From IMG/VR virus record IMGVR_UViG_3300035053_000478, positions 1 through 34,887 of that record: 34,887 nt of DNA; one strand, given 5' to 3'. This DNA comes from a virus (taxonomy: Duplodnaviria > Caudoviricetes). Positions 1-34,887 of this stretch are shown in pieces. The position numbers and the translations under genes were made by a program. How positions within the stretch are numbered: the first letter of the stretch is position 1; each line of letters opens with the position of its first letter. The notes under the pieces are model-generated. The model made no database searches. It saw nothing but the letters and a program-made list of their open reading frames with translations, and was not told the DNA's origin.

Positions 1-67
1 CTACCTAAGTCTGAGAAAGATAAGGTAAAGGTATAGTCCGACTCTCACAGTAATGTGAGTCAGTTCG
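1..67 (+). ncRNA. Group I intron, 3' portion (P8, S/P7', P9, omega-G), inserted in the tRNA-Asn anticodon; truncated by window edge
   Basis: P8-like stem TACCT(2-6)/AGGTA(23-27); AAGGTATAGTCCG (28-40) matches the group I S element (AAGAUAUAGUCC); P9 CTCACA-GTAA-TGTGAG (44-59) with GNRA loop; GACT(40-43)/AGTT(62-65) as P9.0; terminal G67 directly before the tRNA exon. Confidence 0.85.
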
Positions 68-1761
68 TAACCAATTTGTCGCAGGTTCGAGTCCTGCCCG
101 GGGAGCCAATTTTGACAACTGTCCGAAACTGGATGGTTTTCGGTTAACGCCTCACTATTATTAGTGGGGCGTTTTACTTTTTGGGCGGTTATATCGGGCA
201 GGGTGCTGGGCAGGATGTCTTGTATCGGCTCGCTTATAAACATGTTCAGCGCAATCTTATCCTCATAGATTACAATATCCTTAATCAATGCCCGAAGGAG
301 GCTTTTCTGGGCTTCAGCAGGGGCTTTATCCATATACTGCATGGCAAAGCGTATATTATGGTGCAAGAACTCGCCAGAATGGGCGTTCATTTGGGCGATC
401 CGCTTCTGGGCTTGCAGTCTGCTTAACTCGCTGTCAACCTGCGCAATTTCGGTTTCAAGGGCGGTCATTTTGTCTTTAAAGGTGGATCCCTGCGGAATGG
501 TGCCGTTCATGGCTAAATCGAGCAGTTTTTGGGATTCATGGCGCAAGGTGTGCAGGTGTTCTTCTTTTTCTTTGGTTTTCGCTTCAAGAGTTTCAAGTTT
601 GACCTGTGATTCAAGGATGGCGTTTCCGATTGCTTTGGTGATCATTTCCTGATCTTTTGAAGCTCGCTTGAAATACTCCACAACCGCCTCATCAAACACG
701 GTGGCAGATATTCTTTTGTTTGAACAGCCGAGGGCCTGTTTCGATCGGTTGCATTCGTAGTAAAAGAATTTTCTTTTGCCACGCCCGCCAGCGAAATTAC
801 ACATCATATGACTTCCGCAATCACCGCATTTTAGTAATCCCGCCAATAAATAACTATATTCCTTTTCCTTTGGCACGAAGTTATGTCCGGGCAGTTTCGC
901 TGTCAGGATTCTGTTGGCACGTTCCCAGAGTTTGTCATCGACTATGGCTTTGTGTGTGCCTTTGTGCATTTCACCGCTGTAGTGAATGTATCCTTTATAA
1001 AATGGATTCTTGATCAAATGGGAGAGGGACTGTCTGCGCCATGCTTTTCCTGTTGATGTTAGCAGTCCACGTTTTTGCAGTTCAAGCCCGATTTCAGTCA
1101 GCGATTTATTATCTGCCGCAAGTTCCCATACGATTTTAAGGATGGGAGCAACTTTTTCGTCCACAATAATTTTATTCGGTTGGGTTCCGTTTGGCAGACG
1201 TTCGCCATCAGGGATGAGTTTGTATCCGTATGGAAGCTGTCCACCGACCCAGCGTCCTTGCCGTACTCTCGCAAGGGCGGAAGCCTTCACACGTTCTCCG
1301 GTTAGTTCCCTTTCAAATGCAGAAAGCAATCCTAAAATTCCAATCACCACACGCCCGATAGCGGTTGAGCTGTCGAGGTTCTCACGCACAGAAATAAAAT
1401 CAATATCATTGTCACGAAACAGATCAATGAGGGAGTAGAGGTCTCTCGGGTTTCTGGTTAAGCGGTCGAGGCGGAAGAAGATGATTCCGTCAAACGACCG
1501 CTTTTTTTTGTTTACGTCCTCAAGGATTTTCTGGATTCCCGGCCGGTTCAGGTCTTTACCGGAAAATCCGTCATCATTTACCACGCCTTTTTTACCGATG
1601 TTTGCCATTTCATATCCGAAGGCATCGAGCATGTTTTTGCAGTGGTGCGCCTGAGCGTCCAGCGTGGTGTAGTCGCCCTGCGCCTGATCATCAGTCGAAC
1701 ACCGTGTGTATATTACATATTGCTTGGTGCCGTCTGATTTTTTGTTATTCGGCATAATCAT
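1..1761 (-). CDS. int: Large serine recombinase (phage integrase)
   Basis: Resolvase catalytic motif YTRCSTDDQ, D.GFSGKDLNRPG, RLDRLTR; recombinase domain (PYGY, NPFYKG); Zn ribbon CGDCG...YYEC...GC; coiled coil. The C-terminal ~36 aa are antisense to the tRNA and intron. Confidence 0.95.
   Translation of the reverse strand: MIMPNNKKSDGTKQYVIYTRCSTDDQAQGDYTTLDAQAHHCKNMLDAFGYEMANIGKKGVVNDDGFSGKDLNRPGIQKILEDVNKKKRSFDGIIFFRLDRLTRNPRDLYSLIDLFRDNDIDFISVRENLDSSTAIGRVVIGILGLLSAFERELTGERVKASALARVRQGRWVGGQLPYGYKLIPDGERLPNGTQPNKIIVDEKVAPILKIVWELAADNKSLTEIGLELQKRGLLTSTGKAWRRQSLSHLIKNPFYKGYIHYSGEMHKGTHKAIVDDKLWERANRILTAKLPGHNFVPKEKEYSYLLAGLLKCGDCGSHMMCNFAGGRGKRKFFYYECNRSKQALGCSNKRISATVFDEAVVEYFKRASKDQEMITKAIGNAILESQVKLETLEAKTKEKEEHLHTLRHESQKLLDLAMNGTIPQGSTFKDKMTALETEIAQVDSELSRLQAQKRIAQMNAHSGEFLHHNIRFAMQYMDKAPAEAQKSLLRALIKDIVIYEDKIALNMFISEPIQDILPSTLPDITAQKVKRPTNNSEALTENHPVSDSCQNWLPGQDSNLRQIGYELTHITVRVGLYLYLIFLRLR
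68..108 (+). tRNA. tRNA-Asn(GUU) 3' exon (tRNA positions 36-76)
   Basis: 41 nt TAACCAATTTGTCGCAGGTTCGAGTCCTGCCCGGGGAGCCA map exactly onto positions 36-76: T-arm GCAGG-TTCGAGT-CCTGC, acceptor 3' strand ending A72, discriminator G73, encoded CCA. U36-A37-A38 with A72/G73 fits bacterial tRNA-Asn. The 5' exon is outside the window. Confidence 0.85.
146..182 (+). terminator. Rho-independent terminator downstream of the tRNA
   Basis: AACGCCTCACTA(146-157)/TAGTGGGGCGTT(162-173) stem with one G-U pair, followed by TTACTTTTT. Confidence 0.65.
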
Positions 1762-1849
1762 AAAGCATCACTCCTTTTTACAACCCCTATAACAACCGTT
1801 TGGACAAGTCAAGCTATATACCCCGGGGCGGAATATCCGTCCATCTACC

Positions 1850-1883
1850 GCATATATACGTATTTTTTTAAGTTTTTGTATCA
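1850..1883 (-). promoter_or_regulatory. Putative phage-sigma promoter facing the integrase
   Basis: Minus strand reads TGATACA-N16-CGTATATATGC, with the same spacing as the two plus-strand copies. Confidence 0.55.
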
Positions 1884-1887
1884 CTGC

Positions 1888-1923
1888 CTGAGACACTTTC
1901 GCCAATTTCTCCGTATGTACGCC
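1888..1923 (+). promoter_or_regulatory. Putative phage-sigma promoter, copy 1
   Basis: CTGAGACACTTT-N12-CGTATGTACGCC; both blocks and the spacing are identical to 2841-2876; lies just upstream of an RBS. Confidence 0.7.
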
Positions 1924-1937
1924 CTGAGGTGAGAATC

Positions 1938-2177
1938 ATGGGCGAAAGAGCTACAAAACAATTTAACAAACGGTTTAAAGGCGGGATCGAGATCCGGTTT
2001 GCGGAAAGTGCTTTAAGCCCGGCAGAGCAGGAGTATCGCAATAAGTGTTTGAGGGAATCGATCACGGCAATCTTTCGGGGATTGCTGGGGCGTGAGCCTT
2101 CGCATGAAGAACTGACCGGGCAGGTAGATATCTCTTTGAATAAAGGGATTTTACGACGCAAGAAAAACCTCCGTTAG
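1938..2177 (+). CDS. Small hypothetical protein divergent from integrase (possible recombination directionality factor)
   Basis: ATG at 1938 after GAGGTG; 79 aa, basic. Function inferred from position only. Confidence 0.6.
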   Translation: MGERATKQFNKRFKGGIEIRFAESALSPAEQEYRNKCLRESITAIFRGLLGREPSHEELTGQVDISLNKGILRRKKNLR

Positions 2178-2272
2178 GCCTCCGTTATGGAGCGGGAGGT
2201 TTCAAAAGCGTAGCATTAAATTGTGCTGGTTCATTGAGAACTCACTTTTTGAAAAAAAAGGAGGAGTCTCTC

Positions 2273-2839
2273 ATGAACCAGAATTACGCAGGACTTTTTG
2301 AAAATTGGGAAATCGGTGTAGCTACAAAAGTTATCCGGGAGTTCAAAGCACAATGGAAATGGCTTCAGCGCATAGACGAAGAAGACTTGCTTCAGGAATG
2401 CCTGACTCACTGGCTATTCAGCCGGGACAGGTTCGATCCGCAAGCAGGCGCAAAGCGCAATACGTTTATGGCTCGGGTTGTTGCCAACAAGTTAAAGGAC
2501 ATTATCCGGGAGCAGTCGAGCGATAAACGCAAAGTCGCTCACCAGAGTTCGTCAATAGACCAGCCCTTAAGTGATGATGAGGAATCTTCCTCATTATTAG
2601 ATGTTCTCGCTTCTGATTCAGATTTCCGCTTACAGGCGGAGCTGAGAATCTCAATCGAACAGACTTTTACGCATTTAACGGAAAACCAGCAGAAGCTGTG
2701 CCGGTGTTTGAGTGAGGGATGCACCAACATGTCGGAACTGGCAACAACGCTAGGTGTTGGGCGTGCAACCGTCTACAGGGAGATTGAGCGTATTAAAGAT
2801 GTGTTTGAGAAACAGGGGCTGAAAGATTTTTTGAAATAG
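2273..2839 (+). CDS. ECF-like sigma-70 family factor
   Basis: Region 2-like EDLLQE...RFDP...TFMARVVANKLKDIIR; region 4 HTH LTENQQKLC...ELATTLGVGRATVYREIERIK; AAGGAGG RBS. Confidence 0.85.
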   Translation: MNQNYAGLFENWEIGVATKVIREFKAQWKWLQRIDEEDLLQECLTHWLFSRDRFDPQAGAKRNTFMARVVANKLKDIIREQSSDKRKVAHQSSSIDQPLSDDEESSSLLDVLASDSDFRLQAELRISIEQTFTHLTENQQKLCRCLSEGCTNMSELATTLGVGRATVYREIERIKDVFEKQGLKDFLK

Positions 2840-2840
2840 G

Positions 2841-2876
2841 CTGAGACACTTTTGAGAAAGGTTACGTATGTACGCC
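2841..2876 (+). promoter_or_regulatory. Putative phage-sigma promoter, copy 2 (replication operon)
   Basis: CTGAGACACTTT-N12-CGTATGTACGCC immediately after the sigma gene stop and before the AAGGAG RBS. Confidence 0.7.
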
Positions 2877-2892
2877 TTGAAGGAGAAAAACG

Positions 2893-3183
2893 ATGCAAGT
2901 TTGCAGATTTAAATTCAAGAAAACCATAAGCCGGGAGCAGATCGAAGAACATATCGCTTTCGCTGTTATTTCAGCGGAATGCACCTTCGGTCAGGCAAAA
3001 GTCCGGCTCAATGCGGCTTATCTGGCCGCAGACAGCAAGGTTGTTATCGATGTTTCAAGCCCTGTTGGTGAACACATCGCCGAGGTGTTTACAGGGCTTC
3101 TTATTAAAAATTACGGCGAACAATCGTTCACGGTTGAAAGGGTACGCAATGAAAGTCATTCAGGGACTGAAAAAAATTTATAA
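2893..3183 (+). CDS. Hypothetical phage protein
   Basis: AAGGAG RBS; 96 aa; first gene of the replication operon. Confidence 0.75.
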   Translation: MQVCRFKFKKTISREQIEEHIAFAVISAECTFGQAKVRLNAAYLAADSKVVIDVSSPVGEHIAEVFTGLLIKNYGEQSFTVERVRNESHSGTEKNL

Positions 3184-3256
3184 GCGCATGAGCTGGTACA
3201 ACCGCATGAAGTTCAGAGAGGCGAACTTTAAGGAATTGAAAAGGAGCAGGAAGTGA
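3149..3256 (+). CDS. Small basic hypothetical peptide (35 aa)
   Basis: Fills the gap; stop overlaps the helicase GTG start (GTGA). Confidence 0.4.
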   Translation: MKVIQGLKKIYKRMSWYNRMKFREANFKELKRSRK

Positions 3257-4677
3257 AACTTTACAGACACCAGAAAGAAGCAATTGAGTTTGCGATTCAA
3301 AATGACGGTTGCTGTGCTTTCTTTCACGACCCCGGGTTGGGAAAGACACGCACAGGACTTGAGGTATTCCGTCATTACAGAATTGCCGATCCGAAGTTGC
3401 GTCTTCTGGTTGTATGTCCGCTTTCGCTGGTCAATTCAGCGTGGGGTGAGGATATAAAGAAATTCACGGATTTTTCTTATCTTCCTTTTAAGGAGCTGAA
3501 GAAAGCAAAACAGCTTCCGGACATCGTGGTCATTAATTATGAAGCGCTCATTTCAAAAAAGAATTTGCCGGTCATCGAATCGCTTATCTGGAAGTACAAC
3601 TTCATGTGCATTCTCGATGAGAGTTCCCGCCTGAAAAACAACAAGAGCGTTACCACTAAAACACTTCTTAAGCTTTCAGAGTATTTCCGTTACCGCATTG
3701 TGGCTTCAGGTACGCCGATGCCAAACAGCGAGCTTGAGCTGTGGGGGCAAATGAATTTTGTTGAAGCAGAGCTACTGCATAAATCCTTTTATGCGTTTCG
3801 CAATACCTATTTTCACTTAGAGCGTAACGGAATTATGCGCCGTGGCAGTGCTTATATGAGTAAAGACGAATTGCGGGAGATATTCAGCGAAGGCTGGAAG
3901 TATGCCATTACCGATGAGAGCCGTGAACTTCTCATGAGTGAGATCAAACCTGTGACGCACTGGGTGAAGAAGGAGGAGGCGCTGGATTTACCCGAGAAGG
4001 TTGACGAGACACGGGAAGTCGCACTCTCTGCGCAGGAGCGTCAGGCGTACAAGGAAATGGAGAACATGCTCATCACGGAGGTTGATGGCGTTGAGGTCAG
4101 CGTTCAGATTGCTCTTTCAAAACTGATGAAACTCAGGCAGGTCACGGCGGGCTTCCTTTATTCAGAGGATGGCGTTCCGCTTCCTATCGGCAAATCTTCA
4201 AAAATTAAAGAACTTGAGAACGTGCTGGAGGAGCTTGGCAAACAGCAGGTCATCATCTGGGTTCAATTTCATCACGAGGTGCGTGAAATCGAGAAACTGG
4301 TGCGTGAGAAGTTCGGCAAAGTCGTGACGCTGTATTCAGGGACAAAGGATCGTGAAGAATCGATCAGGCAGTTTAAGGAAAACGAGGCACAGTATCTGAT
4401 CGCTCATCCCCGCTCAGCCGCTCACGGGCTTACGTTTATCAACTGTTCAGCAATGGTGTTTTTCAGTCTGGACTATTCATATGAGGCTCACGCTCAGGCT
4501 CGTGACCGTATTCACAGAATCGGTCAGACGGCGAGCTGTCTGTACGTGTATCTGGTGGCAACAAACTCAATTGATGAAGAACTTTTGCAGGTACTGCAAC
4601 GCAAAAAATCATTACAGGACGTGGTGTATGGGATTGTCAGAAACAAGGCTAAAAGAAAAAGTTCTCGCAATGCTTAA
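3253..4677 (+). CDS. SNF2-family (SF2) helicase
   Basis: DPGLGKT (motif I), VVCP, ILDESS (II), ASGTP (III), AHGLT (V), QARDRIHRIGQ (VI). Confidence 0.93.
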   Translation: MKLYRHQKEAIEFAIQNDGCCAFFHDPGLGKTRTGLEVFRHYRIADPKLRLLVVCPLSLVNSAWGEDIKKFTDFSYLPFKELKKAKQLPDIVVINYEALISKKNLPVIESLIWKYNFMCILDESSRLKNNKSVTTKTLLKLSEYFRYRIVASGTPMPNSELELWGQMNFVEAELLHKSFYAFRNTYFHLERNGIMRRGSAYMSKDELREIFSEGWKYAITDESRELLMSEIKPVTHWVKKEEALDLPEKVDETREVALSAQERQAYKEMENMLITEVDGVEVSVQIALSKLMKLRQVTAGFLYSEDGVPLPIGKSSKIKELENVLEELGKQQVIIWVQFHHEVREIEKLVREKFGKVVTLYSGTKDREESIRQFKENEAQYLIAHPRSAAHGLTFINCSAMVFFSLDYSYEAHAQARDRIHRIGQTASCLYVYLVATNSIDEELLQVLQRKKSLQDVVYGIVRNKAKRKSSRNA

Positions 4678-4936
4678 AAAGGAGTTTCGAGATGTGTGGG
4701 TTTACAAAACTGCGGATAGATGGAAATCAGGGATACCCGATGTCCTTGTGTGCAAAGAAGGACGCTTCTTTGCGGCTGAACTCAAAGTCGGGAAAAATAA
4801 AGCTACGAGGTTACAGCTTAGCGTTCTTAGAAAGATTCAACGTGCCGGCGGGCGTGTGGCTGTGTGTCGTAGTGTGGATCAGGTCAGGAATTTACTTAAT
4901 AACGAAGGAGGTGATTTAGATGATCAAGATCGGTGA
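4634..4936 (+). CDS. VRR-NUC domain nuclease (Holliday junction resolvase-like)
   Basis: GIPD...AELK...LQ PD-(D/E)xK pattern; start (TTG 4634 or ATG 4628) uncertain. Confidence 0.85.
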   Translation: MSETRLKEKVLAMLKKEFRDVWVYKTADRWKSGIPDVLVCKEGRFFAAELKVGKNKATRLQLSVLRKIQRAGGRVAVCRSVDQVRNLLNNEGGDLDDQDR

Positions 4937-5105
4937 AAAACTTCTCGTCGCTGTAAAGGTCACGAGCATTATCGAGACCGAAAGCGGAATTTGTTACGAA
5001 GTATCGCCCTTAGGCAAGGACAGGTATTACCAGTCAATGAAGGTCATTGCTGAGGATATTCAGTCCTGTCTGGGACAGGAACAAGAAGGAGGAAAAAAGA
5101 AATGA
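4920..5105 (+). CDS. Hypothetical protein
   Basis: GGAGGTG RBS; overlaps both neighbours. Confidence 0.7.
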   Translation: MIKIGEKLLVAVKVTSIIETESGICYEVSPLGKDRYYQSMKVIAEDIQSCLGQEQEGGKKK

Positions 5106-5503
5106 ATAAAGAAGCTGAGAGAGATTTGCTCTGCCGTTTCAAATGCGCTAAAGAACGCCGGGATCAGATGAAGGAAGCGTTAAAACAGGCGCAGGAGGAA
5201 TTCGAGCAGGAGGAATCACGGCTCATTGAGTTTCTGGAAGGAAACAGTGCGATATCAACTGCCAAGTATGAAGGTATCGGATACGCACAGATTCAGAAAC
5301 CGAGACTTTATGCGAGCTGTCGGCAGGAGGATTTAAACAGGCTTTTTGATTTCCTTAAAGAACAGGAACGTGAGGATCTTATCAAAACGACTGTCATGCC
5401 GCAGAGCCTTTCGAGTTTTACGAAAGAACGCATAGAGGAGGGCTTGGAGGTTCCGGAGTTTATTAGTTACTACTTAAAACCGTCAATCAGGCTTTACGCC
5501 TAG
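5102..5503 (+). CDS. Hypothetical phage replication-module protein (N-terminal coiled coil)
   Basis: GGAGG RBS; ATGA overlap with the previous gene. Confidence 0.8.
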   Translation: MNKEAERDLLCRFKCAKERRDQMKEALKQAQEEFEQEESRLIEFLEGNSAISTAKYEGIGYAQIQKPRLYASCRQEDLNRLFDFLKEQEREDLIKTTVMPQSLSSFTKERIEEGLEVPEFISYYLKPSIRLYA

Positions 5504-5518
5504 AAAAGGAGGCATGAC

Positions 5519-6235
5519 ATGTCTAATGAAATCACAAAAACAAATACCGCATTAATGCAACAGGATAAGGTTCAGAGAGGTTTTGAATCCGGTGTTGATC
5601 AGGAGGACTTGATCATACCACGTGCGAAACTGATTCAGGCGTTATCGCCTGAAATGCAGGAAGGCTTGGAAGGAATAAAGGTTGGCTCGATCATTAATTC
5701 GCTGACAAAAGAAAAACTGCCCGATGAGTTTATTCCTGTCTTTGCTTTTAAGAATTACATCCGTTTCAATCCCCGCAGTAAAGATGACCCGAATTTCGAT
5801 CCGGCGTTTGAGCCGGGAGCGATCATCTGGCGTTCAACTGATCCGGCAGATCCGCTGGTTCAGGAGCAGACAAAATTCGGACCCAATGGCGAGAAGCCGG
5901 TTGCGACAACGTTTCTCAACTTTTTCTCGTTCTTTCCGGGTGTCGCAATGCCGGTGATTGTGAGCTTTTCAAAAACGAGTTACCGCACCGGTAAACAGCT
6001 TTTATCGCTGGGTAAGTTTTGCGGAGGAGATATGTTTTCCCGCAAATACAAGCTCACTTCTCAGATGGAGACAAATGACATCGGCACATACGCAGTATTT
6101 AAGGTTGTGCCGTCAGGTGGAGCGTCACCGGATGAGTATGCGGTTTGCGAGCGGTTGTGGAATGAGTTTTCCGCAAAGGCGGGCGACATTCAGGTTCATG
6201 TTGAGGAATCTTCCGAAGAAGAAAGACCGTATTAA
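5519..6235 (+). CDS. Putative ssDNA-binding/annealing protein
   Basis: AGGAGG RBS; GFE...DLIIPR.KLIQALSPE N-terminus; acidic tail ending EEERPY; precedes the primase. Confidence 0.6.
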   Translation: MSNEITKTNTALMQQDKVQRGFESGVDQEDLIIPRAKLIQALSPEMQEGLEGIKVGSIINSLTKEKLPDEFIPVFAFKNYIRFNPRSKDDPNFDPAFEPGAIIWRSTDPADPLVQEQTKFGPNGEKPVATTFLNFFSFFPGVAMPVIVSFSKTSYRTGKQLLSLGKFCGGDMFSRKYKLTSQMETNDIGTYAVFKVVPSGGASPDEYAVCERLWNEFSAKAGDIQVHVEESSEEERPY

Positions 6236-6243
6236 ACACAATT

Positions 6244-6282
6244 CAGGGGTGGGGATCGTCCGTCCTCACCCCTGTTCTATTT
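6244..6282 (+). terminator. Strong hairpin / possible attenuator before primase
   Basis: CAGGGGTGGGGA(6244-6255)/TCCTCACCCCTG(6263-6274) 12-bp stem followed by TTCTATTT. Confidence 0.55.
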
Positions 6283-6295
6283 GAAGGAGCTGTTT

Positions 6296-8491
6296 ATGGG
6301 AGTACCTGTTCAATTACAAAATGACAGGTACGGTTTTCTTAAACTTCGGGGGCAGACAAAGATTCCGGCTGAGCCGGGATGGCAGAAGAAACCGTACCGT
6401 TTTAAAGATATAGAGCCGTGGATCGGCACAGGCAACAATTATGGCGTTATGGGTGGCGAAGGCGGATTGATTGTTTTAGACGCCGATAAAAGCCGTATTA
6501 GCGAGATTGCCGATGTTGATTTGCCACGAACATTTGCCGTGCGTACGCCACGGTGCGGTCATCATTACTATTTTCTTTGCCCTGATATAAAACGGAAGAT
6601 TGTTTTAAAAACAGAAAAGGATCATTTCGGCGAGATCATTTCGCACGGCGCTCAGGTAGTCGGGTGCGGATCGATTCATCCGGATACAAAGACGCCTTAC
6701 GAGATTTACCGTGATGAGGGCATTGTCGAGATATCGCAGGAGCAGATATTTTCTGTTCTGGCGGAATATTTGATCAGTGAGCGGCAGATGTACGAAAGGA
6801 TCAAGCCAGAGGATCTGGACATCATGACCGTGCTTAATCAAACAGGTGTTGAGGTCAAGAAGCTTGGCAATCAATACACCTGTGCTCATCCGGTTCACGG
6901 CTCAACAGGAGGGGCGAATCTTGTTATTCATCCGCAGAAGAATGTTTGGAAATGTTTTCGCTGTAATACAGGGGGCGGAACGCTTCTTTTGATTGCGGTT
7001 ATTGAAGGGATTGTTGACTGTGCTGACGCAAAATCGGGAGTGTTGCGTGGCGATCTGTTTAAGAAAACAGTCAAGATCGCTGAGGAGAAATACGGGTTTA
7101 AGGTGCAGAAGCAAAGCGGTATTTCCGTGCCTTCAGGGTTGTGGAATGACGAGTGGAACGCAAAGAGGCTTTTAGAGCGTCATCGTGAATGGATACGCAA
7201 CTGCGATAATCTCGGGGGCTGGCATGTATGGAATGGCAAGGCGTGGATTGTTGATGAAGTGCATTCGATTACTGCTCTTGCCCGGGATACGGTCAAGACG
7301 TTTTACGATTATCTGCATGGGATGGATGAGGATGCGCAGAAAGCGTTTATTAAGCATATCCGTTCATCAGGAAATGAAGCAAAACTCAAAGCAATGGCAA
7401 ATGTCGCACGGAGCTGGCCGAACGTTTCAGTCCGCTCGGATGATTTTGATTCTAATCCATATTTGCTTAATTGCCAGAACGGTGTCATTGAATTAAAGAC
7501 CGGCAAACTGATTCCCCACGCTCCGGATTTGCTTTTAACGAAGATTTGCAACACGTATTACGATTCAAGCGCAACGTGCCCGGAATGGGACAAGTTTTTA
7601 AACACGATATTTCAAAAGAATGAGAAGCTGATCGCATTTATTCAGAAAGCGGTCGGGTACGGATTAACCGGAGATGTGTCGCAACAGATTTTCTTTATTC
7701 TGCACGGTGACGGTGCAAACGGTAAATCAACCTTTGTGGAGACCATTTATAAAATTTTAGGCGGTTACGCCGCAATAACGCCTACCGCAACGCTGATCGC
7801 AAAACGTGGAAACGAGATTCCCAATGATGTCGCACGTTTAAAAGGCGCACGTTTCATTATTTCATCAGAGCTTGAACGTTCCAAACTTCTGGATGAAGCA
7901 CTGGTCAAGCGGTTTACAAGTGAAGAACCGATATCAGCTCGCTTTTTAAGGCAGGAGTTTTTCGAGTTTAAGCCTACCGGCAAGATTTTTCTTTCCACGA
8001 ATTACAAGCCCACTATCAGAGGAACGGATGACGGGATCTGGAGGCGTATTCGCCTGATACCGTTTGATCATAAATTTGAAGGCGCAGAAAGGATTGAGAA
8101 TTTTGCCGAGAAGTTTCTGCTTCCCGAATTGCCGGGTATTCTCGCATGGGCTGTGCGTGGATTTTTACGTATGCAAAAAGAAGGAATGAAACCGCCGGAC
8201 ATTGTAATGAGCGCAACGGACGAATACAAATCAGCGGAAGACGGAGTGGGTGCGTTTTTGGAGGAGTTCTGCGAGCTTAAGGATTACATGACGGTTTCTG
8301 TTTCGGATTTGTACGAAGCATTTAAGGAAAATTCAGACTTTTACATGAAGAAAAAAGACTTCAACGATTATCTGGAAAAGCACGGATACAAGAAAGAAAG
8401 GCTCACATCAGGATATCAGAAAGGCAGATTTATCTGGAAAGGTATCGGATTGTGCGGAAATTCGGAGGGCGAAGATGCGAGACCGTATTAA
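6296..8491 (+). CDS. Primase-helicase: Prim-Pol domain + Zn finger + D5_N + SF3 (P4-family) helicase
   Basis: NYGV...LIVLDAD...RTP..GHHYYF (Prim-Pol); HPVHGS...WKCFRC (Zn-binding); Walker A GDGANGKST; STNYKP, GIWRR. AAGGAG RBS favours ATG 6296. Confidence 0.92.
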   Translation: MGVPVQLQNDRYGFLKLRGQTKIPAEPGWQKKPYRFKDIEPWIGTGNNYGVMGGEGGLIVLDADKSRISEIADVDLPRTFAVRTPRCGHHYYFLCPDIKRKIVLKTEKDHFGEIISHGAQVVGCGSIHPDTKTPYEIYRDEGIVEISQEQIFSVLAEYLISERQMYERIKPEDLDIMTVLNQTGVEVKKLGNQYTCAHPVHGSTGGANLVIHPQKNVWKCFRCNTGGGTLLLIAVIEGIVDCADAKSGVLRGDLFKKTVKIAEEKYGFKVQKQSGISVPSGLWNDEWNAKRLLERHREWIRNCDNLGGWHVWNGKAWIVDEVHSITALARDTVKTFYDYLHGMDEDAQKAFIKHIRSSGNEAKLKAMANVARSWPNVSVRSDDFDSNPYLLNCQNGVIELKTGKLIPHAPDLLLTKICNTYYDSSATCPEWDKFLNTIFQKNEKLIAFIQKAVGYGLTGDVSQQIFFILHGDGANGKSTFVETIYKILGGYAAITPTATLIAKRGNEIPNDVARLKGARFIISSELERSKLLDEALVKRFTSEEPISARFLRQEFFEFKPTGKIFLSTNYKPTIRGTDDGIWRRIRLIPFDHKFEGAERIENFAEKFLLPELPGILAWAVRGFLRMQKEGMKPPDIVMSATDEYKSAEDGVGAFLEEFCELKDYMTVSVSDLYEAFKENSDFYMKKKDFNDYLEKHGYKKERLTSGYQKGRFIWKGIGLCGNSEGEDARPY

Positions 8492-8495
8492 GTTG

Positions 8496-8676
8496 CTTCA
8501 CTCTGGCGATTTTCTTCACCGCCATAAAGCCTTTATTTATAAGGGTTTTCTTAAATTCGTCCATATCGGAGTGAAGCTGGTGAAGCATTTTGCCATAACG
8601 CATGTAGAAAAAATTCTTTTTTATATATGCCTATAGGCTTTTAGGGAAAAACCCTTCACTTGCTTCACTGCTTCAC
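8496..8676. repeat. CTTCAC/GTGAAG iteron-like repeats; putative replication origin
   Basis: CTTCAC at 8496, 8514, 8654, 8663, 8671 and inverted GTGAAG at 8571, 8580, separated by AT-rich tracts, directly downstream of the primase gene. Confidence 0.6.
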
Positions 8677-8689
8677 CGCAGGAGGATTT

Positions 8690-9007
8690 ATGGATAAGCA
8701 CGAACAATTCAAACGCCTGTACAAGAAGTTTGTGGATGGCACCCGCTGGCTGAACCAGAAGATAGAAGACGGTACGGTTACTGATCAGGACAGGGATGAT
8801 TTTAATCGATTGGTTGTTGAACCAATGGACGTGCTGTGGGCTACGTTTACGGATGAAGAAAAACAGAGCTGGGATACGGTTAAGTACGCAGTTGAGCTGT
8901 TTGAAGGAACGATTGTTCTTGAGGAAGAAGAACAGCGTAAACGCCAGCTTGAACAGAAAAAGAAAGGAAAGAAGAAACGATGGAAAAGTTATTTCCGACG
9001 ATATTAA
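8690..9007 (+). CDS. Hypothetical protein with basic C-terminus
   Basis: AGGAGG RBS before ATG 8690. Confidence 0.75.
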   Translation: MDKHEQFKRLYKKFVDGTRWLNQKIEDGTVTDQDRDDFNRLVVEPMDVLWATFTDEEKQSWDTVKYAVELFEGTIVLEEEEQRKRQLEQKKKGKKKRWKSYFRRY

Positions 9008-9114
9008 TTATTCTCGATCTTGCCGCAAGTGCTGTCTATGCCTGTCAGGGTGATGTGAGGCACGCTGTTTACTGGATATCGGCAGGGGTGTTGACGATAT
9101 GCGTCACGTTTTAA
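8980..9114 (+). CDS. Small membrane protein (44 aa), absent from the ORF track
   Basis: MEKLFPTILIILDLAASAVYACQGDVRHAVYWISAGVLTICVTF; two hydrophobic segments. Confidence 0.6.
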   Translation: MEKLFPTILIILDLAASAVYACQGDVRHAVYWISAGVLTICVTF

Positions 9115-9131
9115 TCGCACATGATAATTGC

Positions 9132-9174
9132 GGGTCCTTCCCGGGGGGCGTTTGCCGAGGGTCGGGCGAGGCGC
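9132..9174 (+). other. Putative cos site (cosQ/cosN-like)
   Basis: GGGTCCT (identical to lambda cosQ) followed ~20 nt later by GC-rich GGGTCGGGCGAGGCGC, upstream of the gpNu1/gpA-type terminase operon. Confidence 0.5.
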
Positions 9175-9321
9175 ATTTTGTCAGTGATGTTAAAAATATT
9201 TTTCGTGTCGTGTTCGTAACGCATTACGGCATAGATTTTCTATCAGGCTGGCGCACATTGGCGAAAAGGTTTGATTTTATTGGAGTTATAAAGACGTTTT
9301 TTAAACCATAAGGAGGAAGAA

Positions 9322-10620
9322 ATGGCAGAAATTAAAGTAAAACCCGACATTTGTGATGTCGCCCTGTCGGCTATTCAACCGGCACCGTATAACCCGAGGG
9401 AGATTTCAGATGAAGCGTTGACCGGCCTTCGGCAGTCACTGGAGCGGTTCGGCATGGTGGATTTGCTGGTAGTCAATAAACGCAACATGCGGATCATTTC
9501 AGGACACCAGCGTTACAAGATTTTGCAGGAAGCGGGTGTTGAGAATGTCACGGTGATTATGGTCGATGTGGACGAGGTTGCCGAGATGGCAATGAATGTC
9601 ACGCTCAATTCTCAGGAGATTGCCGGTACATGGACTAAGGCTCTCATTCCTTTGCTTGAGAAATTACGCATCGAGAATTCTGATTCATATATTGCGCTTC
9701 GCATGAAGGAGCTTCGGGATCAGGTTCGTGAACTTGAAGATGAGAATAAAGGCGCTGGCAAAACACTTCCCGATGATCTTCCGGAACCGCCTAAAGATGT
9801 TATTTCGAAGTACGGTGATTTATGGATTCTCGGAAATCATCGTCTGCTGTGCGGTGATAGCACTAAAGAGGAAGATATCGCAAGACTTATGGACGGCAAT
9901 TTGGCGAGCCTTTTCGCAACGGATCCGCCTTACTGCGTTGATTATACCGGCAAGGATAGACCCAAGGGCGGGCGTGACTGGTCGGATGTTTACAGAGAGA
10001 TAGACATCCCGGATGCAACGGAGTTTATGAAAAGTTTTTATGAAGTTGGTTTGAAATTTATCAAGCCAAATACAGCCCTTTATCTGTGGCATGCTTCAAA
10101 GCGCAGGCGTGAGATTGAGGACGTGTGCAAGCACCATAATATTTTAATCCATCAGCAGATCATCTGGGTTAAGCCGTGCGTGATTCTCACCTACTCATTT
10201 TATTCGTGGAGACATGAACCGTGTTTATTGATGTGGGTTAAGGGGTCGAAACCGCCGTACCGCCCGAAAGATAAATCAGTGGGCAGTGTGTGGACTGTTG
10301 ATTTCGTGCGTCAGGGTGATCCGACAATGCCGGAATACCACAGTGATGTTTGGGAGCTTGACTGGGAAGGCAAAAAGCGGGGGTCAAATGTAGCCGAACA
10401 TCCCACGGTTAAGCCCACAGAGGTTTTCGCAATTCCCATGCGTGTGCATACGCAAGTTGGAGATATTTGTTTTGAACCTTTTTGCGGATCTGGTTCGCAG
10501 ATTATTGCGGCTGAACGATTAAACAGAAGATGTTTTGCAATGGAGCTTGAGCCGTTCTTTGTGGATGTGGCAGTTAAACGCTGGGAAGAATATACAGGCA
10601 AAAAGGCGGTCAAAGCGTAA
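9322..10620 (+). CDS. ParB-N domain + N6/N4 DNA methyltransferase (beta class)
   Basis: PAPYNPR...ISGHQR (ParB); HRLLCGDS, TDPPY (motif IV), HPTVKP, EPFCGSGS (motif I). Confidence 0.92.
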   Translation: MAEIKVKPDICDVALSAIQPAPYNPREISDEALTGLRQSLERFGMVDLLVVNKRNMRIISGHQRYKILQEAGVENVTVIMVDVDEVAEMAMNVTLNSQEIAGTWTKALIPLLEKLRIENSDSYIALRMKELRDQVRELEDENKGAGKTLPDDLPEPPKDVISKYGDLWILGNHRLLCGDSTKEEDIARLMDGNLASLFATDPPYCVDYTGKDRPKGGRDWSDVYREIDIPDATEFMKSFYEVGLKFIKPNTALYLWHASKRRREIEDVCKHHNILIHQQIIWVKPCVILTYSFYSWRHEPCLLMWVKGSKPPYRPKDKSVGSVWTVDFVRQGDPTMPEYHSDVWELDWEGKKRGSNVAEHPTVKPTEVFAIPMRVHTQVGDICFEPFCGSGSQIIAAERLNRRCFAMELEPFFVDVAVKRWEEYTGKKAVKA

Positions 10621-11270
10621 TGGAAGAAGTTAAAGAAAAACAGAATCTGGCTGAGATAGCACGCAAAAAACGTTACCTGCACTTAATCGAAAAAATGCAC
10701 AGCGGGAAACCGCTGTCAAAGCCGGAGATTCGTGAGCTGGAAGAATTTGAAAGCGAACCGCTTGAGGCGACTGTAGTCAAGACCATGGAAGAAGTCGGCA
10801 AGGTTATGGACGTATCCGAACGGACAGTTCAGCGGTGGAAGAAAGACGGTATGCCGGTTACGGCAGAGGGTTATTACGATCTGGACGCAATCAAAGCATG
10901 GCATGACGGCCGTGGAATTGTGGACGGAGAAGAAACAGAGGGCAAGGCGTACTGGGATGAGAAGATCAGAAAGTACAGGGCGACTTTGCTCGAGCTTGAT
11001 TTAAAGAAAGCAACCGGAGAGCTTGTTTCTCGTGAGGAAGTCGAACGTGGAAGGATCGCCCGCATTATTGCGGTTAAGCGTTCCTTTCTGGCACTGCCGA
11101 CACGTCTTGCGCCGGTTCTTGCGATGAAAGAACCGAGAGAGATCGAGACGCTTTTATATGAAGCGGTTGCGGAGATTATTGATGATTTTGCCGGAGGAGC
11201 GGATGTTAACAAGAAAACAGGACAGAACAATATGGATGCTAACGGAACAGCAGGCGTGGAAACGACCTGA
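10620..11270 (+). CDS. terS: Terminase small subunit (gpNu1-like)
   Basis: Winged HTH VSERTVQRWKKDGMP...YDL; GELVSREEV; LALPTRLAP; precedes TerL. Confidence 0.85.
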   Translation: MEEVKEKQNLAEIARKKRYLHLIEKMHSGKPLSKPEIRELEEFESEPLEATVVKTMEEVGKVMDVSERTVQRWKKDGMPVTAEGYYDLDAIKAWHDGRGIVDGEETEGKAYWDEKIRKYRATLLELDLKKATGELVSREEVERGRIARIIAVKRSFLALPTRLAPVLAMKEPREIETLLYEAVAEIIDDFAGGADVNKKTGQNNMDANGTAGVETT

Positions 11271-13074
11271 GCGTATCAGCGTCAGTCAGTGGGCGGATCA
11301 GTACCGTTATTTAAATCCGGTCACTTCAGCCGAACCGGGCAGGTGGAAAACCGCACGCACGCCCTATTTAAAAGGTGTTATGGATGCGTTCACTGATCCG
11401 GGCGTTGAGGAGATCACGGTGATGGCCGCTTCACAGGTCGGTAAGACCGAAGGCATGTTCAATATGCTCGGTTACATCGTTGATCAAGACCCGGGACCTA
11501 CGCTTATGGTTTTGCCACGTGAGAATGATGCAAAGAGTGTCTCGTATAACCGAGTGCTTCCTATGTTGAAGGGTTCACCCGCTTTGTTGAGTCGGTTGCC
11601 TCAGAATGCGGACGACCTGACAAAGCTGGAATACCGTATGGACAGGATGATTCTTTATTTTGCCGGTTCAAACAGCCCGGCTGATTTAGCGTCACGTCCT
11701 ATACGGTATCTGTTTCTTGATGAGATCGATAAATATCCGAAGTTTTCAGGGCGTGAGGCAGACCCGATCAAGCTGGCGACTGAACGTCAAAAGACTTTCT
11801 GGAATAAAAAGACAGTCAAGGTTTCAACACCGACAACACGTGACGGTTATATCTTCCGTGAATACGAAAAATCAGACCAGCGGAAATTTTATATTCCCTG
11901 CCCGCATTGCGGTTGTTACCAGACGCTTGTATTCGGTCAGATTAAATGGCTGGAAGAAGAAAAATCAGCGGAAAGAATAAAAAACGAACGTCTTGCTTGG
12001 TACGAGTGTGTCCACTGCAACAAGCGCATTGAAGATTATCATAAACCTAAAATGCTTTTGCAGGGCAAATGGGTTGCCAGAGATGAAGATATTGACGAAA
12101 GCGGGCAGATCACCGGTGACGGCGTAAAAAGTAAACACAGAGGATTCTGGATCAATTCCTTGTATTCGCCTTGGTTGACATGGAGTGATGTTGCCTGTGA
12201 GTTTTTAAAGTCAAAAGATTTTATTGAACTGTTGATGAACTTTGTCAACTCATGGCTGGCTGAAGTCTGGGAAGAAAAGATCGAGGAGACCACCGTTGAT
12301 CGTGTGCGCAATCTTGTGTGCGATTACGATCAGGGTATCGTTCCCGATGACGGTATCGTTCTTACAGCAGGTGTTGATGTTCAGAAGGATCATTTTTATT
12401 ACGTTATCCGTGCGTGGGGATATGAAGAACAAAGCTGGCTTGTGCGTTCAGGTAGAGCGGAATACTGGGAAGATTTAGTCGAGATACTTTTTAAAACAGA
12501 GTACCCCAAATATTCAGGCGGTGAGACGCTTCCGGTATACATGACCTGTGTTGATTCAGGGTATCGGACAGATGAGGTTTACGAGTTTTGCAGGCACTGG
12601 CATGATCGTGCGAAAGCGATTAAGGGTCAGGAAGAATTGACAGATGGCAGATTTTACCGTGCTTCAAAGATAGATATCAATTCGAGAACGGGTTCAATTA
12701 TCAAGCACGGTCTTGTGCTGTGGAATCTCAATGTCACGCAGTACAAGGATAAGATCAACCGTCTTGTGGTCAGCAGGGATCCTCATAAGTGGCATCTGTT
12801 TCGTGACCCATCAGAAGATTATCTCAATCAGTTCACGTCAGAACATAAGGTGCTTATCAGAAACCGCAACACCGGCAAGGCAAAAGAAGCATGGCAGAAG
12901 AAACGTTCATCGATCGCCAATCACTACCTTGACGCAGAAGTGTATGCGGTAGCGGCCGCAGATATTATCCGTGCGCTTAATATCCGCAGGGATGAGGTGC
13001 GGGTTCACAAGGATATTCGCAGAGAACATAGCCGTTCAGACTGGATCCGTAGGCGGGAAGGAGCGTGGATCTGA
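11203..13074 (+). CDS. terL: Terminase large subunit (lambda gpA family)
   Basis: SQWAD..R.L, EPGRW..RTPY, ASQVGKTE, FLDEID, VSTPT, CPHC, TAGVDVQ, NHYLDAEVY. GGAGG RBS before ATG 11203. Confidence 0.95.
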   Translation: MLTRKQDRTIWMLTEQQAWKRPERISVSQWADQYRYLNPVTSAEPGRWKTARTPYLKGVMDAFTDPGVEEITVMAASQVGKTEGMFNMLGYIVDQDPGPTLMVLPRENDAKSVSYNRVLPMLKGSPALLSRLPQNADDLTKLEYRMDRMILYFAGSNSPADLASRPIRYLFLDEIDKYPKFSGREADPIKLATERQKTFWNKKTVKVSTPTTRDGYIFREYEKSDQRKFYIPCPHCGCYQTLVFGQIKWLEEEKSAERIKNERLAWYECVHCNKRIEDYHKPKMLLQGKWVARDEDIDESGQITGDGVKSKHRGFWINSLYSPWLTWSDVACEFLKSKDFIELLMNFVNSWLAEVWEEKIEETTVDRVRNLVCDYDQGIVPDDGIVLTAGVDVQKDHFYYVIRAWGYEEQSWLVRSGRAEYWEDLVEILFKTEYPKYSGGETLPVYMTCVDSGYRTDEVYEFCRHWHDRAKAIKGQEELTDGRFYRASKIDINSRTGSIIKHGLVLWNLNVTQYKDKINRLVVSRDPHKWHLFRDPSEDYLNQFTSEHKVLIRNRNTGKAKEAWQKKRSSIANHYLDAEVYAVAAADIIRALNIRRDEVRVHKDIRREHSRSDWIRRREGAWI

Positions 13075-13307
13075 TGGGGGGACGGTGGTTAAACCGGCAC
13101 AAGAACTGGTTGCGGGAAGAAGAATCGCAGACACGTGGTGAACAGCTTGTTGAGCCTGAGGATTACGGTGTGCCGTTTTATCCGCTTAAATGTCCGGGAT
13201 GTAAAAGTAAGAACATTAGATGTTATTCGACGCACTTACCTATTCGGTATCACGTTTGCCGTGACTGCGGAAAGAACTTCAAAAGCGTTGAAGTTGAAGA
13301 AAAATAG
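13074..13307 (+). CDS. Ogr/Delta-like zinc-finger protein (putative late-gene activator)
   Basis: CPGC...RYHVCRDCGKNFKSVE; TGATG coupling to terL; sits just upstream of a promoter. Confidence 0.65.
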   Translation: MGGRWLNRHKNWLREEESQTRGEQLVEPEDYGVPFYPLKCPGCKSKNIRCYSTHLPIRYHVCRDCGKNFKSVEVEEK

Positions 13308-13309
13308 AT

Positions 13310-13362
13310 TTGCTATTTTGTAGTAATGACCCGATTGAAAAAGATACAGGGTTAAGTAAAAT
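13310..13362 (+). promoter_or_regulatory. Putative late promoter with upstream dyad
   Basis: Imperfect palindrome TTGCTA-N5-TAGTAA (13310-13326), then TTGAAA(13335)-N16-TAAAAT(13357). Confidence 0.5.
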
Positions 13363-13424
13363 TTAAAGTAGAGATATTAATAGCGCAGGAGTTGGCCGCT
13401 CCGGGTGCGCCCAATAAAGTTATG

Positions 13425-13467
13425 AAGCCCGTATTCGTTGCAACGAGCGAATGCGGGCTTTTTTATT
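13425..13467 (+). terminator. Intrinsic terminator in the late leader
   Basis: AAGCCCGTATTCG(13425-13437)/CGAATGCGGGCTT(13448-13460) stem followed by TTTTATT. Confidence 0.75.
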
Positions 13468-13489
13468 GGGAAGATTTACAGGAGAAAAA

Positions 13490-13705
13490 ATGAGCGCACC
13501 GACAAAACAGGAAATGCTTGAGAACGTGGAGAACGCAATAAACGCACGCATGAGCGGAGGGGCGGTTCAGTCGTATTCCATCGGCGGGCGCAATTTGCAG
13601 TACATCACGTTATCGGAGCTTATGAAATTAAGAGACAAACTCCGTCAGGAAGTTTCATCTCTGGCGGGTCGCACAGCGTTTGCAAAATTTGAGAGACCGG
13701 TATGA
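13490..13705 (+). CDS. Head completion protein (gpW-like)
   Basis: 71 aa; QSYSIGGRNLQY..LSEL; precedes portal; AGGAG RBS. Confidence 0.8.
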   Translation: MSAPTKQEMLENVENAINARMSGGAVQSYSIGGRNLQYITLSELMKLRDKLRQEVSSLAGRTAFAKFERPV

Positions 13706-15279
13706 GCGTAAAAGAAAAAATATCAAACAGCATAGACGGCGTAGTCAGTTTCTTTTCTCCCAAAGCGGGGTTTAAGAGACGCATGTACCGGGAAGCGATT
13801 GCAGTTTCACAGAAATTTGGATCGTACCGTGGCGCAGACCGCAACCGTATGCGTTCGTCATGGCTTCCGGGTGGTGGTTCTGCGGATGAAGATATTATTC
13901 CCGATCTTCCCGAACTAAGAGAGCGTAGCCGTGATTTAAATCGCAATGACGCTCACGCTTCAGGAATAACCAACACCATGACAACGAATGTTGTCGGCAC
14001 AGGGATAAGACCGCAAAGCCGTGTTGATCGTGAAGTGATCGGATTAAGTCAGAGCAAAATAGATAAATTTCAAAAGAAAGCGGAAACTGCTTGGAAGCTG
14101 TGGTTGCCGTTTGCGGATGCGGGCAACCGCATGGACTTTTACGAAATACAGCAGTTAGTTGACAGGCAGATACTGGAGAACGGCGAAGCAATTGTTATCC
14201 CGGTCATGCTCAAGGACAAAAGCCGTCCTTATTCGATAGCGCTTCAGGTTGTTGAATCAGACCGTCTGGCAACACCACCGGAAAAACGTGGAGACAAGTC
14301 AGTAAGAGCCGGAGTGAAAGTAGGAGCAAACGGAGAGCCGGTTTCGTATTTTATTCAGAAAACACACCCGGGTGATTATCGATTTACACGAGGTGTTGAC
14401 CGGGAGTTTATAGAAATACCTGCACGCAACGAACTTGGACGACAGAATGTGTTTCATCTGTTCCCTGTTCAGCGCTCAGGACAGACCAGAGGGGTTCCGT
14501 TCTTTGCGCCGGTGCTTTCTTATTTCAAGGATTTGGCAGAGTATGCGGAAGCCGAACTTGTTGCCGCACGGATAGCCGCATGTTTTTCGCTGTTTGTGAC
14601 ATCAGAAGCGTCAATGGATATCAATACCGGTTATGCCAAGAACTTTCAGGGGCAGGTTCTGGACTCACTCGAGCCTGGCATGATCAAGTATCTGTTACCC
14701 GGAGAATCTATATCGTCATTTAACCCGCAAAGACCGACCGCAACATTTGAACCTTTTGTTGAACGGATGTTGCGGGCAATTTCGGCGGCTCTGGGGCTTC
14801 CTTACGAGCTTGTCGCAAAAGATTTTTCAAAAACAAATTATTCAAGTGCACGTGCGGCTTTGCTTGAAGCCCGCAGGTATTTCAAGGTCAGGCAGGAATG
14901 GATTGCCAGAAAATTATGCCAGCCTGTCTGGGAGATGGTTCTTGAAGAAGCTTATTTGCGGGGAGATCTGGGCGGGATCAGTTTTTATGATAACAAGCGG
15001 AGCTGGACAAACGCTTCGTGGATTACGCCGGGCTGGGAATGGGTCGATCCGCTTAAAGAAGCCAAAGCCGCAGAAGTCGGGCTTAAGAACGGCATTGTTA
15101 CTCATTCAGATTTATTCTCGGCGCAAGGCAAAGATTGGGAGGAATGCTTTGAGCAAAGAAAAAGAGAACAGGAAAAAATCAAAGAGCTTGGACTCGAGAT
15201 CAGTGGCGAAAGAGGTTCAGGTGATGGTAACGACCCAGATGAGGACGGCACAGAAGATAACAATCGAAGTGAGGAGTGA
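13702..15279 (+). CDS. Portal protein (lambda family)
   Basis: LRERSRDLNRND, NVVGTG, GQTRGVP, NYSSARAALLE, WVDPLKE. Confidence 0.95.
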   Translation: MSVKEKISNSIDGVVSFFSPKAGFKRRMYREAIAVSQKFGSYRGADRNRMRSSWLPGGGSADEDIIPDLPELRERSRDLNRNDAHASGITNTMTTNVVGTGIRPQSRVDREVIGLSQSKIDKFQKKAETAWKLWLPFADAGNRMDFYEIQQLVDRQILENGEAIVIPVMLKDKSRPYSIALQVVESDRLATPPEKRGDKSVRAGVKVGANGEPVSYFIQKTHPGDYRFTRGVDREFIEIPARNELGRQNVFHLFPVQRSGQTRGVPFFAPVLSYFKDLAEYAEAELVAARIAACFSLFVTSEASMDINTGYAKNFQGQVLDSLEPGMIKYLLPGESISSFNPQRPTATFEPFVERMLRAISAALGLPYELVAKDFSKTNYSSARAALLEARRYFKVRQEWIARKLCQPVWEMVLEEAYLRGDLGGISFYDNKRSWTNASWITPGWEWVDPLKEAKAAEVGLKNGIVTHSDLFSAQGKDWEECFEQRKREQEKIKELGLEISGERGSGDGNDPDEDGTEDNNRSEE

Positions 15280-15282
15280 GAA

Positions 15283-16359
15283 ATGAAAAAAGATTTATTC
15301 AGAACAGATATCGCTCGTGCCGGTGATGTCAGAATTGACAGGGACAAAGCGGTCATCCGTGGTTTTGCTGTTGTCAGCAAAGGGTTAACAAAGGACAGCC
15401 GTGGCGAATTTGACGATAGCGCCCTTGATACGGTTGTCGAGCTTGGCAACAGCGCAAAGATTGGTATTAAGTCACGATTCGGTCATCCCAACATGAGCAG
15501 TACGGCGCTCGGTACGTTTCTGGGCAGAGTGAACAATTTCAGGAGAGATGCAGACATTGTCAGAGCGGATTTGCAAATTGATAAGACTGCTTTTGACACA
15601 CCGGACGGCGATCTGGCGGGATATGTTTTAAATCTTGCAGAAAGCGATCCGGAGATGTTCGGAGCGTCAATGGTGATTAACTGGGATCCGGAAGATCGGG
15701 AGGAACTTGACGCAGAGGGCAACAGCTTACCGCCGTTTATCCGGATTACAAAACTTCTGTCGGTTGATGTGGTTGACGATCCGGCCGCTAATGACGGCTT
15801 TTTCGGTATGCCGTTCTTCTCGAAAAGCGTTAAGCCCTCAGCCGAGATGACGGAGTTTTTAGATAAATTCCTTAGCAATCCTGATGCGGTTGAGAAAGCG
15901 GTCGGGTTTCTGAATAGATACAGGGTTAACAAAAAGATATTTGAAAAAACAAATTTTAAACAGGAGGAAAAACGTATGGAATCGATGACATTAGAGCAGT
16001 TTAAAAGTGAGCGTAAAGATCTTTTCGACGCTGTGTTCAAAGAAGGATGTTCTTCAGGAGTACAGCAGGAAAGAGAACGCTCGGTATCAATCCTTAATAA
16101 AGCCAAGGGCTTTGAAGGGATGAACGAGCTTGCGCTTGAAGCGATTGAAAAAGGATTAACGCTTGATCAGGCGGTGATCAATTTTCAAGAGAAGCGTCTG
16201 GAAGACCTTGAGAACGCATCTGCCCCTCAGGTCGGACCCGATGCGGAAGAAGAACCGAAGAAACAGTTAAGTCATTTTGACAGGGCAAAACAATATCAAA
16301 GCGAACACGGCGGAAGCATGACGGATGCTCTCAAGGCAACCGCTGAAAAACGCCAATAA
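15283..16359 (+). CDS. Capsid assembly protein (prohead protease/scaffold)
   Basis: Between portal and capsid genes; SRFGHP, FGAS, SVDVVDDPAA resemble an HK97/assemblin-type protease; helical C-terminal scaffold region. Confidence 0.7.
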   Translation: MKKDLFRTDIARAGDVRIDRDKAVIRGFAVVSKGLTKDSRGEFDDSALDTVVELGNSAKIGIKSRFGHPNMSSTALGTFLGRVNNFRRDADIVRADLQIDKTAFDTPDGDLAGYVLNLAESDPEMFGASMVINWDPEDREELDAEGNSLPPFIRITKLLSVDVVDDPAANDGFFGMPFFSKSVKPSAEMTEFLDKFLSNPDAVEKAVGFLNRYRVNKKIFEKTNFKQEEKRMESMTLEQFKSERKDLFDAVFKEGCSSGVQQERERSVSILNKAKGFEGMNELALEAIEKGLTLDQAVINFQEKRLEDLENASAPQVGPDAEEEPKKQLSHFDRAKQYQSEHGGSMTDALKATAEKRQ

Positions 16360-16372
16360 AAGGAGGAGAAAA

Positions 16373-16726
16373 ATGTCACAGGAAAATTTAGGAGCAAAAG
16401 CATTTACGGCGGGTGAAGACCTTGAGGCATATCGCAGGGTAAAACTCAGCACAGGAAGCGGAAGTCAGGTTGAGTATGCTGATGCCGGAGAGGATTTTAT
16501 CGGTATCACAGCGGGTAAGGTTGCGTCAGGTGATTTTATTACGGTCAAACTGAAAACCAGCGGACGTACGTTCAAGCTGGTAGCGGATGGAGCGATTGAC
16601 GCTGGCGGTGATTTTTACGGAGCGGATGATGGAAAGATAAGCGCAACTGTGAGTGGTTCGGTTATCGGCAAAGCCCTTGAGGCTTCGGCATCTGATCTGG
16701 AAGTTATTGAAGGATTACTGGCATAA
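16373..16726 (+). CDS. Head decoration / capsid cement protein
   Basis: AGGAGG RBS; Gly/Ala-rich, IGKALEA motif; directly before the major capsid gene. Confidence 0.75.
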   Translation: MSQENLGAKAFTAGEDLEAYRRVKLSTGSGSQVEYADAGEDFIGITAGKVASGDFITVKLKTSGRTFKLVADGAIDAGGDFYGADDGKISATVSGSVIGKALEASASDLEVIEGLLA

Positions 16727-16753
16727 ACGAAATAAACATACAGGAGGATTACC

Positions 16754-17716
16754 ATGGGAGTTGATTATTCAGGAGTTAGAGCGACGCCGAGAATGGATTT
16801 GGGTGTTGCGGTTATGGAATATGTGGAGCAGGAGAACGAGTTTATCGGTACTAAAGCGTTACCGCTTTTCAGGACGCAAAAACAGAAATCGGTTTTCCCC
16901 GCTATCACTCGTGAGAGTATTACTCGTGATGCGGATACTAAACGTGCGACCCGGGGAAATTACAACCGTGACGGGTTCAGCGCAAAGGATAAATCGTATA
17001 ACTGTCAGGAACACGGTCTTGAGGGGGCTTTGGATGATAGTGAACGTGCGATGTATCAGAGTGATTTTGATTCTGAGCTTGTAACAACCAAAATCACGAC
17101 CCGCAGAGTATTGCAGGCGCAGGAGAAAAGAATTGCGGACTTGCTGTTTAACACAAGCATGTTCAGCGGTTCGGCTCTCTATACGGATTGTTCTTCAAAT
17201 CCGTGGGATGACATCGCAACTAAAGTGATCAAACAGATCAGGGACGCTAAAGCAAAGATCCGTTCTAATTGCGGGATGTTGCCTAATGCATTGATCATGA
17301 GTTCAACCAATATCGAGCGTCTAAAGGCAAACACAGAGATTGTGGATCTCATTAAGTATACGTCACGGCCTACAGACGCTGAAGTCAGAAAGGCGCTGGC
17401 TGATCTTTTCGGGATTAAATACATCCTTGAAGGAAAGGCGATCCGCAACGCCGCAAAAGAAGGAAAGTCTTTCGTCAGCGGTGATATCTGGAGTGATGAT
17501 TATGCGCTTGTCGCACTCATTGCCGAAGATGGGCAGGATCTTTCCCGACCGGGACTGGGTCGGACGTTTCTCTGGGTTTCAGACAGTCCGGAGAATGCGG
17601 TTGTCGAGCAGTACAGAGCGGAGGAAATCAGGAGCGATGTGTTCCGTGTGCGTCAGCACGTGGATGAAATGATCATCGATCCTTATTTCGCTCACCTTTT
17701 AAAAGTAGATGCGTAA
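16754..17716 (+). CDS. Major capsid protein (lambda gpE-like)
   Basis: 320 aa; position; PNALIMS, LGRTFLW; followed by a terminator. Confidence 0.85.
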   Translation: MGVDYSGVRATPRMDLGVAVMEYVEQENEFIGTKALPLFRTQKQKSVFPAITRESITRDADTKRATRGNYNRDGFSAKDKSYNCQEHGLEGALDDSERAMYQSDFDSELVTTKITTRRVLQAQEKRIADLLFNTSMFSGSALYTDCSSNPWDDIATKVIKQIRDAKAKIRSNCGMLPNALIMSSTNIERLKANTEIVDLIKYTSRPTDAEVRKALADLFGIKYILEGKAIRNAAKEGKSFVSGDIWSDDYALVALIAEDGQDLSRPGLGRTFLWVSDSPENAVVEQYRAEEIRSDVFRVRQHVDEMIIDPYFAHLLKVDA

Positions 17717-17719
17717 ATC

Positions 17720-17750
17720 TGAGGGGGCTTTTATGCCCCCTCATTATTTT
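17720..17750 (+). terminator. Intrinsic terminator after capsid gene
   Basis: TGAGGGGGC/GCCCCCTCA stem followed by TTATTTT. Confidence 0.75.
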
Positions 17751-17758
17751 AAGGAGTT

Positions 17759-18154
17759 GTGATTATGAACGGACCTTATCAGGTTGTTGATACAGGAAAA
17801 CTGCTTCGTGTCGAATACGGACCCTTTGTGGAAGTGCGGGCAAATGTTTCCTCAGACGATGCCGGGAATCCGATCAATTTTGATGACTGCCATGATCTCA
17901 CAGGTTGGGAGTATGTAGATGTTTATATCAAATTAAGCGGAACGAATCCGTTATGGGATATTACGCCGGTCTTCGGCGATATTGAAGGCGGTGTGGAATT
18001 TTATGATGCAGAAACGATTACTGTACAGAAAAACGAAATCCGAAGGATTCGTTTATTCGGCGCAGGCTGTCTGTATTTTCGCTGTGATGGCTCGGCAGGA
18101 ACTAGCCCGCAAATTGATTCAATCAAGATACGCCCGGTTAACCTTGTGAAATAA
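17759..18154 (+). CDS. Hypothetical beta-rich virion-associated protein
   Basis: AAGGAG RBS; start GTG 17759 or ATG 17765. Confidence 0.7.
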   Translation: MIMNGPYQVVDTGKLLRVEYGPFVEVRANVSSDDAGNPINFDDCHDLTGWEYVDVYIKLSGTNPLWDITPVFGDIEGGVEFYDAETITVQKNEIRRIRLFGAGCLYFRCDGSAGTSPQIDSIKIRPVNLVK

Positions 18155-18164
18155 GAGGAGCGGT

Positions 18165-18869
18165 ATGGGAATTCTTGATTGCCAATTTAAAAAGCCGGGG
18201 TGTGACCGGATCACAACAGGACAGCCGGAGTTTAGTGGTGTTTATCCTGATGTGGAAGAACCGTTGGGCGGATATGCTTCTTTTGCAGGCGATGGATATG
18301 TCAATACTCAGGAAGTATATGACTACAGCCAGAATGGTGATTTTTCTGTATCTGTCTGGGCAAAGAGTACAAACCCTTCAGCGAATTATGCGGTTGTTCA
18401 GGCGCATTTAGTGGGAGCGAGTTATTCGTCTGACTGGATTATTGTCGGAGGCAATTCCCTTTTCTGGATGAGAAGTCAGGCTCTTGGGAACATCTCCCTC
18501 ATGAATGACAGCAACTGGCACCATCTGGTTTTGGTTTGGGATCGTGCGGTTGAAAGGTTTAGAGGTTTTTTTGATGGAGAAAATATAGGACAGAGCAATG
18601 TGGTTGCAGGCTACGGTGCTGTTACGCCTATTGTTATTGGCGCAAGGGCAGACTTTGGATCGTCTTTCTGGACTGGTGGCATAGCGCAAGTAAAGGTTTA
18701 CAGAAGAAAATTAAGCGATGCAGAGGTTAAGAATTTATTTAAGTTTAATCCTGTTTTGAATGGGCTTTATTCCTATTACCCGCTTGTCAGTAATGGCAAA
18801 GATTATGGTCAGAACAGAAAGCATGCGGTTGTGCAAAATGCGGTATTCAACGGGGGCTTTAATGGATAG
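18165..18869 (+). CDS. LamG / concanavalin A-like lectin domain protein
   Basis: FSVSVWAK, WHHLVLVWD, FFDG, IVIGA, GGIAQVKVYRRKLSDAEV, YYPL. Confidence 0.85.
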   Translation: MGILDCQFKKPGCDRITTGQPEFSGVYPDVEEPLGGYASFAGDGYVNTQEVYDYSQNGDFSVSVWAKSTNPSANYAVVQAHLVGASYSSDWIIVGGNSLFWMRSQALGNISLMNDSNWHHLVLVWDRAVERFRGFFDGENIGQSNVVAGYGAVTPIVIGARADFGSSFWTGGIAQVKVYRRKLSDAEVKNLFKFNPVLNGLYSYYPLVSNGKDYGQNRKHAVVQNAVFNGGFNG

Positions 18870-19230
18870 CGAGTGCGTAACAAAAGAAATGTGCAAAGAA
18901 AAACACGAAAACTCGGGACGTGAGTTTGATTCGATCAAAGAACAGCTCAAGGAACACGAAGAAAAACTGCGGGAAGCGGACATCAGGTTCACCGAGCTTT
19001 CAGGTGACGTAAAGCATATTAAAGACCGGATTGATAACGGACTTTCAACAACGAACTGCCAGATCAAAGAAAAGATGGACGAGTTTATGCCACTGGTTCG
19101 GGAGAGTTCCGAATGGGCGGGCAGATTTAAACAGGCGGTTTATTTTGTTGCGGTGATCAGTTTTGGTGGCGGACTTGTAAGTCTTGCTTTCCATTTTGCC
19201 GCAATGATCGCAGAGAAGGTGTTCGGATGA
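18862..19230 (+). CDS. Coiled-coil + C-terminal TM protein (XhlA/holin-like)
   Basis: N-terminal coiled coil; hydrophobic AVYFVAVISFGGGLVSLAFHFAAMI. Confidence 0.55.
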   Translation: MDSECVTKEMCKEKHENSGREFDSIKEQLKEHEEKLREADIRFTELSGDVKHIKDRIDNGLSTTNCQIKEKMDEFMPLVRESSEWAGRFKQAVYFVAVISFGGGLVSLAFHFAAMIAEKVFG

Positions 19231-19571
19231 GCTTTAAGGATTCAGTCAAAGAGGACAGCAAAAATATTTTTTTAAATACCGGACAGTTTGCGGAAGAAAT
19301 TACGTATGTACCCAATGGAGAGTCGGAAAAGATTATCAGGGCGGTTGTTATTCGTTACGAACTTGCTCCGGCAGAAGAAAACATTAACCGTTCGCTGAAA
19401 AAGCAGGCAGAGGTAATGATCGCAAATGATGCGGATGAAGGCATGGCTGTGATTAATAAAAAGGATGACCGCATCAAGATCAATGACACGCAAGGGATTG
19501 AGCGTGAAGCAAGAATTGATGATGTGCTTAATAGTGATGACGGCATGTGGCATGTACTTGTGGGGTGGTAA
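19227..19571 (+). CDS. Head-tail joining protein (gpFII-like)
   Basis: MSFKD..KED...FLNT..FAE N-terminus; position. Confidence 0.7.
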   Translation: MSFKDSVKEDSKNIFLNTGQFAEEITYVPNGESEKIIRAVVIRYELAPAEENINRSLKKQAEVMIANDADEGMAVINKKDDRIKINDTQGIEREARIDDVLNSDDGMWHVLVGW

Positions 19572-19573
19572 TT

Positions 19574-20179
19574 ATGCAGTTAACAACAGAAATAGATAAA
19601 AGAGAGCTTGAGCGGGCAATTAAAATTGCGCCCCGGGTTCTTAAATTTGAGCTGGCTGATGGCATGGATCGTATTGGCAAAGGATTTTTAAAGCGGTTCA
19701 GGCAACAGCAGTTGCAGGGGCCTCCTGGTGTGCGAGGAGCGTCAGGGCACGGATTGTTTGGAACGTTTAAACGTGTGTTTCTGGTTTCCCCCACTATCGA
19801 AGGAATGGGAATACAGATTTTTACGGATTCAAAGATTGCGAAATTGCACGAGACAGGCGGAACTGTCAGGGATCCGGGCGGTGGAAGGCTTGCGGTGCCA
19901 TTATCCGCAAGAACGGAGATGTTCACCCCGGGTGGCAAGCTCAGGGGTAGATACAAGCGGGTGCGTGAACTTAAAAATGTCAGACCGATGCGGTTTCATG
20001 GAAAGACGTTTCTTGCCCGGGTAACCAAAAGGGCGAAAAAGATTTTACCGCTTTACGTGCTTAAGCGTCAGGTACGCATTCAGCCGAGACTCGGCTTCTA
20101 CAGAACGTGGGACGGTTTGGTGAATTACCGTATTGATATTTTAAACAAGTCCATCGAGAAAGCGTTGAGGAAGATTTAA
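19574..20179 (+). CDS. Neck/tail completion protein (gpZ / HK97 gp10-like)
   Basis: Basic protein; AKLHETGG, LAVPL, PLYVLK..V.I.PR; position. Confidence 0.7.
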   Translation: MQLTTEIDKRELERAIKIAPRVLKFELADGMDRIGKGFLKRFRQQQLQGPPGVRGASGHGLFGTFKRVFLVSPTIEGMGIQIFTDSKIAKLHETGGTVRDPGGGRLAVPLSARTEMFTPGGKLRGRYKRVRELKNVRPMRFHGKTFLARVTKRAKKILPLYVLKRQVRIQPRLGFYRTWDGLVNYRIDILNKSIEKALRKI

Positions 20180-20646
20180 TGGAAACAGTAAGAGAAAGAA
20201 TTTTACAGAATATAAAAACGACCCTTGAAGGGGTTACGGTTGCTAACGGTTACAACTTTGATTTTGAGGATAAAACCGTCCAGCGGTGGTCAATGCACGG
20301 AAACCGCATGGTGGATATGCCTATGGTTGTCATCAGTCCGGGGGATGAGGATGAATCAAGTTCCCCACACCCTTTTGAAGAATGTTTGCTGTCGGTGTTT
20401 CTCGATATCTTTTACGTCAATGACGAGAACGACACTGTTGCGACAGATACGTATTTAAACAGATTACAGGGCGATATTAAAAAAGCGATTTTACAGGATG
20501 TTACTCGTGGCGGTGAGGCAATTGATACGGATGTTTTAGGGACAACGCCTTTTGAGACAACCGAAGCCCAGCCGTATGCGGGAATAATTATGGAACTCAG
20601 GATTCGTTATCGCCATTTAAAAACGGATCCCACGGCAAAGAATTAA
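20179..20646 (+). CDS. Tail terminator (gpU-like)
   Basis: RERILQNI...L..V..ANGY; acidic; precedes tail tube. Confidence 0.7.
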   Translation: METVRERILQNIKTTLEGVTVANGYNFDFEDKTVQRWSMHGNRMVDMPMVVISPGDEDESSSPHPFEECLLSVFLDIFYVNDENDTVATDTYLNRLQGDIKKAILQDVTRGGEAIDTDVLGTTPFETTEAQPYAGIIMELRIRYRHLKTDPTAKN

Positions 20647-20660
20647 GAAGGAGGATTGCT

Positions 20661-21812
20661 ATGTCAATGCTTGTAAGAAAACGCCAGCTAGCCGCAAAGA
20701 CCGAATCGGTCGAAGGCAGTGCGGAGACGCTGGCCGCAGAAGATGCGGGAATATTAGTTAACTTTTCACCAAAAGCAAATTATGACCCGCAGATGTATCA
20801 GCGTGATCCTGTTCGGGCTTCCCTTACGAAGATGGGAAAACTTGCGGGTAAACGTTCAGGAGGTCTTGATTTCAGTATCGAGCTTAAAGGATCAGGTTCG
20901 TTAACAACTGAACCCGAATGGGCAAAGCTGATCAAGGCATGTGGATTTCAGTGTTCTGCTTTGAGCAAAATATCTTTCGGAGCGATTACATCGGGACCCT
21001 TTGTTCACAGCGAAACAATTACAGGTGACACATCAGGAGCGACCGGTCGTGTTGTGATAAGTACGGCTGATGGTACGACAACGCTTTATTTTGTGCCGGT
21101 AAGCGGGACGTTTGAGAGCGGTGATCTTATTACCGGGAGCAAATCAGGAGCTTCGGTCACCGCTTCAGGTGATCCAGCGGATGCCGGGTTTGAAGTTAAG
21201 CCGGTCAGCAGTGGAATTGATTCATTAACAATGGGTTTGTACGAGGATGGTGTCCGTAAGGTCATGAAAGGTTGCCGAGGAACGGTGAAGTTCAGTTTCA
21301 AGATCGGCGAACCGGCAATGCTTGATTTCAGTTTCAAAGGTGTTGAGTCAGGCGTGGCAGATGTTGCGATGCTTACCGGAATTGATTTTGACAGCACTAT
21401 ACCGCCGGTGCTTTTAAACGCAGTCATGTCATGTGACGGTGTATCGCTTAATGTGGGCGAGCTTGAAATTGATGTGTCCAACACTCTTGCTTCAAAAGAC
21501 AAGATCGATGACGCAAAAGGTGTTCTGTCGTACATAATCACCGGACGGGATATGCAGGGATCGTTTAATCCGGAAATGGTGCCGGTAGCAACACACGATT
21601 TCTTCAATAAATGGTTTAACAATACGCCTATGGTGCTTGATCTGGCTTACGGCGAGACCGAAGGCAACAAGTTCAGGGTTTATGCGCCGGGCATTGTGTA
21701 CAACAAAATTGATGACGGAGACCGTGACGGTATTCAGCTTGCGCAGACTTCGTTTGACTTAACAGGCTCTATGGATCCGGGTGATGACGAGCTGGCACTA
21801 TTACTTTTATAA
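20661..21812 (+). CDS. Tail tube (major tail) protein with inserted domain
   Basis: Position; ACGF, GCRGTV, YIITGR, GN..RVYAP, DGDRDGI; no sheath gene in the cluster. Confidence 0.8.
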   Translation: MSMLVRKRQLAAKTESVEGSAETLAAEDAGILVNFSPKANYDPQMYQRDPVRASLTKMGKLAGKRSGGLDFSIELKGSGSLTTEPEWAKLIKACGFQCSALSKISFGAITSGPFVHSETITGDTSGATGRVVISTADGTTTLYFVPVSGTFESGDLITGSKSGASVTASGDPADAGFEVKPVSSGIDSLTMGLYEDGVRKVMKGCRGTVKFSFKIGEPAMLDFSFKGVESGVADVAMLTGIDFDSTIPPVLLNAVMSCDGVSLNVGELEIDVSNTLASKDKIDDAKGVLSYIITGRDMQGSFNPEMVPVATHDFFNKWFNNTPMVLDLAYGETEGNKFRVYAPGIVYNKIDDGDRDGIQLAQTSFDLTGSMDPGDDELALLLL

Positions 21813-21830
21813 AAACAGGAGGTATTGAAA

Positions 21831-22256
21831 ATGTTAACAGGTATTGATGTGAATTCGACCCGCAAATATGTTTCAAAAATGGATCCGGATAAAGAGAATC
21901 CGACTGTGTTTCATATCGGCTTGCTGGATCCGGTATTAAGGGCAGAGGTTGATGATGAGAGCAGTTCTTATGAGATGAGTTCAACGAATCCCAATGATAA
22001 GGCGAAGGTTCGTTTGAACTGGAACAAGCGACAGATCATGGCGATCAAGTTTGGATTAAAGGGTATGGATAATTTTCTCGATCCGCAAACAAGCAAACCG
22101 GTGGATTTAAAGTTCGAGACGATTCATTATGCGGGCAAAATGCGCAATGTTTTGCCGGACAGGATCATTGCGATGTTTCCCAATGAATTGCGTCAGGAAC
22201 TGGCGGAAGTGATTTTGAATGAATCCAAGCTCACGGAGGAAGAAGAAAAAAACTGA
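21831..22256 (+). CDS. Tail assembly chaperone (gpG-like)
   Basis: AGGAGGT RBS; lies between tube and tape measure; ends at slippery A AAA AAC TGA. Confidence 0.8.
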   Translation: MLTGIDVNSTRKYVSKMDPDKENPTVFHIGLLDPVLRAEVDDESSSYEMSSTNPNDKAKVRLNWNKRQIMAIKFGLKGMDNFLDPQTSKPVDLKFETIHYAGKMRNVLPDRIIAMFPNELRQELAEVILNESKLTEEEEKN

Positions 22257-22582
22257 TTCTGGCAGTTCATCTGGGCGACCTCACCGTGAACTGCCACAGC
22301 TGTCTGAAAGGGAGAAAAATTCGATGTGAGTATGAAGTGCCGGGTCAGGAGATCTGGGAGATTAACGGTCAGCAGTACAGAGGATGCCCTTTTAAAATCG
22401 TGACACGCCAGTCAGCGAATTTTTTAAGGGCATTTCAGTTTTACAGGAACGGCTATCTTCCCAACACCGGCGGATGGATTGATCAGTCAGCCAAACTGAT
22501 CGATGCATTTGAGGTCATTGAGAAAGAACTTCATTCCATTGAAATTGAGCTTGAGAAAAGAAGGAACCGATTTAAACGATGA
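22253..22582 (+). CDS. gpT-like -1 frameshift extension of the tail chaperone
   Basis: The -1 frame is open from 22253 (LILAVHLGDLTVNCHSC...) to 22582; GYLP..GGW.DQ motif; no clear RBS of its own. Confidence 0.75.
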   Translation: MILAVHLGDLTVNCHSCLKGRKIRCEYEVPGQEIWEINGQQYRGCPFKIVTRQSANFLRAFQFYRNGYLPNTGGWIDQSAKLIDAFEVIEKELHSIEIELEKRRNRFKR

Positions 22583-24570
22583 CAAATAAACAGTTATCCA
22601 TAATTTTAAAAATGCGAGATGAAGCCTCAAAGCGCCTGGAAGGCGTAAGAGGTAACTTGCAGAGGTTTGCCAATTCGTGGAAGAAGAACTGGCTTGCGAT
22701 CACTGCGTCCGTGACGGCCGCAATCATGGCGTTGCGTAAAGCGTGGGATTTGATGGAACTGGGAGCTAAGGCGAAACAGATCGAGGACAGTTTCGGACGT
22801 ATGGCTGAGAGTGTCGGTATAAACGCAATGCAAATGCAAAAAGCCATTATGGAGGCTTCAGGAGCGACTGTTAATTTTTCAAATGTTGCGGATAAAGTTT
22901 CGGCGTTGATGGCGCAGGGGCTCAACATGGATCAGGTTACTGCCCTCATGCGTCAGGCACGTGTAGAAGCACGAATATTCGGCACGACTACCGAAGAAGC
23001 CTTTCAAAATATTTCAAGTGCCGTAACCGGAGGTCTGGTTACGACATTAAGGCGTACTTACGGTTTACAGCTTTCTTTAAAACAAGCCGCTGAAGAATTC
23101 GCACAGGCAACCGGTAAAAGTGCGGATGAGGTCAAGAAGTATCACATGGCACAGGCTCTTGCGAATCACATCCTCGATCAGAGTAAATCTCACCTTGAAG
23201 CGGTTAATCTTGAGATCACCAGCAACTATGAAAAGGTTCAGATGTTAAAAGCCCGCTGGACGGATTTTGCCGAGAAAACAGGTCAGGTTCTCTGGCATGT
23301 TCTCGGATTTTTGCAGGGCTTCGTGAATCATCTGGTGACAGGAATATTCACGCTTCTTGAGTACGGTTCTATTGCGGTTAAAGGATTTATTCAGGGGATA
23401 ACAACGGCGCTTAACGGCTTATTGCGTTTCGGAACGGATTTTCTGCAAAAGCTGATGGTTCCGCTGATCAAGTTTTATGAATTGCTCGGTAAACTGCCCG
23501 GCAGTGTCGGTAATACCTACAGACAGGCCGCACTTGAGGTGGAGCGGTTTTCGCAATCGCTTGAGGACAGAACGGTTCAGTTTAATATCGACGGTTTAAC
23601 GCAGGGTCTGGAAGAAGCCCGGATTGCGTTTAATCTTGCGGCTGAGGAAAGCGCACAGGAAGCGTTGAAACAGTATGAACTTGTTTTTGCGAAGGTTCAG
23701 GATACCGGTGACAACACAGCAGAGATTCTCAAGAATGTTGCCCGCCAGAGCAATGAAAATGCAGAGGAAGTGGTTGAACAGTACAGCAAGATTGATGCGA
23801 AAGCAAAAGAGACGGCAGATAAAACAGCGCAAATATTTCAGAATGCGGCACGCCGTGTCGGGATCAGTTCGGACGAAGCCTTGCGTCATTACAACATTAT
23901 CTTTGAAAAGATTCAGGAGACCGGCGGTAAGACTGCGGAAGTTTTAAAAACGGTTATCAATCAGGTTGAAGTTGGGGCGAAAAATACCGCTGAGCAGTTT
24001 AATGCGATGCAGGAATTTGCCAAGCAGTCAGCCCGCAATATGCAAAACGCATTTTCACAGTTTTTCTTTAAAGCGTTTACCGGAGAGCTTCGCAGTATCA
24101 AAGAAGTGTTTGCGGACTTCGGGCGTGCGGTGTTGCAGATGATCTCAAACATACTGGCAAGGCTTCTTTTGATGAAGATGTTTACAGCAATGGCTGGACC
24201 TAGCGGGCAGATATTTGGTGTGGCGGTCGGTAGTTTATTTCATCAGGGAGGCATGATCACTCGTGGACACAGAGGATTTATAAAAGCGCACAGCGGTCTT
24301 GCCCCGGATGAAGTGCCGATTATCGCACAGACCGGTGAAGGAGTGCTGTCACGGCGTGGCATGCGTGCGCTGGGAGGGTCGGACAATTTGCGTGCGTTAA
24401 ACCGTGGTGAATCAGCTCGTGGTGAAGGAGTAACGATTAATGTCAATCAGGTTATTCAGGCGTGGGACGCACAGGACGTGTGGCGTAATCGCAAGATGTT
24501 ATCAAACGCCATTGCTGATGATATTTACAATAACGGCAAGATCAGGTCGGTTATCAGGAGTTACGCATGA
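22579..24570 (+). CDS. Tape measure protein
   Basis: 663 aa Ala-rich helical protein; C-terminal FHQGG...GLAPDEVPIIAQTGEGVL. Confidence 0.9.
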   Translation: MTNKQLSIILKMRDEASKRLEGVRGNLQRFANSWKKNWLAITASVTAAIMALRKAWDLMELGAKAKQIEDSFGRMAESVGINAMQMQKAIMEASGATVNFSNVADKVSALMAQGLNMDQVTALMRQARVEARIFGTTTEEAFQNISSAVTGGLVTTLRRTYGLQLSLKQAAEEFAQATGKSADEVKKYHMAQALANHILDQSKSHLEAVNLEITSNYEKVQMLKARWTDFAEKTGQVLWHVLGFLQGFVNHLVTGIFTLLEYGSIAVKGFIQGITTALNGLLRFGTDFLQKLMVPLIKFYELLGKLPGSVGNTYRQAALEVERFSQSLEDRTVQFNIDGLTQGLEEARIAFNLAAEESAQEALKQYELVFAKVQDTGDNTAEILKNVARQSNENAEEVVEQYSKIDAKAKETADKTAQIFQNAARRVGISSDEALRHYNIIFEKIQETGGKTAEVLKTVINQVEVGAKNTAEQFNAMQEFAKQSARNMQNAFSQFFFKAFTGELRSIKEVFADFGRAVLQMISNILARLLLMKMFTAMAGPSGQIFGVAVGSLFHQGGMITRGHRGFIKAHSGLAPDEVPIIAQTGEGVLSRRGMRALGGSDNLRALNRGESARGEGVTINVNQVIQAWDAQDVWRNRKMLSNAIADDIYNNGKIRSVIRSYA

Positions 24571-24905
24571 GTGATTTTAATGTGTTGCCGGACTTTGTTT
24601 TTGAGGAAACGCTGGAATATAAGACGCTTGTTTCAGAGTTTGAAAACGGCGTTGAACAGCGCAGGCGTAAATGGGCGGATCCTGCAAGTAAATGGACGCT
24701 CAGATTTAACAACCGCATAAAAGCGGATATGGAAACGGTGCGGGATTTTTTCAAGAGCAAGTACGGTTCGTTTATGGTCTTTACGTGGACGAATCCTAAT
24801 GATTCGGTTGAGTATAACGTCCGCTTTGTGGAGGACAGTTTTAAATTCTCAATGAAAGCGCACGAGGTATACGACTTTGAATTTGAGTTTATTGAGGTGA
24901 AGTAA
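24567..24905 (+). CDS. Distal/minor tail protein (gpM-like)
   Basis: FENGVEQRR..W, F.WTNP, VRF, FIEV; follows tape measure. Confidence 0.8.
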   Translation: MSDFNVLPDFVFEETLEYKTLVSEFENGVEQRRRKWADPASKWTLRFNNRIKADMETVRDFFKSKYGSFMVFTWTNPNDSVEYNVRFVEDSFKFSMKAHEVYDFEFEFIEVK

Positions 24906-25516
24906 TGCCCAGAAATATTGACGCAACATTTAGAGCCGAGAAAGCCAAGAGAGAAAACGCACCGCTTTTTCTTTACACGCTTAAAGAGTACGACGGTGTG
25001 AATGATCTTAATCTGGCGGGCTTTGATCAGGAGGTGACTTTTAACGGAACCGTGTATTCAAAGTTTCCTGTCACGCATGAGTATATCGGTGAGAACAATC
25101 AGGGTCAGATCGATCAAGTTAAGGTCAGGCTCGGCAATGTATCACGGCTTATTCAGTCGTATCTGGAGCAGTACGATTTTCGGGGAAAGAAAGTCATCAT
25201 CCGTATGGTCTGGGCTGATCAATTATCCGATCCGGACGCTTATATCGATGATGTGTTTTTTATTGATAGTTACACGGCGGATCAGAGTAATGTCGAGTTC
25301 ACGCTTACAAGCAAGTTTGATGTTCTCGGCGTTGATCTTCCGTCACGCAGGTATTCACGCAATTACTGCGCATGGAAATTTAAGTCCGCAGAGTGCGGGT
25401 ATTCAGGAGGAGAAGCGGTATGCAACAAGACAAAACAGCGTTGCAAACAACTCGGGAATTACAGCCGGTTCGGGGCGTTTCCGTCTGTACCGACAACACG
25501 AATTTACGTGATGTAG
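24905..25516 (+). CDS. Minor tail protein L-like
   Basis: LPSRRY..NYCAW.FKSAECGY...CNKT...C...FGAFP, the four-Cys pattern of lambda gpL. Confidence 0.85.
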   Translation: MPRNIDATFRAEKAKRENAPLFLYTLKEYDGVNDLNLAGFDQEVTFNGTVYSKFPVTHEYIGENNQGQIDQVKVRLGNVSRLIQSYLEQYDFRGKKVIIRMVWADQLSDPDAYIDDVFFIDSYTADQSNVEFTLTSKFDVLGVDLPSRRYSRNYCAWKFKSAECGYSGGEAVCNKTKQRCKQLGNYSRFGAFPSVPTTRIYVM

Positions 25517-25911
25517 AGCGGTTCATAATCGATAAGTATCTCGGTATTCCCTACCGTCATAGAGGACGCACGATGGACGGTTTGGATTGTTGGGGCTTCT
25601 TGAAATTGGTTTATGCGGATCTGGGTTTCACACTGTTTGATATTGAGGACTTGCAGTACAGCAAGGTCTGGGGGCTTAAAGGAAGGGATTATTTTAAAGA
25701 GAATTATGCAAACGACTGGATAAGGGTTGATGATCCCGAACCGCTTGACGGCATTCTTTTTGTTAATTCACGAGGGATCGCCAATCATGCGGGTGTGGTT
25801 TTAGAGAACAGGCGGTTTATTCACTGTTGCCGTCAGGGTGTGATCGTATCACGGCTTGATGATGTTTCTTGGAAGCAGAAAACAGAAGGGTTTTACAGGT
25901 TAAAGAAATGA
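25420..25911 (+). CDS. NlpC/P60 tail tip peptidase (gpK-like)
   Basis: YLGIPY...GLDCWG, NHAGV, FIHC; AGGAGG RBS before ATG 25420 inside the gpL gene. Confidence 0.88.
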   Translation: MQQDKTALQTTRELQPVRGVSVCTDNTNLRDVERFIIDKYLGIPYRHRGRTMDGLDCWGFLKLVYADLGFTLFDIEDLQYSKVWGLKGRDYFKENYANDWIRVDDPEPLDGILFVNSRGIANHAGVVLENRRFIHCCRQGVIVSRLDDVSWKQKTEGFYRLKK

Positions 25912-28900
25912 TCAAGGTTAGAAAAATAGACAATCCGTTTCAGACCGATCAGGCAGAGATTAAAGACTTTGCTTTTTCAAGAAGCAAGACACTGCGTGAT
26001 TATCTGAACGAATCGGGTTTTGATTACGCTGACCGGCGTGTCATTGTTACCGGCAAGACGGTTGATGATCTGGACGTGCGTCTTGATGAGGGTGATGAGG
26101 TTACGGTTATTCCTGAAGTCGAAGCTCCGGTTGTGGCGGTTGTTTCAGCGATTGTTTCAGCGGTCTGGGCGTATGCGGTGGCGCATCCGTTCTTGTTCAC
26201 CTTCTTTGTGTTATCCATGGCGTATTCGATTTATCAGTATATGAATCAGCCGAAGATGCCGGACTTCAATTTAGGATCAAGCGGTATGGATGAAGGATCG
26301 CCGACCTACGGCTGGGATGGTGTGCAGACCATTCAGGAAGTAGGCGTGCCGGTTGCGCTTGTGTACGGAGAACACAGAGTCGGCGGGAATATTATCAATC
26401 AGTTTTTATGGGAGGATGGAGACAATCATTATCTCAATGTTTTGCTGGCAATTTGTGAAGGTGAAATAGAGTCGATCAGCGACATTGAGGTCAACAGCAA
26501 TCCGATCAATAATTTTGATGGTGTTTCAGTTGTGGAACGTTACGGCACGAACAATCAGGATTTAATTTCAAATTTTGAGGATCTGCACAATGTCTATCCG
26601 GTCAATGCCACACTCACGAAAAATAATTCCTATGTTTATACTACGGTTGATTCTGATGTGGAAGCCTTTGAGATTCACTTGCGCTGTAATAACGGACTGT
26701 ACCAGCAGAATTCAAGTTCAGGCGATATTCAGAGCTGGAGTGTTTCTTACAGGGTTGAGTATAAACTGCACTCAGAGGGAACGTATACAGATTTAGGCGT
26801 TACCAATATTTCGGCAAAGTCACGCTCAGTTGTGCGCCGTGTTTACCGCAAGGCGGGTCTCACACCGGGGCAGTATGATATTCGCATTACCCGCACAAGT
26901 GATGACAGTTCACTTGACCCGCTAAAGCAGGGCGATCTTTCACTTTTTCAGATCGATGAGATCAAGACGGATGATTTGAGTTATCCGAATACCGCTCTTT
27001 TGGGGTTACAGCTTCTTGCGACCGATCAGCTTTCAGGATCGATGCCGAACATTACCGCAGTCGTTAAAGGTAAAAAGGTTCTGGTTCCGGATGTGCGTAA
27101 TGCGGGAGTGCCGGTTAACTGGGAAGATTATTACTGGGATGGAAGTGATTACCGCTTGCTTGCCGATGACACCTTGCTTACATGGAACGGAACAATCTAT
27201 ACGGAAAAGTATTCGGCGAATCCTGTCTGGTGTTTGCGGGACTTGATAGTCAATGAGCGTTTTGGATTAGGTGAGTATATTTCAACGCAGAATCTGGATA
27301 CGGCTTCGCTTCTTGAGATGTCACGTTATTGTGAGGAGAAGGTGCCGGACGGTCAGGGAGGGTTTGAGAAACGGTTCAGGCTGGATGTGGTTATTGATAG
27401 CAATAACAAGGCTCTGGATATTCTCATTCAGTTATGTGCCACATTTAACGCCATGCCGGTTTATAGCGGTGGCGGGATATCTTTTAAGATCGATAAACCT
27501 TCAACACCGACTCAGCTTTTCGGTATGGGCAATATTATCAAGGACAGTTTCGCTCAGAGCTGGAAAACGCTCAAGGAAGTTCCGAATGTTATTGAGGTGC
27601 AGTTTACTGATAAAGAAAAAAACTACCGTCAGGAGACGATTGCCTACATAGATGAAGAAGCGTTGGCTTCAGGAGAGCCGATGCGAAAGAGTCAGGTCAG
27701 GCTTTTTACGACCCGGGTTAGTTATGCAATCCGTGCGGCTCGATATGCGCTTAAAGTCGCACGCTACATTAACCGTTCGGTTAATTTTAAAGCGGGTATT
27801 GATGCCGTTGCCTGTCAGGCTGGCGATATTATTTCCCTTTCGCATGATGTTCCCCAGTGGGGTTTTTCGGGACGGGTTCAGGAGAACAGCACAAACACGC
27901 TTATAAAACTTGACCGTGAAATGGTGATAGAGGACGGCAAGTCATACAAGATACAGGTTCGTTCTTCTGATGATTCTATAGAGGAGAGATTGATCACGTC
28001 ACCGACAGGAAATCATACAGAAGTTGAGTGTGTGGCGTTTACTTATGCACCGCAGGCGTTTGATGTTTACGCTATCGGTGAGACAAGCAAGGTTAAGAAA
28101 GACTTCCGTGTTGTATCGGTTCAGCGTGAAGGCAAGAATGAAGTGCAGATATCGGCTCTTGAGTATAGCGAAGCGGTTTATGATGATTCAGAGATCACTG
28201 TTCCGCAGAATAATTATTCTTCTCTTTCCGCAGAAATTCCTCAGGTCACGAATTTGAATGTTACCGAGTCGCTGGTCAAGAAAACAGACGGCACTATTGA
28301 AAATGCCATTGATGTCTGGTTTGACCGGCCGGGCTATGCGGATTCCTATGTGAAGGCGTTTGCCCGGGCAAAAGTGTATTTGAGCGATGACGGCGGTTTA
28401 AGCTGGCGAGCCAGAGGAGAGACTTCGGGTTCGAGTTTCAGGATTATAGGAGACATTATTGACGGCATGACCTATCAGGTTAAAGTCACTTCCCTTTCAG
28501 ATATCGGTCAGGAAAGCCCTCTTTCATCTGCGCCATCAAGCGAGATCACGGTTGTCGGTAAATCTGCGCCACCGAGCGATGTGCCAACCTTTCTGGTTAA
28601 TCAGGACAGGGACAGGCTTTATTTTGGATGGAGCGAAATCGATGATGTTGATGTCTGGGGATATGAAATACGCTGGGGTGCGGACTGGGAAAGCGGTCAG
28701 GTTGTGACCTTTCAACAGGGAACACATTATCTCACAACGAATTTCAGGACAGGTGTCGGGCAGAGTTATTGGATCAAGGCGATTGATACTTCCGGTAATT
28801 ATTCAGAAACCGCAAAGGGAGCGGTTATCACGATCACGGAGATACCGTTCAGGAATATTGTTTCTGAATTTGTGGATCATCCGTCATGGCCGGGAACAAG

Positions 28901-29525
28901 AGAGAATATCGATATTGATGGCAACAATCTGGTGATCGAGGATGGTTATCTGTCAGGCAAATACTCAACACCGATCAGGGACTTCGGTTTTCTGGCAACA
29001 GTGTATATCGGCATTGATGTGGTCACCACGCTTTATACAGGGCGAAAGTTTAATGATGACAGCGTGACCCGATTTGATTCGAGTGATTCGCTTCGCTTTT
29101 CAGGAATTGAAAGCCCGGGCGTTGCCACGTTTGAGATTCGCACGTCTGAAGACAACATAACGTGGACGGAGTGGACAGGCTATCAGGCGGGCGATTATCT
29201 GTGCCGGTATTTTCAGATTCGAATGACATTAACCCGTCAGAATGTCAGTGACAGCGTGAGCTGTACATCGCTCAATTACCACGGTGATTTGCCGGATATT
29301 GATGAGTACGGAGCGAACACGGTTGACGTTGCCGTTGATGGCAAGCAGGTATTGTTTGCCAAAACATTTCACGAAGAACCGATTGTTAATGTTTCGATTG
29401 CTTCAGGGAACGGTATTTATTCAAGGTTTATGGATAAGAATGAAACAGGGTTTACGGTCAAATTATATGACGGTTCAGGCGTTGAGCAGACCGGCGACTT
29501 CGACTGGCAGGCTCACGGAATTTAG
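25908..29525 (+). CDS. Host-specificity / central tail tip protein (gpJ-like) with N-terminal gpI-like domain
   Basis: N-terminal ubiquitin-like LDEGDEVTVIP; PVALVYGEHRVGGN, ICEGEI, YPNTA, NPVW; FN3-like modules (YWIKAIDTSGNYS). Confidence 0.9.
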   Translation: MIKVRKIDNPFQTDQAEIKDFAFSRSKTLRDYLNESGFDYADRRVIVTGKTVDDLDVRLDEGDEVTVIPEVEAPVVAVVSAIVSAVWAYAVAHPFLFTFFVLSMAYSIYQYMNQPKMPDFNLGSSGMDEGSPTYGWDGVQTIQEVGVPVALVYGEHRVGGNIINQFLWEDGDNHYLNVLLAICEGEIESISDIEVNSNPINNFDGVSVVERYGTNNQDLISNFEDLHNVYPVNATLTKNNSYVYTTVDSDVEAFEIHLRCNNGLYQQNSSSGDIQSWSVSYRVEYKLHSEGTYTDLGVTNISAKSRSVVRRVYRKAGLTPGQYDIRITRTSDDSSLDPLKQGDLSLFQIDEIKTDDLSYPNTALLGLQLLATDQLSGSMPNITAVVKGKKVLVPDVRNAGVPVNWEDYYWDGSDYRLLADDTLLTWNGTIYTEKYSANPVWCLRDLIVNERFGLGEYISTQNLDTASLLEMSRYCEEKVPDGQGGFEKRFRLDVVIDSNNKALDILIQLCATFNAMPVYSGGGISFKIDKPSTPTQLFGMGNIIKDSFAQSWKTLKEVPNVIEVQFTDKEKNYRQETIAYIDEEALASGEPMRKSQVRLFTTRVSYAIRAARYALKVARYINRSVNFKAGIDAVACQAGDIISLSHDVPQWGFSGRVQENSTNTLIKLDREMVIEDGKSYKIQVRSSDDSIEERLITSPTGNHTEVECVAFTYAPQAFDVYAIGETSKVKKDFRVVSVQREGKNEVQISALEYSEAVYDDSEITVPQNNYSSLSAEIPQVTNLNVTESLVKKTDGTIENAIDVWFDRPGYADSYVKAFARAKVYLSDDGGLSWRARGETSGSSFRIIGDIIDGMTYQVKVTSLSDIGQESPLSSAPSSEITVVGKSAPPSDVPTFLVNQDRDRLYFGWSEIDDVDVWGYEIRWGADWESGQVVTFQQGTHYLTTNFRTGVGQSYWIKAIDTSGNYSETAKGAVITITEIPFRNIVSEFVDHPSWPGTRENIDIDGNNLVIEDGYLSGKYSTPIRDFGFLATVYIGIDVVTTLYTGRKFNDDSVTRFDSSDSLRFSGIESPGVATFEIRTSEDNITWTEWTGYQAGDYLCRYFQIRMTLTRQNVSDSVSCTSLNYHGDLPDIDEYGANTVDVAVDGKQVLFAKTFHEEPIVNVSIASGNGIYSRFMDKNETGFTVKLYDGSGVEQTGDFDWQAHGI

Positions 29526-29536
29526 GAGGTAGATTT

Positions 29537-29752
29537 ATGGCAAAAACAGTTATTCCGCAAAAAGTTGTTATCGAGTTCGATCAGGGCAGTTTTTCAAGCG
29601 GAACGATTCTTTACAAAATAAATGATGACGGTGTGATCAGTAAAACACGCAGTATCGGGATTAAAAATGCGGGATTCAGCAAGGCAACGCTTAACGGTGT
29701 TTTGCAGAAAGTCATCAGTCATGTTTACAGATCGGAGGGTATCGATGAGTAA
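29537..29752 (+). CDS. Hypothetical protein
   Basis: AGGAGGT RBS; 71 aa. Confidence 0.75.
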   Translation: MAKTVIPQKVVIEFDQGSFSSGTILYKINDDGVISKTRSIGIKNAGFSKATLNGVLQKVISHVYRSEGIDE

Positions 29753-30020
29753 ATTAATCTGTCACAGATGTAAACGTCCGATTGCGGATGATATGGCATA
29801 CATTGCCGTGCGTGGAGATATCATTCTTCGCATGCCGGGCAAAAAGCCCATGGTCTTTTCGTGTGTTGAGCAGGCGCACAATTATGCGCAAAAATTATTC
29901 CTTCATGATGTCTGCTGGATAGACATGCTCAAGGAACACGGCATTGAGCTGTACGATATGGACAGGGTTGCTGAGGCGTATAGAAAGAAGGAGGTAGGCG
30001 ATGGCTTGGGACAAGACTAA
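29745..30020 (+). CDS. Small putative Zn-binding protein
   Basis: CHRC...HDVC; GGAGGG RBS before ATG 29745. Confidence 0.65.
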   Translation: MSKLICHRCKRPIADDMAYIAVRGDIILRMPGKKPMVFSCVEQAHNYAQKLFLHDVCWIDMLKEHGIELYDMDRVAEAYRKKEVGDGLGQD

Positions 30021-30768
30021 ACCCGAAAACGATATGCTGTTGATCAACTTCCCCGCCGCTTGCCGTGCAAACTGGGACGCTCTCGAACTTGGCACGGATC
30101 CGAATTTACAGATCACAAACGACAAGGTTGCGCCTAATGCCGGGATTGAGGACAGCAAGCTGGCACAGATCACTTCTGCCAATAAGGTTTCGGGGTCAGC
30201 GTTGGTCGGTCTTGCCAGTGTTCCTCAAGCGGCCGGGGTGCTTCCTGCGGATAATTCGCCTAATAAGCTCAAGGCGGATGTCAGCGACACAACGCCAGAG
30301 TATCTGGACGGTTTGATCGATACGGCAGTGTTTCAGGTTTCAGCCGGTGATCAGCTTCAGCTAAAAGATGGAGGGGTTGAAACAGAAAAACTCGAAGGCG
30401 GTTCAGAATCACCGGGCAATACAAAGTATTACGGAACCAATGATGTGGGTTCAAAAGGTTTTTTTGATATGCCGAATCCCGACCTTACTGGCTATGCCAA
30501 CGGTCTGGATGTAAACGGCAATAATATTCGATTAAAAAATGGAGCAACCGTGCTTGCCACAATCACAGCGCCTTATGCCACGAATGCGGGTACGGCATCG
30601 AACGCCTCTAATTCAAGTCTGCTTAACAGTCAGGGGCCTACCTATTACCGGTGTAGTGGGTGTTCGTGGACATGTTTGAGCAGTTGCACCGGTTCATGCA
30701 ATAGCGGATGTACCGGAACGTGTCAGGGCGGATGCGGTGGCAGTTGTGACGGTTGTGATATGGGTTAG
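30001..30768 (+). CDS. Tail-fibre-like protein with C-terminal CXXX-repeat (putative radical SAM substrate)
   Basis: Position after gpJ; fibre-like segments ITNDKVAPNAGIEDSKLAQI and ATNAGTASNASNSSLLNSQGPTYY; ends CSGCSWTCLSSCTGSCNSGCTGTCQGGCGGSCDGCDMG. Confidence 0.75.
   Translation: MAWDKTKPENDMLLINFPAACRANWDALELGTDPNLQITNDKVAPNAGIEDSKLAQITSANKVSGSALVGLASVPQAAGVLPADNSPNKLKADVSDTTPEYLDGLIDTAVFQVSAGDQLQLKDGGVETEKLEGGSESPGNTKYYGTNDVGSKGFFDMPNPDLTGYANGLDVNGNNIRLKNGATVLATITAPYATNAGTASNASNSSLLNSQGPTYYRCSGCSWTCLSSCTGSCNSGCTGTCQGGCGGSCDGCDMG
30652..30765 (+). repeat. Cys-rich CXXX repeat (10 Cys in 38 aa)
   Basis: Cys2 to Cys9 are spaced exactly four residues apart, flanked by CxxC at each end; intervening residues mostly G/S/T/N/D. 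Confidence 0.95.
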
Positions 30769-30775
30769 GAGGTAG

Positions 30776-31567
30776 ATGATGGATTTTTTAGAAGAAGCCT
30801 GTAATTATCCGATAGTTACCCGCTACCGGCAGAATTTGGAATATATCAAAAACGGTCTGGTTAAAGGTGCGGTATCGCTTAAAGCGAAAGATATTTTTAT
30901 TCCCCACCTTTACGAGAAATATATCAGGGGGCATGAGAATGAAGATGTTATCCATTGCGGTAAAGGTCAGTTTATGGATTGTCTTGATCCATATTATTTG
31001 TTTGTTGATCAGTTCTTTTTGCAGGACAGGGTTCTTGAGTACATAAGTCTTGAGAAGTTGCGGGAACCTCTTACCGGCAAGAAGGTCTGGTGTAAAACTG
31101 CAGGATCGTATCAGGAGATGATGACACGTCATCCAAATTATTACGCTGTCATGGATGACGATACCGTTCCGGATGACGGCGGTCGGAGAGCGGGTGAATT
31201 CAAGCCGGTTGACAATCAGGAGGAGTCGCTTCTGGCTCTGGTCGCCTTTCATTACAAATACGCTTTTGATGATGAGCAGGATAAGTTCGTTAAACTTCCG
31301 GTCGCAGAGCAGAAACAAAATCTTCTTAAACCGTGGATGGAATACGAGGTCAACCGGGAGGCGGGCAACAATGCTTCCCGCATAGCTGATTACGGACGGC
31401 TTATCCGGTTCTTGCTTTCTAAAGTTACGCTCAGCGATGAGGAACAGGCGATATTTTCTGACGTGCTTGCAAAGCCGGTTGAGATGGAAGATATCGACAG
31501 GATTATCAAACGTGAGAAGAAAATTCTCTCAAAGATCAAAGCGTATAAGGAAGGAACGCTGTTATGA
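30776..31567 (+). CDS. Hypothetical protein between Cys-rich fibre and radical SAM genes
   Basis: AGGAGGT RBS overlapping the fibre stop; ATGA overlap with the next gene; no motif recognised. Confidence 0.8.
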   Translation: MMDFLEEACNYPIVTRYRQNLEYIKNGLVKGAVSLKAKDIFIPHLYEKYIRGHENEDVIHCGKGQFMDCLDPYYLFVDQFFLQDRVLEYISLEKLREPLTGKKVWCKTAGSYQEMMTRHPNYYAVMDDDTVPDDGGRRAGEFKPVDNQEESLLALVAFHYKYAFDDEQDKFVKLPVAEQKQNLLKPWMEYEVNREAGNNASRIADYGRLIRFLLSKVTLSDEEQAIFSDVLAKPVEMEDIDRIIKREKKILSKIKAYKEGTLL

Positions 31568-32445
31568 AGGAGTTGAGACTCACAATGGAGGTTACCAAAG
31601 ACTGCAACTTAAACTGTCCGCACTGTATTAAGAAAGACGGCAACCTTATGCCTTATCCACAGGACGATCAGTTTGATGAGGATAAAGCGATAGCATTTTT
31701 TGAGAAACATAACATTGCCCGGGTGCTTATCAGTGGAGGTGAACCGTTAACCAAAAAAGACAGGGTTAAGCGTCTGATCAGGCGGATCGGTACGGGCAAG
31801 GTTTTGTTTGCGACGAACGGATTATTGCTGGATGAGGATATGGTCTGGTTTTTAAACCGGTACAAAGTGATCGTGATGATTTCAGCTATTGCCGCAAAGA
31901 AGTGTGATGCTGGACTTGTAAAGAAAATCAATCGCAGACTTATTAAATATGTCATCCAACCGCAGGAGGAGTTCGGTCAGCGTGCGGTAGAGCTGGGGCA
32001 GATGTTTGACTGTAAGGTTGAGCTTACATTTGATGTTTCCAAAGTGAAGGAGCTGGATGGCAGTGCGCTGGATGTATTTGAGCGAAATTTAAAGATCAGC
32101 CGACCGTATATCCGTATTGCGACCAAAACCGGCGAATGCAACAGATGTCAGTTTAATCTGGAATGGCGGTGTGATAACAGTCTCATCAGTTACCGGCAGG
32201 TGTACGGCGTAAAAACAAAGATTCCCGAAGGGTGCGCATTTTACTATCAAAATCTTGGAGAAGAACTGTTCAGCCGTTTTCTTGCTCTGGCTAAAGAATA
32301 CAACCGTCCGTGCCTTAAGGACGTGAAAGATATTTTTCAGATCAACAAAGACCTTGCCGGTGGCGGGCTGATTGTTTCCCCTGTCTGCGCTTCAGAGGAC
32401 GCACTGTTTGTCTGGAGCAAACTTCTGGAGGTCTACAATGCGTGA
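31564..32445 (+). CDS. Radical SAM protein (short, Cys-containing C-terminus)
   Basis: CNLNCPHC (CxxxCxxC), ISGGEPL, ATNGLLL; later CNRC...C...C...C...C. Confidence 0.9.
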   Translation: MKELRLTMEVTKDCNLNCPHCIKKDGNLMPYPQDDQFDEDKAIAFFEKHNIARVLISGGEPLTKKDRVKRLIRRIGTGKVLFATNGLLLDEDMVWFLNRYKVIVMISAIAAKKCDAGLVKKINRRLIKYVIQPQEEFGQRAVELGQMFDCKVELTFDVSKVKELDGSALDVFERNLKISRPYIRIATKTGECNRCQFNLEWRCDNSLISYRQVYGVKTKIPEGCAFYYQNLGEELFSRFLALAKEYNRPCLKDVKDIFQINKDLAGGGLIVSPVCASEDALFVWSKLLEVYNA

Positions 32446-33574
32446 TGTTTTCAGTATACAGGTTTTGACAAATCTTTCATGCAATCTGGCGTGTGATTAT
32501 TGCTATGAGAAAAAATACAACCGGGTTAATGATGCGGATACGGTTAAGCGGTTTATGAATTATATGTTTGATAAACACGCAGAGAAAAGTGTTTGTGAAC
32601 TTGAGTTTATCGGTGGAGAGAGTTTTCTGTGTGTTGACCTTCTGGATGAGCTGACCGATTACGCCCGTACGTTTGGCAAAAAGATGTTTGTTTCGTTAAC
32701 GACAAACGGCACGTTGCTCGGTAAGAAAACCGTCAGGGATTATATCGAAAAGAACAAAGATGTTCTGAGGGTAGGCGTTTCCATAGACGGCGTTCAGGAA
32801 CTGCACGACACGTATCGCAAGCATAAGAATGGCAAAGGATCGTATAGCGACATTGTTCCCCATATTGATTTTTTATTCAAGGCGCTTGGTAGAGATCAGG
32901 TCGGAGTTAAGGCGACATTTACAAAAGAAACGTTTCAAAAATATTATTACCGTTCAATTCTTCACCTTATCGGTTTGGGGTTCAAGGACATTTCAGGAAA
33001 TATCATGTATGAGGAGAATGTGGATGCTGTTTTCGGACTTACTGTTGCCCGGGAGTTTATGCGTCTGGCGGATTATTTTCTGGAATCGGATCTTTATAAA
33101 ACAGTCAAATTGCGACAGCTCAATCCGGATGTTGATTTTATCCGGCAGTACAACAGCAGGCTTTTTAAGATGAAGAGTGACGAGCGTAATTATTGCGGTT
33201 CGTGCAACGAGATGACATGTATCGGTTTCGATGGTCTGGCGTATGGATGCAACCGTTTTTGCACGATGGGCAAAGAAGATATGCATATCGGCAAGATGGA
33301 AGGCGATCGTTTTGTGCCGGTCAATTCGCAGTTAAAAGCGGAGGTGATGTATCAGTATAAACGCCGTCCGCAGGAGTGTCAGGAATGCGTGCTTAACATG
33401 GAATGCCCGGCATGCGTGGCTATTCCTTACGAGTATGGCAATCCTCAGGAGTTTGTTGATTCAAAGGGCATGTGCGGGTGGACGCACGGTGTTGCGCTTG
33501 CACGGTTTTATATGTGTACAAAACTGTTTCAGAAGGAGTCGGCATGTCAGCCACGGCTATTGCAGACGCAGTAA
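32438..33574 (+). CDS. Radical SAM/SPASM peptide maturase (CXXX-repeat target family-like)
   Basis: CNLACDYC, EFIGGE, TTNGTL, SIDG..ELHD.YR...GKGSY; SPASM NYCGSC...YGCNRF...CQEC....ECPAC...MCGW. GGAGG RBS before ATG 32438. Confidence 0.92.
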   Translation: MRDVFSIQVLTNLSCNLACDYCYEKKYNRVNDADTVKRFMNYMFDKHAEKSVCELEFIGGESFLCVDLLDELTDYARTFGKKMFVSLTTNGTLLGKKTVRDYIEKNKDVLRVGVSIDGVQELHDTYRKHKNGKGSYSDIVPHIDFLFKALGRDQVGVKATFTKETFQKYYYRSILHLIGLGFKDISGNIMYEENVDAVFGLTVAREFMRLADYFLESDLYKTVKLRQLNPDVDFIRQYNSRLFKMKSDERNYCGSCNEMTCIGFDGLAYGCNRFCTMGKEDMHIGKMEGDRFVPVNSQLKAEVMYQYKRRPQECQECVLNMECPACVAIPYEYGNPQEFVDSKGMCGWTHGVALARFYMCTKLFQKESACQPRLLQTQ

Positions 33575-33810
33575 AAGAAGTATTCAGGTTTTTGCGTGAA
33601 TGGAATAACGCTGATCAAAAGCAGAAGCGGTATGCGCTTAAGCGGATAAAGCGTATCAAGAAAGCGACAGACCTTGCGGAGGATATTTTCTTTGTCGTTG
33701 AGGATATGCTTAAGATTGCGCACGCTCAGGGCTTGGCGGATCAGCGGGAATTCACACGGCTGGAAGCCCGGTATAAAAAAATGGTTCAGAAATTTAACGA
33801 TTTAGATTAG
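33544..33810 (+). CDS. Hypothetical helical protein
   Basis: AAGGAG RBS before ATG 33544. Confidence 0.7.
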   Translation: MSATAIADAVKEVFRFLREWNNADQKQKRYALKRIKRIKKATDLAEDIFFVVEDMLKIAHAQGLADQREFTRLEARYKKMVQKFNDLD

Positions 33811-33820
33811 GAGGTGTCGC

Positions 33821-34066
33821 ATGGATATTTTGATGGATTACATTTCGGGTAATATTCCCCAGCTTATCACGGCGGTTGTCGGGATCGGGGCGATCTGGCT
33901 TGTGCTTTCAAAGGCGCTCAGTGTGCTTAAAGAGATCAGCGAGCTTTTAAACGCCATTGTGATCGCTTTCGCCGATAAAAAGCTGACCAAGCAGGAGGTC
34001 GAAACGATTGTCAAAGAGGCAAAAGACGTTCCACTGGCGGTCAAAGCGTTGATTAAGAAAGGCTGA
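33821..34066 (+). CDS. Small membrane protein (holin-like)
   Basis: GGAGGTG RBS; N-terminal TM segment, amphipathic helix, basic C-terminus. Confidence 0.55.
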   Translation: MDILMDYISGNIPQLITAVVGIGAIWLVLSKALSVLKEISELLNAIVIAFADKKLTKQEVETIVKEAKDVPLAVKALIKKG

Positions 34067-34125
34067 AGAACGCCTTGCAATCCCCTCGGGAATATGGCCC
34101 TATTACAACAAGAGGAGGGATTGTT

Positions 34126-34392
34126 ATGGTTAAAGAAAATATGACGGCAAAAAAAGAGCGCTACATCAGCGTTCGCCAAGACGGCGAGGAAATCTACGTT
34201 GAGAATATTCCGGTAACAGGTCGCATGCGTGATCATCAGAAGGCGGTCAAATTGCGGTTGCGGGAGATTCAGAGAGTTATGCCACTGGGCAAATGGTCGA
34301 TCACCATCGAACAGCAGTGGAAGGAAAAAGGCGTCACGCATTTTCAGATGATGGATGTGGCGACCGGGAAATTACAGGAGTCGGTATTATGA
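34126..34392 (+). CDS. Hypothetical protein
   Basis: GAGGAGG RBS before ATG 34126. Confidence 0.7.
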   Translation: MVKENMTAKKERYISVRQDGEEIYVENIPVTGRMRDHQKAVKLRLREIQRVMPLGKWSITIEQQWKEKGVTHFQMMDVATGKLQESVL

Positions 34393-34586
34393 AAACAACA
34401 AGAAAAGAAATGATGCTAATGGCAAAGGAGCGAGGCATTAAGAATTTCCGCATTCTTAATAAAGAAGAGCTGATGCATGTTCTCGCTGATGGGATCACTC
34501 AGCAGGAAATCGACGCTCTTGTTGCCGGAGCGGTTGCCCGCTGGAAGTCGGGATGGGGCAAAGGTAAGGTGAAAAATGAAAGTTAA
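34389..34586 (+). CDS. Small Rho-N/HeH-like domain protein
   Basis: TRKEMMLMAKERGIKNFRILNKEELMHVL resembles the Rho N-terminal helix-extended-helix motif. Confidence 0.6.
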   Translation: MKTTRKEMMLMAKERGIKNFRILNKEELMHVLADGITQQEIDALVAGAVARWKSGWGKGKVKNES

Positions 34587-34887
34587 TGCTGAAATTGATT
34601 TGAAGGTTGAAATGGGAGCGGGTTCGCATTGTGGAACCGGATGTCAGGGATATTTGCCTGATGGCATAATGTATGATGAGCTTCTTCGGGTGTTCGGGGA
34701 TCCGCAAATTATCTCATCGCCGGATGGTAAGATTCAGGTGGAGTGGTACGGCAGGATCAACGGCTTGCAGTTTACGATTTATGATTATAAATCCCCTGTT
34801 GAGCCGGAACGCAATACCGACTGGCATATCGGCGGTAAACACAAGTTTGTGGCTGAGCTGGTGAATCTGTATTTTAAAAATTCTTGA
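34576..34887 (+). CDS. Hypothetical phage protein
   Basis: YDEL..VFGDP...DGK..VEW...FTIYDYK...WHIGG; AAGGTG RBS; stop at the window end. Confidence 0.75.
   Translation: MKVNAEIDLKVEMGAGSHCGTGCQGYLPDGIMYDELLRVFGDPQIISSPDGKIQVEWYGRINGLQFTIYDYKSPVEPERNTDWHIGGKHKFVAELVNLYFKNS

Follow-up and report, generated by a model that had tools for sequence, protein, structure and literature searches.

The question raised by this locus is what two radical SAM (rSAM) enzymes could be doing in the tail region of a phage. The window, by which we mean the whole stretch of 34,887 nucleotides analysed, was identified as a lambda-like prophage whose relatives reside in Ca. Omnitrophota genomes. It is quite probable, in our view, that a fibre tip undergoes some form of rSAM modification, and we lean mildly towards the more specific reading that two adjacent rSAM enzymes staple this tip with thioethers inside the cell.

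The upstream context is provided by the gene for tail tip protein J (gpJ; 25908..29525, on the + strand like all features described here), which was recognised by NF040662 (151.6 bits, cut-off 140) and phrog_31 (E 4e-167). A preliminary description of this DNA had placed a gene for a 255-aa protein in the fibre position after gpJ. The distal tail location holds, but the gene is not directly adjacent to gpJ, as two ORFs lie between them: one of 71 aa (29537..29752) and one of 91 aa that overlaps the fibre start (29745..30020), neither with a family match or an assigned function. Counterparts of both were seen 5' of the fibre gene in the eight relatives inspected, among which the second (91-aa type) was not listed for L066 and L064; ORFs resembling the 71-aa one have counterparts in relatives of every tip type. 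The 255-aa gene is thus one of the distal tail genes behind TipJ, the setting expected of a phage side tail fibre. An assembly artefact was dismissed on the strength of the relatives' loci and of X8, a contig from another run that covers 30000-33387 with 3 differences from the window. At 0.44-0.46, GC in the cassette is near the window mean (0.46), and promoter and terminator counts were at chance level.

The 255-aa protein (ORF 30001-30768) ends in the pattern CxxC-(CxxxC)7-CxxC, with seven CxxxC steps between two CxxC. Ten cysteines (218, 221, 225, 229, 233, 237, 241, 245, 249 and 252) fall within its last 38 residues, and one further Cys is found at 21. A scan of all six frames of the window returned this ladder (aa 218-252 at the C-terminus; 30652..30768; phrog_6085, E 7e-6) as the sole run of at least five Cys at exact four-residue spacing, so the 10-Cys CXXX repeat described earlier is borne out by both the Cys positions and the scan. 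The Cys pattern and a codon comparison mark the ladder as a putative rSAM substrate: against the ortholog in L004, 15 of 38 codons were identical, 16 synonymous and 7 non-synonymous, and 10/10 Cys were retained. Every Cys of the window ladder is flanked by small residues, and across 431 repeats the residue preceding Cys was G, S, T, N or A in 96%. Asp, Glu and Gln acceptors are absent from the window ladder. Just before the first Cys, a junction motif, N-x-x-x-L-x-G/S-x5-Y-x (30610..30651), is conserved across 29 aligned ladder proteins and may represent a leader or recognition segment. Of 37 matches to the CSWTC ladder DNA pattern, 9 genuine ladder ORFs were kept and 28 discarded as out-of-frame or low-complexity. 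Since the 255-aa protein has no Pfam or NCBIfam family match, TIGR04114 included, the label "tail fibre" is based on where the gene lies and on its relatives. Its single-sequence model was unusable (pLDDT 30), and the Atlas neighbours of that model were viral, several from fibre or spike clusters, all with TM <0.5.

Comparison of relatives showed a conserved N-terminal anchor followed by exchangeable C-terminal tips, the arrangement of a side tail fibre, and the 255-aa protein is likely to be a short one. The anchor and shaft (aa 1-156; 30001..30468), conserved in the phage family, had 73-87% identity in most of the 48 viral and 18 genome loci collected. Residues 1-90 share 58% identity with the N-terminus of a triple-LamG protein, and residues 102-155 share 65% with a segment preceding a weak Collar match. 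Among the 46 of these 66 anchor loci that could be scored, 40 combined a Cys-rich tip with at least one rSAM gene, and the other 6 had a conventional tip with zero rSAM genes over at least 2 kb. Not one of the 46 was discordant, although these counts amount to about five independent module types because the anchor loci are related to each other. In sister phages, conventional receptor-binding tips take the place of the entire cassette. The anchor would attach at the tail tip, as would the conventional fibres that replace it there. Comparative genomics, through this slot swap and the fibre fusions described below, strongly supports the earlier proposal that the neighbouring enzymes act on a fibre-type protein.

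The tight coupling reported for the three downstream genes was confirmed at each junction. The TAG stop of the fibre gene (30766-68) sits within TAGGAGG ahead of the ATG at 30776, the accessory and rSAM-1 genes share ATGA at 31564-67, and rSAM-1 and rSAM-2 overlap by ATGCGTGA at 32438-45. Both enzymes passed the Pfam Radical_SAM cut-off, as anticipated from their description as an rSAM and an rSAM/SPASM protein. The first, rSAM-1 (293 aa; 31564..32445; PF04055, 39.5 bits), has CxxxCxxC at 14-21 and GGEP; it has no full SPASM domain, and in its C-terminal part Cys195 and Cys224 are invariant in the alignment. In L204 it is fused to the SPASM enzyme, and the two enzymes may well act as one unit. 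The second, rSAM-2 (378 aa; 32438..33574), gave 157 bits with the PapB model and 148 bits with TIGR04115. The Pfam SPASM model did not match rSAM-2; its SPASM cysteines, eight of them conserved, were recognised through alignment with CteB, and together with the CxxxCxxC rSAM domain they give it the make-up of a ranthipeptide/sactipeptide maturase. By this alignment C261 is an extra, eighth SPASM Cys (Ala in CteB); of 14 clusters retrieved with no requirement for that Cys, 13 have it, and it could fill the AuxI site proposed to be open for the substrate thiol in CrpC. Neither enzyme has room for an N-terminal RRE before its motif (Cys15, Cys14).

Between the fibre and enzyme genes lies a 263-aa accessory protein (30776..31567; phrog_8030, E 1.5e-23), whose model (pLDDT 92.5) has the same fold as that of a homolog from Erwinia phage Asesino (TM 0.78). 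Fold searches gave no match in the PDB at E 0.001; the best Z was 5.4, to generic helical hairpins, and Atlas clusters were unnamed. BFVD offered weak matches annotated as tail-fibre assembly (E 0.19-0.93), which were disregarded, and no Pfam chaperone family matched. An alignment of 53 accessory rows contained no conserved stretch suited to a locus search. Because its C-terminal helices dominated these searches, an RRE-like part is possible. The accessory might stand in for the missing RRE or chaperone the unfolded ladder. Predicted complexes of the accessory with the ladder segment and with the two enzymes scored 0.00 in two runs, which counts neither way. Among 401 genomes searched in the Desulfoluna phylum, an accessory profile matched 1, which was already known; among 401 searched in the Velamenicoccus phylum it matched 0.

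The clade to which rSAM-2 belongs comprises 75 loci in 28 clusters. A ladder adjoins the enzyme in 25 of these (23 by script and 2 by reading), the three clusters without one being contigs of only 1.3-2.4 kb, and a second, divergent rSAM is present in 21. In nine clusters a tail-module protein carries the ladder at its end, behind at least 200 other residues. For example, L112 has the order baseplate J, P2 gpI, a tail fibre of PF12571 (E 1.8e-40) with the ladder at its end, accessory, two rSAMs and sheath, so that the ladder protein fills the sole tail-fibre slot between the gpI and sheath genes; in a Desulfoluna butyratoxydans prophage (L070), a ladder protein with PF12789 repeats stands behind TipJ. 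Overall, the co-occurrence of ladder and rSAM spans lambda-like, P2-like, T4-like, podovirus-like and jumbo phages. With the same kit at the fibre ends of unrelated phages, the enzymes therefore likely introduce cross-links into a fibre tip of the virus particle. Morons are common in tail-distal regions, and the enzyme genes could be one, coupled to the fibre by chance. However, the absence of discordance among the 46 loci, the spread over these phage types and the overlapping start and stop codons largely refute that reading already, and we regard it as very unlikely indeed.

The clade also extends beyond fibres. In L193 and L195 the enzyme lies beside short free peptides with no tail genes, in L195 together with a ThiF gene, and in L209, a cellular-looking contig, a Tat-signal protein bears the ladder. 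The preliminary description held that rSAM homologs occurring independently of Cys-rich fibres would count against it; the free peptides and the one cellular-looking contig bear this out in part. Fusion is not seen in the jumbo phages or in two podovirus-like loci, where the ladder has a small ORF of its own. Nine of the clusters are SPN3US-like jumbo phages, in which ladders, accessory and both enzymes lie directly behind the tail genes gp168 and gp167, and the ladders are stand-alone proteins of 127-142 aa with a leader-core layout. The two SPN3US ladder ORFs (JN641803, minus strand, 143413-143817 and 143828-144220) lack GenBank annotation, and their leaders would yield ordinary tryptic peptides. 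In SPN3US, gp167-gp170 are virion tail proteins, and gp164 (rSAM-1) and gp165 (accessory) gave 0 spectra in wild-type virions, though certain preparations of mutants contained them (PMC7411985 Table S2). The accessory and rSAM-1 are thus expressed yet absent from virions, and the 263-aa accessory probably serves maturation inside the cell. In the same virion table, where some starts have been re-annotated, no ladder protein appears among the SPN3US_016x rows. The free peptides and the stand-alone jumbo-phage ladders would suit a different role, in which the ladder is a RiPP core, cut off or free, acting as a diffusible toxin, signal or metal binder with the fibre part just a carrier or leader. 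However, family searches recognised no protease, transporter or immunity gene in the window cassette, the L112 ladder protein fills the sole fibre slot, and conventional receptor-binding tips substitute for the whole cassette in sister phages; we consider a diffusible product improbable.

The ladder might instead assist assembly, as a covalent trimerisation or folding clamp resembling an intramolecular chaperone, and be removed or take no part in receptor binding. Fibre chaperone domains are typically C-terminal, as the ladder is, and its low-complexity S/G/T side chains would give little binding specificity; moreover, a separate Lcl-domain protein encoded 3' of the enzymes in types B and C could be the adhesin. 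Against this, the ladder varies widely in length and type by phage (10 to 31 Cys within the enzyme clade), and in the window no Lcl-type gene follows the cassette, so such an assembly role seems to us quite improbable. We favour a tip that stays on the particle, where the stapled ladder would form a rigid, reduction- and protease-resistant structure for host attachment.

As for the chemistry, rSAM-2, as a relative of CteB and PapB, would abstract H from the small residue beside Cys and so form Cys-S-to-carbon thioethers. A retained tip could also be modified without such staples, by a metal-sulfur or Fe-S rod, epimerisation or Cys oxidation of the anSME/MftC type. Consistent with this are the divergent second rSAM in 21 of 28 clusters, the lack of acidic acceptors in the window ladder and the Tat-like signal on L209, Tat being a route for folded or cofactor-loaded proteins. 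The eight-Cys SPASM of rSAM-2 points the same way, although the Cys count alone leaves the chemistry unfixed because PMC13692751 terms eight Cys the canonical SPASM motif. Since the best family and structure matches (PapB model, CteB) form thioethers and small residues lie beside every Cys, a non-thioether modification is unlikely, though it merits serious consideration.

More broadly, the balance tips slightly towards a picture in which several phage morphotypes, with hosts from several phyla, make some of the adsorption apparatus in the manner of a RiPP. A two-enzyme rSAM unit and a helper of new fold would staple a fibre-tip ladder, tip-plus-enzyme cassettes of unrelated chemistry would replace one another at a single slot much as receptor-binding domains do, and the same kit would have been adopted for a Tat-exported cell-surface protein. 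Radical SAM cross-linking has precedents in peptides and in a small number of cellular proteins, and our literature search, which covered sources other than subscription papers and bioRxiv supplements, returned no account of it for a virus-particle protein. Among the matches listed, none relevant concerned a ranthipeptide-phage link or Omnitrophota prophages; none relevant linked SPN3US with radical SAM, and the main text of a jumbo-phage review (PMC13282480) does not mention "radical SAM". If stapling is true, such phages need an oxygen-sensitive enzymatic reaction to recognise their hosts, SPN3US-like jumbo phages have a function for two of their unexplained genes, the "radical SAM" ones, and the long-orphan CXXX-repeat targets gain a biological role. 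The enzymes would be candidates for multi-site protein stapling, and SPN3US is a cultured, genetically tractable phage that carries the kit.

Several known systems resemble parts of this cassette. The preliminary description had named the TIGR04114 target and TIGR04115 maturase families, and the cassette shares with them Cys at each fourth residue, small spacers and an rSAM/SPASM enzyme without N-terminal RRE. TIGR04115, a model-defined family for which our literature search found no functional paper, is also the second-best family match of rSAM-2, and its true members likewise adjoin ladders in phages. However, filing rSAM-2 there was rejected at 148.4 bits against a cut-off of 350; its clade relatives scored 126-157 bits and five true members 386-580. 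A quick tree of 40 rows without bootstrap separated a 25-row clade (SH-aLRT 100) from a 10-row TIGR04115-type clade (99). The TIGR04114 model (cut-off 20 bits) left the window protein unmatched and gave relatives 17-20.7, one of which passes, and TIGR04116 had no match among the 263-, 71-, 91-, 88- and 81-aa ORFs of the window. The rSAM-2 cassette further differs in its extra SPASM Cys, second rSAM, 263-aa accessory and other leader motif.

The closest solved structure to rSAM-2 is CteB, the SCIFF ranthipeptide maturase (PDB 5WGG; E 2.9e-21, residues 13-333, six SPASM Cys aligned), and its best family match is the PapB model (157 bits, cut-off 340). Unlike these enzymes, rSAM-2 lacks an RRE, falls below both cut-offs and has Cys261 for the CteB Ala, and its putative substrate, 255 aa long and with a G/S/T ladder, is a protein and not a short peptide such as CteA or PapA. 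PapA carries CX3D motifs and PapB uses acidic acceptors; this chemistry was rejected for the window ladder, which has none. In PMC13692751, where phages go unmentioned in the main text, CrpC puts ranthionine links in CrpA of Methanococcus voltae and QhpD acts on QhpC, both comparable in that rSAM/SPASM thioethers are made in Cys-rich C-terminal repeats of a protein, not a peptide. CrpC differs in being cellular and in having an RRE, seven SPASM Cys and acceptors within a C-X-X-Q/D motif (PMC13692751). TIGR04463 gave just 56.5 bits for the window enzyme. Finally, tail fibre and Tfa chaperone modules, as in P2 (gpH/gpG) and Mu, offer a parallel on the phage side: in L112 the ladder protein and accessory occupy the places of the fibre and chaperone genes, and tips swap behind a conserved anchor. 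The accessory differs from these chaperones in matching no Pfam chaperone family, and in having dedicated rSAM enzymes alongside it.

The window carries a lambda-like prophage with integrase, terminase, portal, capsid and tape measure genes, gpM/L/K-like genes and the gpJ-type tail tip protein TipJ. Behind TipJ lie ORFs of 71 and 91 aa, followed by the 255-aa protein (30001-30768, plus strand), the accessory protein (263 aa, 30776-31567), rSAM-1 (293 aa, 31564-32445) and the radical SAM (rSAM)/SPASM protein rSAM-2 (378 aa, 32438-33574). This anatomy is observed directly, as is the tight coupling of the four genes: their three junctions are as the preliminary description gave them. One contig from another run covers 30000-33387 with 3 differences to the window. 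The ten terminal Cys of the 255-aa protein, at spacings of 3,4,4,4,4,4,4,4,3, form a ladder, CxxC-(CxxxC)7-CxxC, that is the only Cys run of its kind in the six frames of the window. Its 38 codons differ from those of the ortholog L004 by 16 synonymous and 7 non-synonymous changes, and every Cys is retained; the ladder is under selection.

The 255-aa protein had no match in family-profile searches and yielded no fold when predicted alone, and the evidence that it is a fibre is indirect: its position, the swap pattern and the similarities of its N-terminal 156 aa (the anchor). Residues 1-90 share 58% identity with the N-terminus of a triple-LamG protein, and residues 102-155 share 65% with a stretch preceding a weak Collar match. 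Cassettes of fibre ladder plus rSAM genes, for which the preliminary description proposed a search in other prophages, were found on searching, and the proteins that a ladder of this kind terminates include recognisable fibres. In the phage locus L112 the order is baseplate J, P2 gpI, a ladder fibre matching PF12571 (E 1.8e-40), accessory, rSAM/SPASM, rSAM and sheath. In the Desulfoluna butyratoxydans prophage, TipJ is followed by a PF12789-repeat protein with junction motif and ladder as in the window, an accessory protein and three rSAMs. Downstream of this cassette, the tail module also encodes a protein with a thrombospondin type 1 domain (PF19030, E 4e-12; L070:15517-16059).

Relatives of the anchor were located at 66 loci, 48 viral and 18 from genomes; most carry the title Ca. 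Omnitrophota, and the DNA behind the anchor is exchanged among them (module types A to E). Type A (the window and its relatives L003 and L004) has the ladder fused to the anchor protein, the accessory and two rSAMs; in type B a short anchor is followed by proteins of 241 aa (with 17 Cys) and 135 aa and by three rSAMs; and type C has a 191-aa protein with alternating Cys at its end, an rSAM/SPASM and a B12-binding rSAM. Types D and E have tips of conventional look, with at most 5 Cys, and lack rSAMs. Tip and enzyme co-vary: of the 66 anchor loci, 20 were cut too early to score, and the remaining 46, which come from related phages and therefore represent about five module types rather than 46 events, comprise 40 with a Cys-rich tip and rSAM and 6 with a conventional tip and no rSAM. 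The enzymes of types B and C fall on long branches outside the rSAM-2 clade in a quick tree: unrelated tip-plus-enzyme kits share one slot. The two small ORFs between TipJ and the anchor (29537-30020) have no known family, and similar ORFs are present in relatives with each tip type; the 91-aa ORF has a CxxC near its N-terminus and further Cys and His later. An 88-aa gene (33544-33810) occurs in contigs of two runs with different DNA upstream from about 33571, and this junction gives the right-hand limit of the swappable cassette. Two of the anchor loci are prophages in one genome, that of Ca. Velamenicoccus archaeovorus, with different cassettes (L059 and L066: type B with three rSAMs, and type C with rSAM/SPASM and B12-binding rSAM). 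A similar protein of 183-187 aa lies behind both, and the L059 copy matches the Lcl C-terminal domain.

The rSAM-2 clade comprises 75 loci in 28 clusters. A ladder adjoins the enzyme in 25, and the other three have contigs no longer than 1.3-2.4 kb. Of the 28, 19 match the accessory profile and 21 have a second rSAM, fused in one case. In a wider set, the best 80 of 294 relatives, a ladder lies near each distinct enzyme listed save three cut off by contig ends. A chance pairing of enzyme and ladder is highly improbable. In nine clusters the ladder terminates a protein with at least 200 residues before it, inside a tail module. Another nine belong to SPN3US-like jumbo phages, whose ladder proteins are short; in two of these the upstream context is truncated. 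In two podovirus-like clusters a ladder ORF of 58-69 aa directly follows the fibre gene, and two have an adjacent ladder in a cut context. Two more, L193 and L195, encode free peptides and lack tail genes, and one, L209, is cellular-looking, with a neighbouring TatC. For the preliminary description, rSAM homologues occurring independently of Cys-rich fibres would count against its reading, and L193, L195 and L209 partly answer to this. Release of the ladder as a peptide would suit the free-peptide clusters; we consider it unlikely. The L209 gene (L209:808-1731, also L191, on a 502-kb contig) encodes a twin-arginine-like signal, junction motif, ladder and C-terminal Hint domain, and is followed by rSAM-1, accessory, rSAM/SPASM and the convergent TatC gene; this points to a surface protein that is exported, trims itself and is modified by the enzymes. 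At L195:5305-7840 and L193:1580-3200 the enzyme has two or three short free CXXX peptides as neighbours and lacks the 263-aa accessory, and these are probably stand-alone RiPP clusters; in L195 a ThiF-family gene lies upstream, and genes for NAMPT and NadM-Nudix follow downstream. In a third variant, the phage locus L165:2151-5836, two short ladder proteins are accompanied by an rSAM/SPASM outside the rSAM-2 and TIGR04115-type clades, a further rSAM and a weak homolog of the accessory.

In the cultured phage SPN3US, tail genes gp168 and gp167 immediately precede the cassette, which has two unannotated ladder ORFs (L050, L122; JN641803 / NC_027402, 143413-144220). The annotated gp166 call uses another frame, and that of gp164 omits the CxxxCxxC N-terminus. 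Table S2 of PMC7411985 gives gp167-gp170 as virion tail proteins, and the same paper associates the tail fibres with flagella; PMC5694885 names gp168-170 as baseplate or fibre candidates. The masses of gp164 and gp165 agree with rSAM-1 and accessory, respectively. For neither does PMC7411985 Table S2 record any spectrum in wild-type virions, and some mutant preparations show a few; this fits intracellular maturation factors. That table lists no ladder protein, and the unannotated ladder ORFs possibly lay outside its search database. That the ladder serves as an assembly clamp we find quite improbable.

The best family scores of rSAM-2, 157 bits for PapB (cut-off 340) and 148 for TIGR04115 (cut-off 350), are both below cut-off, while five tested phage enzymes from the TIGR04115-type clade pass TIGR04115 at 386-580 bits. 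A quick tree of 40 enzymes places rSAM-2 in a 25-row clade (SH-aLRT 100) separate from TIGR04115-type rows, and the TIGR04115 membership first considered for it is not supported. CteB is the nearest solved structure, and six SPASM Cys align with it. A seventh, C346, is invariant in the alignment, and an eighth, C261, is Ala in CteB; the eighth occurs in 27/28 clusters, a count to which a search pattern requiring this Cys contributed, and in 13 of the 14 clusters recovered without such a requirement. Both rSAM-1 and rSAM-2 lack the space for an RRE. rSAM-1 retains CxxxCxxC and GGEP, plus two invariant C-terminal Cys, and at the locus L204 an rSAM-1-like domain is fused N-terminal to rSAM-2. TipJ, a ladder fibre of 536 aa and the accessory lie in front of this fusion, one 677-aa ORF (L204:1963-3996) that offers a handy single-chain enzyme for biochemistry. 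For the accessory, a search of 1.84 billion representatives gave 53 relatives at E <=0.001, and its confident model (pLDDT 92.5) has an Erwinia phage homolog as sole structural match.

Of 431 CxxxC repeats in 29 proteins, 96% have G, S, T, N or A immediately before the next Cys. We infer that rSAM-2, rSAM-1 and accessory may together form thioethers from ladder Cys to adjacent small residues, which would give a rigid tip independent of disulfides in the cytoplasm. Enzymes of this sort can staple a protein's Cys-rich C-terminus, as described for CrpC in PMC13692751. Three features argue against a simple CteB-like reaction, namely an eighth Cys in SPASM, a second enzyme and the absence of acidic acceptors, and modification of a retained tip by other rSAM chemistry is conceivable if doubtful. 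Thioether stapling of a retained tip is the reading we favour, with modest confidence. The literature searched, which excludes most subscription journals, contained no account of a virion protein modified by an rSAM enzyme. In its mode of working the window cassette would resemble ranthipeptide, QhpD and CrpC systems, and in relation to the TIGR04115 family it is a sister, not a member.
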